Source: an uncultured Collinsella sp. (GTDB lineage Bacteria; Actinomycetota; Coriobacteriia; Coriobacteriales; Coriobacteriaceae). Taken from it: 57,640 nucleotides of DNA. Location of the stretch: positions 1 through 57,640 of the forward strand of contig CABUWD010000001.1 of assembly GCA_902495155.1 (NCBI GenBank). The letters run 5' to 3'. The notes under the pieces are model-generated. The model was given only the letters and a program-made list of their open reading frames with translations. It made no database searches and was not told the DNA's origin. Every line of letters begins with the position of its first letter. The stretch's first letter is position 1. Below, piece after piece: positions 1-57,640 of the stretch. The position numbers and the translations under genes were made by a program.

Positions 1-250
1 AGCTTTACCCTGTAGGGTCCCTGCCGCTACGTTGCAATCAGGGCATCTGGAGTGGACGGCGGCTTGGCTACGAGCTGGGGCTGAAAATCTGAATGGATGG
101 GTGCCGTTGCTGGGAGCGCAGGCGTTGCTGATGATGATCGCTTTGGAGATTGAAAGGCCGGTGGGCTTCGGCGGTTGTTGTGCCGGAAACTACATCCCAG
201 TTTGGAGGCGGATTGTGGGATGGGGGTTCCCGCCGTCCGCCTGTCAATCA

Positions 251-965
251 AAACCACCCCTAAAAGGGGTGGTTTGCTCTTAGGGTATAACCCTTGGATT
301 TCCGGCACGCGTCTAAAGGCGCCGGCCCTCACGGGGTTCGGGCCGCACTGCAGATTGACCCGTGGCGGGCCGGTCAAACCGGCGCTATTTACGCCCCGGC
401 CCCCTGCCGAAGGGGTCCTCGTACTCCTTGACGCTCAGCCGGTCGAGCGCGATGTCGGCCTTCTCCTGCTCCCGGATGTACTTCGCGATCGTGGCCTCGT
501 TCAGGCCGACCGTGGACACGTAGTAGCCCTCGGCCCAGAACTTCCTGTTGCCGAACTTGTACTTCATGTTCGCGTGCTTGTCGAATATCATCAGCGAGCT
601 CTTCCCCTTCAGGTAGCCCATCACGCTCGATACGCTGTACTTCGGCGGGATCGCCAGCAGCACGTGGACGTGGTCAGGCATCAGGTGCCCCTCGATGATC
701 TCTATCCCCTTGTACTGGCAGAGCTTCCTGAAGATCTCCCCAAGGTCGGACCTTATTTGGTTGTAGATGACTTTGCGCCTATACTTCGGCGTGAACACGA
801 CGTGGTACTTGCACATCCACTTCGTGTGCGACAGGCTGTAGGCCTTCTGGGCCATACGCCACCACCGCCCTCTCGACTCGGATTCCTTGCGGCCTGAACA
901 ATCGCAAGTGTCCGGCGAGGGGGCGGCTTTGTAAAACCGTTTGGCCCCACCCGCATAGCGGGTGG
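251..965 (-). mobile_element. IS200/IS605-family element (tnpA only, no tnpB); ends approximate
   Basis: tnpA flanked by related subterminal hairpins AAACCACCCC-TAAAA-GGGGTGGTTT (251-275) and CCACCCGC-ATA-GCGGGTGG (947-965). Confidence 0.85.
385..855 (-). CDS. tnpA: IS200/IS605 family Y1 (HUH) transposase
   Basis: MAQKAYSLSHTKWMCKYHVVFTPKYRRK N-terminus, HUH motif DHVH, FWAEGYYVSTVG and helix YIREQ; start taken at ATG 855. Confidence 0.95.
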   Translation of the reverse strand: MAQKAYSLSHTKWMCKYHVVFTPKYRRKVIYNQIRSDLGEIFRKLCQYKGIEIIEGHLMPDHVHVLLAIPPKYSVSSVMGYLKGKSSLMIFDKHANMKYKFGNRKFWAEGYYVSTVGLNEATIAKYIREQEKADIALDRLSVKEYEDPFGRGPGRK

Positions 966-1014
966 TTTCTGATGCGGCGCGCTGCGCGCCCCGCACAGGC
1001 TAAAGCCTCTAAGC

Positions 1015-1050
1015 AAAAAGGCCTCCAGAGCTGTTGCTCTGGAGGCCTTT
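1015..1050 (-). terminator. Intrinsic terminator after ackA paralog 1
   Basis: 15-bp perfect stem AAAGGCCTCCAGAGC/GCTCTGGAGGCCTTT with A-run (U tail on minus strand). Confidence 0.8.
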
Positions 1051-1072
1051 CGTTTACTTGCAAATGCGCGCG

Positions 1073-2251
1073 TTAGTTGTTCTTGGTCAGGCGCTCGACG
1101 TCGTGGGCGATCATGTATTCCTCGTCGGTGGGGATGACCATGACCGTAACGGCGGAACCGGCGGCGCTGATGACCTGCGGTCCGTTACCCACGGCCTCGC
1201 GGTTCTTGTTGTTGTCGATGCGCACGCCCAGCCACTCAAAACAGTCGCAGAAGGCCTTGCGGATCGACCAGTCGTTCTCGCCGATGCCGGCGGTAAAGGT
1301 GATGGTATCCACGCCCGCCATAGAAGCGATCATAGAACCGGCCTGCTGCATGGCCTTGTAGGCGAACATATCGAAGGCGAGCAGGCAACGTTCATCGCCC
1401 TCGGAGGCGCGCGTACGGATGTCGCGGGCGTCGTTGGAGATGCCCGAGATGGCAAGCAGGCCAGACTGCTTGTTCATCATGTCGTCGACTTCCTGGTAGC
1501 TGTATCCGCCCTCGCGCTGAAGATAGCACACGGTGGCCGGGTCGATGGAACCGCAACGGGTACCCATCATCAGACCGTCAAGCGGCGTGAGGCCCATCGT
1601 GGTATCGCGGCACACGCCGTCCTCGATGGCGGCGAGCGAAGCACCGTTGCCCAAATGGCACGAAAGTAGGCGGTGGCAGCGCGAGCCCAGGATCTCCTTG
1701 GCCATCATCCACTCATAGCGGTGGCTCGTGCCGTGGGCGCCGTACTTGCGCACGTGGTACTTGTCGCACACGTCCTTGGGCAGCGCGTAGGTATAGGCGA
1801 CCTCGGGCATGGTCATGTGGAACGAGGTGTCGAAGACCGCCACGTTGGGCAGCTCCGGATACTTCTCACGGCAATACTCAATCGCCGCGGCCTCGCCGTA
1901 GTTGTGCAGCGGGGCGAGCGGGGCCACCTCGAGAATCTTGGCCATAACTTCGTCGTCAACAACTGCGGAATCATCGAAGTGCCAGCCGCCCTGAACGATA
2001 CGATGACCAATGCCATCAATCGTAAAGTCGGTCTTCTCGAGCTCCTCGAGCACACGAGCGATAGCAGAGCGATGATCGGGGAAAGGGACCTCCTCGGTCT
2101 GCTTGGCGCCACCGTTCTCGGAGTGGCCAAAGATGCCCATGTCCGAACCGATACGTTCGCAGTTGCCCTTAGCGAAAACCTCGCGGGTATCGGTATCCAA
2201 AAGCTGATATTTAAGGCTTGAGCTGCCGGCGTTGACAACAAGTACGTTCAT
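1073..2251 (-). CDS. ackA: Acetate/propionate kinase, paralog 1
   Basis: NAGSSSLK, GHRIVQGG, APLHN, YGAHGTSH, HLGNGAS, GLTPLDG, TAGIGEN, IPTDEE motifs. Confidence 0.95.
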   Translation of the reverse strand: MNVLVVNAGSSSLKYQLLDTDTREVFAKGNCERIGSDMGIFGHSENGGAKQTEEVPFPDHRSAIARVLEELEKTDFTIDGIGHRIVQGGWHFDDSAVVDDEVMAKILEVAPLAPLHNYGEAAAIEYCREKYPELPNVAVFDTSFHMTMPEVAYTYALPKDVCDKYHVRKYGAHGTSHRYEWMMAKEILGSRCHRLLSCHLGNGASLAAIEDGVCRDTTMGLTPLDGLMMGTRCGSIDPATVCYLQREGGYSYQEVDDMMNKQSGLLAISGISNDARDIRTRASEGDERCLLAFDMFAYKAMQQAGSMIASMAGVDTITFTAGIGENDWSIRKAFCDCFEWLGVRIDNNKNREAVGNGPQVISAAGSAVTVMVIPTDEEYMIAHDVERLTKNN

Positions 2252-2415
2252 GAGACTCCTTTGCAGTGCAATACGGTCGACGCAGACCCCTTAAGGCGGC
2301 CGCATTTTAATAAGAAGTTATCACAACTTGATAAATAGCTATCAAGCATATCGCCCAACGAGCGCAAAAGAGGGGCCGAACGGCGCTCGGTCGTCCAGCC
2401 CCTCCCCTCTTGCAA

Positions 2416-3594
2416 TTACTTGCCGTTGACGATGCGCTCGACGTCGGAAGCGATCATGAACTCCTCGTCCGTGGGGATGACGAAAATCTTGACCTTGGAA
2501 TCCTCGGCAGACAGGCACCAAGCGCCGTCACCACGCAGGGCGTTGCGGGCATGATCCATCTTGACGCCCATAAAGGCCAAGCGGTCGGCCACGCCGGCGC
2601 GGACGGCCGGAGCGTGCTCGCCGATGCCGGCAGTAAAGACCAGGGTGTCCATGCCGCACATGGAAGTAGCCATCTCGGCAGCCTTGGCGGCAATCTTGTA
2701 GACAAACATGTCGAAGGCGAGCTGAGCATCGGGGTCACCAGCGGCGGCGAGCTCCTCGACGTTGCGGCAGTCGTTGGTCTTGCCGCCGGTCACAGCCAAA
2801 AGGCCGGACTTCTTGTTCATCATCTCGTCGACCTCGTCAAAGGTGTAGCCACCCTCGCGCTGCAGGTAGCACACGGTAGCCGGGTCAATGGAGCCGCAGC
2901 GGGTGCCCATCATGACGCCATCGAGCGGGGTGAGGCCCATGGTGGTGTCCATGCACTTGCCGTCCTCGATAGCGCACAGGGAAGCGCCGGAGCCGATATG
3001 GCACACGACGACCTTGCGGGCCTCGCCGTTGGTCATCTCGGCGACCTTCTTGGAGATGTAACGGTAGCTGGTGCCGTGGGCGCCGTACTTACGGATGTGC
3101 AGCTTGTCGCAAACGTCCTTGGGTAGAGCGTAAGTCTTGGCGACCTCGGGCATGTTGAAGTGGAAAGCGGTGTCATAGACCGTGACGTTGGGCAGGTCGG
3201 GATACTGCTCGAGGCAGTACTCGATAACGTTGGCCTCGGGGTTGTTGTGCAGCGGGGCGAGCGGGGCGACCTCGCGGATCTTTGCGAGGACGTCCTCGTC
3301 GACGAGGGAGGAATCGCCGAAGTACCAACCGCCCTGAACGATACGGTGGCCGATGCCCTCGATCTTGACGCCGTTGGCCTCAAGGTCCTTCAGGACGACC
3401 TCGATGGCGACCTTGTGGTCGGGGAACTCAATGTTCTCGGTCACCTTCTTGGAGCCATTGGCAGCATGGGTGAAGGTACCACCGGTAAAGCAGACGCGCT
3501 CGCAGGAGCCCTTTGCGGACACCTTATGGGACTTGGTGTCGATGACCTGATACTTAAGGGTCGAAGATCCCGCGTTGACGACCAGAACGTTCAT
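2416..3594 (-). CDS. ackA: Acetate/propionate kinase, paralog 2
   Basis: Same motif set (NAGSSTLK, HIGSGAS, TAGIGEH, IPTDEE); same 392-aa length. Confidence 0.95.
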   Translation of the reverse strand: MNVLVVNAGSSTLKYQVIDTKSHKVSAKGSCERVCFTGGTFTHAANGSKKVTENIEFPDHKVAIEVVLKDLEANGVKIEGIGHRIVQGGWYFGDSSLVDEDVLAKIREVAPLAPLHNNPEANVIEYCLEQYPDLPNVTVYDTAFHFNMPEVAKTYALPKDVCDKLHIRKYGAHGTSYRYISKKVAEMTNGEARKVVVCHIGSGASLCAIEDGKCMDTTMGLTPLDGVMMGTRCGSIDPATVCYLQREGGYTFDEVDEMMNKKSGLLAVTGGKTNDCRNVEELAAAGDPDAQLAFDMFVYKIAAKAAEMATSMCGMDTLVFTAGIGEHAPAVRAGVADRLAFMGVKMDHARNALRGDGAWCLSAEDSKVKIFVIPTDEEFMIASDVERIVNGK

Positions 3595-3714
3595 GTGTCT
3601 CCCTACTAACAGGCGGTGTGGCGCCGCCAGGTTACATACACTTCAATAATAAACCCAAACGCCCTCGCGCTCGGGTTTATTGGGTTGATATATAAGTTAT
3701 CGGTGCCTAAATAC

Positions 3715-4875
3715 TCATGGCCTTTGACTTGTAAGACGAAATAGCGCGGGGATATACACCAGGGAAGAAATCCCGAGCGCAACAAGCAATACGACTCGAA
3801 TGCCCGCAACGCTACTCAGCGCAGCGTTGAGCATATAGAAAAGAACAGCACCCACCGCCACCATCTGGCTTTGAACCGAAATCAGTGAACAGCGCATCGA
3901 TGAATCGGCAGCATTTTGGAAAACTGAGTATTTGATTGGGGCAAACAACGAGTACGCAACCGTCTGCAGCACATAGAACACGGGCAGCAAATTAGCCGGA
4001 GTAAGGGGGATCAAAAACAAAGCTGTCAATACTAAGCGAATGATGCCGCAAATACGCGCAAAACGATCCTTGTCGACATGAGCAATCACACTGGGCACAA
4101 TAAGCCCCATGGAGGCGGAGGCAAAGAGCTGGACCGCAATGGTCACGCCCGAAGCGACGGCATTCATTCCGCGGCCTGCAAGCAACAGTGAGAAAAAGTC
4201 TTCCAGAGCGACGAAGGCAAATGCCTGAGAACAGTCCATGATGAACGCTGACCGAAGAATGCCATTACACGCAATAGCGGCACCGATCATCTTCGGGCTC
4301 ATTCCATGTTCAGGTGTCGCCGCAGCGCCCTCTCTTCGCATCTCAGGAATGCAGACAACAACAACCAACGTCAACACCATAGCGATGATATCTGCCGAAA
4401 GACCAATGAGATATGCACCGACAGACGAAATGAAACCGCCCACGCAAGCGGAGATGGCATAAGAGGCATAGAAAACAAATCGCTCAACGACATTAAGTCT
4501 TACGAGCTGGTCCCGGGAGACGCTGTCAATGTAAATCGCTTCGATGGATCCGCTCACACATGCAGCGGCAAAACCTTTGAGAGCAAACGCGCCGATCAAA
4601 AGCAGAGGAGAACGGACAAGGAGTAGGGCGGCGTAGTATCCAAGCATTCCCACGACGCCAACGAGGCCGCTTACCTTTCGCCCAAACCTGTCAGCAATAT
4701 AGCCAGTAGGAACCTCCAGAATGAACTTGCTCACTTGGTAGGCGATCATCATGCTGGATATCGCCACCATCGAGAAGCCGACAAACTCAAGGTAAACCGT
4801 CAGAAAATACAAGATGGTGCTGAAGTTCGACAGGAAAACGAACGTCATATAGAGCAAAACCATACGGTTTCTCAT
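3715..4875 (-). CDS. MFS transporter
   Basis: Many hydrophobic helices, motif EVPTGYIADRFGRK; ATG 4875 with GGAGG upstream. Confidence 0.85.
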   Translation of the reverse strand: MRNRMVLLYMTFVFLSNFSTILYFLTVYLEFVGFSMVAISSMMIAYQVSKFILEVPTGYIADRFGRKVSGLVGVVGMLGYYAALLLVRSPLLLIGAFALKGFAAACVSGSIEAIYIDSVSRDQLVRLNVVERFVFYASYAISACVGGFISSVGAYLIGLSADIIAMVLTLVVVVCIPEMRREGAAATPEHGMSPKMIGAAIACNGILRSAFIMDCSQAFAFVALEDFFSLLLAGRGMNAVASGVTIAVQLFASASMGLIVPSVIAHVDKDRFARICGIIRLVLTALFLIPLTPANLLPVFYVLQTVAYSLFAPIKYSVFQNAADSSMRCSLISVQSQMVAVGAVLFYMLNAALSSVAGIRVVLLVALGISSLVYIPALFRLTSQRP

Positions 4876-4994
4876 ACCTCGCCCTCCAAGAGTCAATAAT
4901 CCAAACCGAAATCTTGGAAAAGTATGAGAGCAAAGCCGTCAACCATGCGTTACGAAGCGTCACTATTCACTTGACGACGCGATGCCAAATGGTC

Positions 4995-5885
4995 TCACGA
5001 AGCGAGATGGCGCAATAGGTGAAGGAAAACCGTCTGGTGTCGATCAGTCCACGCATTTTGCCGATAGCAAAAGTAGATAGGCAAGGTTACGTCACGCGAT
5101 CCTTCAATGGAGCACTCGCTCACTTCCGATCCATCCGATGCGAGAGAAGAGCCAGAAAAACCCAATATCAATCCCCCGGCCTGAAGAAACTCAGTCTGCG
5201 CTCTGTTTCCGTATTCGACGTCGCGGAAGCGGAAATTAACCAGCTGAGCTTCGGGACATTGATTGATTGCATTGAGACAGGGCGACAAATTAATAGGAAC
5301 AGCTAACCTGCCGCCCAGTAACTCACGAACGGTCATAGCGTCAACAGATTGATGACCAGCTGGACATGAAAGAACCCTGAGCTCCTTTTCACCCATATAT
5401 TTTGAAGAAAGGACGCTGTCCCGTGGTTCCTCAAATGAGATGGCCGCGTCCGAAATGCCAAGCACAAGTGATTCAAAGCATGTAGCCGTTGGCTGATGCC
5501 ACACATCAAGATGAATCTGAGGGTGCGAGCGTTCAAACGAGTCGTACCAGTTTTCGGAAAAAAGACGCCCCCGCCCATGAAGGCAGGGGGCGTAAAGACG
5601 GAAGTGGCCGTCGGGCGAGACGCCGTCGCCCCTCGATTGGGCGTACTTTTTGAGATCGTCGACTTGTGCCAGGATCACGCGTGCACGACGCGCAAATTCT
5701 CTGCCCGCCGGAGACAAAACAGCCTCCCCCGCCGATCGGTCGAGCAAAACAATCTGATACTCAGATTCCAACTTTTTGATTGCCGACGAAACAGCCTGCG
5801 GACTCACATGAACGGCGCGAGCTGCTTTGCGCACGCCACCATAGTTCGCTACCGCTTGAAGGTATTCGAGTTGAGAAAGCTGCAT
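4995..5885 (-). CDS. LysR family transcriptional regulator (divergent effector domain)
   Basis: N-terminal MQLSQLEYLQAVANYGGVRKAARAVHVSPQAVSSAIKKLESE HTH. Confidence 0.85.
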   Translation of the reverse strand: MQLSQLEYLQAVANYGGVRKAARAVHVSPQAVSSAIKKLESEYQIVLLDRSAGEAVLSPAGREFARRARVILAQVDDLKKYAQSRGDGVSPDGHFRLYAPCLHGRGRLFSENWYDSFERSHPQIHLDVWHQPTATCFESLVLGISDAAISFEEPRDSVLSSKYMGEKELRVLSCPAGHQSVDAMTVRELLGGRLAVPINLSPCLNAINQCPEAQLVNFRFRDVEYGNRAQTEFLQAGGLILGFSGSSLASDGSEVSECSIEGSRDVTLPIYFCYRQNAWTDRHQTVFLHLLRHLAS

Positions 5886-5926
5886 AGATTACTCCAAAGG
5901 CAGCCAAGTCGACGGGCTACGCGCCC

Positions 5927-6262
5927 TCAGATGAGGTTCTCGCCCAGGTTCTTGCCGCCGAGGACGTGCATGTGGAAGTGCATGACGGTCTGGCCGGCGT
6001 TGACGCCCTTGTTGGAGATGACACGGAAACCGTCCTCCAAGCCCTTGGCCTTAGCGACCTCCTGGATGGCGTGAGCCATGGCGCCCATGGTCTCGGCCGG
6101 CACGTTATCGGCGATATCGCTGTAGTGCTTCTTGGGGATCACGAGCGTGTGGACCGGCGCCTGGGGGTTGAGGTCGTCGAAGGCGATGACCTGGTCGTCC
6201 TCATAGACAACGGTCGAGGGGATCTCGTGGTTGGCGATTTTGCAGAAGATGCAATCACACAT
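5927..6262 (-). CDS. HIT (histidine triad) nucleotide-binding protein
   Basis: DCIFCKI N-terminus and HFHMHVLGG triad. Confidence 0.95.
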   Translation of the reverse strand: MCDCIFCKIANHEIPSTVVYEDDQVIAFDDLNPQAPVHTLVIPKKHYSDIADNVPAETMGAMAHAIQEVAKAKGLEDGFRVISNKGVNAGQTVMHFHMHVLGGKNLGENLI

Positions 6263-6416
6263 GGCTGGTTCCTTTCTAACGACAACGCAACAGAAGGTGG
6301 CGTTGTTCAGTGAAACACCAAGACAGTTTAGCCCACTTCAAAGATCCGAATTGAGCGAAATCCATTCCTCGGCAATCGCAATGGCCAGAGGGCTTTATCC
6401 ATCCATATGCTCGCGC

Positions 6417-7637
6417 CTATTTAAAGTGTTTGACCTCGGGAACGATCAACACCGGAAGGACGGATAGACCGTAAAGCAGAGTAATAAGCATCATTTGTTT
6501 GTCGTAATCTGAACCGGAAATAGCCGCAATCCCAATAGGAAGCATATAAGAGCCCAAAAGGCTAACTTCGGCCATAATGCCGCCAGCGCTGCCAGCATAA
6601 CGAGTGCCGATTTCAACAAATGAAACTGGCAGAGCTTGAACAACTGGACCCATCATGCTCGTAACGATGCCGCACACTGCAAGCAATACCCCCATGGACT
6701 TCAAGCCCGAGGCAAACCACGCAACTGCAATTGAAATAGAGCCAAGAAGCCCGACAATCACAAGATACGGTCGCGCAAGGCGGCATTTACCGTAAAGCAT
6801 CGGAGCAATCAAGCAGCCGATAATCCCAGCAGCGGTTGTCAGCGCCGCCATTTCGCCGGCCGTCGAAGCATCGGTGCCTCGCACAAGCTCAAGAGCCTGA
6901 GGTAGCACACCGGAAAAGGCGGTCGTGGCGGCAAGTGAGAAAGCGGCGCAAATCGCGCAAAGCCAAACGTTACGCGAACGAAAAGCAGTCAGAAGGGCTT
7001 GGTCGTGCTCAACGCCATCAGGAATAAGTGAGTCATGCTGTGCGTTCTTACCAAATAAACCCCAGAAGATAGTCAGAACGACCAACAACGCTTCTGCAAC
7101 TGTATAGCCCATTAGCACGGAAGACATAAACGCCGATGACGCTTGCGCCGCCGCAATGCCAAAGCAAGTCGCCGCATAGTAAATGCCCATCGCAACATCC
7201 GTCTTATCTGCAAACCAAAGTCCAAGCGTCTTTGCATTATTGGCAGTCAATGCCGCCATCCCCACGCCGATGCAAAACATCGAGACAAGTTGAGCAGGAT
7301 AGTTCGATAGGGTGAAAATTCTGATAGCGCCGCCGACTAAAGAAACACAGAACCCGCCAAGTATCACTACTTTGGGCCCAAGCCTATCTCCAAGTGATCC
7401 GAACGGGAGACTAAAGAAAACCGCCGCAAGCATTGGCGCCAGAAAGAGAGATGAGAATCCGACAGGGTCGATATTCATCTGAGGCATGATGACCGTAGCA
7501 TAGGCAGCGACCTGATACTGCATGAAGTTGCCCAAAAAACAGAGACCACACGTCAACAGCAATATTAACCAGCGGTAACCACTCGAAGCCCGCTTTTGCT
7601 CAACTTTGTGCGCAACTTCGCACGCTTCACCATCCAT
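6417..7637 (-). CDS. MFS transporter (CynX/NimT-like)
   Basis: Multi-TM pattern, GSLGDRLGPK motif A; clear paralog of the next gene. Confidence 0.85.
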   Translation of the reverse strand: MDGEACEVAHKVEQKRASSGYRWLILLLTCGLCFLGNFMQYQVAAYATVIMPQMNIDPVGFSSLFLAPMLAAVFFSLPFGSLGDRLGPKVVILGGFCVSLVGGAIRIFTLSNYPAQLVSMFCIGVGMAALTANNAKTLGLWFADKTDVAMGIYYAATCFGIAAAQASSAFMSSVLMGYTVAEALLVVLTIFWGLFGKNAQHDSLIPDGVEHDQALLTAFRSRNVWLCAICAAFSLAATTAFSGVLPQALELVRGTDASTAGEMAALTTAAGIIGCLIAPMLYGKCRLARPYLVIVGLLGSISIAVAWFASGLKSMGVLLAVCGIVTSMMGPVVQALPVSFVEIGTRYAGSAGGIMAEVSLLGSYMLPIGIAAISGSDYDKQMMLITLLYGLSVLPVLIVPEVKHFK

Positions 7638-7713
7638 TGCACCAACCTCACATTAAAAATGGTCGCGACCCCCATTTCAACTGGAGGTCGCGACCAGGCA
7701 AAACACCGATTAA

Positions 7714-8931
7714 TTATAATTCAGAAGTCTCAGGCATCTCGGCTTTTGCCGCCGCACCAGTCTCGGGCAACATCGCAATAGGCAAAACGCTCGCAAGGAA
7801 AAGAATCGATTCGATCGTAAAGTTCAACGTCCAATTGTCACCAGAAATAGACGAAACAATAACGGGAACAAAATAGGAGCAGAGAAGGCCGACAGTACCG
7901 ATTATTCCACCAGCGCTACCGGCATATTTCGCGCCAATCTCAGGAAGATCAGGAGTCATTGCCTGAATAATGGGGCCAGAAAGAGCGGTCATAAAACCAT
8001 TGAGGACGAGAGCAACCCACATGACAGTGCCAAGCGGCAAAAACCAGTTTGCAACCATTACAACGGCGGCAATCACCGTGGTTACAATGAGAAACGGTTT
8101 ATTCTTACCGAGCTTGAGGACGGCAGCCGGTCCCGCAAAACAAGCAAAGAAGCTACCAACTGTAATAATTGCTGCCATAGATCCAGCGGTGGCAGTATCA
8201 ACGCCGCGAACGAGCTCAAGCGCAGACGGCAGAATTGCGCAATATGCCGTGGTTGAAGCGAGGGTAAGACCATAAGCCAAGGCAATGCACCAAACGCCGC
8301 GCGACTTAGCGGCAATCTTAATGTACTTCATAACCGGCTCGGGCTCGGGCATGGGCTCGCCCTCCGGGACGTTCCTCATAAAGAAGATCCACAGCGCAGC
8401 AGTTACAGCTTCGGCAATAGCAGCGACCAGATAAGACACGTCAAGCGTAGGAAAATAAGTGCTGAATGCCTGGGCTATCACGATGGACACACATGAAGCA
8501 GCATAGAAAACTCCCACGGCAAGGGAGGTCTGCTGTTTAAACCAGGAACCCAGCACCTTTGCCAGATTGGCATTGAGCGCCGCAATGCCAAAGCCGATCA
8601 TAAACATCGAAACGATCTGCACGGTAAAGTCATTAATCATGAAATAACGCAGAAAGCCGCCTACAGCAGAAAGCACCATGCCAATTGACACGACAAGCTT
8701 AACGCCGTAGCGATCAGCAAGAGATCCTGCAGGAATCGACAAAAACACAGCGGTGAGCATCGGCATCAACATAAGATTGGTAAGCCCACCGGCATCGATG
8801 CCGAGAGTCGTCATCACGACGACACCCCATGCTGAAACCTGATATTGCATGAAGTTTGCCATGAAGCAAATGAGGCAAACTACGAATAAGATCATCCACC
8901 GATAACCCGATAGCTTTTCTTCTTGAGCCAT
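7714..8931 (-). CDS. MFS transporter (CynX/NimT-like)
   Basis: GSLADRYGVK motif A; shares SGYRW, NFMQYQV, ALELVRG and YAGSAGGI with the neighbour. Confidence 0.85.
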   Translation of the reverse strand: MAQEEKLSGYRWMILFVVCLICFMANFMQYQVSAWGVVVMTTLGIDAGGLTNLMLMPMLTAVFLSIPAGSLADRYGVKLVVSIGMVLSAVGGFLRYFMINDFTVQIVSMFMIGFGIAALNANLAKVLGSWFKQQTSLAVGVFYAASCVSIVIAQAFSTYFPTLDVSYLVAAIAEAVTAALWIFFMRNVPEGEPMPEPEPVMKYIKIAAKSRGVWCIALAYGLTLASTTAYCAILPSALELVRGVDTATAGSMAAIITVGSFFACFAGPAAVLKLGKNKPFLIVTTVIAAVVMVANWFLPLGTVMWVALVLNGFMTALSGPIIQAMTPDLPEIGAKYAGSAGGIIGTVGLLCSYFVPVIVSSISGDNWTLNFTIESILFLASVLPIAMLPETGAAAKAEMPETSEL

Positions 8932-9008
8932 TTCTTTCTCCTTACGCAGGGATAGTTCAAGCTGAATTCAATGGGGCTAATTAGCCCACTCCATTGCGGC
9001 TTCTTTCA

Positions 9009-10499
9009 CTAATCGTTGAGTAGTACCTCGTACATAGGACGGAACACCGAATCTTCTTTGGCATGCAGCGAATGCACCGGCTTCCACTCGTTTTCGTCAA
9101 TTACCATATGAATGTGGTTCTCAGCGGTATAGGGGTCCCATGGTGCCTTGCCCTCAACAAACGGTTTGCCCGTCTTCGCAAAGCTGAACCACGCATCGTT
9201 CATTTCATCCGCGAGATGCGCTGGAGGATTGTCACCCGTAAACATCAGACCACTCGCGGTATCAAGATTCTTGAAAACGAACGGCACCTCGATTGCGTGG
9301 CAAGAACCCATTCCCTCGACACGAGATTTATAATGGAACAAATAGTTGTACACGGGCTTAAACGCCGACTGCTCTTCAGCCATAAGGTCGGTGCCGACAA
9401 AGAAACCGGTTGAGTTCATAAAATTGGTGTAATTCTCGGCAAAATCGCGCTCAGGCCATGCCTTTCGATATGCTTGCTCCCAGTAATCGATATCAATCTG
9501 ATCATCAAAATGAATCGGGAATTGGCCGTGCCAGAATCCGGGAAGGTCATCGAAATAGAAATGGAAATAAGTAAACTCGTCCTCGGTACATCCAATCATG
9601 ATATCGATATCCTTGGCTGCGCCCTCCGCCCAGGCCTTCATCGGCTTCTTGGGAAGAAAAGACCCGTCGCAAACCGGCGAGAAAATTAGCGACACTTCGT
9701 AGGTATGACGATCGCACCACACCTGCATGCCCTCAATGAGCTCGTCTGCCGACTTCGCTAAGAGCTCTTGGGCGGTTTTGCATCCCATGATTTCGGCGAA
9801 CTCCCGAGCAAAGTACTCGCCGCGCTCGCGGGTCTTATAAAGCTGGATAGGGCCGGACTCCAAAATCGCACGTTGGAAATACTTATTTGCCTCTGGCAAT
9901 ATGGAAAGAAGAGCCTGGCTGGAAGAGCCTGCCGACTCACCGAAAAGCGTGACACAATTGGGGTCACCGCCGAAGGCCGAAATATTCTCATGCACCCACT
10001 CGAGCGCACGGATTTGATCAAGAATGGCAAGATAGCCGGCGTCTTTGTAGTCCTCTCCGCCCGGCAGGCAATCGAGCAGCAGCGACCCAAACAAGTTCAG
10101 ACGGTAGTTAATCGAAACAATAACGACATCCTTCGCTGCCGCAAAATTGGAGCCGTTATATAGCGGGTCGGCAGATCCACCTGAGAAGTAGGCACCACCA
10201 TGGATATATACCATGACAGGAAGGTTCTTGCGTGCGTGTCCCCTGACCCACACGTTAAGGCTCAGGCAATCCTCCCCTTGCTCATGAAGCGAAGCGAGTT
10301 CAACTTCATCGATAAATTGCCTGGCAGAATGCCCGAATTCCACGCATTCAATTTCCTCATCGGAATCATCAAGGCGCTCAGGGGCACGCCAACGAAGATC
10401 ACCTACCGGCTGCTTTGCATAGGGAATGCCCAAAAAAGCTTCAACCCCGTTTTCGAGCGTCTTGCCCGAAACTATACCCGTCCTAGTCTTGACCTTCAT
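9009..10499 (-). CDS. Type-B carboxylesterase (PnbA-like alpha/beta hydrolase)
   Basis: FLGIPYA, EDCLSLNVW, HGGAY oxyanion loop, GESAG nucleophile, CHAIE catalytic His. Confidence 0.92.
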   Translation of the reverse strand: MKVKTRTGIVSGKTLENGVEAFLGIPYAKQPVGDLRWRAPERLDDSDEEIECVEFGHSARQFIDEVELASLHEQGEDCLSLNVWVRGHARKNLPVMVYIHGGAYFSGGSADPLYNGSNFAAAKDVVIVSINYRLNLFGSLLLDCLPGGEDYKDAGYLAILDQIRALEWVHENISAFGGDPNCVTLFGESAGSSSQALLSILPEANKYFQRAILESGPIQLYKTRERGEYFAREFAEIMGCKTAQELLAKSADELIEGMQVWCDRHTYEVSLIFSPVCDGSFLPKKPMKAWAEGAAKDIDIMIGCTEDEFTYFHFYFDDLPGFWHGQFPIHFDDQIDIDYWEQAYRKAWPERDFAENYTNFMNSTGFFVGTDLMAEEQSAFKPVYNYLFHYKSRVEGMGSCHAIEVPFVFKNLDTASGLMFTGDNPPAHLADEMNDAWFSFAKTGKPFVEGKAPWDPYTAENHIHMVIDENEWKPVHSLHAKEDSVFRPMYEVLLND

Positions 10500-10574
10500 T
10501 GCTTGTCCTTCCTCACAATTAAGATGCTAGATCGATGCTAGATCGATATGATTTAAGCTAGCTGGCTTGAAACC

Positions 10575-10605
10575 ATCTTAGAATTTGGAGAAAGTCAAAG
10601 GTCAA
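10575..10605 (-). promoter_or_regulatory. MerR-type promoter of the esterase-MFS operon
   Basis: Minus strand TTGACC-N19-TAAGAT; 19-bp spacer is the MerR hallmark; partial dyad TTTG..CAAA in the spacer. Confidence 0.7.
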
Positions 10606-10755
10606 CGACGTGTTTCGATGGAATACCAGCTGGATACCAAGCGCTTAAGACCGTTCACCTCGTCAAAACGACCGCTTGCCCGACAATGACGGAGTAACAA
10701 ACATTAGAATAGCTCCAAGGTTTTGAGTGGCCCTAGGGCAGTCGGAAGGTGTGAC

Positions 10756-11586
10756 ATGGAACGCGAGTTTTCCCTTAATATCAAGCAGACGGCCGGCCTC
10801 TACGGCGTAAGCGCAGACACTCTTCGCTATTACGAGGCAATTGGTTTAGTTGCCCCAAAGCGCGGGGCGAATGCCTACCGTGAATACAGGAAGGACGATT
10901 TCGGCAGACTCAACATCATCATGTCAATGCTCAATATGAACTACACGCTTAGCGAAATCAGATCTTTCCTAGATAGCCATTCACTCGAAACGAGCTTTGA
11001 ACTGTTCAGCAACGAACTTGATAGCATCGACGCAGCCATAGCAAAACTATCGCAACGGCGCCGAAAGATCGAGCATTGCATGCAGAACATATCCATGTCG
11101 TTAAGAGCACGCGAGGAAAAACAGTCGAGGGTGGTTCATAAGGGACCCCGAGGATATGTCATCGTAAGCGAGGATGAGCTAAGCGGCGACATAATTCCCT
11201 ACGCCACCATTAAGCGCATGAAAGAACTCGGGATGGAAATCGATTCGATACACACGGTTCCATGCTTCATCCTTGACCCATCGCGCAGAAGCGCCGACGG
11301 TTGCCTGGTAGCAGAGAAGACGCTGCTTTCACTCGGATCAATCGACGATAAAGGGTGCGAGATTTTCCCAGAAGGCGACTATCTTTGCAGGACAACCACC
11401 GGACCTGCAGAAATAACGCCGACAATATGGAGGGAAATGAATGAATTCATGGACCAGAATCATCTCATTGCCGCAGGGCCTCTTCTAGAATTCTGGTATG
11501 TAAGCGAATACATATCTGACAATCAAGATGAATATTTACACACGCTAGAAATAATGGTTGAACCCGGTGAAATCGACCAGCGATAG
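10756..11586 (+). CDS. MerR family regulator with GyrI-like effector domain
   Basis: GVSADTLRYYEAIGLV..NAYREY HTH, coiled coil, C-terminal PEGDYLC..GPLLEFW; ATG 10756 after GGAAGG. Confidence 0.9.
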   Translation: MEREFSLNIKQTAGLYGVSADTLRYYEAIGLVAPKRGANAYREYRKDDFGRLNIIMSMLNMNYTLSEIRSFLDSHSLETSFELFSNELDSIDAAIAKLSQRRRKIEHCMQNISMSLRAREEKQSRVVHKGPRGYVIVSEDELSGDIIPYATIKRMKELGMEIDSIHTVPCFILDPSRRSADGCLVAEKTLLSLGSIDDKGCEIFPEGDYLCRTTTGPAEITPTIWREMNEFMDQNHLIAAGPLLEFWYVSEYISDNQDEYLHTLEIMVEPGEIDQR

Positions 11587-11649
11587 CGCCTCAACTCACC
11601 TAACACGCCAAAAGGCAAGCAACATTCACCTCCAATGGCCAAGCCACCA

Positions 11650-11761
11650 GGGTAGTCTTTTTGCGACGGGGCTTTTTTGACTACTTTTTCGCAAACGCAA
11701 GTGCTCGGCGAGGCAGCCGACAAGAGGTAGTCAAAAAAGCCCCGTCCCAAAAAGACTACCC
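11650..11761. repeat. Long inverted repeat (35-bp arms, 1 mismatch, 42-nt spacer)
   Basis: GGGTAGTCTTTTTGCGACGGGGCTTTTTTGACTAC (11650-11684) vs GTAGTCAAAAAAGCCCCGTCCCAAAAAGACTACCC (11727-11761). Confidence 0.9.
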
Positions 11762-11781
11762 CAAAGTGGACTGCGAGATGG

Positions 11782-12048
11782 TTAGAACGAGAGGTTGTCG
11801 TCGGTGTTGGCGGCTTCGCCGTCGGCGAGCACGTCGTTGCCGTCGACGTCCTTAAGAAGCACCGAGACTTTCTGCTCGGCATCGGACAGGCGGGTGCGCA
11901 GGCTCTTGAGGAGCTCGACGCCGCGGGTATAGCTCTCGAGCGACTCCTCGAGCTCCATATCGCCCGACTCCAAGCTGCGGATGATGAGCTCCAACTCCTG
12001 CGAAGCCTGCTTGTACGTAAGCTGCTCGACCGGGGTTTTCTCTGCCAT
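11782..12048 (-). CDS. xseB: Exodeoxyribonuclease VII small subunit
   Basis: LTYKQASQELELIIRSLESGDMELEESLESYTRGVELL..L..AEQKV; downstream of xseA. Confidence 0.92.
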   Translation of the reverse strand: MAEKTPVEQLTYKQASQELELIIRSLESGDMELEESLESYTRGVELLKSLRTRLSDAEQKVSVLLKDVDGNDVLADGEAANTDDNLSF

Positions 12049-12090
12049 ATCTGTTTCCTTTCCTAAAGGTTTATCGCTATGAAACGCGGC

Positions 12091-13542
12091 CTACTCGACC
12101 GTATCGACCGTTGCCGTCACGTTGCCGTCTGCCATGCGCACGCGGATGGCGTCACCGGCCTTAAAGGTCTTGGCGCTCGTGGCCACCCCATCATCGCTGT
12201 ACGCGATGGAATAACCACGGGCAAGCACCTTGAGCGGCGACAGGGCATCTAGCGAGGCTGCCGCACGGCCCAGGTCGGACGCGGGCTTGTTGAGCATCGT
12301 GCGCCCCTGATGCTCCAGACGGGAACTCGCAAGCGCGAGCGCATGGCGCTTGCCATCGAGCCCCGAGGTGCTTGCAACCAGACGCTCGGGCAGGCGCTCA
12401 AAGTTGGAGCGGAATGTCCCGACCGAGCGTACTATGGCGCCCGACAGGCGATCGGCCGTCAGGGCAAGCTCAGACTCGCGACGCTCGACCATAAACGTTG
12501 GGTCGTTGAGGCACGGGCGGCACGCAGCCGCATCGAGCGCATCGCCCAAGCGGGCCGTATAGGTATCCCAGGCGCGGCGACCGCGCTGGTCGAGCATCTC
12601 CAGATCAACCTGATTCGACCCAATCATCGATGCCATCGCGGCACCCAGACGCTGATGGCGCGCCTCGAGCACATCGGCCAACTCCGTCATAGCCGGCGCC
12701 ACCGATTCTGCCGCCGCCGTGGGCGTGGAGGCGCGGCGGTCGCTCACCATGTCGCAAATCGAGGTATCAGGCTCATGGCCAATGCCGGTCACCACGGGCA
12801 CAGGACAAGCCGCCACCGCGCGAGCAAGCTCCTCGTCGTTAAAGGTCATGAGGTCCTCAAAGGAGCCGCCGCCGCGCACCAGCAAAATACAGTCGGGCGC
12901 CGGCGTGATGGCGGCGGCGCGGCGCAAGCCCTCAATGAGCTCAGCCGGCGCACCCTCACCTTGAACCTTGGCGCCCACGCAGACGAGCTCGACGAGCGGG
13001 TTGCGACGACGCAATGTGCGCTTGACGTCGTCGATTACGGCACCCGAAAGCGAGGTGACGACCGCCACGCGGGAGCAGAACACCGGAATACGGCGCTTGC
13101 GCGCTTCGTCCATCAGGCCCTCGCGACGCAGCTTTTCGGCCAGTTGCGCCACTTGTTGACGCAGCAGACCCTCCCCCGCCAGCGAGAATGAGCGAGCGAC
13201 AAAGCTCATGCGGCCCGTGGCCTTATAAAGATTGAAGCTGCCCTTAAAGCTCACCTGCATGCCGTCGCGCAGATCGAACGTGCGCTTGAGATAGGCACCC
13301 TTCCAGATGATGCAGTCGACGGCCGCCGAGTCGTCCTTGATCTGAAAGTAGCAGTGGCCGCTTCGGGCATTGGGGCCACGGAAGCCCGTGACCTCGCCCA
13401 AAACGCTCAGCTGCGGAATGGCATCGAGCGCGCCGGCGGCGATCTCCACCGCCTGGCTCACGCTGAGTTCCTTACGCTCCTGCTCGTCCGAACCGTCGAA
13501 CTCGGCGGAAACGGCATTGCCGGTCAGATTCCAGCCTGCCAC
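12091..13542 (-). CDS. xseA: Exodeoxyribonuclease VII large subunit
   Basis: SGHCYFQIKD OB fold, RGGGSFEDL, GIGHEPD, STPTAAAE, LSPLKVLARGYSI; GTG start with AAGGAGG RBS. Confidence 0.95.
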   Translation of the reverse strand: MAGWNLTGNAVSAEFDGSDEQERKELSVSQAVEIAAGALDAIPQLSVLGEVTGFRGPNARSGHCYFQIKDDSAAVDCIIWKGAYLKRTFDLRDGMQVSFKGSFNLYKATGRMSFVARSFSLAGEGLLRQQVAQLAEKLRREGLMDEARKRRIPVFCSRVAVVTSLSGAVIDDVKRTLRRRNPLVELVCVGAKVQGEGAPAELIEGLRRAAAITPAPDCILLVRGGGSFEDLMTFNDEELARAVAACPVPVVTGIGHEPDTSICDMVSDRRASTPTAAAESVAPAMTELADVLEARHQRLGAAMASMIGSNQVDLEMLDQRGRRAWDTYTARLGDALDAAACRPCLNDPTFMVERRESELALTADRLSGAIVRSVGTFRSNFERLPERLVASTSGLDGKRHALALASSRLEHQGRTMLNKPASDLGRAAASLDALSPLKVLARGYSIAYSDDGVATSAKTFKAGDAIRVRMADGNVTATVDTVE

Positions 13543-13657
13543 GCAGCCTCCTTTCGTTATCGTGCACAAGGGCTCCGGCCCTGCGCAAATTCAAGTCCAA
13601 CACATAGTACAGCGCCGCGGGGACACAAATCTCCGCGGCGCCTGTCAAGCCAATTTG

Positions 13658-14362
13658 TTATCGGTTGGAGTTTCTGTTGTAGCGAGCCATCAGGTAGAGC
13701 AGCTGAATGATCGAAGTGAGCGCTGCAGCAACATAGGTAAGCGCGGCTGCCGTCAGGACCTTCTTGGCACCATTGACCTGCTTGGAGCTCATGCCCGACT
13801 GCTCGATGTACGCCACGGCGCGGCGGCTGGCATCAATCTCGACCGGCAGCGTAACCAGTTGGAACAGCACGCTAAACGAGAAGAAGATCAGTGCGAGGGT
13901 CGTGAGTCCCGCGATGTTCATAAACAGGCCCAAGAGCAACACGATGGTCCAGGTGTTCTGGGTAAAGTTGACGACCGGCACGAGGGCGGTGCGAACCTTC
14001 ATCATGGCGTAACCGCTTTGACGCTGGGCGGCATGGCCCGCCTCGTGGCAGGCGACGGCAACGCTTGCGACCGACCCGCCCGAACGGTTGGCATCCGAGA
14101 GATACAGGTTATTGTCCTGTGGGTTGTAATGGTCGGTGAGCTCGCCGGCGACACCCTTGATACCCACGGCGTTGCAGCCGTTGGCGTCGAGCATGCGGCG
14201 AGCGACCGTGGCGCCCGTGTCGCCGTCCGAGCGAACCTTGGACCAGGTTTTGTACGTCGAGTTGATATAGTTCTGTGCGGCAAGGCCAATCACCGTGCAG
14301 ACAAGAACAACCAGCAGGTACAGCGGGTCGATGCCAAAGCCGTATCCATAGTAATAAGGCAT
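13658..14362 (-). CDS. Neutral zinc metallopeptidase, membrane (YugP-like)
   Basis: LTDHYNP, VAVACHEAGHAAQ (HExxH), TLPVEIDASRRA, AAALTYVAA. Confidence 0.92.
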   Translation of the reverse strand: MPYYYGYGFGIDPLYLLVVLVCTVIGLAAQNYINSTYKTWSKVRSDGDTGATVARRMLDANGCNAVGIKGVAGELTDHYNPQDNNLYLSDANRSGGSVASVAVACHEAGHAAQRQSGYAMMKVRTALVPVVNFTQNTWTIVLLLGLFMNIAGLTTLALIFFSFSVLFQLVTLPVEIDASRRAVAYIEQSGMSSKQVNGAKKVLTAAALTYVAAALTSIIQLLYLMARYNRNSNR

Positions 14363-14448
14363 GCGAATTCCTCCGAATCGAGTTACACGTTGGAGGCATT
14401 CTACCCATTCGACTGACCAGCAAATCAACATCGATGTTTTGGCAATGT

Positions 14449-14593
14449 CAGCGAAAACGGCCGAGAGCGAGCAAGGTGACGTGAAAGAGAAGCGACGCGT
14501 ACTTTGGTACGCGAGCGACGATTGAACGTCAGATTGCCGCTCTCGGCCGTTTGCAGCGTCGAGCTGTTACGCGGTTTGGTAAAACCGCGTAAC
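14449..14593. repeat. Structured dispersed repeat, copy 1 (after rnd stop)
   Basis: Core GTGAAAGAGAAGCGACGCGTAC-TTTG-GTACGCGAGCGACG in a long stem, plus GTTACGCGGTTT..AAACCGCGTAAC hairpin; matches 46299-46444 and the reverse complement of 20085-20184. Confidence 0.9.
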
Positions 14594-14600
14594 TATATAC

Positions 14601-15734
14601 CTACAGCAATTCAATTTTGCCGTCCTTCACCGTCAACCCCATATTGCCCGAGAGCAAATCGTCCAAACGCGAACCCACAAGCTCAAAGCGCCAACCTTCG
14701 CGCAGGGGGCTTTGCTCGGGATGCTCGATGTAATCGGCCAGGTCATCGCGCGAGGCAATGACCGAGGTCGCCACGCCCGAGCGCTCGGCAACCAGGCGAA
14801 TGAGCGCATACATCAGGTCCGTCACGCTCTCCAACTCCGGCGAAATCTGACGGTGCCCGCGCACCATGAGCGGCAGGCGATCGTGCGGGCAGCTCGCACC
14901 GCGCTTAATGGCCATGAGTGCGCCGTCCACGTCGCGCTCACCCAGCTGATCGGTGCCGCGGATGCTGCGGAACTCCTCAACGCGCACAGGATTGCGCTTG
15001 ACGAGCGCCAGCAGCGTATCGTCGGACATGACCCACTTGCGCGGGATGTTGCGCCGCTCAGCGCGGTCCTCGCGCCAGGCTGCAAGCTCGCGCGCAATGC
15101 CCAGCTGATGGCGGCTGCAGGAGTTGATGCGCTTGACCTTGCGGAATGCCTCATGGCGGTCGGCGCGGTAGTGTGACTCGTCGGCCAGCGGACGCAACTC
15201 GTCGAGCACCCAGTCCACGCGGCCCAGCTCACGCAGGCGGCTCATCATCTCGGTATAGGCGACGATCAGGTACTTGACGTCATCGATCGCGTACTCGATC
15301 TGTTTGTCGGTCAGCGGGCGGCGCGACCAATCGGTCAGCGACTCGGTCTTGGGCAACGAGACGCCGCAAAACGTCTGCACGAGCGCGCCGTAGGAAATCT
15401 GCTGGCGCTCGCCCAAAAAGGCGGCGGCCACCTGCGTGTCAAAAATGGGACGCGGCAGCACGCCCACGGTATGGAGCATGACCTCCATATCCTGCGAGCA
15501 GGCGTGGAAGACCTTAGTCACGCTCTCGTCGGCCATAAGCTCGGCAAGCGGCGACAGGTCGTCGATCACCAAAGGATCGACCGCGACGCTCTCGGCAGGG
15601 GTGGCAATCTGAACCAAGCACAGGCGCGGGTGGAACGTGCGCTCGCGCAAAAACTCGGTATCGACGGCAATCGCGTCAAACTCACGGGCGCGCTGGCAAA
15701 AGTCGAGCAGAGCCTGATGTGTGGAAATGTACAT
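14601..15734 (-). CDS. rnd: Ribonuclease D
   Basis: DTEFLRERTF, FHACSQD, FDTQVAA, TDWSRRPL, YAIDDV (DEDDy) and HRDC region WREDRAERRNIP. Confidence 0.93.
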   Translation of the reverse strand: MYISTHQALLDFCQRAREFDAIAVDTEFLRERTFHPRLCLVQIATPAESVAVDPLVIDDLSPLAELMADESVTKVFHACSQDMEVMLHTVGVLPRPIFDTQVAAAFLGERQQISYGALVQTFCGVSLPKTESLTDWSRRPLTDKQIEYAIDDVKYLIVAYTEMMSRLRELGRVDWVLDELRPLADESHYRADRHEAFRKVKRINSCSRHQLGIARELAAWREDRAERRNIPRKWVMSDDTLLALVKRNPVRVEEFRSIRGTDQLGERDVDGALMAIKRGASCPHDRLPLMVRGHRQISPELESVTDLMYALIRLVAERSGVATSVIASRDDLADYIEHPEQSPLREGWRFELVGSRLDDLLSGNMGLTVKDGKIELL

Positions 15735-15832
15735 ATCAACCCATCGAATAAGGTTAGGCCCGAAAAACACGGGTAGGATATCGGCATTGCCCTACAACTA
15801 TACTCGGTTAGTCACAGAACGGGAACGTAAGT

Positions 15833-16750
15833 ATGCGCTGCCTTATCATCCACAACCCGGCATCGGGCCCCAGCTCAGATGAAATCTACGCATTCACGCA
15901 CGCCCTCGCACAGGGCGGCGACGAGGTCGTGATGCGCTTTATCGGCGATGGCATGGAGCCCGAGGACGCCGTGGCAGACGTGCGCGAATTCGATCGCGTG
16001 GTTGTCTCGGGCGGCGACGGCACCGTTTCCAACGTGCTCGACCAGATGCGCGGGTGCGGCGTCCCCACGCTCGTCTTCCCCTCCGGCACGGCTTGCCTGT
16101 TCTTCAACAACATCGGCAATGCCCCCGAGGCGGCGGCGCTCGCCAAGGCATGCCGCGCCGGCCGCACGGTCAAAGTCGACATGGGCGAGCTCTTTTGGCT
16201 CGACGAGAACGGCAACGAGAAGCGCCATGGCTTTATCATCATCGCTGGCTCAGGCTTCGACGCCGAGATCATGATGAAGGCCGCTCCCACCAAAAACGAC
16301 ATCGGCGAGATCGCCTACTTCCTCTCTGCGCTCGCCACGCCCAACCCCACGGTGGCGCACTTTACGATTGAGCACGACGGCATTGTCGAGGAGCTCGACG
16401 GCATCTGCTGCATGGCCGGCAATACCTCGGTCATCCAAAACGACATCAACCTGTTCCCCGACTGCCGCATGAACGATGGCATGGTCGACATTGCGGTCAT
16501 CGAACCCGTGCGCACCGTGCAGCTGTTGCCTACTGTGATCACCGCTGCGCTTGACCCCGCCGGTAAGGTACTCGGGCGCCCGCAGTTCAAGATCATCCAG
16601 ACCAAGGAAGCCAAGATTACCTGCACCCCGTCGCTGGGCATGCAGTTCGATGGCGAGATTATCTCCAGCAATTCGGGCGTCTTTGGAGCCCGCGCGCTTC
16701 CGCAATGCCTCGACCTCATCGTCGACGAATTCTCACCGCTTGGTAAATAG
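15833..16750 (+). CDS. Diacylglycerol/lipid kinase family protein
   Basis: HNPASG, SGGDGTV, FPSGT, GFDAE, QFDGE motifs. Confidence 0.9.
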   Translation: MRCLIIHNPASGPSSDEIYAFTHALAQGGDEVVMRFIGDGMEPEDAVADVREFDRVVVSGGDGTVSNVLDQMRGCGVPTLVFPSGTACLFFNNIGNAPEAAALAKACRAGRTVKVDMGELFWLDENGNEKRHGFIIIAGSGFDAEIMMKAAPTKNDIGEIAYFLSALATPNPTVAHFTIEHDGIVEELDGICCMAGNTSVIQNDINLFPDCRMNDGMVDIAVIEPVRTVQLLPTVITAALDPAGKVLGRPQFKIIQTKEAKITCTPSLGMQFDGEIISSNSGVFGARALPQCLDLIVDEFSPLGK

Positions 16751-16759
16751 GAGGACCCC

Positions 16760-16852
16760 ATGAACGACAATCCCCTGATCGGCTTTATCATCATCGTTTT
16801 GGCCATGCTCGTCGGCTATGCGATCAACGTGATCCACCGCCGGAAGAAGTAA
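16760..16852 (+). CDS. 30-aa single-pass membrane protein (not in ORF track)
   Basis: AGGAGG RBS; MNDNPLIGFIIIVLAMLVGYAINVIHRRKK*; hydrophobic helix plus basic tail; host-like codons. Confidence 0.7.
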   Translation: MNDNPLIGFIIIVLAMLVGYAINVIHRRKK

Positions 16853-16887
16853 TTCCACATTGGTATGATATTCATCCAATTATCGTC

Positions 16888-16929
16888 TCCCCTGCTGTTT
16901 ATGCATTTGCCAAACAGCGGGGGATTTTT
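16888..16929 (+). terminator. Intrinsic terminator
   Basis: TCCCCTGCTGTTT/AAACAGCGGGGGA stem followed by TTTTT. Confidence 0.75.
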
Positions 16930-17158
16930 CATTTCGGTATTTCCAGACGCTTTATCCAGATACAGTAATTGCAGGGCGTCTTTATTTGGCTAAAGCTACA
17001 GACTGAGTATAATTAACCGCTCATCGTATATTTCATTACGCTTATCGAGTAAGTATTTTTCATAGATGAATATTGTTTCCGATTCGTTACGCTAAGGGAG
17101 TGTCTTTATTGGCTGAAGCCCTCTGGCGACAGAGGGCTTTCGCACGCTGGGAGGGATT

Positions 17159-19105
17159 ATGAGGAAAACTCACCCCGTCAACGCGCTCAAGAAGCTAGGC
17201 ATAGGCCTCGCCTTTGGAGCTGCAACCATCATGTCCATGCCGACCTCTGCGCTCGCCTGCACGCAGATCTACATGGGCAAAAACCTAACGGCCGATGGCA
17301 ATACGTATTATGGCCGCACCGAGGACGTTGGCACACGTTACCTCAAGCACTATGGCATTGAACCCTCGCATGGTCCCGGCCATATCTACGGCTCAGACGA
17401 GTCCGACTTCGCATACACCTCGACCAAGACCACATATCGTTATAGCTACGTGCGCGACCACCCTTCGCAGTGGCACGGACGCTGGGACGCCTACTCCGAA
17501 GCGGGAATTAACGAGAAGGGCGTTTCTTGCTCTGCCACGCTGAGCACGAGCATGAATGACGAAGCAAAGGCCGCAGATCCCCTGACCAAAACAGGCATCA
17601 GCGAATACGTCTACGCCGGCGTCATCCTTGGCGAGAGCGGCACGGCCCGCGAGGGAGTCGAGCTCATCGGCAGGCTCATTAACGAACAGGGCGCCAACGC
17701 CAACGACCAGCTCATCATTGCCGACAACAATGAGACCTGGCTGTTCGCCGCGCTTTCCGGCCATCAGTGGATTGCCATGAAGTTGACCGATGATATCGCG
17801 TCGCTCAATCCCAATATCAGCAATCTCAACTTCAAGGTTAACCTCGATGACACCGTAAACTGCATTCACTCCGAAGGCATTAAGTCCCTACCTGAAGAAA
17901 AGGGTTTCGCCAAGTATTTCGACGACGGACAGTTCGATGTTGCCCAGACCTACGGTTCGCCCATCGACAAAACTTCCGTTCACGCTTGGTCGCGCTACGT
18001 CCAGGGCCGCGATTACCTTGGGGCTCCGCTTACTGAGGGCACCGACTATGAAATCGTCCAGGACACTAGCGAAAAACCGCGCGCTAAGGTTGGCGCCATG
18101 GTAAATGAAATGCAGCCGCTGTTCTTCCAACCCGAAAAGTCCGGTTGGAATACTTTTGAACTTATTCGCGCCTTTGGCAATCGTGGCGAAAACGTTCCCG
18201 GCCTCAGCGCCAACACCGATGGTGCCTATTGCATCGGCACCGAGCGCAACGGTGAGGCCCATCTCTTCCAGATTCGCAACGGCCTCAACCCTGAAATTGC
18301 GACCATCCAATGGGAGATGCTCTCTCGAGCTGAATTCTCCATCGCCATCCCGCTGTACTCCGCCCTGATGACCGAGGTCAGCCCCTACTTCAGCGACCAG
18401 ACCGTATCTTTCGACCACTGCGACGAAACAGACGTTGTAAACAACGAAGAGCCTGAGAACTCCATCAACTACGTCTTTATGGACATCAGCTCGCTTGCCT
18501 TCGAGAATCGTGCCACCCTCGGTGCTGGCGTCCATGCCTATCTTGACGCCCTCCAGAATGAGCTCATCGAGCAGAACAAGGAAGTTGACGCCGCCATGCT
18601 GGCCGAAACGACCACCGAGGGCCGCACTGCCCTAGCCAACAAGGCCGGCAAGGCTGCCACCGAGAACACCTACAAGAAGTGCAAGGCCCTGCTCCAGGAG
18701 ATGCGCGCCTATCAGAAGGCCGGAAACTTCGAACAGCCCTTCACCCCAAGCGATCTGAACACCGAGACCAAGGGCCTCAAGGTGTCCATTACCTACGCCC
18801 AGGACGCTCTTGCCACCGACCCGGTCACCCCGGATCAGCCCGGCACCCCCGAGCAGCCTGGTACTCCTGAGCAGCCCGGTACCCCCGAGCAGCCCGCTAA
18901 GCCCGAGCAGCCAGACGCCAAGCCTGAGAAGCCTAGCAAGTCCGACACCACGACCACGGTAACCACTAACAAGACGAACACCAAGGGCGGCCTGCCCACC
19001 ACTGGCGATCGTTTTGATGGCCGCATGGTGGCCGCATTCGCCATCGCTGGCGTTGCCGTCATCTCCGCGGGCGGTTACTTCCTCTACCGTCGCAATAAGG
19101 AGTAA
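17159..19105 (+). CDS. Secreted, sortase-anchored C69 family dipeptidase
   Basis: Signal peptide ending ALA|CTQI (N-terminal Cys nucleophile), GRTED, EAGINEKGV; PEQPGT repeats; LPTTG + TM helix + RRNKE tail. Confidence 0.88.
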   Translation: MRKTHPVNALKKLGIGLAFGAATIMSMPTSALACTQIYMGKNLTADGNTYYGRTEDVGTRYLKHYGIEPSHGPGHIYGSDESDFAYTSTKTTYRYSYVRDHPSQWHGRWDAYSEAGINEKGVSCSATLSTSMNDEAKAADPLTKTGISEYVYAGVILGESGTAREGVELIGRLINEQGANANDQLIIADNNETWLFAALSGHQWIAMKLTDDIASLNPNISNLNFKVNLDDTVNCIHSEGIKSLPEEKGFAKYFDDGQFDVAQTYGSPIDKTSVHAWSRYVQGRDYLGAPLTEGTDYEIVQDTSEKPRAKVGAMVNEMQPLFFQPEKSGWNTFELIRAFGNRGENVPGLSANTDGAYCIGTERNGEAHLFQIRNGLNPEIATIQWEMLSRAEFSIAIPLYSALMTEVSPYFSDQTVSFDHCDETDVVNNEEPENSINYVFMDISSLAFENRATLGAGVHAYLDALQNELIEQNKEVDAAMLAETTTEGRTALANKAGKAATENTYKKCKALLQEMRAYQKAGNFEQPFTPSDLNTETKGLKVSITYAQDALATDPVTPDQPGTPEQPGTPEQPGTPEQPAKPEQPDAKPEKPSKSDTTTTVTTNKTNTKGGLPTTGDRFDGRMVAAFAIAGVAVISAGGYFLYRRNKE

Positions 19106-19292
19106 CGTCTTAGCTGAGCGGACAAGGCAGCAATGGCAGCCTCGCCCGCTCAACCCGCTCTTTTGACCGGCGGGAAACCCGCCTGAAATCTTTTCAAAAA
19201 AGATTTCCCCGCACACACTTCGCTGTGCTATAGTGCAGCGCAACAGCAACTAGGTGCGACCGCGCCATGGCATCACGAAAGGAGCCACCGAC

Positions 19293-19361
19293 ATGAAGAA
19301 CACGATGACGTCTCTCAACAACTGGTGGTGGCGTGATGCGAATACGATCGGTCGACGGTGA
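19293..19361 (+). CDS. Tryptophan attenuator leader peptide
   Basis: AAAGGAG RBS; MKNTMTSLNNWWWRDANTIGRR* with three tandem TGG codons. Confidence 0.85.
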   Translation: MKNTMTSLNNWWWRDANTIGRR

Positions 19362-19397
19362 GTCCCTCACGCCTGTTTTTGCGCTCTAGGTGATTGG

Positions 19398-19430
19398 AAG
19401 GCCTCCGGTTTCGACCGGGGGCCTTTTTCT
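19398..19430 (+). terminator. Attenuator terminator hairpin
   Basis: AAGGCCTCCGGT-TTCG-ACCGGGGGCCTT followed by a T-run, between leader and first transporter gene. Confidence 0.85.
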
Positions 19431-19505
19431 ATCTCGAGCCCGATCGCATTCGCATCACGCGCCTCCGCTTTTCTCTTGCACTCCCATTCCGAAAGGATTT
19501 TCACC

Positions 19506-20078
19506 ATGTCTCAGAACACCACCGCCACCCAGCCCCGCACCGTCCAGACCGCCGACCGCGGCAAACTCGATGTCCGCGCCCTCGTCCTACTCGCCATCCT
19601 GCTTGCCGCCGGCTTTATCCTCAACTTCACCGTCGGTAAGGCCATCTCGGGCATCTCGGGCGGCATGATCAGCCCCGAGTTCATCATCTCGGCCTTCTGC
19701 CTCACCATCTTGGTCGTGCGCCCCAACATCGGTCAGGCGCTCATCATCGGCCTGATCTCGGCCGCCGTGATCCAGATCACCACCACCTCGCCGTTCATCG
19801 ATTTTGCCGCCGAGGGCATCGCCGCCATGCTTATGGCCGCCATCGTCAACGCTGCCGGCAAGAACGGCCAAGTTAAGCCTGTCGTCGCCATTGTCGCCAC
19901 CTTCGTGACCACCTTTGTCTCGGGCGTCATCTTCATGGCTATCAAGATGGCTATGCTCGGCGTGGTGGGCGAGCTCGCTGCCGCCATGCTGCCTGTCGTC
20001 GCCATGACCGCCGTCTTTAACGCCATTCTGGTCGGTGCCCTCTACTTGCCCATCCAGAAGGCCCTTAAGCTCAACTAA
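19506..20078 (+). CDS. ECF S component 1, probable tryptophan transporter (TrpP-like)
   Basis: ~190 aa highly hydrophobic; LVLLAILLAAGFIL..PEFII pattern; Trp leader upstream, ECF A/T genes downstream. Confidence 0.7.
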   Translation: MSQNTTATQPRTVQTADRGKLDVRALVLLAILLAAGFILNFTVGKAISGISGGMISPEFIISAFCLTILVVRPNIGQALIIGLISAAVIQITTTSPFIDFAAEGIAAMLMAAIVNAAGKNGQVKPVVAIVATFVTTFVSGVIFMAIKMAMLGVVGELAAAMLPVVAMTAVFNAILVGALYLPIQKALKLN

Positions 20079-20084
20079 CCCGCT

Positions 20085-20184
20085 CGGCTTTACGAGCCAC
20101 CCCATCTTGGCGTTCATTCGTCGCTCGCGTGCCCAAGTACGCTTCGCTCCTCTTTCGCGCCAACCTGGGGCCCTCGTAAAGCCG
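20085..20184. repeat. Structured dispersed repeat, copy 3 (inverted vs copies 1/2; after S-component stop)
   Basis: Reverse complement contains GCGAAAGAGGAGCGAAGCGTAC-TTGG-GCACGCGAGCGACG, closed by a different 12-bp stem CGGCTTTACGAG/CTCGTAAAGCCG. Confidence 0.85.
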
Positions 20185-20286
20185 TCTCCATGCTCCATTA
20201 TTCAAAATTAATCCCCTTTTCGATTTAACCCCTTTCGTGGGGGTCTAGGACACTCTTATCTCAAATCCCACCTTAAGGAGAACATC

Positions 20287-20838
20287 ATGGCCACCGACAC
20301 TCAGGCTCGCACCATCTCCGCCAACGCCGCTTCCAACAAGGGCATCCTCGATATCACCTCGCTCGTCCTGCTCGCCGTCCTCCTTGCCGCCGGCTTTATC
20401 CTCAACATGACCGTGGGCAACGCGCTTGCCGCAACGGGTATCAAGCCGCAGTTCATCATTGCCGCCTACGCCCTGGCCATCGCACTCACGCAGGCGAGCT
20501 TTGCCCAGGCAGCCATCTTTGGCATCCTGTCAGCCGCCGTCATCCAGATCACCACGTCAATCCCCGGCCTCAACTTTGTGACCGAGCTTGCTGGCGCGCT
20601 GACGATGGCGGCGCTCGTCAAGTCCAACATCGGCGGCAACAAGGTCAACCCCTTCATCGCCGGCCTGCTCACCACCCTGGTCTCGGGTGCCCTCTTCGCC
20701 GTCCTGGGCACCGTCATCATGGGTGCCGCGCTGCCCACCGCGCTCGCCAAGGTGCCCATCGTGCTCGGCACCGCCGTCTTCAACGCCGTCGTGGTCCAGG
20801 CTCTCTTCTTCCCCCTGCGCAAGGTGCTCAACAAATAG
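20287..20838 (+). CDS. ECF S component 2 (paralog of S component 1)
   Basis: Shares LVLLA.LLAAGFILN.TVG, SAAVIQITT and TAVFNA with the preceding gene. Confidence 0.7.
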   Translation: MATDTQARTISANAASNKGILDITSLVLLAVLLAAGFILNMTVGNALAATGIKPQFIIAAYALAIALTQASFAQAAIFGILSAAVIQITTSIPGLNFVTELAGALTMAALVKSNIGGNKVNPFIAGLLTTLVSGALFAVLGTVIMGAALPTALAKVPIVLGTAVFNAVVVQALFFPLRKVLNK

Positions 20839-20905
20839 CCTGATATGATGGACGGGCCGCGCGTTAGCGGCCCCATCACCAAAGACTGTCCCAAACAGCT
20901 AGCAT

Positions 20906-20949
20906 TTGGGGACGTTCTTAAACGACTCGTCATTTAAGAACGTCCCCAA
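20906..20949. repeat. 17-bp perfect palindromic hairpin (GGGGAC-type)
   Basis: TTGGGGACGTTCTTAAA-N10-TTTAAGAACGTCCCCAA. Confidence 0.8.
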
Positions 20950-20967
20950 TGACTATGAAAGGTATCC

Positions 20968-22719
20968 ATGGAAACGATCATCAACGTCGACGATGTCTCG
21001 TTCTCCTATGGCGCGCAGACCGAGCAGGCGCTCAACCACATCTCGCTCAGCGTAAACAAGGGAGATTTCATCGGCATCATCGGGCCCTCGGGCGCCGGCA
21101 AGTCCACGCTTGCCGCCTGTCTGTCGGGTGCCGTGCCCCACCACTACACCGGCACGTTCTTCGGGTCCGTCATGGTTGACGGCCACGACACCTGCGAGGT
21201 CTCGCTGACCGACGTGTCGCAAATCGTCGGCAGTGTGCTGCAGGATATCGACACGCAGATGGTCGCCTCGGTCGTCGAGGACGAGATGCTCTTTGGCCTC
21301 GAGAACTTTGGCGTTCCCCACGACCAGATCGAACAGCGCGTGAGCGAAACGCTCGAGACCGTCGGCATCAGCGACCTGCGCGACCGCGAGATCGCCACCC
21401 TCTCGGGCGGACAGAAGCAAAAGGTAGCCATCGCCGCCATCCTCGCCATGCGTCCGCGCGTCTTGGTTCTCGACGAGCCCACCGCGGCACTCGACCCCGC
21501 CAGCTCCACTCTGGTCTTCGAGACGCTGCGTGAGGCAAACCGCGCACTCGGCATCACCATCGTCGTCATTGAGCAAAAGGTCGCCCTGCTCTCGGAGTAC
21601 TGCAACCGCGTGCTCGTGCTCAACCATGGCGAAATCGCGCTGCAGGGCGAGCCACACGAGGTCTTCGCGCATACCGACGAGCTCCGTGCCATCGGCGTCG
21701 ACTGCCCTCGCGTCACGCGTATCTTCAATAGCCTCGAGGCCGATGGTCTGGTAAGCGGAACCCCTTGCTTGGATGTCGATGAGGCCGAGCGCCTGATTTC
21801 GGGCATCGTCGATCCCGCACACGTGGACATCGAAGCTCAGGCGCCTGCCGGTTCCCCGCATGCACCGTCGTTGCGCCCTCATGCCAAGGACGCCGAACCC
21901 ATACTCACCTTCGACCATGTTGAGTTTGCCTATCCCAATGGCGGCGCCGCCGTACACGACCTTAGCCTGACGCTCTATCCTGGCGAGCTCGTGGGCATCG
22001 TCGGCCAGAACGGTGCCGGCAAGACCACGCTCACCAAGCTGCTCACAGGCCTGCTTAAGCCCGCCTCGGGCAGCGTGCGCGTCACGGGACTGGATACCGC
22101 AGCCGTTCCCACAAGCCGCATCGCTCGCGAGGTCGCGACCCTCTTCCAAAACCCCGACCGCCAGATCTGCAAGGACACCGTGCTCGACGAGGTCGCCTTT
22201 GGCCTGGAGCTTGCTGGCATCGACCGTGCCGAGGCGCTGCGTCGCGCCCAGCTCGTCATCGACCGCTTTGGCTTGCCTGCCGATGAGGCGCCTTTCTCGC
22301 TTTCGCGCGGCCAGCGACAAATGGTGGCGCTTGCCTCCGTCGTAGTGGTTGAGCCCAAGATCGTCGTGCTCGACGAACCCACGAGCGGCCTTGATTACCG
22401 CGAGTGCATGACCGTCATGGAGACCGTACGCACCATGGCCGAGCGCGGTTGCGCCGTTATCATGGTCTGCCACGATATGGAAGTCGTCTCGGATTTTGCC
22501 GAGCGCATTGTGGTAATGGCCGACGGTCGCATCCTCGACCGCGGCCGCACGCACGAGCTATTCTCGAACATCGATCTCATGCGGCGTGCCTACGTGGAGC
22601 CTCCCCAGGTTATTGAACTCTCGCGCCGTCTGGCATCTTCCGTCTCGCCCGCTTTTGCGCAGGTGAGCGAGGTCACCGATGTCGTTCGAATTACCAAGGA
22701 GATGGTCCACCGTGGTTAA
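20968..22719 (+). CDS. ECF transporter double-domain ATPase
   Basis: Two Walker A motifs (GPSGAGKST, GQNGAGKTT), LSGGQ and LSRGQ signatures, two LDEPT. Confidence 0.93.
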   Translation: METIINVDDVSFSYGAQTEQALNHISLSVNKGDFIGIIGPSGAGKSTLAACLSGAVPHHYTGTFFGSVMVDGHDTCEVSLTDVSQIVGSVLQDIDTQMVASVVEDEMLFGLENFGVPHDQIEQRVSETLETVGISDLRDREIATLSGGQKQKVAIAAILAMRPRVLVLDEPTAALDPASSTLVFETLREANRALGITIVVIEQKVALLSEYCNRVLVLNHGEIALQGEPHEVFAHTDELRAIGVDCPRVTRIFNSLEADGLVSGTPCLDVDEAERLISGIVDPAHVDIEAQAPAGSPHAPSLRPHAKDAEPILTFDHVEFAYPNGGAAVHDLSLTLYPGELVGIVGQNGAGKTTLTKLLTGLLKPASGSVRVTGLDTAAVPTSRIAREVATLFQNPDRQICKDTVLDEVAFGLELAGIDRAEALRRAQLVIDRFGLPADEAPFSLSRGQRQMVALASVVVVEPKIVVLDEPTSGLDYRECMTVMETVRTMAERGCAVIMVCHDMEVVSDFAERIVVMADGRILDRGRTHELFSNIDLMRRAYVEPPQVIELSRRLASSVSPAFAQVSEVTDVVRITKEMVHRG

Positions 22720-23458
22720 CGTCATCGACTACATGCCGGGCGATACGCTGCTGCATCGCCTGAATCCCGTCGTCAAACTGGGCCTCGCCGCCGCCATCAT
22801 CGTCGGCATCTTCTTGTCCGACACCTACGTGGCGCTGCTGGGCTTTTTGGCACTCACCCTTGCGCTGGGTGCCTATGCCGGCGTCGTCGACCGTCTGTTC
22901 TCGCTGCTCAAGTTGCTGATTCCGCTCGCGCTTATCATGCTGGTGCTCCAGCTGACCTTTATGCGCGATGGCAACGTGGTGTGGGGCTTTATCACCGACA
23001 CGGGTCTCATCACAGGATCGAAGGCCTGTCTGCGCCTGCTGGGTGTGGCGCTACCACTCATCCTCATGCTCATGGTGACCAAGCTCAACGACCTTGCCAA
23101 CGCCTGCGTCGAGGTGCTGCACGTGCCGTATCGCTATGCCTTCACCTTTACCACGGCGCTGCGCTTTGTGCCGGTGTTTGGTCAGGAGATGAACGCCATC
23201 ATGGAGGCGCAGACCGCACGCGGCGTCGAGTACGACACCAAGAACCCCATCAAGAAGCTTAAGCTCATGCTGCCACTGTGTGTGCCACTGCTCATCTCGA
23301 GCGTGGGCAAGACCGATGCCACAGCCTTGGCGGCAGAACAGCGCGGCTTCTATCTGCGTACGCGCGCCAGCTCGTACAAGCGCTACCCCATCAAGGGCCT
23401 GGACATCGCCGTGCTCATCGTCAGCATCGCCCTCATCGCCATCGGCTTCCTGTTCTAG
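22712..23458 (+). CDS. ECF transporter transmembrane T component
   Basis: LHRLNPVVKL, ALRFVP, AQTARG and AAEQRGF (xRx motifs); GTG start overlaps the ATPase end. Confidence 0.92.
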   Translation: MVNVIDYMPGDTLLHRLNPVVKLGLAAAIIVGIFLSDTYVALLGFLALTLALGAYAGVVDRLFSLLKLLIPLALIMLVLQLTFMRDGNVVWGFITDTGLITGSKACLRLLGVALPLILMLMVTKLNDLANACVEVLHVPYRYAFTFTTALRFVPVFGQEMNAIMEAQTARGVEYDTKNPIKKLKLMLPLCVPLLISSVGKTDATALAAEQRGFYLRTRASSYKRYPIKGLDIAVLIVSIALIAIGFLF

Positions 23459-23487
23459 TTCACCACCGACAGCAACCACCCAACGCA

Positions 23488-23524
23488 AAAGGCCTCGGCT
23501 CGCACCAAACGAGCCGAGGCCTTT
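23488..23524. terminator. Bidirectional terminator
   Basis: 15-bp stem AAAGGCCTCGGCTCG/CGAGCCGAGGCCTTT between convergent genes. Confidence 0.8.
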
Positions 23525-23583
23525 ACTGTTTCACCAGATAAAACCTACCAAAATAAACCTGTCCCTTTTTGGCAGGTCGGAAG

Positions 23584-24330
23584 CTAGAGGCGGTAGGGGG
23601 CGCCGCTGCGGATGATGGATTCGCGCACCAGGACATCCATGGCGTCGAGGGTGATCTCGGGCATCTCTCGGTACTTCTGCAGCACCGAGAGCTCGGTGCA
23701 GGCCAGAATGACGCGGTCGCAGCCGCTACGGGCGAACTCCCACATCACGCGGTCGAACTTATCCATATCGGGCTCACGTCCGGCCTTCACATCATCGTAG
23801 ATAAGCGACATCACATCGTTCTGACGTTTCTCGCTGGGATAGACAACCTCAACACCCGCAGCCTTACATTCGCGGCCGTAGACGCCCGCGCCCACGGTTC
23901 CGTCGGTGCCCATGATGCCAATCTTGTGCACCGGCTCGGCCGGCATACTCAGGTTGGGGTCGAACTCGCACTCCCCCATCACCGCACCGGCCAGAGCATA
24001 GCGCACCGACTCACGTGGCATGTGGATAATCGGCACCTTCGTAAACGACTGGATCTGGTCGTAGAAGTAGTGCGACGTGTTGCAGGGAATGGCAATGTGC
24101 GCACAGCCCAGCGACTCGAGTGCCTGAGCACACTCTTTCATGGTCGCCAGCAGCTTGGCATGCTCGCCGGTCTTAATGGCCAACGTGCGGTCGGGCATGG
24201 TCGACTTGGAGAGCACCACCATGTCGATATGTTCCTGATCGCAGGCAGCAGCCGTATGACGCACCACCTGGTCGTAGTAATACGACGTGGCCTCGGCGCC
24301 CATGCCGCCGATAACTCCCAGCTTTTCCAT
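23584..24330 (-). CDS. Aspartate racemase
   Basis: LGVIGGMGAEAT, PDRT, IPCNTSHYF and LACTELS (two catalytic Cys). Confidence 0.9.
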   Translation of the reverse strand: MEKLGVIGGMGAEATSYYYDQVVRHTAAACDQEHIDMVVLSKSTMPDRTLAIKTGEHAKLLATMKECAQALESLGCAHIAIPCNTSHYFYDQIQSFTKVPIIHMPRESVRYALAGAVMGECEFDPNLSMPAEPVHKIGIMGTDGTVGAGVYGRECKAAGVEVVYPSEKRQNDVMSLIYDDVKAGREPDMDKFDRVMWEFARSGCDRVILACTELSVLQKYREMPEITLDAMDVLVRESIIRSGAPYRL

Positions 24331-24414
24331 CGCCGCCTCCTTGGTGACGCTTGCGCAATTGCGCGTATCATACCCGCGCCCGCCCGATGCAAACCGGACG
24401 GGCGCCGCGCTCAT

Positions 24415-25671
24415 CTACTTGTAATACGTCTTGAACAGCTTAAAGTGGCGCAGCTTGGTGTGCCACATGCGCAGCCAGCGGTTAAAGACAAAGTCGCCCT
24501 TCATAAACGAAGGGTCGGCGCCCTTACCTTCCTTGTCCAGGCGATGCACCTTAGCGCGCAGCTCGGGATCCTTGACGTACTTGTCGACGACGCCCATGGG
24601 GACGACCATCCACAGGGCCTCGTCCTGCGCCGTCACAAACTCCGGCTCAAACGGGCGGTTGAACACATACTCGTCCACCACATACTTGGCAACGTTAAAG
24701 CCGCTGTTGGTAACGTAGTAGTTGCTGCGGCCCTGGCGCGTGTTGAAATCGAAGAACTTAAACGAGCCGTCGCGCTCGTCGTACTTAACGTCAAAGTTGG
24801 AATAGCCCACAAAGTGAAGGTCCTCGAGCAGCTTGCGCACGCCGCCCATGAGTTCGTCGTTAGGCTCGGTAATGATACAGGCATGGTTGCCGACACCGTG
24901 GGGCTGATGCTCCTCGAGCAGCACATGGCCCAGGCACATCATGCGGACCTTACCGTTGCGGTCGGAATAGCTGGTGAGCACGCGCATGTACTCGTCGTTG
25001 CCGGGCACGCGATCCTGCAAGATCAGGTCGTCGGTGTAGCCGCTGGCATACGAATCGCGAATGACCTGTTCCAGCTCGGCGCGGTCGGCAATCTCATAGG
25101 CCTTCTTCTGGCCCTCGAACTCATGCTGCCACCACATGATGCCGTCGGAAGGCTTCAGAATCATCGGGTAAGGAAAATCGATCTGGTCGAGCACTTCGGC
25201 AGGCGCCTCACCCTGGGCATTGAGCATCGCCTTGGTAAAGGTAAACGTGTGCGGATAGGGCACGCCATGCTTCTCGCACAGCTCGTAGAAGATCTCCTTC
25301 TTCTGACACTGTTCAAGCATGCTATAGGGAGCGTAAGGCGCGACGATGTTATCCGCCAACTCATGGGCATCCTTGGCCTGAGCCACGAGGGCAACATAGT
25401 TATCGCCACAGCCCACAAGGACAATCGTCTTATCGGCATGCGCTTGGGCAATGCCGTTGACGGTTTTGAGCATCACGGGCATGGTATCGATATCCACGTT
25501 GGGCGTGTAGTCGATAATCTGGCTGCGGTACGCGGGACCCGTCTGGTACTTGCCAAAGACCAGACTCTTGACCTGGTACTCCTCGTAGAAGGCGCGCGCC
25601 ACCGAGTAGGCGTTGATGTCGCCACCGAGCAGCACGGGAATGAACTCGCGCTCTGTAAACTGCAATGCCAT
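24415..25671 (-). CDS. ATP-grasp carboxylate-amine ligase, probable D-aspartate ligase
   Basis: LLGGDINAYSVARAF, ILKP, LILQDRVPGND, GYSNFDVKYD, NTRQGRSNYY; adjacent Asp racemase. Confidence 0.85.
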   Translation of the reverse strand: MALQFTEREFIPVLLGGDINAYSVARAFYEEYQVKSLVFGKYQTGPAYRSQIIDYTPNVDIDTMPVMLKTVNGIAQAHADKTIVLVGCGDNYVALVAQAKDAHELADNIVAPYAPYSMLEQCQKKEIFYELCEKHGVPYPHTFTFTKAMLNAQGEAPAEVLDQIDFPYPMILKPSDGIMWWQHEFEGQKKAYEIADRAELEQVIRDSYASGYTDDLILQDRVPGNDEYMRVLTSYSDRNGKVRMMCLGHVLLEEHQPHGVGNHACIITEPNDELMGGVRKLLEDLHFVGYSNFDVKYDERDGSFKFFDFNTRQGRSNYYVTNSGFNVAKYVVDEYVFNRPFEPEFVTAQDEALWMVVPMGVVDKYVKDPELRAKVHRLDKEGKGADPSFMKGDFVFNRWLRMWHTKLRHFKLFKTYYK

Positions 25672-25891
25672 GGAAACTTCCTATCATGAACTGCCCATAC
25701 AACGGGCGGTCTTTGCGCAACTGATTTATTCTAGCGTGCCAAGCCGCCGGCGCCCAAAGCTCCACCGTATCTATGGCAATCGACGTAATCGTCCAGCACG
25801 AAGACGGCGCTCACCGTTGTATGACAACGGGCAATGAACCTACCATTGTTGTAGGATTCAACATGTTGCCCGCCCCGTCGAAAGGTGCACC

Positions 25892-26524
25892 GTGCCCCAG
25901 GCTCATCCGATCAACAACCCCATCATTGACGCCGCCAAGCGCGAACTTGCGGATCGTGCCCAGACGGCAGCTCCCCTACGCACCGCAAACGATGCTTACA
26001 ACGGGCCTGTCCGTATCGTCTCAATCAACACGTCGGAGCACAAAGGCACGCGTAAGTCGCCCGTCTCCGATGGACGCGACACCGTCATCGAGCAATTTGG
26101 CCTCGCTTCCGATGCACACGCCGGGCACTGGCACCGCCAAGTCTCGTTTTTGGCCGCAGAATCAATCCAGACGGCGCAACATCGCGGGCTCGATGTGCAC
26201 GAAGGCGACTTTGGGGAGAACTTCACCACACAAGGTATCAACCTGCTTTCGCTCCCCCTGGGCACACAGCTCAAGATCGGCAACGACGTTCTGGTCGAGA
26301 TCAGCCAGATCGGCAAAGTCTGCCACACCCACTGCGCTATCTACCATCTCGCCGGCGACTGCATCTTTCCCCACGAGGGCATTTTCGGCGTGGTGCTTCG
26401 AGGCGGAGAGGTGCATGTCGGAGACGATATCCAGACAGTCAAGCTCGGCAACGGCGCATGTTCTTTCACCCCAGCCGAGGCGCTCGAAGAAATTGAGCAG
26501 GCTCGCCGCGAGGGAACCCTATAG
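25892..26524 (+). CDS. MOSC domain protein
   Basis: DAHAGHWHRQVSFLA, GDFGENF, SQIGKVCH..C, CIFPHEGIF. Confidence 0.88.
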   Translation: MPQAHPINNPIIDAAKRELADRAQTAAPLRTANDAYNGPVRIVSINTSEHKGTRKSPVSDGRDTVIEQFGLASDAHAGHWHRQVSFLAAESIQTAQHRGLDVHEGDFGENFTTQGINLLSLPLGTQLKIGNDVLVEISQIGKVCHTHCAIYHLAGDCIFPHEGIFGVVLRGGEVHVGDDIQTVKLGNGACSFTPAEALEEIEQARREGTL

Positions 26525-26651
26525 GTGCAAAACCCCATGTTGGAGTAGCCCTTAAGGCATGAATCTGCGATCAGACCGAGTTCCGTAACGTTAAAGTTGA
26601 ACTCTATGGTTTCTCAACAATTCACTATAACTGCAGGTCAAAGCCAAAGCC

Positions 26652-26688
26652 TCAAGTTTAACTTGACCCTTTGGAACCTTTAAGGTTC
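26652..26688. promoter_or_regulatory. Twin 7-1-7 palindromes, putative operator
   Basis: TCAAGTT-T-AACTTGA (26652-26666) and GAACCTT-T-AAGGTTC (26674-26688), centres 22 bp apart. Confidence 0.5.
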
Positions 26689-26758
26689 AAGTTGAGGTCG
26701 AAAGCAGTAGTAGAATACCGTTCGAACCATAACCTACGATTGATTGCAGAGGGACTGG

Positions 26759-27892
26759 ATGCAGCATTCGAATCATCGCACCGCAGCGCTCATTGCGTCG
26801 AAGCCGGCTCGTATCATCACGAGCGCCGCGCTCGCCGTTGCGCTGACGGCCACGCCGATGCTCTCCCCCGTTGCGGCGTATGCCGCCTCGCAGGCAACGC
26901 AGGACCAGCTTTCCGCAGCCCAGCAGAAGATCGAAGCCGCCACGAGCGCCTACAACGACGCCCGCACCAAACTCGATGACCTGCAAAAGCAGATTGACTC
27001 CAATGAGGCAAGCATCGAGGAAATCGAGGCCAAGCTTCCCGAGCAGCAGGCCAAGGCAAGCTCCGCCATGCGCGATCTGTACAAGTATCAGAAGGGCACC
27101 AATCCCATCGTGAGCTTCCTGGTCAACGCACAGAGCCTGGGTGAGTTCATCACGACCTGCAAATACACCAACCAGATCACGAGCTCGAGCGTCGACGAGA
27201 TCGAACAGCTCAATAACATGCAAACCGAACTCGAGCAGAACAAGGCTGAGCTCCAGCAGGCCAAGTCTCAGCTTGAGGCAGAGCAGAAAAACGCCGAGGA
27301 TGCGCTGGCGCAGGCCCAGCAGCTCCGCAGCGAGGCACAGGCAAAAGCCGAGCAGGAAAATGCCGCCGAGCTTGCCAAGCTTGAGGCCGATAAGGCCGCT
27401 GCCGCCGAGAAGCTCTCGGGCGAGGGCGTAAGCGGCAGCAATTCCAGCAGCCAGGCCACCAACACCAACACCACCATCGACACCACGGTGAACAACGCCA
27501 ATACCGGTAGCTCCGATTACGATTCGTTCATTAATGAGTGGACGAGCCGCATCGACAAGTATCTCGCCGGCTCCCCCATGGCAGGCCAGGGCTATAACTT
27601 TGCCGTCGCCGCTTGGAATACCGGTGTCGATCCCCGTTGGTCCCCCGCCATCGCCTGCATCGAGAGCACCAAGGGCGCTTATTGCGCCAATTCTTACAAC
27701 GCCTGGGGCTGGAGTGCACGTGGCGGCGGTTGGCGCAGCTTTGGCAGCTGGAGCGAGGGCATCTCCGCTCACGTTGCCTATCTGGGCGCCAACTACGGCT
27801 CCACCCTTACCCCGGCTGCGGCCAAAAAGTACTGCCCGCCCACGTGGCAGGACTGGTACAACAAAGTCGCCGCTCAGATGAACCGCATCTAA
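26759..27892 (+). CDS. Secreted PcsB/CwlO-like coiled-coil protein with lysozyme-like C-terminal domain
   Basis: Signal peptide ending AYA, long coiled coil, S/T/N linker, C-terminal DPRWSPAIACIESTKG..NAWGW. Confidence 0.75.
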   Translation: MQHSNHRTAALIASKPARIITSAALAVALTATPMLSPVAAYAASQATQDQLSAAQQKIEAATSAYNDARTKLDDLQKQIDSNEASIEEIEAKLPEQQAKASSAMRDLYKYQKGTNPIVSFLVNAQSLGEFITTCKYTNQITSSSVDEIEQLNNMQTELEQNKAELQQAKSQLEAEQKNAEDALAQAQQLRSEAQAKAEQENAAELAKLEADKAAAAEKLSGEGVSGSNSSSQATNTNTTIDTTVNNANTGSSDYDSFINEWTSRIDKYLAGSPMAGQGYNFAVAAWNTGVDPRWSPAIACIESTKGAYCANSYNAWGWSARGGGWRSFGSWSEGISAHVAYLGANYGSTLTPAAAKKYCPPTWQDWYNKVAAQMNRI

Positions 27893-27902
27893 GTGCAACT
27901 GC

Positions 27903-27930
27903 AAAGGGCCCCAATAGGGCCCTTTTCTTT
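27903..27930. terminator. Bidirectional terminator
   Basis: AAAGGGCCC-CAATA-GGGCCCTTT TCTTT between convergent genes. Confidence 0.75.
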
Positions 27931-29309
27931 TAGGTAGCGGAGGTATCGACGACGCCGGTCGCATTGGCAACCGCGACTATGACGATCATGCACAGGAGCA
28001 GCACACCCAATGCCTTGAGCCAGAGTTTCGCGAGTTTCTTGCCGCGATAGCTGTCGAGCAGTGCGAATCGCCGACGAAGACGGCGCTTATCGAGCAGCGC
28101 AAAATGCATAAGCACCATAAGGCCATCGACAAAGAAAAAATACTCGATTATGAGAAGCCACGTCGGGTAGCTTTGGTTTGCTCCGGTGGGGTGAAAGACG
28201 GCAAAGTGACTTCCGGCAAAGAACACAAGCAGCGAGAAGAAGACGAGCGTATTCCAAATGCGCCCCAGAGACTCCGGAACGCGAGAGAGCAGACCGCATG
28301 CAGTGGAGGCGGCAGGCCTAGGAAGCCCTGTGGGGTTCTGGAGCCCTTGGGGCGTCAACACCGTCTCCGAGGCCGGAGTACGGACAAGCACAGGCGCAGG
28401 AGGCCGCACGGGGCGACTTAGATCGTATGCCGCGCGCGTCGCCCGTCCCAACGCTTCCGCGCTCGCAAAACGCTTGGCCGGGTCGAGCGCCATCGACATG
28501 CAGACGGCATCGGCAAGTGGAGTGGGAATGCCGCATGCCTCACATTGCTCGCGCATGTCGAGCCCTGGTTTAGGGTCGACTCCCGTCAAGCAAAAGAACA
28601 ACAGGGCCCCAAGTGCGTAGACATCGCTGCGCACACTCGTCTGCCCAAACCCATACTGCTCGGGCGGCGCATAGGGTCGCGTGCCAAACTTGACGGTGTC
28701 AGCATCGGCGCCATCGCGCCATACGCGCGCGATCCCCAGGTCGATAATCACCAGCGATGAAAATGTCAGGCCGTCATCAGGCGTATAGTTGGCACCTGTC
28801 ACGATGATATTCGACGGCTTGAGGTCGCGATGGATCACCGGCGCCGACGTCTCCCCCACCATTGCAAAACCGGCATGGAGCTCGCCCACGGCATCGCATA
28901 GGGCAGGATACAATTCACGCGCATAATCGGGGGTGGCTCCCAGACGGTCCACCAGAGCCCCGAGTGTCTCCCCTTCGATGTATTCCATAACCACGTTGAG
29001 CTCGTCGCCCACACGACGACAATCGACGATTCTGGGCAGGTGCTCAAAACGCCTACCTGCCCGTTGCGCGGCAAACAGACGCTCGTATGCCCCGCCGATT
29101 TGAGCCGAAGCATCGATGCGTTTACGGACAAAGGGGCCGAGCGAACCACCGCCGGTTCCTTCAAAGTACACGAGCTCGGTTGTTTCAACGGACGAGCGCT
29201 TAAGTACACGCTCCACGCGATAGCTGTCGTCGCGATCGAGCGACGCCAGGTGCTCGGCAAGCGCTGCGGTCAGCTCGTCATCGGAATATGTTGGGGTCTG
29301 AGTATCCAT
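27930..29309 (-). CDS. Hanks-type Ser/Thr protein kinase with C-terminal TM helices
   Basis: VMEYIEG, IHRDLKPSN, DLGIAR, GTRPYAPPEQY, SDVYALG; ~3 hydrophobic C-terminal segments. Confidence 0.9.
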   Translation of the reverse strand: MDTQTPTYSDDELTAALAEHLASLDRDDSYRVERVLKRSSVETTELVYFEGTGGGSLGPFVRKRIDASAQIGGAYERLFAAQRAGRRFEHLPRIVDCRRVGDELNVVMEYIEGETLGALVDRLGATPDYARELYPALCDAVGELHAGFAMVGETSAPVIHRDLKPSNIIVTGANYTPDDGLTFSSLVIIDLGIARVWRDGADADTVKFGTRPYAPPEQYGFGQTSVRSDVYALGALLFFCLTGVDPKPGLDMREQCEACGIPTPLADAVCMSMALDPAKRFASAEALGRATRAAYDLSRPVRPPAPVLVRTPASETVLTPQGLQNPTGLPRPAASTACGLLSRVPESLGRIWNTLVFFSLLVFFAGSHFAVFHPTGANQSYPTWLLIIEYFFFVDGLMVLMHFALLDKRRLRRRFALLDSYRGKKLAKLWLKALGVLLLCMIVIVAVANATGVVDTSAT

Positions 29310-29407
29310 AGCCTCCATCATAGCGCAGGGCGCAGACACCCCATGGCATCCGCGCCCCGTTCGTTTGCATCGTTGTTCGGCAGCTCCGCCGGCTCAGATA
29401 TCAGCCG

Positions 29408-29830
29408 CTAACTCACCGTCTCCTCGCCAAAGCGATACAGCTCCTCGTTGACCTTTTGGAGGCTGCACCCACGATCGATGCAAAAGATGATAATCGCATC
29501 GCGGCGGTCCTTGCAGTTAAGGACGCTTACCCCGGCAGCCGTCAGCGCACGGTTAGTCTCTTTGAGCGTCAGCGCCATCGCAAAGGCAATCTGCAGCACC
29601 TTATTGCGGCTCGGATGCCGCGCACCGGTAAAAATCTGATAGCCAAAGGTCTCATTGAGATCGGCCATACGAACCACGCGCGAGCGCTCCAAGCCCTTTT
29701 CCTGCAGTAGCTGCTTCAGGTAGTTCGAAAGCGACGGGGCGGCAAAGTCGTGCTCCCTGATATAGCCATCGATGTTCGGCGCATCGAGAAGCTCATTGAG
29801 CAACTCGTCAGTCAGCTTTTTATCGGGCAT
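29408..29830 (-). CDS. XRE family HTH regulator
   Basis: YLKQLLQEKGL..VVRMADLNETFGYQIFTGARHPSRNKVLQIAFAM. Confidence 0.8.
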   Translation of the reverse strand: MPDKKLTDELLNELLDAPNIDGYIREHDFAAPSLSNYLKQLLQEKGLERSRVVRMADLNETFGYQIFTGARHPSRNKVLQIAFAMALTLKETNRALTAAGVSVLNCKDRRDAIIIFCIDRGCSLQKVNEELYRFGEETVS

Positions 29831-29862
29831 ACGACCTCACCTCCCCCTGTGCATGCAACATG

Positions 29863-30306
29863 CTAGAAACCGCTCACATCCGAGCGCTCCCAACTGACGA
29901 CCTGATCGGGAGACACCGTACCCAGCGCCTCGAACTTCCAGGAGCCGCCTGCCTTCAGATGATTGGTATTTGCAAGAGCCGTTCCAACCTGGTTGCCATC
30001 AGCATCATACAGAACATATTCAATCTGAATGTAGCTCTTTTCCTTGTCCGTGTTATTGGTCAGCGTGCCCGTGATCTTATAGGCAAACTGATTGGAGGTG
30101 TCTTCAGCCTCGTCAGCAATGGTATACGGTTCTTGCGGTTCTTTTTGCTCCTCAGCCTGCTGTGTCGCCTCGGCAGGTTTTGCCGAATCGCTCGCAGACG
30201 AATCGGTTGAATTGCCACCCATAGAGCCCACGGCACCGACGATAACCAGCACCACGATGACGCCTAGGACAATCTTGCCGATCGGCTTCTTTCCCTCTTT
30301 TGCCAT
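29863..30306 (-). CDS. Membrane-anchored FxLYD-domain protein
   Basis: N-terminal TM anchor, low-complexity linker, ITGTLTNNT..YVLYDADGNQVG..LKAGGSWKF. Confidence 0.8.
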   Translation of the reverse strand: MAKEGKKPIGKIVLGVIVVLVIVGAVGSMGGNSTDSSASDSAKPAEATQQAEEQKEPQEPYTIADEAEDTSNQFAYKITGTLTNNTDKEKSYIQIEYVLYDADGNQVGTALANTNHLKAGGSWKFEALGTVSPDQVVSWERSDVSGF

Positions 30307-30311
30307 TATTC

Positions 30312-30365
30312 ATCCTTCCTACGATCCGGCTACCGCGCCGGCACACAGCACATCGTAGGAAGGAT
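30312..30365 (-). promoter_or_regulatory. 14-bp leader hairpin covering the FxLYD gene RBS
   Basis: ATCCTTCCTACGAT (30312-30325) and ATCGTAGGAAGGAT (30352-30365) are perfect reverse complements; one arm holds AGGAAGGA just before ATG 30306. Confidence 0.6.
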
Positions 30366-30470
30366 TGAACTTGAATTCATTAGCTGAGAGCTAAGGCTGC
30401 GGTAAACGACCAATGCAGTTATCCAAACGCCGAGCAAACGCACTTTGCGCGACCGTCTGCTGGCAGTGCA

Positions 30471-30824
30471 TCAACCCACCGTGACGGATTCCCCGGTAAA
30501 GGCACTGATCATCAACAGGACAAAGAAAACAAGGTAGCTGGCACTCAGCAGGTACGCAATGATCAGAAAGACGACCCAGCCGACATTGGTTTTACCGTCG
30601 GCACGGCGTTGCTCGCGATTGCGGCAGAGCCAAATCGTCACGCCGATGGCAGTGATAAACAGCACGAGCGCCGCCGCGGCAAGCCCGGCAAGCGCAAACA
30701 TCACGCCAATGCTCACAGCAATAACCGGAAGCAGCAGCAAACCGCACCCGCATCCACCCGGACTATATACGGCAGACTGTCGGCGTCGCCTCATCGCCGC
30801 GCCACCCCCATCATCTTTGAGCAC
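30471..30824 (-). CDS. Hypothetical membrane protein (start may be ATG 30794)
   Basis: Three hydrophobic segments; GTG overlaps the higA stop (TAGTG). Confidence 0.6.
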   Translation of the reverse strand: MLKDDGGGAAMRRRRQSAVYSPGGCGCGLLLLPVIAVSIGVMFALAGLAAAALVLFITAIGVTIWLCRNREQRRADGKTNVGWVVFLIIAYLLSASYLVFFVLLMISAFTGESVTVG

Positions 30825-31165
30825 TACAGTGCGATGGCCTGCTGAACAGGAACGATCTTGCCGAGTTCCGGTTCGATCCGCCTTTTCTCGGCCTCGAGAT
30901 CAAACGCTATCTGGGCGCGCAGCCAATAACCATCCGTCAGGCCAAAGTAGCGGCAAAGGCGAAGGTCGGTATCGGCCGTCACGCGACGTTTTCCCAAGAC
31001 AATCTGCCCGATACGCTGAGCCGGAATCCCAGTCTCTTTCGCAAGGCGATATTGAGAAATGCCCATGGGAACAAGAAACTCCTCTTTGAGAAGCTCGCCA
31101 GGAGTCACCGGCGACAGCAAATCGGGCGCAGTCTCATCACTTGTGATAATCGACGATTTCGACAT
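30824..31165 (-). CDS. higA: HigA family antitoxin (orphan)
   Basis: PVTPGELLKEEFLVPMGISQYRLAK..RRVTADTDLRLCRYFG..YWLRAQ. Confidence 0.9.
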   Translation of the reverse strand: MSKSSIITSDETAPDLLSPVTPGELLKEEFLVPMGISQYRLAKETGIPAQRIGQIVLGKRRVTADTDLRLCRYFGLTDGYWLRAQIAFDLEAEKRRIEPELGKIVPVQQAIAL

Positions 31166-31225
31166 TCCAAGCCATCCCCTGTCTCCACTCAAAACAGACC
31201 CGATAGCGCTCATTACGATACAATC

Positions 31226-31254
31226 ATAGTATCGCCTTACGTTAGTAACGTCAA
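31226..31254 (-). promoter_or_regulatory. sigma70-type higA promoter with overlapping palindrome
   Basis: Minus strand TTGACG-N17-TACTAT; dyad ACGTTA-G-TAACGT at 31239-31251. Confidence 0.7.
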
Positions 31255-31329
31255 ACGTTTCTATAGACTTACATCTCTATTATATCGTACGTTTGTTCGT
31301 GTTTTCTAGAACAAATAGTCCTTCACACC

Positions 31330-32517
31330 TTAGTCAAGCAAAAGCAATCGTTTATAGACATCGAGGCCTTTGAGTAGGATTTCCTCGTCGAAGAGCATGC
31401 TATCGGTATGCAGAGCGCTTGTGGCATAGGCGGGGCAGCCATCCGAATCACTTGGGTTGTCTTGGCCCTCTGGCATACCCGTGCCCAGCAGGAAAAACAC
31501 GCCCGGCAAATGGCGCTGATAGAACGCGAAATCCTCGGCAATTAACAGCGGCTCCTCCATAAGCTGCAGCCCGGGCAAGGCAGGCGCGACGCTGGCAAAT
31601 AGCTCGGGGTCGTTGTCGACCGGCGGATAGCCCTCGGCAAAGTCGAGATCGTACGTGCAGCCCGTTGCAGCGCAGGCATCGTCCAGCACGCGGCGCACGC
31701 CCTCGCGTGCCCGGTCGAACATGTCGTCTGTAAACACACGCAGGCTGCCGGCAACATGGGCCTCCCCCGCCACAGCATTGCAGACGGTGCCTGCCTGCAG
31801 CAGGCCGAACTTGCCAATGCAGGGCTCATCGGCACCCAGCTCATCCATCAGTTCGCGCTCGGCAACCAAGAACTTGGCAGCCGCCAGCGCCGCATCGTGC
31901 GACTCCTCGACCGGAACGCCATAGGTCTTAGCAATATGGATGCTCGTCCCGTGAATATGAATGTGTGTCTCACTCGAACGCGCCAGCAACGGACCGGAGC
32001 AGCTCGCCAACGTGCCGGCGGGCAGATCGGGCCACACATGGAAGCCAAAAATGCGGTCGGCCCCATAGCGCTCGAACACACCGCTCTCGCATACCGTCTT
32101 GGCACCACCGGTCGTTTCCTCGGCCGGCTGGAACACAAAGAGAACATTGCGCCTAATGGCGCCCGGATGCTCGCGAATCGTAAGGTCGACATACGTCGCG
32201 GCGGCAAGCGCCATGGCCATGTGTCCGTCATGTCCGCAAGCGTGCATCTTGCCGGGATGGGTTGAGGCAAAGGCCGCTCCCGTCGCTTCCGCGATGGGCA
32301 GCGCATCCATATCGGCGCGAATCGCCGTGGCATGCGCGGCATCAACGCCGGCGTCGAAGAAAGCACAGACGCAGCTGGGGCACGGATGGGTCACTTCGCA
32401 GGTGAGCGGTGCCAGCACGCCCTCGATATAGGTAATGGTTTGCGGAAGATCGAAATCGAGCTCCGGAATGCGATGGAGATCGCGGCGATAGCGACGGAGT
32501 TCTTGGAGCTCGGTCAT
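31330..32517 (-). CDS. M20D amidohydrolase, probable N-acetyl-diaminopimelate deacetylase
   Basis: RRDLHRIPE, RADMDALP, MHACGHDGH, FQPAEE, AEDFAFY; divergent from the dap/lys operon containing dapH. Confidence 0.75.
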   Translation of the reverse strand: MTELQELRRYRRDLHRIPELDFDLPQTITYIEGVLAPLTCEVTHPCPSCVCAFFDAGVDAAHATAIRADMDALPIAEATGAAFASTHPGKMHACGHDGHMAMALAAATYVDLTIREHPGAIRRNVLFVFQPAEETTGGAKTVCESGVFERYGADRIFGFHVWPDLPAGTLASCSGPLLARSSETHIHIHGTSIHIAKTYGVPVEESHDAALAAAKFLVAERELMDELGADEPCIGKFGLLQAGTVCNAVAGEAHVAGSLRVFTDDMFDRAREGVRRVLDDACAATGCTYDLDFAEGYPPVDNDPELFASVAPALPGLQLMEEPLLIAEDFAFYQRHLPGVFFLLGTGMPEGQDNPSDSDGCPAYATSALHTDSMLFDEEILLKGLDVYKRLLLLD

Positions 32518-32668
32518 AAAGGATCCTTTCATGGGGCATATCCATTCACACAATATTGTGATGCAGAATTGTGACGCCCTTGTTTCTAGCATATCCCTGC
32601 ATTTTTTAAACGTTATATACGAATACTCTTGTTTGGTAAAGTGCAACGTGGTAGGGTCGTTACCACTT

Positions 32669-32825
32669 GATAGAGGCGCGGGCACGAAGAACCGCGGGCG
32701 AGCCGGCAGGCTTTGACCCCGTGGGGAGGCGAAACCCGCCGAACTGGGCTTTTCGGGCACGAACAACCTGGTGGGCCTGTGGGAAACACCCACAGGACTG
32801 TCTGCAGCAATGCGGGAGCGCTATC
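32669..32825 (+). ncRNA. Lysine riboswitch
   Basis: GATAGAGGCGCG..GCCGAA..GGGCCTGTGGG..CCCACAGGACTGTC..GGAGCGCTATC with P1 GATAG/CTATC; directly upstream of lysA. Confidence 0.9.
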
Positions 32826-32896
32826 CGGACATTGGGTCCACGCTATGCGGATTCGATGCGCAGATGGCGCCGTCTGGATAGCGAGGTTTACGGGAC

Positions 32897-35206
32897 ATGG
32901 CATTGACCCCCAACGAGGCATATGCGGCCAAGCAGCCGTTTGTGGACAAGGAGACACTCGAGCATATCGTCGAGCAGTTCCCCACGCCGTTTCATCTATA
33001 CGACGAGGCTGGCATCCGCCGCAACATGCAAGAAGTGCGCGACGCCTTTGCGTGGAACCCAGGCTTTAAGGAATACTTTGCCGTCAAGGCCAACCCCAAC
33101 CCGGCGCTCATCTCCATTCTCAACGAATACGGCTGCGGCTGCGACTGCTCGAGCTATACCGAGCTCATGATCGCCCGCTCGCTGGGTATCACGGGACACG
33201 ACATCATGTTCTCGTCCAACGATACGCCGGCTGCCGACTTTGAGCTCGCCGACAAGCTGGGTGCCATCGTCAACTTTGACGACATCAGCCACATCGAGTT
33301 CTTTGAGCGTGTTGCGGGACCCATCCCCAAAACGGTCAGCTGCCGCTTTAATCCAGGCGGCCTGTTCCAGCTCTCCAACGGCATCATGGACAACCCAGGC
33401 GACTCCAAATATGGCATGACCACCGAGCAGCTCTTCGAGGCCTTCCGCATGCTCAAAGCCAAGGGCGCCGAGGACTTTGGCATCCACGCATTCCTTGCCA
33501 GCAACACCGTCACCAACGACTACTACCCCGAGCTCGCGCGTATCCTCTTTGAGCTTGCCGTACGCCTGGAGCGCGAGACCGGCGCACACGTCGCCTTCAT
33601 CAATCTGTCCGGCGGCGTCGGCATCCCCTACCTGCCCGAGCAGCAGGCCAACGACATTCGCGCCATCGGCGAGGGAGTACACGCGGCATACGACGAGATC
33701 CTGGTTCCCGCCGGCATGGGCGATGTGGCCATCTGCACTGAGATGGGCCGCTTTATGATGGGCCCCTACGGCTGTCTGGTCACCAAGGCTATCCACGAGA
33801 AGCAGATCTACAAGGACTATATCGGTGTCGATGCAAGCGCCGTCGATTTGATTCGCCCTGCCATGTATGGCGCCTACCACCACATTACGGTGATGGGTCA
33901 GCCGGGCGGCGCCGACAAGGCCACGGCGCCCGTCACGAACACCTATGACATCACGGGCAATCTGTGCGAGAACAACGATAAGTTCGCCATCGACCGCGAG
34001 CTGCCGCATATCGACATGGGTGACCTGCTTGTAATCCACGATACCGGTGCGCATGGCTACTCCATGGGCTACAACTACAACGGACGTCTGCGCTCCGCCG
34101 AGGTCCTGCTGCGCCCCGATGGCGCGGCCGACCTCATCCGCCGCGCCGAGCGCCCGGGCGATTACTTTTCCACGCTCGACGTGCTGCCGTGCGGCCGAGA
34201 GCTGCTGGCCAAGTCGCGCGCCGAAAGCGCCCGCCGTCGCGCCCAAGACGAGCGCCTGGCAGTCGCAGCTCAATGGAACAAACGCATCCAGATCGCGGAG
34301 GCGAAGGAGAAGAACATGGACATCCGCAATCTCGAGGGCTCAATCGTCGCCCTGGTTACGCCGTTTAAAAAGGACGGCAGTGTCGACTTTGACGCGCTCG
34401 AGCGCCTTATCGATTTCCACTTGCAAAATAGCACCGACGCCATTCTCACCCTGGGCACCACCGGCGAGAGCGCCACGATGACCGATGACGAGGACAACTC
34501 CGTCGTCGCCGCCGTGGTCAAGCATGTTGCAGGACGCGTCCCCGTCATCGCCGGCTCAGGCTCCAACTCCACGCAGACCATGCTCACCAAGTCGCTTACT
34601 TACCAGGGCTTGGGAGCCGACGGCCTGCTGCTCATTACCCCCTACTACAACAAGTCCAACGAAGAGGGTATCTATCAGCACTTTAAGACCGTCGCCGATG
34701 CCGTTGACATCCCCTGCATCCTGTACAACATCCCCGGCCGCTGCGGCTGCGGTATCAGCGAGCGCAACGTAGAGCGCCTAGCCGCGCACCCCAACATCAT
34801 GGGCATCAAGGAGGCCTCGGGCAACGTCGCCTACGCGGCCAAGATCGCCCACCTGCTGTCCGACGATTTCCGCATGTACTCGGGCGAGGATGCACTCACA
34901 GTGCCGCTCATGAGCCTGGGCGCTTCGGGCACCATCAGCGTGTGGGCCGACGTGCAGCCGCAGCTTGTACACGACATGTGCCGCGCTTATCTGGACGGCG
35001 ACGTAGCGCGCGCCCGCGATATCCAGATTGCCGGCCAGCCGCTCATCAACGCCCTCTTTAGCGAGGTCAACCCCATCCCCGTCAAGGAAGCGCTCGCCCA
35101 GATGGGCATGATCGAGGCAAACTACCGTATGCCGCTGTGCCCCATGGCAGACGACACGCGAGCCGCACTTACCGATGCTCTGAAGGGAGCTGGTCTACTT
35201 GATTAA
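32897..35206 (+). CDS. lysA-dapA: Fused diaminopimelate decarboxylase (LysA)-dihydrodipicolinate synthase (DapA)
   Basis: LysA motifs FAVKAN, EMGR, LCENND, GAHG; DapA motifs GTTGE, YNIPGR, IKEAS, NPIPVK; one uninterrupted frame; internal RBS+ATG at 34316. Confidence 0.9.
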   Translation: MALTPNEAYAAKQPFVDKETLEHIVEQFPTPFHLYDEAGIRRNMQEVRDAFAWNPGFKEYFAVKANPNPALISILNEYGCGCDCSSYTELMIARSLGITGHDIMFSSNDTPAADFELADKLGAIVNFDDISHIEFFERVAGPIPKTVSCRFNPGGLFQLSNGIMDNPGDSKYGMTTEQLFEAFRMLKAKGAEDFGIHAFLASNTVTNDYYPELARILFELAVRLERETGAHVAFINLSGGVGIPYLPEQQANDIRAIGEGVHAAYDEILVPAGMGDVAICTEMGRFMMGPYGCLVTKAIHEKQIYKDYIGVDASAVDLIRPAMYGAYHHITVMGQPGGADKATAPVTNTYDITGNLCENNDKFAIDRELPHIDMGDLLVIHDTGAHGYSMGYNYNGRLRSAEVLLRPDGAADLIRRAERPGDYFSTLDVLPCGRELLAKSRAESARRRAQDERLAVAAQWNKRIQIAEAKEKNMDIRNLEGSIVALVTPFKKDGSVDFDALERLIDFHLQNSTDAILTLGTTGESATMTDDEDNSVVAAVVKHVAGRVPVIAGSGSNSTQTMLTKSLTYQGLGADGLLLITPYYNKSNEEGIYQHFKTVADAVDIPCILYNIPGRCGCGISERNVERLAAHPNIMGIKEASGNVAYAAKIAHLLSDDFRMYSGEDALTVPLMSLGASGTISVWADVQPQLVHDMCRAYLDGDVARARDIQIAGQPLINALFSEVNPIPVKEALAQMGMIEANYRMPLCPMADDTRAALTDALKGAGLLD

Positions 35207-35939
35207 GACCGTCATTATGGGAACGGGCCGCATGGGCTCGCTCATCCGCACTACCGCCGAAGGCATTGTCGACGCCGCCGGGCAGCCCGTTTTTGATATC
35301 GTGGCCCAGATTGGCTTCGATTTGAGCGAGCTCGAGAACGCACCGGCTGCCGACGTCATCATCGACTTCTCGAACGTCGCGACCTTCGACGCCGTCGTCG
35401 CCTATGTCGAGCGCACGGGCGCGGCGTTGGTCTCAGGCACCACAGGCTACACCCCCGAGCAGATGGACCGCCTGCGTGAGCTGGGCCAGAACACCCGCGT
35501 TATGCACTCGGGCAATTACTCCATCGGTATCGCAGCCCTGCGCCATCTGGTAGCGCAGGCTACACGCGAGCTGCCCGGCTTTGACTGCGAAATCGTCGAG
35601 ACGCACCACAACCAAAAGGTCGACGCCCCCAGCGGCACTGCCAAGCTACTGCTCGACGCCGTCGTCGAAGCCGAGCCCGAGGCAGGCTACCACCCCGTCT
35701 ATGGCCGCGAGGGCATGTGCGGAGCACGCGATCCCAAGGAAATCGGTATGCACTCGCTGCGCGGCGGCACCGTCGCCGGCGTGCACGAGGTGAGCTTCTT
35801 TGGCCAGGACGAGGAGGTCACGCTCACCCACCGCGCCACGAGCCGTCAGATCTTTGTCAACGGCGCCTTGGCAGCCGCGCAGAAGCTCGTCACCCGCGAA
35901 CCCGGCTTCTATACGTTCGACAAGGTCATGTTTGCCTAA
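35199..35939 (+). CDS. dapB: 4-hydroxy-tetrahydrodipicolinate reductase
   Basis: GTGRMG, IDFS, SGTTG, ETHHNQKVDAPSGTA. Confidence 0.95.
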   Translation: MIKTVIMGTGRMGSLIRTTAEGIVDAAGQPVFDIVAQIGFDLSELENAPAADVIIDFSNVATFDAVVAYVERTGAALVSGTTGYTPEQMDRLRELGQNTRVMHSGNYSIGIAALRHLVAQATRELPGFDCEIVETHHNQKVDAPSGTAKLLLDAVVEAEPEAGYHPVYGREGMCGARDPKEIGMHSLRGGTVAGVHEVSFFGQDEEVTLTHRATSRQIFVNGALAAAQKLVTREPGFYTFDKVMFA

Positions 35940-35978
35940 CCAGGTATCAACCGAATCCACCCAAAGGAGAGATAGCAA

Positions 35979-36698
35979 ATGAGCAACGCAGCCGAGATGG
36001 ATGCACAGGAGATTATCAACTACATCGCCACCGCGCCCAAAAAGACGCCCGTCAAGCTGTACGTGCGCGAGAAGCCGGGCATGAAGGTTGCCTGGGGCGA
36101 CGCACATGTCTACGGCGGCCGTCGCGGCAAGACCGTCTTTGGCGACTGGGACGAGCTCAAGACCATCCTGGACGCCAATGCCGATTCCATCGATTACTAC
36201 GACGTTGAAAACGATTGCCGCAACTCCGCCGTGCCCATGCTCGACCTTAAGGGCATCAACGCCCGCATCGAGCCGGGCGCGATCATCCGCGACCGCGTCG
36301 AGATTGGCGACCGTGCCGTCATCATGATGGGCGCCATCATCAACATCGGCTCCGTTATCGGCGAGGGTTCCATGATCGATATGGGCGCCGTGCTGGGCGG
36401 CCGCGCCACCGTGGGCAAGAACTGCCATATCGGCGCCGGCACCGTGCTGGCAGGCGTTGTGGAGCCCGCCAGCGCCACGCCCGTCATCATCGAGGACGAT
36501 GTCATGATCGGCGCCAACGCCGTGGTTCTGGAGGGCGTGCACGTAGGCAAGGGCGCTGTCGTTGCCGCCGGCGCCGTGTGCGTCGAGGACGTCCCCGCCG
36601 GTGCCGTCGTGGCCGGTGTCCCCGCCCGCGTCATCAAGATGCGCGACGAGAAGACCGACAGCAAAACCGGCCTGGAAGAGGGCTTACGTCAACTTTAA
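35979..36698 (+). CDS. dapH: Tetrahydrodipicolinate N-acetyltransferase
   Basis: [25 protein letters not shown], hexapeptide repeats, GVVEPASA. Confidence 0.9.
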
Positions 36699-36725
36699 TA
36701 GTTACGCGGTTTTGACAAACCGCGT
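36699..36725. repeat. Structured dispersed repeat, copy 4 (terminal hairpin only; after dapH stop)
   Basis: TAGTTACGCGGTTTTGACAAACCGCGT matches the reverse complement of the terminal hairpin of copies 1/2. Confidence 0.75.
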
Positions 36726-36770
36726 TTTCACTGACGTATGCTCAACCTGCGGGGCAATTCAGCCCCAAGC

Positions 36771-36811
36771 AACAAAGGCCGAAGTCCCGAAGGGCTTCGA
36801 CCTTTGTTTTT
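36771..36811. terminator. Terminator between convergent genes
   Basis: AACAAAGGCCGAAGTCCC-GAA-GGGCTTCGACCTTTGTT TTT. Confidence 0.75.
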
Positions 36812-36830
36812 CAGCAGCGTCCAGCGCAGC

Positions 36831-37844
36831 TTATCGATTCTCAATTGACCCGATATTTTTGAGCTCGATGGAAATGAGGCCGTTGGGCTCGTTGACGAAC
36901 TCAATGTACTCGGAGTTCGAACCCATCTCGGCCGGGAAGCTGATCTCGATACCCGTGTCGGTACGGATCTTGTGATTGCGCACGGCCGCGCGTTCGACCT
37001 GCTTGCGCTCCACGGGCACACGCTCAGGCACCTTCTCCTCGGTCAGTGCCGCGCGCACGCTCTCCTTGATGACCGGCTCGTCCTCAAAGACCTCGTCGAC
37101 GATATCCCAAGGCGGCAGTTCCTCGTCATCCTCGACCTTCTCGGCAACAGCAGCCTTAACCTTGGCGAGCGCTACGGCCGTATTGGCACCGTGCTCCTCG
37201 GCGACTTCCTCGACCACACGCGTCACGGTGTCGATGACCTCCTTGCCCGATACGCCCGTGTCGCACTGCAGCAGGCCATCGGGGATAAGCATACGGTCCT
37301 CGCCGGCGATCTTGCGTTTCTTGTCCACATAGCCGATCTCCATGGTGCTTGCACGCACGATTGCATAGCTCGGCACCTTTTGCGAAGGGTTCGGCAGAAT
37401 GGCGTAGTGGCGCGCAATGTCGTTGCGCACCTCGCCCTCTTCGCGACCTACCTCGTGCATAAAAGCCTGCTTGGAGCCCAGCAGCATCACGGCAAACCAG
37501 CGGGCATCCTCATCGTCATCAAAGTCCGCCACAAGCACGTCAGTGGACTCGGCTTTCTCGGCCTTGGTAAGTTCGGAAGAGATGAACTCCGCAATCTGCT
37601 GAGACAGGTCCACGAACTCACGCTCACCAAAGAAATAGCCCTTGAGCTCGCCGCCGAATGCGGAGTTCTCGGCAAACGTGGCGCGTTTATTGTCGGCCGA
37701 GGTGCGTGCGCGGCGCAGATGCGTGGTCACGAAGTTGCGCACGGTACGGCTCTCGATATCGAGCTCGCGCTGGCTCATGACGTTGACGGCAGAGTCAAAG
37801 TCCAGGATATGCAGAATCGCGTGATTGATTTTCATATACGGCAT
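36831..37844 (-). CDS. Nucleoid-associated protein (NdpA/YejK-like)
   Basis: MKINHAILHILDF N-terminus; C-terminal HKIRTDTGIEISFP..IEFVNEPNGLISIELKNI. Confidence 0.75.
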   Translation of the reverse strand: MPYMKINHAILHILDFDSAVNVMSQRELDIESRTVRNFVTTHLRRARTSADNKRATFAENSAFGGELKGYFFGEREFVDLSQQIAEFISSELTKAEKAESTDVLVADFDDDEDARWFAVMLLGSKQAFMHEVGREEGEVRNDIARHYAILPNPSQKVPSYAIVRASTMEIGYVDKKRKIAGEDRMLIPDGLLQCDTGVSGKEVIDTVTRVVEEVAEEHGANTAVALAKVKAAVAEKVEDDEELPPWDIVDEVFEDEPVIKESVRAALTEEKVPERVPVERKQVERAAVRNHKIRTDTGIEISFPAEMGSNSEYIEFVNEPNGLISIELKNIGSIENR

Positions 37845-37945
37845 TCCGTTCTAGATCGATTTCGGCACGAATCAGTATAGCGGTCGAGCCCGCCCCAGGC
37901 GCTTCGAAGATTGGTGCATCGGGGACAGGTTGCTTGCACCAATGG

Positions 37946-39106
37946 TTAGCGCAGGAGCTCGGACTGCCAAGCCTCGAGCTGTTCTGCCAAACTCTTGCCG
38001 GCAGCGGGCACGTCGATCTGGGGTCGTTTGGGCAGCAGCGCACACTTAAGAATCGCAACGATGGTCTGCGAGACAAAGCGTCGTGTATCCTCGTCAAAGC
38101 CTTGCGCAGCCTGGAGCATCACGGGCAGGCTCTCGCGCAGATTCCCAGCGATATCCGCAAACCGCTCAGCACCCGTAGCCTCAAACACGGAGAACAACGC
38201 ATCTACAAAACGCTCGCGTTCGCTAGGCGACACTGCAAGCAGCATCTCACGAATGGAACCATCAACGTATCGAGCACCGGCAGACAGGCGCTCACAGTAC
38301 ACGAAGTCGTGACCATCAACCACCCAGCTAAAGGGATTGTGCTGCAGCAGGCTGAACTCGGTGCTCTCAACGATGGCATAGTCCTCCTGTGTCTCGAACA
38401 TCATGCCAAAGATCGACGACCGAGGTAGCGTCTTGTCGATTCGACCGGAAAGATCGGCAAAGGCGTTGCCGTTCAGAAACTCCTCGACGAAGCCCGGGCC
38501 ATCATGGGAATACGCCCGTTCGATTCGTTCACGGGCAACATCGGAGCACATCGCTGCACCGTACACCGCAAGGTTTCCACCCTTGGAATGACCCCCGCAC
38601 AAAAGCGGCCCGCCAATCGCATCCGCCGCCTCGTCCACATAACGTGCCGCGGATTCCTGGGCCGGCACAGGACACCGGAACGCCATGTTAAAGTCTTCTT
38701 TCCAGCCCACAATCGTACTATCGGTCCCCCGGAAGGAAAGATAACTAAACCCCGCCGGAAACCGGAACGCCATGGCTGCAAACTGCTCCGTCGCCACCAT
38801 ATCGCTCACAGCACGATAGCCGCAAACGTGCACGCCACGGTAGCGAGGACTTGCTGCCACGGCCTCCAACAAGGCCCTGCTCCCCTCTGGATCCCACAAG
38901 TCGTCAATCATGTCCCGATAGCACTCGGCACGCAGCAGCTCGCGTACGTCTAGGCCCTGCCAGTTCGTCAGCTCCGCCATATCACCCGGCAAACGCAAAT
39001 AGGACAACCACGCAAAGACCAGGCTGTCCACCGCGCAGAACGGCCGCTCCTCAAACGGATCAAACGCCGTCTGAGCATAGGTCAAAAAATTAGGCGAATC
39101 CGACAT
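37946..39106 (-). CDS. DUF2974/Mbeg1-like alpha/beta hydrolase
   Basis: VDSLVFAWLSY, FRGTDSTIVGWKEDFNM, GHSKGGNLA, DGPGF. Confidence 0.85.
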   Translation of the reverse strand: MSDSPNFLTYAQTAFDPFEERPFCAVDSLVFAWLSYLRLPGDMAELTNWQGLDVRELLRAECYRDMIDDLWDPEGSRALLEAVAASPRYRGVHVCGYRAVSDMVATEQFAAMAFRFPAGFSYLSFRGTDSTIVGWKEDFNMAFRCPVPAQESAARYVDEAADAIGGPLLCGGHSKGGNLAVYGAAMCSDVARERIERAYSHDGPGFVEEFLNGNAFADLSGRIDKTLPRSSIFGMMFETQEDYAIVESTEFSLLQHNPFSWVVDGHDFVYCERLSAGARYVDGSIREMLLAVSPSERERFVDALFSVFEATGAERFADIAGNLRESLPVMLQAAQGFDEDTRRFVSQTIVAILKCALLPKRPQIDVPAAGKSLAEQLEAWQSELLR

Positions 39107-39220
39107 GGCCCTCCCATCAACTATGGTGCATTGGAGTCAGGTTACTTTGCACCAAAAAGGCGCCCGGGCCGTGTGGACCCGGACGCCTTCATTGTAGCTT
39201 TTCGCTCTAGCGAGCTTGAT

Positions 39221-40171
39221 TTAGCAGGAGAAGTCGACGCTGTCGATGATGTCCTTGAGGGCCTTGGCGGAGACGGTGAGCTCATGCTGCTCGTCGTCGT
39301 TCAGCGGCACGGGGACGCGGCAGACAACGCCGTCGCGGCCAACGACGGTCGGCATGGAGATGGCAAGATCGGACAGGCCATACTCGCCCACCATGAGCGA
39401 GGAGACAGGCAGAACGGTCTGCTCATCGCGCATAACGGCGGTGCAGATGCGCTTGACGGCCATGGCGACACCATAGTAGGTGGCGTGCTTCTTCTCGATG
39501 ATGGTGTAGGCGGAGTTCTTGACGTCCTCGGCGATGCGCTTCTCGGCAGCCTCATGCTCCAAGTGGCCGTGAAGCTCACAGAAGGTGTTCAGCGGAACGC
39601 CGGCAACCTGAGCGCTGGACCAAGCGACAAACTCGGAGTCGCCGTGCTCGCCCATGACATAGGCCTGGACATCGCGCGGGTCAACCTCGACGTGGGCACC
39701 AAGCATCTGCTGCAGACGGCCAGTGTCGAGCACGGTGCCGGAGCCGATAACATGGCCCTCGGGCAGGCCGGACATCTTGATGGCAGCATAGGTCAGAACA
39801 TCAACCGGGTTGGAGACGATGAGCAGAATGCCGTCGAAGCCGGACTTCTTAATCTCGGGGATAATGGACTTAAAGATGCTGACGTTCTTGTTGACCAGGT
39901 CCAGGCGGGTCTCACCTGGCTTCTGGGCAGCGCCAGCGGTGACAACGATCATGGCGGCGTCGGCGACATCGGAATAATCGCCGGCGTAGATCTTCATCGG
40001 CTCGGCAAACGTCATGCCGTGCGCGATATCCAGGGCCTCACCCTCGGCACGGTTTTTGTCCACGTCAATGAGGACCATCTCGGAGAACAGACCGCTCTGC
40101 ATCAGAGCGAACGCCGAAGACGAACCGACGAAACCGCAGCCGACAATAGCGACCTTCTTCTCGTTAACCAT
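39221..40171 (-). CDS. ldh: L-lactate dehydrogenase
   Basis: GCGFVG, AGAAQKPGETRLDL, SNPVD, GTVLDTGR, GEHGDS, ATYYG. Confidence 0.95.
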   Translation of the reverse strand: MVNEKKVAIVGCGFVGSSSAFALMQSGLFSEMVLIDVDKNRAEGEALDIAHGMTFAEPMKIYAGDYSDVADAAMIVVTAGAAQKPGETRLDLVNKNVSIFKSIIPEIKKSGFDGILLIVSNPVDVLTYAAIKMSGLPEGHVIGSGTVLDTGRLQQMLGAHVEVDPRDVQAYVMGEHGDSEFVAWSSAQVAGVPLNTFCELHGHLEHEAAEKRIAEDVKNSAYTIIEKKHATYYGVAMAVKRICTAVMRDEQTVLPVSSLMVGEYGLSDLAISMPTVVGRDGVVCRVPVPLNDDEQHELTVSAKALKDIIDSVDFSC

Positions 40172-40372
40172 TAGAAACTCCCATCTCTCTCCACAAACAA
40201 GCCGCCCGGGAACGACCCGAGCGGCTTGCCGTAATCCCAATACATCCAATCGGGACTTTGATTATGCTCCTATTCGCAACCAAAAATCGACCGTTTACCG
40301 AAATTGTTTGCAGAATTCGTAAAATAACTGCACGAAATCGGTTTCGAGCTATTGACGAGTCGAAATAGGTTT

Positions 40373-41536
40373 CTAATACAGGCCCGCCTCGCGAATGGCC
40401 TCGACAGCCAAAGCGATCTGATCGGGCGGCAGGACCAGTGCCATACGCACGTGCCCCTCGCCCGAAGGGCCAAAGCTCGCGCCCGGCGTCACCACAACGC
40501 CGGCCTTCTCCATAAGCTCCTCGCAAAACGCCATGGAATCGGTGCGACCACCGGGAAGCTTGGCCCACACAAACATAGAGCCATGCGCGTTGGGACGCTC
40601 CCAGCCCAGGCCCTCAAGACCGTCGCACAGGGCATCGCGGCGTTCCTGGTACTTCAGACGCTGCGCCTCGACCTCATCGCGCGGACCGTTCAGGCACGCG
40701 ATGGCGGCCTTCTGAATCGGGAAGAACATACCAAAGTCGATCTGACCACGCAGCTTGGCAAAGGCCGAGACAACATCCTCGCGACCGACCAAAAAGCCGA
40801 TGCGGGCACCGGTGACGTTAAACGACTTGGAAAGCGAGAAGAACTCCACGCCCACCTCAAGCGCACCGGGATACTGCAAGAAGCTGCCGCCGGGCTCGCC
40901 GTCAAACACGATGTCGGAGTACGCGTTGTCGTGAACGATGAGCAGATCATGCTCGCGGGCGAAAGCGATAATCTCCTCGTAGACCTCGGGTGTGCCCACC
41001 GAGCCCACCGGGTTCGCAGGCAGCGACACGATCATATACTTGGCACGATCGGCCACCTCGGGATCGATACCCGCCACATAGGGCAGGTAATTATGCTCGG
41101 CAACCAGCGGATAGTATTCGAGCTTGGCATCGGCGATCTTGGCACCCGCCTCAAAGACCGGGTAGCACGGATCGGGAACCAGAATGGTGTCACCCGGATC
41201 GAGCAGGGCCAGGCCCAAATGGCCCACCCCCTCCTGCGTGCCGTTGCACGACTGCACCATAGACGGCGTAATGCCCGAAACGCCAAAGCGACGCTCATAG
41301 TAATCGCACACGGCCTGCTTGAGTTCGGGCAGGTCGCGCAGGGCATACTTCCACATCTCGGGATCTTGGGCTGCCTGCGTGAGCGCCTCGACCACATGGT
41401 CGTACGGCTTAAAGTCGGGCGTGCCCACGCTCATGTTGTAAATGGTCTTGCCCTGAGCCTTCAGCGCGAGAAGCTTGTTGTTGAGCGAGGCGAAGACCTC
41501 CGCGCCAAAGCGGTCGAGACGCTGCGATGCCTGCAT
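40373..41536 (-). CDS. Class I/II PLP aminotransferase (LL-DAP/N-acyl-DAP aminotransferase-like)
   Basis: PANPVG, HDNAY, SLSKSFNVTGARIG, PGASFG..GEGHVR. Confidence 0.8.
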   Translation of the reverse strand: MQASQRLDRFGAEVFASLNNKLLALKAQGKTIYNMSVGTPDFKPYDHVVEALTQAAQDPEMWKYALRDLPELKQAVCDYYERRFGVSGITPSMVQSCNGTQEGVGHLGLALLDPGDTILVPDPCYPVFEAGAKIADAKLEYYPLVAEHNYLPYVAGIDPEVADRAKYMIVSLPANPVGSVGTPEVYEEIIAFAREHDLLIVHDNAYSDIVFDGEPGGSFLQYPGALEVGVEFFSLSKSFNVTGARIGFLVGREDVVSAFAKLRGQIDFGMFFPIQKAAIACLNGPRDEVEAQRLKYQERRDALCDGLEGLGWERPNAHGSMFVWAKLPGGRTDSMAFCEELMEKAGVVVTPGASFGPSGEGHVRMALVLPPDQIALAVEAIREAGLY

Positions 41537-41654
41537 GGTGCCACCTTTCAATATGAAAAACGCGGCGCTCCGACAAGTGCGCCGCGCGATACGGGCCATC
41601 AGATTGCAAAAGTGTAACGCTTGCAACCCCCGTATTGGTTCAATTTAGCCAACC

Positions 41655-43634
41655 TTAGTCAACTGGATTGAGCGCGTCGATCTGCGCAAGCCACAGACGC
41701 GAGCTAGCGTCACTCGGCATACGCCAATCGCCGCGCGGGCTGAGCGTCACCGAGCCCACCTTGGGACCATCGGGCAGGCAGCTGCGCTTAAACTGCTGGG
41801 CAAAGAAGCGACGGTAGAACGTACGTAGCCACGTGTGGACGGTCTTGGCGTCGTAGACGCCCTCGAAGCTCTTGAGCGCCATGCGGTAGATCTTGCCCGG
41901 CTCAAAGCCAAAACGCAGCAGGTAGTAGAGGAAGTAGTCGTGCAACTCGTACGGGCCCACCAAATCCTCGGTCTTCTGCGCAATCTCGCCGTCGCCCGTG
42001 GGCGGCAGAAGCTCGGGGGACACCGGCGTATCGAGGATATCGAGCAAGACCTCGGCAATGCGCCCGCCAAAGACATCGGCGGCATAGCGTACCAGATGGC
42101 GCACAAGCGTCTTGGGCACGCTCGCGTTGACGGCGTACATGCTCATGTGGTCGCCGTTATAGGTAGCCCAGCCGAGCGCCAGCTCCGACAGGTCGCCCGT
42201 GCCAATGACAAAACCGCCAGCCTGGTTGGCCAGATCCATCAGAATCTGCGTACGCTCGCGCGCCTGGCTGTTCTCGTAGGTCACGTCCTGCACAGCTGGA
42301 TCATGCTCAATGTCCTTGAAGTGCTGCTCCACAGCCGCGTGGATCGAAACCTCGCGGAAGCTCACACCCAGGTCGCGAGCGAGCGACTCGGCATTCGACT
42401 TGGTGCGATGCGTCGTGCCGAAGCCGGGCATGGACACGGCTGTGATACCAGTGCGCGGCAGCCCCAGTGCATCGAAGGCACGCACGGTCACAAGCAGCGC
42501 TAGCGTGGAGTCCAAGCCGCCCGAAAGGCCGATAACCGCAGCCTTGGTACCCGTGTGGGCAAGGCGGGTCTTGAGGCCCGCAGTCTGCAGATCGAGGATC
42601 GTCTCGCAGCGCTCGGCCAAGTCGCCGTGGTCGACCGGCACAAAGGGCGCGCGCGGGAAAACGCGGTCTATGCCGAGCGCATCGCGCAGGACAGGCTCTT
42701 CGGCGAGCGAGCCCTCAAACGAGAACTCGACGGTCACGGCCTCCGGCGCATCGTCCGCGCGCGTCCATGTCGTCGAGCGACGGCGCTCAGCAACCAGGCG
42801 GTCAAGGTCAACGTCGGCGATGGCCATATCGCAGGTAAGCAGTTTGGTCGCGGCGAGCTTGGAGCCGTTTTCGTAGACGAGGTTCTCGCCCGCAAAGACC
42901 ATGTCGGTCGTGGACTCGCCCTCGCTCGCGTCCGCGTAGGCATAGGCGCAATACAGGCGCGCGCTCTGGTTGGAAATGAGGCTGCGGCGGTAATCCGCCT
43001 TACCGATAATCTCGTCCGAAGCCGACGGATTGAGGATCACCGTCGCACCGGCAAGCGCCATCTCGGTCGAAGGCGGCGCCGGTACCCACAGGTCCTCGCA
43101 AACCTCAACGCCCAGCACCATATCCTCGGCACCCTCATCACAGCAGCGGTAGACAAGTCCCGAACCCAGCGGAACCGGACCCTGACCGGCAAACTCGACC
43201 CACACGGGATCTGCGGGCGCCGGAGCAAACCAGCGGCGCTCGTAGAACTCGCCATAGTTGGGCAGATACTTCTTGGCCGTGAGGCCCAAAAGCTCGCCCG
43301 CACAGCACACGGCGGCACAGTTGTAAATATTCTCGGCAACTGCAACGGGAAGACCGATGGTAAAGACAATCGGCAGCTCACGGGTTTCATCGAGAACATG
43401 TGCCAGCGCGGTCTCGCAGGCATGCAGCAGCGTGCGGTTATGGAACAGATCGGCCGCGGTATAGCCGGTCAGGTTAAGTTCGGGCAGTACCAGCGCGCGA
43501 ACGCCACGCCCGGCAGCATCGCGAACAGCCGCCAGCGCAACCTCGGCATTGCCCTCGACATCGGCCACGCGAATCCGCGGCGAGGCCGCCGCCACACGCA
43601 AAAAGCCATCAGACTGAGAAAGGTGAAGATTCAT
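41655..43634 (-). CDS. nadE: Glutamine-dependent NAD(+) synthetase
   Basis: CN-hydrolase domain (PEL, KKYLPNYGEFYE, EVCED) plus SGGLDS, ENSQARER, QQFKRSCLPDGPK. Confidence 0.95.
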   Translation of the reverse strand: MNLHLSQSDGFLRVAAASPRIRVADVEGNAEVALAAVRDAAGRGVRALVLPELNLTGYTAADLFHNRTLLHACETALAHVLDETRELPIVFTIGLPVAVAENIYNCAAVCCAGELLGLTAKKYLPNYGEFYERRWFAPAPADPVWVEFAGQGPVPLGSGLVYRCCDEGAEDMVLGVEVCEDLWVPAPPSTEMALAGATVILNPSASDEIIGKADYRRSLISNQSARLYCAYAYADASEGESTTDMVFAGENLVYENGSKLAATKLLTCDMAIADVDLDRLVAERRRSTTWTRADDAPEAVTVEFSFEGSLAEEPVLRDALGIDRVFPRAPFVPVDHGDLAERCETILDLQTAGLKTRLAHTGTKAAVIGLSGGLDSTLALLVTVRAFDALGLPRTGITAVSMPGFGTTHRTKSNAESLARDLGVSFREVSIHAAVEQHFKDIEHDPAVQDVTYENSQARERTQILMDLANQAGGFVIGTGDLSELALGWATYNGDHMSMYAVNASVPKTLVRHLVRYAADVFGGRIAEVLLDILDTPVSPELLPPTGDGEIAQKTEDLVGPYELHDYFLYYLLRFGFEPGKIYRMALKSFEGVYDAKTVHTWLRTFYRRFFAQQFKRSCLPDGPKVGSVTLSPRGDWRMPSDASSRLWLAQIDALNPVD

Positions 43635-43837
43635 AAGAATGCTCCCGTGCGTAAACGCTATTCAACACAATTAGCAAGCCCTATTGTAGTTCAACCGCCG
43701 GGTGGAACCGCATCCCACCAACTTGGTGAGCAATTGATGAGTTGATGGTATCTGTTAAATGTCACGTACGATTCACATCTGGTGGGTACCCTGATGGCTA
43801 CACGAAACGAAGCAGATTTACACCGGGAGGACCCCGT

Positions 43838-44791
43838 ATGACAACCAAGTACACCGACGCGCCGCGCACGCGCGTCATGACGCCGGCATCGCTCAACAAC
43901 GGCGTACACGAGAACCATTCCATTGGACAGACCATGGCCATCGCGCCCAAAAAGGGCCTGTTCGACGACATTTCCATTCCCCAGATCATCGCCGGCGCCG
44001 CAGCTGCCGCCACGAGCGTGGCGCTTGCTTCAAAGATCGGCATTGCCGGCTCGGTGATTGGTGCCGCTGTGAGCTCAGTCATCACTGTTGTGTCCTCGCA
44101 GGTCTATCGCCACTTTATCTCCGCCAGCGCCGAAGCAATCAAGGGCACGCATGCCGCTGTCGACTACCCTGCCGGCGCCTACGAGCCCGTTGAGCCCGAT
44201 GTCGAGGAGCACCTAGGTGGCGCCGCGACCACGCAGGAGATGCGCCAGGTTGCGGGACGCGCGACCACGGCGCGCGTCGCCCCCAACAGCCTGCGCGCCA
44301 AGGCGGCGGCAGAGCGCAGCCAGACACAAAAGAAGGTCATCGTCTTCTCGATCGCCATCGCCATCGTCGCGGTCATCGCCTGCGCCGGCGCCATCCTTAT
44401 CACCACTGCCGGTGAGGGTCTGGGCGAGCGTCCCGAGCCAATCCTGTCGTCGCGCACGACCGAGAGCGATGCAAATGGCAACACTCAGCCGCAGGATCAG
44501 CAGGCACAGACGGACGACACGCAAGACAGTCCTACCTCTGCCAATTCGTCCTCGAACACCCAAAACCAATCGCAGGGCACCGATTCCTCTATGGCCAACA
44601 GTGGCACGCCGTCCGGCACGACCGACTCAAGCCAAACGACTGACGGTTCACAGCCGAACACGGGAGGCCAGACGAGCGACACCACGTCGGGAACGGGCAC
44701 GGCAGACAGTAACAACACCAACAGCTCGAGCGGAACCGCTTCCGGCACGGCATCTGACAACTCGAGCCAAGGCACGGCATCGGGCAACTAA
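43838..44791 (+). CDS. Hypothetical membrane protein with S/T/Q/D-rich disordered tail
   Basis: GGAGG RBS; hydrophobic IIAGAAAAATS..IGIAGSVIGAAV segment, second TM, low-complexity C-terminus. Confidence 0.7.
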   Translation: MTTKYTDAPRTRVMTPASLNNGVHENHSIGQTMAIAPKKGLFDDISIPQIIAGAAAAATSVALASKIGIAGSVIGAAVSSVITVVSSQVYRHFISASAEAIKGTHAAVDYPAGAYEPVEPDVEEHLGGAATTQEMRQVAGRATTARVAPNSLRAKAAAERSQTQKKVIVFSIAIAIVAVIACAGAILITTAGEGLGERPEPILSSRTTESDANGNTQPQDQQAQTDDTQDSPTSANSSSNTQNQSQGTDSSMANSGTPSGTTDSSQTTDGSQPNTGGQTSDTTSGTGTADSNNTNSSSGTASGTASDNSSQGTASGN

Positions 44792-44931
44792 GCACGTTTG
44801 CCTCTCATAGATAACCGACCTGTACAACGGGCGCGAATCGAAAGCGGTTCGCGCCCGTTTGCCTTGGGCGCCGCCATGGCGAACGCCATGCGATGGTAAG
44901 ATGCTTTACATGTGTAAAGAGGAGATTTGCC

Positions 44932-46233
44932 ATGAGCAAGACAATAATTAGGCCCACGCTTTCGCTGGGCAACCACATCTATCTGTATCGCCTGCTGCGC
45001 GATGCAATCGGATGCGGCAAGCAAACGTTTATGACGCAGGTCGAGGAGGCGCTCGCCGCCGGCGACATGACCGCTTATGATCTGGGCTTCGAGTCCACGC
45101 GCGAGCTGCTCGAGGAGCTCAACGACTGCATTAAGCTGACCGTCTTTAAGGGCGGCCGCCTGTATGCCACCGTCATCGCCAACGAGGCCTGGGATGCCGC
45201 CCTTGCCAAGGGCGAGGACAAGCCCAAGGCCGCCAAGGGCGCCAAGCAGTCCTACAAAAAGAAGAAACGCAGCGAAAAGGACCTCAAAGCCGTGCGCCCC
45301 AAGCACGTTAAGCGTCCCAAGCCCGAAGCCATGGTTGAAGCCGCGCCGGAACCCGAGCCCGAGACAGAGATCGAAGTCGCTATTGAGGTAACAGCAGGAA
45401 CCGAAATCGCCGCCACGACCGATTCCGAAGTCATACCCGAGCAGGACGCCACTGCGGAGCTCAACGAGGCTCCCAAGTCGACAACCGAAGAAGCCGCTGA
45501 CCAACCCGAGACGCTTGCTTTCCAAAACAGCGATGTCTTTGACAACGAGGCCGAGGACGATCAGTCCGACGAGCCCGCCGATCAAGGCGTTACCGAGTCG
45601 GCGCCGGAGCCCGAGACGCCGCAGCCCGCCATCTCGCTCACGGTCGTCTATGACCCCGAGAACGCCAACGCCGGCATCACCACCATGGCTTCCACGCCGG
45701 TCGAGACAAAGCCGAGCATCGAGAACGAGAACGCAGCGCAGGTTGAGATTGAAACTGCAGCTGCAGACGCGCCCGTCACCGTGAAGCCCGCAGATTCCAC
45801 AATCAAGCCGGAAGCGACGCCGGAGCCCGCACCCGTCATCGAATCCGTGCCCACCTCTGGTTGCGACCAAATTCCCGCACCGGCACCGGCTCCGGCACCC
45901 GCAGCGGCCCCAACCCCCGTACCTGCAGCGCCCGCCATCCCCGAGGACTTCCCCGTCGATTTCGCAACCGAGGTCTTCTGCCCCGGCCCGCTTCTGCACC
46001 AGCTGTCGACCTATCTCCCCTACGGCGCCGATACCCTCGGCATCGTCGGCGAGTACTACTGGATCGCCCGCGAGCGCGGTACCATCGAGGCCGCGCGAAA
46101 CCGCGCAAGCTTCCCCCTGCGCTACACGCAGGCCGGCGAGCGCCGCGAGGTTGCCGTGCGCATCCGCCGCAATACCACCGGTGGCCTTGGATCCACCTGG
46201 GCCATCGATAAAGTCGAAGAACCCGAGCAGTAA
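44932..46233 (+). CDS. Hypothetical protein: two small domains joined by an acidic/Pro-rich linker
   Basis: AGAGGAG RBS; host-like codons; E/P/A-rich middle; followed by a terminator. Confidence 0.75.
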   Translation: MSKTIIRPTLSLGNHIYLYRLLRDAIGCGKQTFMTQVEEALAAGDMTAYDLGFESTRELLEELNDCIKLTVFKGGRLYATVIANEAWDAALAKGEDKPKAAKGAKQSYKKKKRSEKDLKAVRPKHVKRPKPEAMVEAAPEPEPETEIEVAIEVTAGTEIAATTDSEVIPEQDATAELNEAPKSTTEEAADQPETLAFQNSDVFDNEAEDDQSDEPADQGVTESAPEPETPQPAISLTVVYDPENANAGITTMASTPVETKPSIENENAAQVEIETAAADAPVTVKPADSTIKPEATPEPAPVIESVPTSGCDQIPAPAPAPAPAAAPTPVPAAPAIPEDFPVDFATEVFCPGPLLHQLSTYLPYGADTLGIVGEYYWIARERGTIEAARNRASFPLRYTQAGERREVAVRIRRNTTGGLGSTWAIDKVEEPEQ

Positions 46234-46237
46234 CGAC

Positions 46238-46275
46238 AAACGGCTCAAATCCAAATCAGGATTTGAGCCGTTTTT
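46238..46275 (+). terminator. Intrinsic terminator
   Basis: 15-bp stem AAACGGCTCAAATCC/GGATTTGAGCCGTTT plus T-run. Confidence 0.8.
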
Positions 46276-46298
46276 ATTTGTTGATGTTGCGTAACCAA

Positions 46299-46444
46299 CA
46301 GCGAGCGGGCCGCAAGTGCCCCAGGTTGCCGTGAAAGAGGAGCGACGCGTACTTCGGTACGCGAGCGACGGCTTGAACGGCAAGATGGGGTGCTTGCGAC
46401 CCGCGCAGCGTCGAGCAGTTACGCGGTTTGGAAAACCGCGTAAC
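46299..46444. repeat. Structured dispersed repeat, copy 2 (after ettA stop)
   Basis: GTGAAAGAGGAGCGACGCGTAC-TTCG-GTACGCGAGCGACG core, GCAGCGTCGAGC linker, GTTACGCGGTTT..AAACCGCGTAAC hairpin. Confidence 0.9.
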
Positions 46445-46447
46445 GAT

Positions 46448-48127
46448 CTAGTCGCGCGTCAGCTTACGGTGAATACGATGCGGCTGGGCTGCGTCCTCGC
46501 CAAGGCGCTCGATGCGGTTGGCCTGATAGGCCTCGAAGTTGCCCTCAAACCAATACCAGTTGCCCGGATTCTCGTCGGTGCCCTCCCACGCCAGAATGTG
46601 CGTGGCGACGCGGTCCAGGAACATACGGTCGTGGCTAATGACCACCGAGCAGCCCGGGAACTCGAGCAGCGCCGCTTCGAGCGAGGACAGCGTCTCGACG
46701 TCGAGGTCATTCGTGGGCTCGTCGAGGAGCAGCAGGTTGCCGCCCTGCTTGAGCGTAAGCGCCAAGTTCAGACGGTTGCGCTCGCCACCGGAGAGTACGC
46801 CGGCGCGCTTCTGCTGGTCCTGGCCTTTAAAGCCAAAGCTCGCCACATAAGCACGGCTCGGAACCTCGGTCTCACCGACCATCATGTGGTCCAGGCCATC
46901 CGAGACGACCTCCCACAGGTTCTTATCGGGGTCGATGCCGGAACGGTTCTGATCGACATAGGAGATCTTGACGGTCTCGCCCACCTCGAGCTCGCCCGAA
47001 GTCAGCGGCTCCAGGCCCACGATGGTCTTGAACAGCGTGGTCTTGCCCACACCGTTGGGGCCGATGACACCCACGATACCGTTGCGCGGCAGGGTGAACG
47101 ATAGGTCGTCGATGAGCACACGGCCATCGAACTCCTTGTGCAGGTGATGAGCCTCGAGCACCTTGTTGCCCAGACGCGGGCCCACGGGGATGCGGATGTC
47201 GGTCCAGTCGAGCTTCTGGCTTGCGCGGGCCTCGGCCTCCATCTCCTCGTAACGAGCCAGACGGGCCTTGTTCTTGGCCTGGCGAGCCTTGGGCGAGCTG
47301 CGTACCCACTCGAGCTCGGCCTCCATGCGCTTGGCGAGCTTGGCGTCGCGGTTGCCCTGCGCCTCGATACGGGCGGCCTTGGTCTCCAGATACGTGGAGT
47401 AGTTGCCCTTGTAGGGATAGAGGTGACCGCGGTCGACCTCGCAGATCCACTCGGCAACGTTATCCAAGAAGTAGCGGTCGTGCGTGACGGCCAGCACGGC
47501 ACCCTGGTAGTTATGCAGGAAGTGCTCGAGCCACAGGATCGACTCGGCGTCCAGGTGGTTCGTGGGCTCGTCGAGCAACAGCAGGTCGGGAGCCTCGAGC
47601 AGCAGCTTGCACAGGGCCACGCGACGGCGCTCGCCGCCGGAAAGCACGTTGACCGGCATGTCGGAATCGGGCAGCTGCAGGGCGTCCATGGCCTGACCGA
47701 GCTTGGAATCGATATCCCAGCCGTCGGCGGCGTCGATCTCGTCCTGGAGCTTGCCCATCTCGGCCATGAGGGCATCCATGTCGCAGTCCGGGTCGCACAT
47801 CTCCTCGCCGATTATGTTGAAGCGATCGACCTTGGCGATCATGTCGCCAAATGCCATGCGCACGTTCTCGATGACGGTCTTGTCATCGTCGAGCGGCGGC
47901 TCCTGCTGCAGGATGCCCACGGTGTAGCCGGGGGTGAGCTTGGCATCACCGTTGGAGACCTCCTCGATGCCGGCCATAATCTTGAGCAGGGTCGACTTGC
48001 CCATGCCGTTGGGGCCCACAACGCCGATCTTGGCACCGGGGTAGAAGCTCAGGGTCACGTCGTCAAGGATTACCTTGTCGCCATGGGCCTTGCGAGCCTG
48101 ATACATCTGGTAGATAAACTCCGCCAT
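46448..48127 (-). CDS. ettA: Energy-dependent translational throttle protein (ABC-F)
   Basis: MAEFIYQM..LSFYPGAKIGVVGPNGMGKS, two ABC domains, ELEWVRSSPKARQAK linker. Confidence 0.95.
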   Translation of the reverse strand: MAEFIYQMYQARKAHGDKVILDDVTLSFYPGAKIGVVGPNGMGKSTLLKIMAGIEEVSNGDAKLTPGYTVGILQQEPPLDDDKTVIENVRMAFGDMIAKVDRFNIIGEEMCDPDCDMDALMAEMGKLQDEIDAADGWDIDSKLGQAMDALQLPDSDMPVNVLSGGERRRVALCKLLLEAPDLLLLDEPTNHLDAESILWLEHFLHNYQGAVLAVTHDRYFLDNVAEWICEVDRGHLYPYKGNYSTYLETKAARIEAQGNRDAKLAKRMEAELEWVRSSPKARQAKNKARLARYEEMEAEARASQKLDWTDIRIPVGPRLGNKVLEAHHLHKEFDGRVLIDDLSFTLPRNGIVGVIGPNGVGKTTLFKTIVGLEPLTSGELEVGETVKISYVDQNRSGIDPDKNLWEVVSDGLDHMMVGETEVPSRAYVASFGFKGQDQQKRAGVLSGGERNRLNLALTLKQGGNLLLLDEPTNDLDVETLSSLEAALLEFPGCSVVISHDRMFLDRVATHILAWEGTDENPGNWYWFEGNFEAYQANRIERLGEDAAQPHRIHRKLTRD

Positions 48128-48311
48128 TTGCCTGTTTTATCCTTTCTACCTGCTGTTTCCCTATTCTTGATTCGCTTTAGTGGAAACGAAATGAGGGAAC
48201 CAGCTCTGAAACGTAACGAAAAAGGGGCATGGTTGCCCACACCCCCTAATACTACCTGGGAAAAGTCCCCCGGAACATACTATGAACTGCGTACGCTAGT
48301 TTTCCGCAACC

Positions 48312-49016
48312 TTAGCGAACGGCCCGCTGCGATTTGCGCCACAGCAGATACGAGTAGACGTAGACGGCTCCGACCGAACCAAACGCCAGAACCGCAATCA
48401 CCGCGGCGACGACTTCACTCGAAAGCACGCTGCCTGCCACGCCCATCACAATCAGGCCAATACCCAGCACCATAAAGCAGGCGCCGCCAAAACGCTGCGT
48501 ACGGCGCCAGTTCTCGGGATCGGCAAGCGCCCAAGGTGTCTTGATACCGAGCGTATAGTTCTGCTTCACACGCGGCAAATAGTTGCCTACGCCGATGAAC
48601 AGCAAACCGACAACACCGGAAATCAGCACGTTAACCGAACCGACCGCCGGCACCACGCCCCAGACCGTAAGCTCTCCCAGCCAGCTTATGGCGCACATGA
48701 ACAAGGTGAAGGCGATTACGAAGCCCTGGTAGAACTTGCCCGAGGTTCGATATGCCTCACCTTTGGGGTCGATGCGCGGCACCACGCAGAACATTGCGAG
48801 AAGCGCCAGAGGCAGCACGCCGAGCACGGAGGCCATCCAGCTAGGACCCCAACCGTCGACGGCGCCGTTCGCGCCCCAATGCGTGGGAATCTGCGCAGGC
48901 AAGCTCGGCATCACCATGAGGTGCGCTACGACATTGGCGACGCACAGAGCGACCAGCGCAATCCACACGCGCGACGATACCCCCGTGGGGTGAATGCCCT
49001 TGTTTTCGTTATTCAT
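48312..49016 (-). CDS. sdpI: SdpI family immunity protein (DUF1648 + SdpI)
   Basis: LPAQIPTHW..G.VDGWG, IDPK, GNYLPRVKQNYTLGIKTPW..ENWRRT. Confidence 0.88.
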   Translation of the reverse strand: MNNENKGIHPTGVSSRVWIALVALCVANVVAHLMVMPSLPAQIPTHWGANGAVDGWGPSWMASVLGVLPLALLAMFCVVPRIDPKGEAYRTSGKFYQGFVIAFTLFMCAISWLGELTVWGVVPAVGSVNVLISGVVGLLFIGVGNYLPRVKQNYTLGIKTPWALADPENWRRTQRFGGACFMVLGIGLIVMGVAGSVLSSEVVAAVIAVLAFGSVGAVYVYSYLLWRKSQRAVR

Positions 49017-49287
49017 CCTTATCACCTTCCGTGTTTGTAAAACCCATAAACCAGCCAATCAAATCCTGCATGACGGTGGTGTTTAAGCTGTATACGATGT
49101 TTTGGCCATGGCGCTCGTCGGTCACCAACCCGGCGTTTTTGAGCGTCGCCAAGTGATGGCTCAGCGACGGCTTACTGATATCGAAATGCTCGGCAAGCTC
49201 CCCCGCCGTGCAATTGCCCTCGCGCAGCAACTCCAAAATGCGCCGTCGCGTTGGATCGGCAAGCGCCTTAAAACCCTCTCCCGGCAT
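49009..49287 (-). CDS. sdpR: ArsR family autorepressor SdpR
   Basis: FKALADPTRRRILELL..TAGELAEHFDISKPSLSHHL..YSLNTTV; overlaps the sdpI start. Confidence 0.88.
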   Translation of the reverse strand: MPGEGFKALADPTRRRILELLREGNCTAGELAEHFDISKPSLSHHLATLKNAGLVTDERHGQNIVYSLNTTVMQDLIGWFMGFTNTEGDKDE

Positions 49288-49321
49288 AAGACCTCCTCTC
49301 ATCATCTCTCATGACGCGCAC

Positions 49322-49351
49322 ACTATACTCGATATTTAGATGTTTGTCTAA
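49322..49351 (-). promoter_or_regulatory. sdpRI promoter and probable SdpR operator
   Basis: Minus strand TAGACA-N17-TATAGT; overlapping dyad TTAGA-N6-TCTAA (49336-49351). Confidence 0.6.
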
Positions 49352-49373
49352 CTATCTAATACAGGAACATCTA

Positions 49374-49402
49374 TAGAACATTCGTTCGTATTTAGCTACA
49401 AT
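49374..49402 (+). promoter_or_regulatory. Promoter with LexA/SOS-type box
   Basis: TAGAAC-N17-TACAAT with GAAC-ATTC-GTTC (49376-49387) overlapping the -35. Confidence 0.65.
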
Positions 49403-49453
49403 GGAAGTTGAAGCAGATGGGCCAGCTCCCTCTACCCGAGAAGGAGATGGACT

Positions 49454-49540
49454 ATGAGTATTGACGATGTCCTGACGTTGTTATTGCTTGTAATCGCGGC
49501 TGTGGAGCTCGGCATCCACATTGGAGGTCGAATGAAATAG
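49454..49540 (+). CDS. 28-aa hydrophobic peptide, putative type I toxin (not in ORF track)
   Basis: AAGGAG RBS 7 nt upstream; MSIDDVLTLLLLVIAAVELGIHIGGRMK*. Confidence 0.7.
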   Translation: MSIDDVLTLLLLVIAAVELGIHIGGRMK

Positions 49541-49660
49541 CCGCCCCCGCGTAATGCGAAGACGGCCACTTCTCACGCTACAAACGTGTTTGGGAGTTGG
49601 CCAACCCGCGGCAACGGGTGCCATCTGCTTCATCTTATGCGAATCACTGCCTCATTTCAA
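49541..49660 (-). ncRNA. Putative antisense antitoxin RNA with its promoter (3' end unknown)
   Basis: Minus strand TTGAAA-N17-TAAGAT (49660-49632) firing into the peptide gene 3' UTR. Confidence 0.5.
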
Positions 49661-49747
49661 CAAGCCCCTAGGGCTCAAATGGAATCGCGATAATACCTAT
49701 AATGACGATAGCTAAAACACGATTCGCTTCCCCATCGGAGGATGTCT

Positions 49748-50545
49748 ATGACCGAAACCACAGCCGCAACCCCCAACGAGACACGCGACACCAAGCTCGA
49801 GATCATCATGGGCCGCGAGGCACTCGACAAACTCGCCGCCGCCACGGTGCTGGTGCTCGGCTGCGGAGGTGTGGGCTCCAATTGCTGCGAGGCACTTGTC
49901 CGCGGCGGCATTGGTCATTTCGTCATTCTGGATAAGGACATCATCGCGCCCAGCAATATCAATCGCCAGGCCATCGCCTTTCAAAGCACCATCGGCAAGC
50001 GCAAGGTCGATGTTATGGAAGCCATGATCCACGACATCAATCCAGCCGCTACCGTCATCAAGCGCACCGAATACCTGTTGAGCGACAATATCGACGAATT
50101 TTTCGCGCGCGTTTTGGAGCAGACGGACGGCAAGCTCGACTACGTCGTCGACGCCATCGACACCATCTCGGCCAAGCTCACCATTGCCAAATATGCTCAG
50201 GACCACGACATTCGTTTGGTTAGCTCCATGGGCGGGGCCAACAAGCTCCATCCCGAGTGCCTCCGCTTTGCCGACATTTTCGATACGGTACGTGACCCCA
50301 TGAGCCGCATCATGCGCAAAGAATGCAAGAAGCGCGGAATCAAGAGTCTACATGTACTGTTTAGCTGCGAGGAATCGGTTAAGACACAGCCCCGCGACCC
50401 TTCCAATATCCACGAGCGCACCGAGCTCGGAACCGCCAGCTTTATGCCGCCCATCATGGGCCAGATGATTGCCGGCGAGGTTATCCGCCAGATCAGTGGC
50501 CGCGGCACCGAGCGCGTGCGCGCCGATGGCCAGCGCTTGGACTAG
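49748..50545 (+). CDS. tcdA: ThiF family protein, tRNA threonylcarbamoyladenosine dehydratase-like
   Basis: GCGGVGS, D.D...SNINRQ, VVDAIDT, SSMGGANKL; ATG 49748 fits the GGAGG spacing. Confidence 0.8.
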   Translation: MTETTAATPNETRDTKLEIIMGREALDKLAAATVLVLGCGGVGSNCCEALVRGGIGHFVILDKDIIAPSNINRQAIAFQSTIGKRKVDVMEAMIHDINPAATVIKRTEYLLSDNIDEFFARVLEQTDGKLDYVVDAIDTISAKLTIAKYAQDHDIRLVSSMGGANKLHPECLRFADIFDTVRDPMSRIMRKECKKRGIKSLHVLFSCEESVKTQPRDPSNIHERTELGTASFMPPIMGQMIAGEVIRQISGRGTERVRADGQRLD

Positions 50546-50559
50546 CGGAGCGCGCCGAG

Positions 50560-51342
50560 ATGGAGCCCCGGTTATTTGATGCACACTGCCATCTTGATTT
50601 AATGGCTCACCCGGACGCCGTTGCCGATGAGGCAACGGCGCTGGGCTTGGGTCTATTTGATTGCGGCGTCGATCCACGCGACTTTTCGGCCGCAAACGAG
50701 CGCGCTCGTCGCCACCCGGGCATCATCGCCGGCGTTGGGCTTCACCCCTGGTGGCTCGCCGATGGCCACTGCGGTTTTGCCGAAGTCAATCTGCTTTGCG
50801 AAGTTGCTGCCCAAGAACGCTACATCGGCGAAGTCGGACTCGACTTTTCCGCGCGCTTTGCTGGAAGTGAGCCGCTACAAATACAGGCACTTAACCGGCT
50901 CTGCGATGCGCTCGTGCAGCATCCTCTTACCGGGCGCGTGATATCAATTCACGCCGTTCGTTCGGCAGGAGCCGTACTGGACGTCCTCGAATCGCATGGA
51001 CTACTCATCCCAAACCCCGACTCCCCCGCTATCATCTTCCACTGGTTTAGCGGCACTTCGGACGAACTCACCCGCGCGCGTAATGCGGGCTGCTATTTTT
51101 CCGTCAACGAACGCATGCTCGCGACCAAGCGCTGTCGCGAATACGCACGACAGATTCCACTCGACCGCCTACTGCTCGAGACCGATGCGCCGGCCGAGCC
51201 AAACACAGAAACAAGCACGCAGTCGCTCATCAGGTCGCTCACAAGGACCTCAGAACGCATCACCTCGCTCAAAAACTGCGACGCAAAGCGCATCGAGTCG
51301 ATAGTTTTAACAAATGCGCGCTCTGTTTTTGACCTTCGCTAA
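50560..51342 (+). CDS. tatD: TatD family hydrolase
   Basis: DAHCH, GLHPW, IGEVGLD, HWFSG, LLLETDAP. Confidence 0.9.
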   Translation: MEPRLFDAHCHLDLMAHPDAVADEATALGLGLFDCGVDPRDFSAANERARRHPGIIAGVGLHPWWLADGHCGFAEVNLLCEVAAQERYIGEVGLDFSARFAGSEPLQIQALNRLCDALVQHPLTGRVISIHAVRSAGAVLDVLESHGLLIPNPDSPAIIFHWFSGTSDELTRARNAGCYFSVNERMLATKRCREYARQIPLDRLLLETDAPAEPNTETSTQSLIRSLTRTSERITSLKNCDAKRIESIVLTNARSVFDLR

Positions 51343-51347
51343 CCCCT

Positions 51348-51580
51348 GGTGTGCAAAAAATGCCAAATATGAGTACTGCTACCGGAATGGATACATTTCT
51401 TTTAACTTTCCAACCGCCAGAATAATCCTCGATTGTCCGCTAATTAAAGCTTTTACAGTCATTCATCCTGCGTTTTCACAAATCTTAAACCCCTCCAGAC
51501 GCTCAAATCACGTCTGAAGGGGTTGATTTTGCTGCGACTAAATTAGTCACAGTACTCATATTTGGCATTTTTTGCACACC
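51348..51580. mobile_element. MITE- or inverton-like element with 31-bp perfect terminal inverted repeats
   Basis: GGTGTGCAAAAAATGCCAAATATGAGTACTG (51348-51378) and its exact reverse complement (51550-51580) around an AT-rich interior. Confidence 0.6.
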
Positions 51581-51621
51581 GGGTCCCGAGGAGGCGCCTG
51601 CACCTCCCCGGGACCGCTCGG

Positions 51622-52485
51622 CTATTCGACGATTGGTGCTCCGTGGCCCCAAGAACCTTCCATGCCGCACACGGTCGAGGCAAACCCGGCAGCAAAGTCG
51701 AGCGCGCGCTCGATGGCCTCGGCGCCATCTTCACCACGCTTGGCGGAATCGAGATAGCACATCAAAAACGAGGTAAGGAACGAGTCGCCCGCCCCCATGG
51801 TGTCCTTCATGTCCGTTACCGGTTTAGCCAGCTGGCGGTAATAACGATCGCCGTCGTAAGCAATGCAGCCCTCGGCGCCCGCCGTAGCCGACACAAAACG
51901 CGGACCCAGGCCCTTCACCCATGCCAGACGCTCGCGAACCTCATCCTCACTCGCAGCATCCGCCGCACTAAAGAAAGCGAAATCGACGTAGGGCGCAATC
52001 TGCTCGTAGTACTCGTCGGTAGAGTCGTCCGAAAAGTCAAAAGAGACCGTGACGCCCGCAGCCTTCAACTTGGGCAGCTCGCGCTCGGTAAAGCAATAGT
52101 TGCCCGAATGAACCACATCGAACTGCTTCATGTACGAAAGGTCAAAGCGATCGAGGACATAGCGCGCATCGCCACGGATACCGCCCTCGTTGGAGCCAAG
52201 GAAGACACGGTCACCGTCAACGACGGTCACGCGAGCCGCTCCGTTCTCGCCAATCATCTGCTCGCACTTGTCAAGCTCGATACCCTCATCCTCGAGGCTT
52301 GCAATGACATGCTCGGCAGCGGCATCATTGCCAAAAATGCCCATGTATGCGGAGCGTGCGGCACCGCATTTCTTGGCATAAACGGCGAAGTTCACCGCGT
52401 TGCCGCCAGGATACATGGTGTGGATATGCTCGTAGCGGTCGACGACGTTGTCGCCAAATCCGAGCGCGTTAACGTTAAATGCCAT
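51622..52485 (-). CDS. frlD: Fructoselysine 6-kinase (PfkB family)
   Basis: GDNVVDRY..YPGGNAVNFAV, FDFSD, DTMGAGDSF; operon context. Confidence 0.85.
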   Translation of the reverse strand: MAFNVNALGFGDNVVDRYEHIHTMYPGGNAVNFAVYAKKCGAARSAYMGIFGNDAAAEHVIASLEDEGIELDKCEQMIGENGAARVTVVDGDRVFLGSNEGGIRGDARYVLDRFDLSYMKQFDVVHSGNYCFTERELPKLKAAGVTVSFDFSDDSTDEYYEQIAPYVDFAFFSAADAASEDEVRERLAWVKGLGPRFVSATAGAEGCIAYDGDRYYRQLAKPVTDMKDTMGAGDSFLTSFLMCYLDSAKRGEDGAEAIERALDFAAGFASTVCGMEGSWGHGAPIVE

Positions 52486-52499
52486 GGCCTTTGTCCCTT

Positions 52500-53468
52500 C
52501 TAGTACTCGACGACGCCCATATAGCGGCGGAAATCGGGATCGTGATCAAACACCTTGCCGCGTGCAGCACGCAGCTCGCAGTTCATGGCGTAGAACAGCA
52601 CCGGGTCCAGATAGGCACGGACGCTCGCCGGCACGGCTTCCATACCGTACTCCTTGGCATCGAGCACCATCAGCGTATCGGTATGCGTCTTAAGGAACGC
52701 CAGGGCGCGCTCGTCCATAGCACGGCACTCGCTGGAGCCCATCTGCAGGAAGTAAAATACGCCATCCTGAGTAGCCTCGAAGGGGCCATGGAAGTACTCG
52801 GCAGAGTGGATGTAGCTGCAGTGCTGCCACTGCATCTCCATAAGAGAGCAGATAGCGAAACCGTAGGTCTGGCTAAAGTTGGGACCGCTGCCCAGAATAT
52901 AGAAGAACTCGTGCTCCTGGCAAAGCTTGGCAAAGCGATCGCCCAGCTCGGCATTTACCTTCTCGCGTGCCGGGGGAAGAATCTTATCCATCTCGGCAAT
53001 ACCGGCATACATATCGGCAAGATCGGCGTAGCCCTCCTGCTGATCGAGCAGCTCTGCTGCAAGCGACAGCGAAATGCCAGCGGGGACCTCGGCCTGCGGC
53101 ACGCCCTCGCCCCATGGGTAGACCCACGTGGTCCACTTGCCGGAGTCGATCTTGGATCCAGCGTTGTCGGTCTGGGCGATCACCGTAGCGCCGGCAGCAA
53201 GGGCAATCTCGCAGCCCTCGACGACCTCCGGGGTGTTGCCACTATGGCTACAAGCGATGACCAGGGACTTCTCGCCCAGACGACGCGGACGCATAATGTC
53301 GAATTCACGCGCGGTATAGATATACGAAGTGAAGGTGGTTGCCTCGCGCTGCAGAAGCTCATGAGCCGGGATCAAATCGATCATGGAGCCACCGCAAGCA
53401 ATCCAGTAGACGCTGTCGAACTTGCCCTTCTCGGCAATTGCCTCTTTGATCAGATCGTGTGCGTTCAT
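52500..53468 (-). CDS. frlB: Fructoselysine-6-phosphate deglycase (SIS domain)
   Basis: ACGGS, SHSGNTPE, CSLMEMQW, HSAEYFHGPFE, RRYMGVVEY C-terminus. Confidence 0.9.
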   Translation of the reverse strand: MNAHDLIKEAIAEKGKFDSVYWIACGGSMIDLIPAHELLQREATTFTSYIYTAREFDIMRPRRLGEKSLVIACSHSGNTPEVVEGCEIALAAGATVIAQTDNAGSKIDSGKWTTWVYPWGEGVPQAEVPAGISLSLAAELLDQQEGYADLADMYAGIAEMDKILPPAREKVNAELGDRFAKLCQEHEFFYILGSGPNFSQTYGFAICSLMEMQWQHCSYIHSAEYFHGPFEATQDGVFYFLQMGSSECRAMDERALAFLKTHTDTLMVLDAKEYGMEAVPASVRAYLDPVLFYAMNCELRAARGKVFDHDPDFRRYMGVVEY

Positions 53469-53530
53469 ATCCAGTTCCTTTCTTGTTTGACCCGCAATCA
53501 ATGACGTTGGTTGCGTAGCCGATGGTTGTT

Positions 53531-54382
53531 TTAGTCAATCAGATATTTCTCGAATGCGGCCATGTTCTTGGCATCTGCCGCCGCCGGGTCATCGTAGTAA
53601 CGACCGTCCGTGATTTCCTGGCCCAGCATGCCGTCGAAACCATGGGCGTTGAGTGTGGCGACGAAGGCGTCCATATCGTGCTTGCCATCGCCCCACACCA
53701 GATGGCCATACGGGTCACCGTCGATAAAGTGCATCTCGTGAATTGCCCCATCACCAAAGGCGGCAAACCAGTCCTCGAGCGTCTCGCCTGCAACGCCCAT
53801 CGCGGTTGTATCAACCATGGGCTGTAAGTACGGGCTTGCGACCTCGTCAATCATGCGCTTCGCATCGGAAACCGTCGTCACAAGGTTGCTCTCCTCGGGA
53901 CGCAGGCTTTCCATCGTAAGCACCAGACCGTGCTCGCCGGCATACTCCGCCAGAATGGACAAGTGCTCGCGGCTGCGCTTCCAGGCTTCCTCGCGGTCCT
54001 CGTCCCAGTCGCCCCAGCCCGAGTTGATGGACATGCGGTCGCACCCAAGTACCTCGGCAAGCTCAATGCCGTGCTTAAAGTACGCCAGGCTGCGCTGTTC
54101 ATGCAGCGGTTTGCGTGCGCAGTACTGCCAAGGATAGACAACATTCTCGGGACACAGAGTACGATACCTAAGCCCACGGTCTGCAGCCTTTTTCGCCAGG
54201 ACCTCAGCCTCAAAGTAGCCCGTGTGGTCGAGCGTCACATGCGGCTCCGCACACCACAGCTCAATGGACTCAAAGCCCAAACGCTGCTGCACATCAAGGA
54301 AGTAATCGAGCGACCACATGATGTAGTGGATATTCATGCCCGCAATCTGTTCGCGGTGCAGCGTCGGTTTGGATTCAGACAT
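53531..54382 (-). CDS. frlC: Sugar isomerase/epimerase, FrlC-like
   Basis: IELW..PH, ESLRPEESNLV, MVDT, MHFIDG, HLVWGDG TIM-barrel metal motifs; operon context. Confidence 0.7.
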   Translation of the reverse strand: MSESKPTLHREQIAGMNIHYIMWSLDYFLDVQQRLGFESIELWCAEPHVTLDHTGYFEAEVLAKKAADRGLRYRTLCPENVVYPWQYCARKPLHEQRSLAYFKHGIELAEVLGCDRMSINSGWGDWDEDREEAWKRSREHLSILAEYAGEHGLVLTMESLRPEESNLVTTVSDAKRMIDEVASPYLQPMVDTTAMGVAGETLEDWFAAFGDGAIHEMHFIDGDPYGHLVWGDGKHDMDAFVATLNAHGFDGMLGQEITDGRYYDDPAAADAKNMAAFEKYLID

Positions 54383-54383
54383 C

Positions 54384-55967
54384 TTATGCCTCCTTATTTC
54401 GGTCGAACACGATTTGTCCGTCCGACATCGTCATGTCAACCGCAAGATCACGTGCGTCGCGATAATCGAGGTCGAACACATCCCGATCGAGCACGCAGAT
54501 ATCGGCAAGCTTGCCAACCTCGAGCGTACCCAGCTCGTCTTCGCGCATCAGGTCGTACGCGCCCCCGGCAGTCCAAGCGCACAAGAGCTCGACAAGCGTC
54601 AGCGTGTTGACCTCATTCACGGGCAGTCCGTCGTCGAAGTATCCGCCGCACGCACTGTAGATTGACTCGCCCAGGCTCGGAATCAGCAGCGGCAAATCCG
54701 TTCCACAGCACACTGTGCATCCGGAATCTTCCATGCCGCGGCGATTCCAGCTGTGCAAAAGTCGCGTCTCGCCAATTTGTCGACGCATCATCGACAGGCA
54801 ATCCTCGCGCCGGTCCAGCGTCAGAATCTGCGGATAGACCTCGCAAATTCCACCCAACTTGCCAAACTCGACAAGATCGGTCGGGTCAGAGTTCTCGAGA
54901 TCGGTAATCGCATGGCGACGAAGCATCCGTCCATGCTCGTCTCGAGGCAGCGAGGCATAGAGCGCCACGGTGCGACGAACGGCGCCATCGCCCTGGCAAT
55001 GCAAGGAATATCGGAAGCCGTCAGCATCAATTGCACGCAGCTCGTTCTCAATCAGATCCCACTCTGGCTCCTCGACGACCGTCTTGCCGGCAGCGCCCGC
55101 ATCGGCCGAGTCCTCATAGGGGTCTATCATCTCGGCAAGCCCCGCCCATACGCCGCGATCGGTCATACGGTTGAAGCCAGAAAAACGAACGAACGGTCCC
55201 CGGAAGCGCTCTCGTGCCTCGCGGGCATATGACAGATTTGCACCGGCACCCACCGGCTGCGACATCATAGAGACGCGAACCGTCAGCTCACCAGATTCCT
55301 CACGGCGAGCCATTTCGTCGGCAAAGCCGTAGTAGTCATCAAACGCCATTTCCTTGATGGCGGTAACGCCGCGCTCGTTAAGCATGCTCATGTAGTCCGA
55401 ATACCCGGCACGCACCTCGGGCAGCGCGAGGAAATCGCTCATCATGCGCCAGATCTTCTCGGCATAGCACGCCTGGGGTGTAAAGCCGTATCGCGCACTG
55501 GCGGCAGCATTGAGAACGCAGGTCTCCGCACCCGATGTAAAGCAGACGACGGGGATATCGCCAAAACAATCGTCAAACACAGCTGCCGTATTTGCGTTCT
55601 CGGCATCCGATGCCAACGTTTCGGGTAGGTTGTGGCCAAAAGCCGCCGCGCAATCCGGATGATCTTCTTTCCATGCACGCAAGAGCGACACAGCCTCTTT
55701 GGCATCAGCGATGCCGGACAGATCAGACCCCAACGTCCGCAGCGCCCAACCTGTATAGAAGGTATGCACATCGATCAGGCCAGGCATGACAGTGCGATCG
55801 CCCAGGTCAACTACCTCGTCCGCCTGGGTCAAATACGAAGCTACCTCACACTTGGTGCCAACAGCCTCAATTCGATTGCCACGGACCGCTACGAAACCTT
55901 CAAACGGCAGGTCCCCCGTACCGGTAAAGACGCTCTTAGACGTCAGGACCGTCAAACGATCAGACAT
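54384..55967 (-). CDS. Amidohydrolase-3 (YtcJ-like) protein with altered metal ligands
   Basis: DLGDRTVMPGLIDVH, HCQGD, GTDLP, GTLEVGKLADICVLD. Confidence 0.8.
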   Translation of the reverse strand: MSDRLTVLTSKSVFTGTGDLPFEGFVAVRGNRIEAVGTKCEVASYLTQADEVVDLGDRTVMPGLIDVHTFYTGWALRTLGSDLSGIADAKEAVSLLRAWKEDHPDCAAAFGHNLPETLASDAENANTAAVFDDCFGDIPVVCFTSGAETCVLNAAASARYGFTPQACYAEKIWRMMSDFLALPEVRAGYSDYMSMLNERGVTAIKEMAFDDYYGFADEMARREESGELTVRVSMMSQPVGAGANLSYAREARERFRGPFVRFSGFNRMTDRGVWAGLAEMIDPYEDSADAGAAGKTVVEEPEWDLIENELRAIDADGFRYSLHCQGDGAVRRTVALYASLPRDEHGRMLRRHAITDLENSDPTDLVEFGKLGGICEVYPQILTLDRREDCLSMMRRQIGETRLLHSWNRRGMEDSGCTVCCGTDLPLLIPSLGESIYSACGGYFDDGLPVNEVNTLTLVELLCAWTAGGAYDLMREDELGTLEVGKLADICVLDRDVFDLDYRDARDLAVDMTMSDGQIVFDRNKEA

Positions 55968-55976
55968 CACAACCAC

Positions 55977-57440
55977 CTACGCCGGAAGCATGCCGGAAAT
56001 GGCAGTAACGACCAAGCCAAACACGACCATGAAGATGAAGAACTTCCAAATGGTCTTCCACCATTGGCCAAACGAAATCTTAGCCACGGCAAGGCCGGCG
56101 ACCGTCATGCCCGCCACGGGGCTGATGGTGTTGATGGTCTGGTTGGCAAACTGGAGCGCGGTGACGGCCGCCTCGGGATTGAGGCCCATGAGCTCGGTCA
56201 GGGAGCCCATAACGGGCATGGTGAGCGCCGCCAGGCCAGAACTCGAGGGAACCAGCAAAGAGAGCAGGCCAAGGACGATATACATAAACGTGGTGTACAC
56301 GGCGGCCGGTGCTCCGGCGAGCGCAGTAGCGAGCGCCTGGAGAATGGTGTCGATGATCATGCCGCCCTCGGCGATGACCAGAATACCGCGAGCGATACCG
56401 ATAACGATGGCAGCGTACGCAAAGTCGGCGAGACCCTTAACGAACTCCTCAGCGATCGTCTGCTGGTCAAGGCCGCCCAGGATACCGGCAAGCAAGCCCA
56501 TGCCAAGGAACACAGCAGAAATCTCATTCATGTACCAACCCTGGGTAACAAGACCCCAGACGATAATGCCCATACCGCAAGCAAAATCGATAAGCACGAG
56601 CTTCTGACGGATAGTGAACTCTTCCTCGATGGAGGCATCGGTCACGGAAAACTCAATACGCTTGAGCTTATCGTCCTCGTACGTAATGGACGACTCGGGG
56701 TTTTTCTTGACGCGCATGGCGTAGCGCATGGCCCATGCGATACCGACGGCAGTGAAGATGACCCAAGAAACGGCGCGCAGCCACAGTTGCGGATTGCCCT
56801 CGATGCCAATGATGCCTTGGGCGATCAAAACATTAAACGGGTCGATGGTCGAAGCACAATATCCCAGGTTAGGACCAAGGAAGCAGATGATGAATGCCGT
56901 CATCGAGTCATAGCCGATACCCATCATGATGGGAATGAAGATGGCATAGAACGGCAGGGCTTCCTCAGACATACCAAACGTAGTGCCGCAAATGGACAGC
57001 AACGTCATCGTGATGGGAATGATGAGGATGTCCTTGTTCTTGAGCTTTTTAACCACACGGCTCATGCCGGCATTCAAAGCGTTGGTCTTGGTGATGATTG
57101 CGAACGATCCGCCAATCAATAAGACGAACGCAACGACGTCGGCAGCCTCCTGGATGCCCTTAGTGGGCGCTTGCAGGACCGCGAAGATATCCTGGCCCAG
57201 ATTGATGGTCTCGCCGGTCTCGGAATCGGTGTAGTTCTTATCGACCTGTTCATAGGTTCCAGCAACGGCGACTTCACGCTCGCCCGCCGCCGTCGAAATC
57301 ATCTTGCGCTGATACTGACCAGAGGGAACGATCCAAGTCAGGACCGCAAAGACAACGATCAGCAAGAACATGATCGTATAGACATGCGGTAATTTGAACT
57401 TAAAACGTCTGTTTGTCTTCTTCGCCTTCGTATCTGACAT
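55977..57440 (-). CDS. YfcC family transporter (DcuC/ArcD-like)
   Basis: FKLPHVYTI..LTWIVPSGQY, FGMSEE, GYDS, PSSSGLAALTMP; GGAGG RBS. Confidence 0.88.
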   Translation of the reverse strand: MSDTKAKKTNRRFKFKLPHVYTIMFLLIVVFAVLTWIVPSGQYQRKMISTAAGEREVAVAGTYEQVDKNYTDSETGETINLGQDIFAVLQAPTKGIQEAADVVAFVLLIGGSFAIITKTNALNAGMSRVVKKLKNKDILIIPITMTLLSICGTTFGMSEEALPFYAIFIPIMMGIGYDSMTAFIICFLGPNLGYCASTIDPFNVLIAQGIIGIEGNPQLWLRAVSWVIFTAVGIAWAMRYAMRVKKNPESSITYEDDKLKRIEFSVTDASIEEEFTIRQKLVLIDFACGMGIIVWGLVTQGWYMNEISAVFLGMGLLAGILGGLDQQTIAEEFVKGLADFAYAAIVIGIARGILVIAEGGMIIDTILQALATALAGAPAAVYTTFMYIVLGLLSLLVPSSSGLAALTMPVMGSLTELMGLNPEAAVTALQFANQTINTISPVAGMTVAGLAVAKISFGQWWKTIWKFFIFMVVFGLVVTAISGMLPA

Positions 57441-57499
57441 AGATACCTCCAAAGAACTCGAGACTGCATCGCATCTCGCCTCAACGCTTGCACAAGCAA

Positions 57500-57547
57500 A
57501 CGTTCTATGACGTCCCATAGATTACCAGCAGCTTTTTCCTTCATCAA
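57500..57547 (-). promoter_or_regulatory. frl operon promoter and GntR/HutC-type operator
   Basis: Minus strand TTGATG-N17-TAATCT (extended TG); ACGT-TC-TA-TG-ACGT at 57500-57513 at the predicted start site. Confidence 0.6.
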
Positions 57548-57640
57548 GATAATTTCAAACTGGTTGCCGCAACGCGGTTGAACGGTTGCGTTTGCGCCGT
57601 GAACGGTATGGAAGCGCCCGGTGAGATAATCCTCCGGGCG

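Follow-up and report, generated by a model that had tools for sequence, protein, structure and literature searches.

The window analysed here is the 57,640-nucleotide stretch at positions 1 to 57,640 of contig CABUWD010000001.1 from an uncultured Collinsella sp. In one of its intergenic gaps a first-pass annotation had placed a candidate type I toxin-antitoxin locus, and every computable point of that proposal (box, coding, helix 1, transcript and the signals of an antisense gene) found support. The locus consists of a plus-strand gene for a small hydrophobic peptide behind a LexA-box promoter, followed by a conserved 3' module on which a predicted minus-strand antisense gene converges (Table 1).

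Table 1. Features of the locus, in coordinates of the window.
Feature	Position	Strand	Basis and remarks
Toxin promoter	49374-49402	+	-35 TAGAAC 49374-49379, spacer 17 nt, -10 TACAAT 49397-49402
LexA (SOS) box GAAC-N4-GTTC	49376-49387		Motif and conservation across paralogues
Toxin mRNA, about 215-227 nt	49409-49632	+	RNA-seq contigs and fold
Helix 1, 5' arm	49409-49420	+	Inverted repeat, fold, covariation
Leader pyrimidine stretch (anti-Shine-Dalgarno)	49421-49434	+	Partner in the minimum-energy fold is the Shine-Dalgarno sequence; alternative partner 49592-49602
Shine-Dalgarno sequence AAGGAG	49441-49446	+	Sequestered in the minimum-energy fold
ORF of a 28-aa single-pass hydrophobic peptide, candidate toxin	49454-49540	+	ATG at 49454; stop codon included
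Predicted antisense RNA, candidate antitoxin, about 90-97 nt	49530-49626	-	Three hairpins; ends inferred
Terminator-like hairpin of the antisense RNA, 17 bp	49534-49572	-	Sense -10.9 versus antisense -28.7 kcal/mol
Conserved 3' module (mRNA 3' UTR and body of the antisense RNA gene)	49537-49640		Covariance model R1, 119.5 bits
3' partner of alternative helix 2	49592-49602	+	Pairs locally within the 3' UTR in the minimum-energy fold
Helix 1, 3' arm	49621-49632	+	Inverted repeat, fold, covariation
Antisense promoter	49632-49660	-	-35 TTGAAA 49655-49660, spacer 17 nt, -10 TAAGAT 49632-49637; promoter scan, 9/12

The toxin promoter is present where it had been read at first pass, with RNA-seq contigs starting 6-9 nt past its -10 hexamer; it reaches 8/12 in the consensus scan, which is under the threshold, and so went unlisted there. 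The LexA box overlaps the -35 hexamer in its 3' part and extends over the spacer, at about -33 to -22 relative to the transcript start. Taken alone the box is not significant, since the window contains one GAAC-N4-GTTC match and 0.82 are expected by chance. The host genome has 24 such sites, about the number predicted by its base composition (approximately 27 box-like sites by our estimate), and the argument for a LexA box thus depends on where the sites are placed. Intergenic sites are found upstream of lexA (two), recA, ruvC, rarA/mgsA, a GyrI-like gene and both peptide paralogues, and one of the two lexA boxes is the same 12-mer as the box in the window. Relatives of the locus, with several paralogues per genome, fall into several divergent types. 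The arms of the box are invariant and its N4 variable in all distinct copies of two paralogues, type 1 (78/78) and type 2 (47/47); the exact box also precedes relatives in another family (2/2 loci), and in a third family a box with one mismatch overlaps the -10 hexamer (3/3 loci). No box is present in types 3-6, in the neighbouring genus or in one other family. Since the type-2 box lies within a terminator-like hairpin belonging to the upstream gene, and the outer stem of this hairpin covaries, the conservation of the box could be partly structural. The placement of the sites nevertheless identifies GAAC-N4-GTTC as this genome's own LexA motif, as judged from sequence, and the initial reading of GAAC-ATTC-GTTC over the -35 hexamer as a LexA box is upheld by the sharing of this motif with the upstream regions of lexA, recA and ruvC and by its conservation among copies.

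The Shine-Dalgarno sequence and the 28-aa hydrophobic ORF with its basic C-terminus, both noted in the original annotation, were recovered in place, and the ORF carries the marks of coding constraint. The best 19-residue hydropathy window of the peptide spans residues 6-24 (hydropathy 2.33), with acidic residues at positions 4, 5 and 18 and basic residues at positions 26 and 28. Types 1 and 2 together have 19 synonymous and 9 non-synonymous variant codons, where the site counts predict about 1 to 3; the separate figures are 8 and 6 for type 1 (per-site ratio 0.24) and 11 and 3 for type 2 (per-site ratio 0.08). The Shine-Dalgarno sequence, ATG, frame length and stop codon are retained across types and families despite differing nucleotide sequences. 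These patterns indicate that the ORF is under purifying selection and evolves as coding sequence. Of 1.84 billion small proteins compared with a profile of 12 peptides, 33 matched at E <= 0.001; nearly all of these show the pattern of the peptide, with P0031 a repetitive, spurious match. A collection of 15 billion proteins lacks the exact 28-aa peptide of the window and has the paralogue peptide in an unnamed cluster of seven. Scans of the peptides with Pfam, NCBIfam, PHROGs and PADLOC returned sub-threshold noise only, and an Rfam scan of 49200-49800 at E <= 10 returned four chance-level matches, none near the gathering score and none to an antitoxin family. By these scans the peptide and its locus fit no Pfam, NCBIfam, Rfam, PHROGs or PADLOC family, in agreement with the earlier judgement that the peptide could not be placed in a named one.

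The transcript was observed in four RNA-seq runs from two studies as whole contigs of 211-227 nt, running from 49408, 49410 or 49411 to 49621, 49622, 49625 or 49635; such contigs are unstranded and their ends are weak evidence for transcript ends. The RNA of the paralogue was also assembled and starts at the predicted 5' arm in both runs of one study. The locus gives a discrete RNA whose ends agree with the prediction. Its presence in cultures with no recorded DNA damage implies that LexA repression is leaky or that the RNA is very stable. No contig covers 49200-49407 or 49641-49703 in the four runs, a gap that carries no evidential weight.

The predicted transcript (49409-49640) folds at -102.0 kcal/mol (z = -6.13), a value equalled by 0/200 shuffles. 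Its extremities belong to an inverted repeat with 16-nt arms (49405-49420 and 49621-49636) that are 94% complementary and contain a 12-nt perfect core, which is the 5'-3' pairing (helix 1) originally proposed. A 12-bp stem is at the edge of chance (the maximum in 200 shuffles was also 12), so that the weight of helix 1 derives from conservation and covariation and not from the single sequence. Among 30 distinct type-2 transcripts its 13 pairs are 98.7% paired, compared with at most 45% in slid controls. Two pairs change on both sides (GC 13, AU 11, GU 4; CG 13, UA 8, UG 7), with a covariation score of 0.133 versus 0.105, reached by 0/500 shuffles. Cognate helix-1 duplexes average -39.2 kcal/mol against -28.7 kcal/mol for non-cognate ones, and a helix of 9-16 bp with differing sequence occupies the same relative place in 12 of 15 instances from several types and four families. 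Homologous loci and covariation, which had been named as a check on the locus, were thus both found, helix 1 being conserved with compensatory changes.

A second long-range pairing (helix 2), suggested between 49421-49431 and 49592-49602, is possible but absent from the minimum-energy fold; forcing it gives -83.6 instead of -102.0 kcal/mol, a cost of 18.4 kcal/mol. Within type 2 it has no both-sided change, and the comparison of cognate with non-cognate duplexes does not separate it (-24.9 versus -23.5 kcal/mol). Covariation in type 2 does not distinguish helix 2 from the Shine-Dalgarno hairpin because both hardly vary. The other pairing envisaged for the leader, with the ribosome-binding-site region, is the one used in the minimum-energy fold, where the leader CUCC lies on the Shine-Dalgarno sequence.

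On the minus strand, the convergent promoter TTGAAA-17-TAAGAT of the first reading is indeed present, and its place is fixed, with a TAnnnT hexamer at the -10 position in 16 of 18 instances. The antisense RNA predicted from it folds at -47.9 kcal/mol (z = -4.45). The U-rich tail that follows its terminator-like hairpin coincides with the end of the toxin ORF (last codons and stop codon); in toxin-less loci a run of at least six U occupies this tail, with seven in most of the listed loci. In all instances compared (20/20) the minus strand gives the more stable fold, both for hairpin 1 and for the entire module. Where the box, promoter and ORF are missing the module is still 91-99% identical (15/15 loci examined), and among 22 toxin-less copies its variation is 0.047 versus 0.08-0.12 in the flanks. 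From the position of the promoter, the structure of the minus strand and the retention of the module after toxin loss we infer a convergent antisense gene. The module was also considered as a leader of the neighbouring minus-strand ArsR-type operon, and this was rejected because it occurs in other contexts as well, downstream of an aldehyde dehydrogenase gene and of what we take, by eye from a C-terminal motif, to be an endonuclease III-like gene, where nothing lies downstream on that strand.

A sequence-pattern search of genome contigs found at least 120 records, all from Collinsella, Coriobacteriaceae or uncultured organisms. Matches to the covariance model extend from Collinsella to at least four further families of Coriobacteriales, in three of which peptide ORFs were confirmed. 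A third match in the host genome (contig 16, E = 0.0027) is weak, resembles an ordinary terminator hairpin and was set aside.

The small hydrophobic protein on a short structured mRNA that characterizes type I toxins is found here as a 28-aa peptide on the folded RNA of 211-227 nt described above. We consider it likely that the locus is a type I toxin-antitoxin-like one, with a LexA-box promoter, a self-closed mRNA and a candidate antisense RNA to the 3' UTR. Sequence comparison indicates that its relatives make up a family of type I toxin-antitoxin-like loci that is new and spans the order.

The peptide might instead be an SOS-induced small membrane effector, a DNA-damage checkpoint factor such as a division inhibitor acting on the divisome, with the antisense RNA and the folding merely tightening its expression, and would then be no part of a poison-antidote pair. 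SidA of Caulobacter crescentus is such a division inhibitor, an SOS-induced, LexA-controlled membrane peptide of 29 aa that acts on the divisome; its likeness to the Collinsella peptide is one of description (a LexA-linked membrane peptide of about 29 aa), and we know of no antisense RNA or mRNA clamp for SidA. An effector role is suggested by the box held in common with lexA, recA and ruvC, and by a peptide that is nearly invariant over dozens of species, as would be expected more of one that acts on a specific protein partner than of one that damages membranes generically. The chromosomal location of the locus, which had no blastn match in plasmid and phage collections, points the same way. 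However, the several paralogues per genome, the divergent types, the absence of the box from some of these and the repeated, independent loss of the peptide gene with the antisense module kept, at three different chromosomal sites, are habits of toxin-antitoxin loci and not of a core checkpoint gene. We therefore regard the effector role as unlikely, while noting that it and the toxin-antitoxin reading are mutually compatible.

The persistence of the conserved module without the peptide gene also bears on whether it has a function of its own, as an independent small RNA or a bidirectional terminator, with the peptide gene simply adjacent. In several genomes a toxin-less module is the sole match among the matches listed, and there an antitoxin role alone is insufficient to explain its retention; one genome of another family has five copies, and the copy examined in it (L269) has no peptide ORF upstream. 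Independence of this kind is difficult to reconcile with the intact loci, in every one of which the stop codon of the toxin ORF marks the start of the module, and the last hairpin of the module and the antisense -10 hexamer have the 3' arm of helix 1 between them. This coupling is fixed across types with differing peptides and arms, which neighbourhood would hardly explain. Moreover, the modules of types 1 and 2 share 91% identity over 100 nt, and toxin-less copies could thus act in trans on a paralogue. We judge a free-standing module to be improbable. A plus-strand transcript that is structured and non-coding, with its ORF untranslated, is very improbable, as its very stable fold (z = -6.13), its paired Shine-Dalgarno sequence and the lack of the exact peptide among 15 billion proteins are outweighed by the 19 to 9 excess of synonymous changes, against about 1 to 3 expected, and by the preservation of the Shine-Dalgarno sequence, ATG, frame length and stop codon across types and families.

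As a type I toxin-antitoxin locus it may operate as follows. LexA would hold plus-strand transcription low until DNA damage occurs. The resulting mRNA of about 220 nt would be closed by pairing of its extreme 5' end with its extreme 3' end and, with the Shine-Dalgarno sequence paired to the leader CUCC in this closed molecule, the primary transcript should be stable and poorly translatable. The minus-strand promoter that abuts the 3' arm would give rise to an antisense RNA, about 95 nt long and complementary to the 3' UTR throughout, which may mark the mRNA for double-strand cleavage and/or hold the GGAG-containing 3' arm off the leader, so that the leader remains on the Shine-Dalgarno sequence. 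When the mRNA is in excess over the antisense RNA, the peptide would be synthesized and inserted into the membrane, and growth would be slowed or stopped.

TisB is a small single-pass membrane peptide with a LexA box in its promoter (PMC11264685) and DinQ is a LexA-controlled type I toxin of Escherichia coli (PMC3567139, PMC5066626). TisB/IstR-1 and DinQ/AgrB share with the Collinsella locus the promoter LexA box and a primary transcript that mRNA structure makes translationally inert, a property predicted for the Collinsella mRNA. The peptides have no sequence relation, with no match to such a Pfam or NCBIfam family at E <= 10 for 12 peptides, and the Collinsella box, in a host of the phylum Actinomycetota, is of the Gram-positive/actinobacterial LexA type, unlike those of the E. 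coli systems. In the T1TAdb account the antitoxin RNAs of TisB and DinQ come from a separate site on the 5' side of the toxin gene, with no overlap (PMC8594479), whereas the candidate antisense gene in Collinsella overlaps the 3' UTR.

A convergent 3' antisense RNA that overlaps the end of the toxin mRNA, predicted here from sequence, is described for TxpA/RatA, BsrG/SR4, BsrE/SR5 and YonT/SR6 of Bacillus subtilis (PMC8594479, PMC5848175). The peptides of this group, like that of Collinsella, are short, with an acidic residue in a polar N-terminus, a single transmembrane helix and a C-terminus that is basic. Binding of SR4 at the 3' end also alters the structure of the ribosome-binding site, which is the kind of action proposed above. 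To our knowledge, none of these four systems is under LexA control and no 5'-3' closing helix has been described for systems of the TxpA/RatA type. Hol_Tox (PF16935), which we take to be the Pfam model for the peptides of the TxpA/RatA and BsrG/SR4 group, gave a sub-threshold match to one of 12 peptides (E = 0.073, 13.4 bits; cut-off 23.3), none to 24 library relatives and none in the host genome at E <= 10; homology of the peptides to this group is unsupported. For Fst/RNAII and Ldr/Rdl, no Fst or Ldr family of Pfam or NCBIfam was returned for the 12 peptides.

In Hok and AapA1 the full-length mRNA is held by its 5'-3' interaction in a stable form that cannot be translated and is activated by 3' trimming. 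The Collinsella mRNA shares this full-length pairing as an analogy of mechanism only: Hok/Sok and AapA/IsoA have no LexA box, unrelated peptides and Gram-negative hosts, and the Pfam and Rfam scans of the Collinsella peptides and locus gave no match to Hok/Sok. Long-range 5'-3' pairing of the toxin mRNA is reported for Hok/Sok of plasmid R1 and AapA1/IsoA1 of Helicobacter pylori (PMC8594479, PMC6733600), the first of which has their antisense RNAs pairing with the 5' part of the mRNA, in full overlap; the Collinsella antisense promoter is at the 3' end.

The literature searched contained no such type I system for Collinsella, Eggerthella or Actinobacteria, and the main text of the T1TAdb database paper counts 24 type I families and makes no mention of Actinobacteria (PMC8594479). 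More tentatively, we propose a joint reading in which a Coriobacteriales-wide type I family, new for the phylum Actinomycetota as far as this literature shows, combines a three-way RNA switch, LexA coupling and trans-protective toxin-less genes. Across a distance of 200 nt, the GGAG arm of the 3' UTR would compete with the Shine-Dalgarno sequence for the leader CUCC, and antisense pairing at the 3' UTR would return the leader to the Shine-Dalgarno sequence and shut translation off, with LexA making the entire switch responsive to DNA damage. Antisense genes without a toxin might persist as protection in trans against the toxin mRNAs of paralogues, which share about 91% identity in their 3' UTRs. 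The locus would bring together, in an unusual combination, three controls that are each already known by themselves (LexA box, 5'-3' clamping of the mRNA and an inferred 3'-overlapping antisense RNA), and its many natural toxin-less variants provide ready-made controls. Collinsella is one of the commonest genera of the human gut, and a system as compact as this may show how an anaerobic commensal comes to arrest growth or to persist when its DNA is damaged in the gut, for instance by drugs or through phage induction.

All the elements that the first-pass annotation had described in the gap between the ArsR-type regulator and ThiF-family genes (promoter, LexA-type box, ribosome-binding site, ORF, complementary ends and convergent promoter) were found there as noted. 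The plus-strand promoter was absent from the consensus-scan list, falling one match under the threshold. In the ORF product, residues 6–24 form a 19-residue hydrophobic core, residues 4, 5 and 18 are acidic and residues 26 and 28 are basic. The predicted transcript (49409–49640) folds at −102 kcal/mol (z = −6.13) and none of 200 dinucleotide shuffles was as stable. A transcript of about 220 nt from the candidate toxin locus exists: whole RNA-seq contigs of 211–227 nt from four runs of two studies cover 49408, 49410 or 49411 to 49621, 49622, 49625 or 49635. These ends match the predicted start, 6–9 nt past the −10, and the terminus of the 3′ arm. Coinciding ends are a weak hint and the contigs are strandless; the contigs support the existence, not the direction or level, of the transcript. 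RNA of a paralogue in the same genome was also assembled and, judged from loose-end lengths, starts at the predicted 5′ arm in both runs of one study.

Features of the locus and candidate LexA regulon sites
Feature	Position	Strand	Remarks
Intergenic gap			436 bases, between ArsR-type regulator gene and ThiF-family gene
ArsR-type regulator gene	49009–49305	minus	
Promoter-like pair	TAGAAC 49374–49379, TACAAT 49397–49402	plus	17 nt spacing
GAAC-N4-GTTC palindrome	49376–49387		
Inverted repeat	arms 49405–49420 and 49621–49636		200 nt between arms
AAGGAG	49441–49446	plus	seven bases ahead of ATG
28-codon ORF	49454–49540	plus	
Convergent promoter TTGAAA-17-TAAGAT	49660..49632	minus	found by consensus scan
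ThiF-family gene	from 49742	plus	
Candidate LexA regulon sites, own genome	contig 2 ~15603; contig 35 ~6414; contig 66 ~8682; contig 114 ~3353; contig 140 ~3599		

Two neighbouring features were also observed. The ArsR-family regulator forms an operon (48312–49305, minus strand) with the gene for a membrane protein that has SdpI/YfhL and DUF1648 domains, an arrangement also known from the SdpR/SdpI immunity pair in Bacillus; that such an immunity-like pair lies beside a candidate peptide toxin may be a coincidence. At 49664–49674, downstream of the antisense −35, a small hairpin with a compensatory change from G–C to A–U at its base between species may stop read-through of the toxin transcript or be part of the promoter region of the ThiF-family gene.

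The window locus belongs to a family and is not a lone oddity. A second copy lies on contig 202 of the same genome, downstream of an aldehyde dehydrogenase gene (type 2, the window locus being type 1). It encodes a 27-aa relative of the peptide and likewise has a GAAC-N4-GTTC box and complementary 5′ and 3′ arms, the arms differing in sequence from those of the window locus. With the 321-base unit as query, matches were obtained in 130 of 151 Collinsella genomes. Among the matches listed, at least 51 genomes have the whole unit at the ArsR/ThiF site, at least two have it cut by contig ends, at least 39 have its last 146 bases only and the remainder are paralogue-type places; these counts are lower bounds, with 49 further matches beyond those listed. 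A few Collinsella genomes and one neighbouring genus contain more divergent kinds (types 3 to 6). A covariance model built on the 3′ module (49537–49640, the mRNA 3′ UTR plus the body of a candidate antisense RNA gene) matched 97 of 121 genomes at the genus level and 2/9 of one other genus of the family. At E ≤ 0.01 it matched 13 of 21 genomes of the family in the order sample and 6/22, 3/21, 2/22, 1/19 (a weak match; E = 0.003, 26.9 bits) and 1/12 in five further families, with 0/33 in seven others. A phylum-wide sample of 151 genomes gave no match beyond the order. Eight loci from four other families were inspected; seven, from three families, have a hydrophobic ORF of 24–33 aa ending at the module start, the exception (L269, family f5) having no such ORF upstream.

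Individual members differ in several respects. L086 (type 4) has a 33-aa peptide of very different sequence before the same kind of 3′ module and its own 14-bp 5′–3′ helix, which suggests that the RNA scaffold is able to host unrelated candidate toxins. In L084 (type 3) codon 21 is followed by an in-frame TGA, and L129 (neighbouring genus) is missing the usual stop codon, its frame staying open for ∼130 codons through the module; both may be decaying copies. One genome of another family (G286) contains five 3′-module matches, of which the sole copy inspected, L269, has neither a recognizable upstream peptide ORF nor a minus-strand −10 at the usual place.

We infer the antisense gene from four mutually independent lines of evidence: promoter position, fold, strand bias and retention after toxin loss. 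In 16 of 18 instances, some of them in other families with different surroundings, the minus strand has a TAnnnT hexamer directly adjoining the 3′ arm; in the window this hexamer has a TTGAAA −35 at 17 nt. The predicted ∼99-nt minus-strand RNA forms three hairpins (−47.9 kcal/mol, z = −4.45). In all 20 instances the minus-strand form of the hairpin adjoining the toxin stop codon is the more stable one (−28.7 versus −10.9 kcal/mol in the window), because G–U pairs turn into A–C mismatches on the other strand; on the minus strand it is followed by a U-rich tail formed by the same bases as the codons for the basic C-terminus. In all 15 of the last-146-bases-only loci examined, 49361–49534 (box, promoter, leader and ORF) is replaced by ∼16 bases ending in an A-run, which gives a longer minus-strand U run of six or seven, while the module from the stop codon onward is retained at 91–99% identity. 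Two further sites have toxin-less modules: the aldehyde dehydrogenase site and one downstream of an endonuclease III-like gene (named by eye from its C-terminal motif), where one copy keeps the last ORF codons. Variation within the module is 0.047 per site in 22 distinct toxin-less copies, compared with 0.08–0.12 in the flanks, and 0.034 in 73 intact copies. On a less likely reading, the 3′ module could have a function of its own; in some genomes a toxin-less module is the only match among those listed, and one genome of another family has five copies, with no ORF at the copy inspected.

The search for homologous loci and covariation proposed in the first-pass annotation yielded, besides the family, covariation in type 2 for the end-to-end pairing predicted there (helix 1, 49409–49420 with 49621–49632). 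In 30 distinct type-2 transcripts its 13 pairs are 98.7% paired, with two varying on both sides (GC 13/AU 11/GU 4 and CG 13/UA 8/UG 7). The covariation score (0.133 versus 0.105) was reached by 0/500 shuffles, and pairing fell to ≤45% when the partner was shifted by one to three columns. In 12 of 15 instances across types and families, a contiguous helix of 9–16 bp occupies the corresponding position with very different sequences; in one further instance it is longer and split in two. In 12 of 18 cases a leader binds its own 3′ arm more strongly than the arms of other types (mean duplex energy −39.2 versus −28.7 kcal/mol for non-cognate arms). On this comparative evidence, the 5′–3′ mRNA clamp is real. 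The second proposed pairing (49421–49431 with 49592–49602) is complementary in most types but lies outside the minimum-energy fold, costs 18.4 kcal/mol when forced and shows no covariation within type 2. That fold instead pairs the leader CUCC with the Shine–Dalgarno sequence, the alternative anticipated for the leader; this hairpin is 100% paired in type 2 and almost invariant, so covariation is uninformative about it. The leader stretch is able to pair with either the Shine–Dalgarno sequence or 49592–49602 and therefore offers the raw material for a switch.

GAAC-N4-GTTC occurs at 24 sites in the genome, about the number predicted by composition, so the case is carried by placement. Two boxes lie immediately upstream of lexA, one being the same 12-mer as the window box; single boxes lie upstream of recA, 12 nt before ruvC, before a rarA/mgsA-type gene, before a GyrI-like gene and before each of the two peptide genes. 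The arms are invariant and the N4 and the sequence just upstream freely variable in 78 distinct type-1 and 47 distinct type-2 copies, a pattern that fits a protein-binding palindrome. Judged by placement and conservation, this is the LexA box of the organism, in line with the LexA control first proposed, and LexA is predicted to bind in the window. The type-2 copies call for caution, as their box lies within a longer hairpin whose outer stem covaries and which a T-run follows. At L002, the contig 202 copy, this hairpin (∼1335–1375) shows compensatory outer-stem changes between species; it is a probable terminator for the aldehyde dehydrogenase gene upstream and looks as if it doubles as an operator. 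An exact box precedes the relatives in one other family (2/2 loci) and a one-mismatch box overlaps the −10 in another (3/3), with none at the loci checked in types 3–6, the neighbouring genus and a third family. Candidate regulon members besides lexA and recA are ruvC, the rarA/mgsA-type ATPase, the GyrI-like gene, a divergent gyrase B-like gene/HTH_3 regulator pair and, from a box 180 nt upstream, rpoB.

The 28-aa ORF has the substitution pattern of a gene. Variant codons comprise eight synonymous and six non-synonymous in type 1, and 11 and three in type 2; with synonymous sites making up about a quarter of the total, the per-site ratios are 0.24 and 0.08. Searched against 1.84 billion representatives, a library that carries no names for annotation, a profile built from 12 peptides retrieved 33 small proteins at E ≤ 0.001; nearly all show the peptide pattern, and P0031 is repetitive and spurious. 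The libraries searched do not place the peptide, which the first-pass annotation could not assign to a named family either: Pfam gave a single sub-threshold Hol_Tox match for one of the 12 peptides (E = 0.073), the Hol_Tox model matched 0/24 library relatives and nothing in the genome, and NCBIfam, PHROGs and PADLOC gave no meaningful match. A role as an SOS checkpoint effector, for example a division inhibitor, is possible for the peptide and would suit its near-invariance; the paralogy, repeated loss and box-less types suit a toxin–antitoxin module better. A purely non-coding transcript is contradicted by the codon pattern.

In the most likely working model, that of a toxin–antitoxin module, LexA on its box at about −33 to −22 would occlude the promoter until DNA damage; the ∼220-nt mRNA would then accumulate. 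The end-to-end helix would protect the mRNA and, with the Shine–Dalgarno hairpin, keep it silent. The antisense RNA, complementary to 49530–49626 with both 3′ arms included, would pair with the 3′ UTR, leading to double-strand cleavage or preventing the GGAG-containing 3′ arm from taking the leader away from the Shine–Dalgarno sequence. Excess mRNA would escape and the peptide would enter the membrane.

This architecture combines three separately known devices: LexA control, as for TisB and DinQ; a 5′–3′ clamp, as for Hok and AapA1; and a 3′-overlapping antisense RNA, described in the main text of the T1TAdb paper as typical of Gram-positive type I families (PMC8594479), the candidate antisense gene being placed alike. 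That main text lists 24 families and makes no mention of Actinobacteria; the predicted-ORF supplements (thousands of entries; also Fozo et al., 2010) could hold a relative. Full-text literature searches found no type I system of this sort for Collinsella, Eggerthella or Actinobacteria, and nothing relevant on LexA boxes, T1TAdb or Collinsella small RNAs. We file the locus as a type I toxin–antitoxin-like family whose combination of controls is new, in a phylum with no described example so far.
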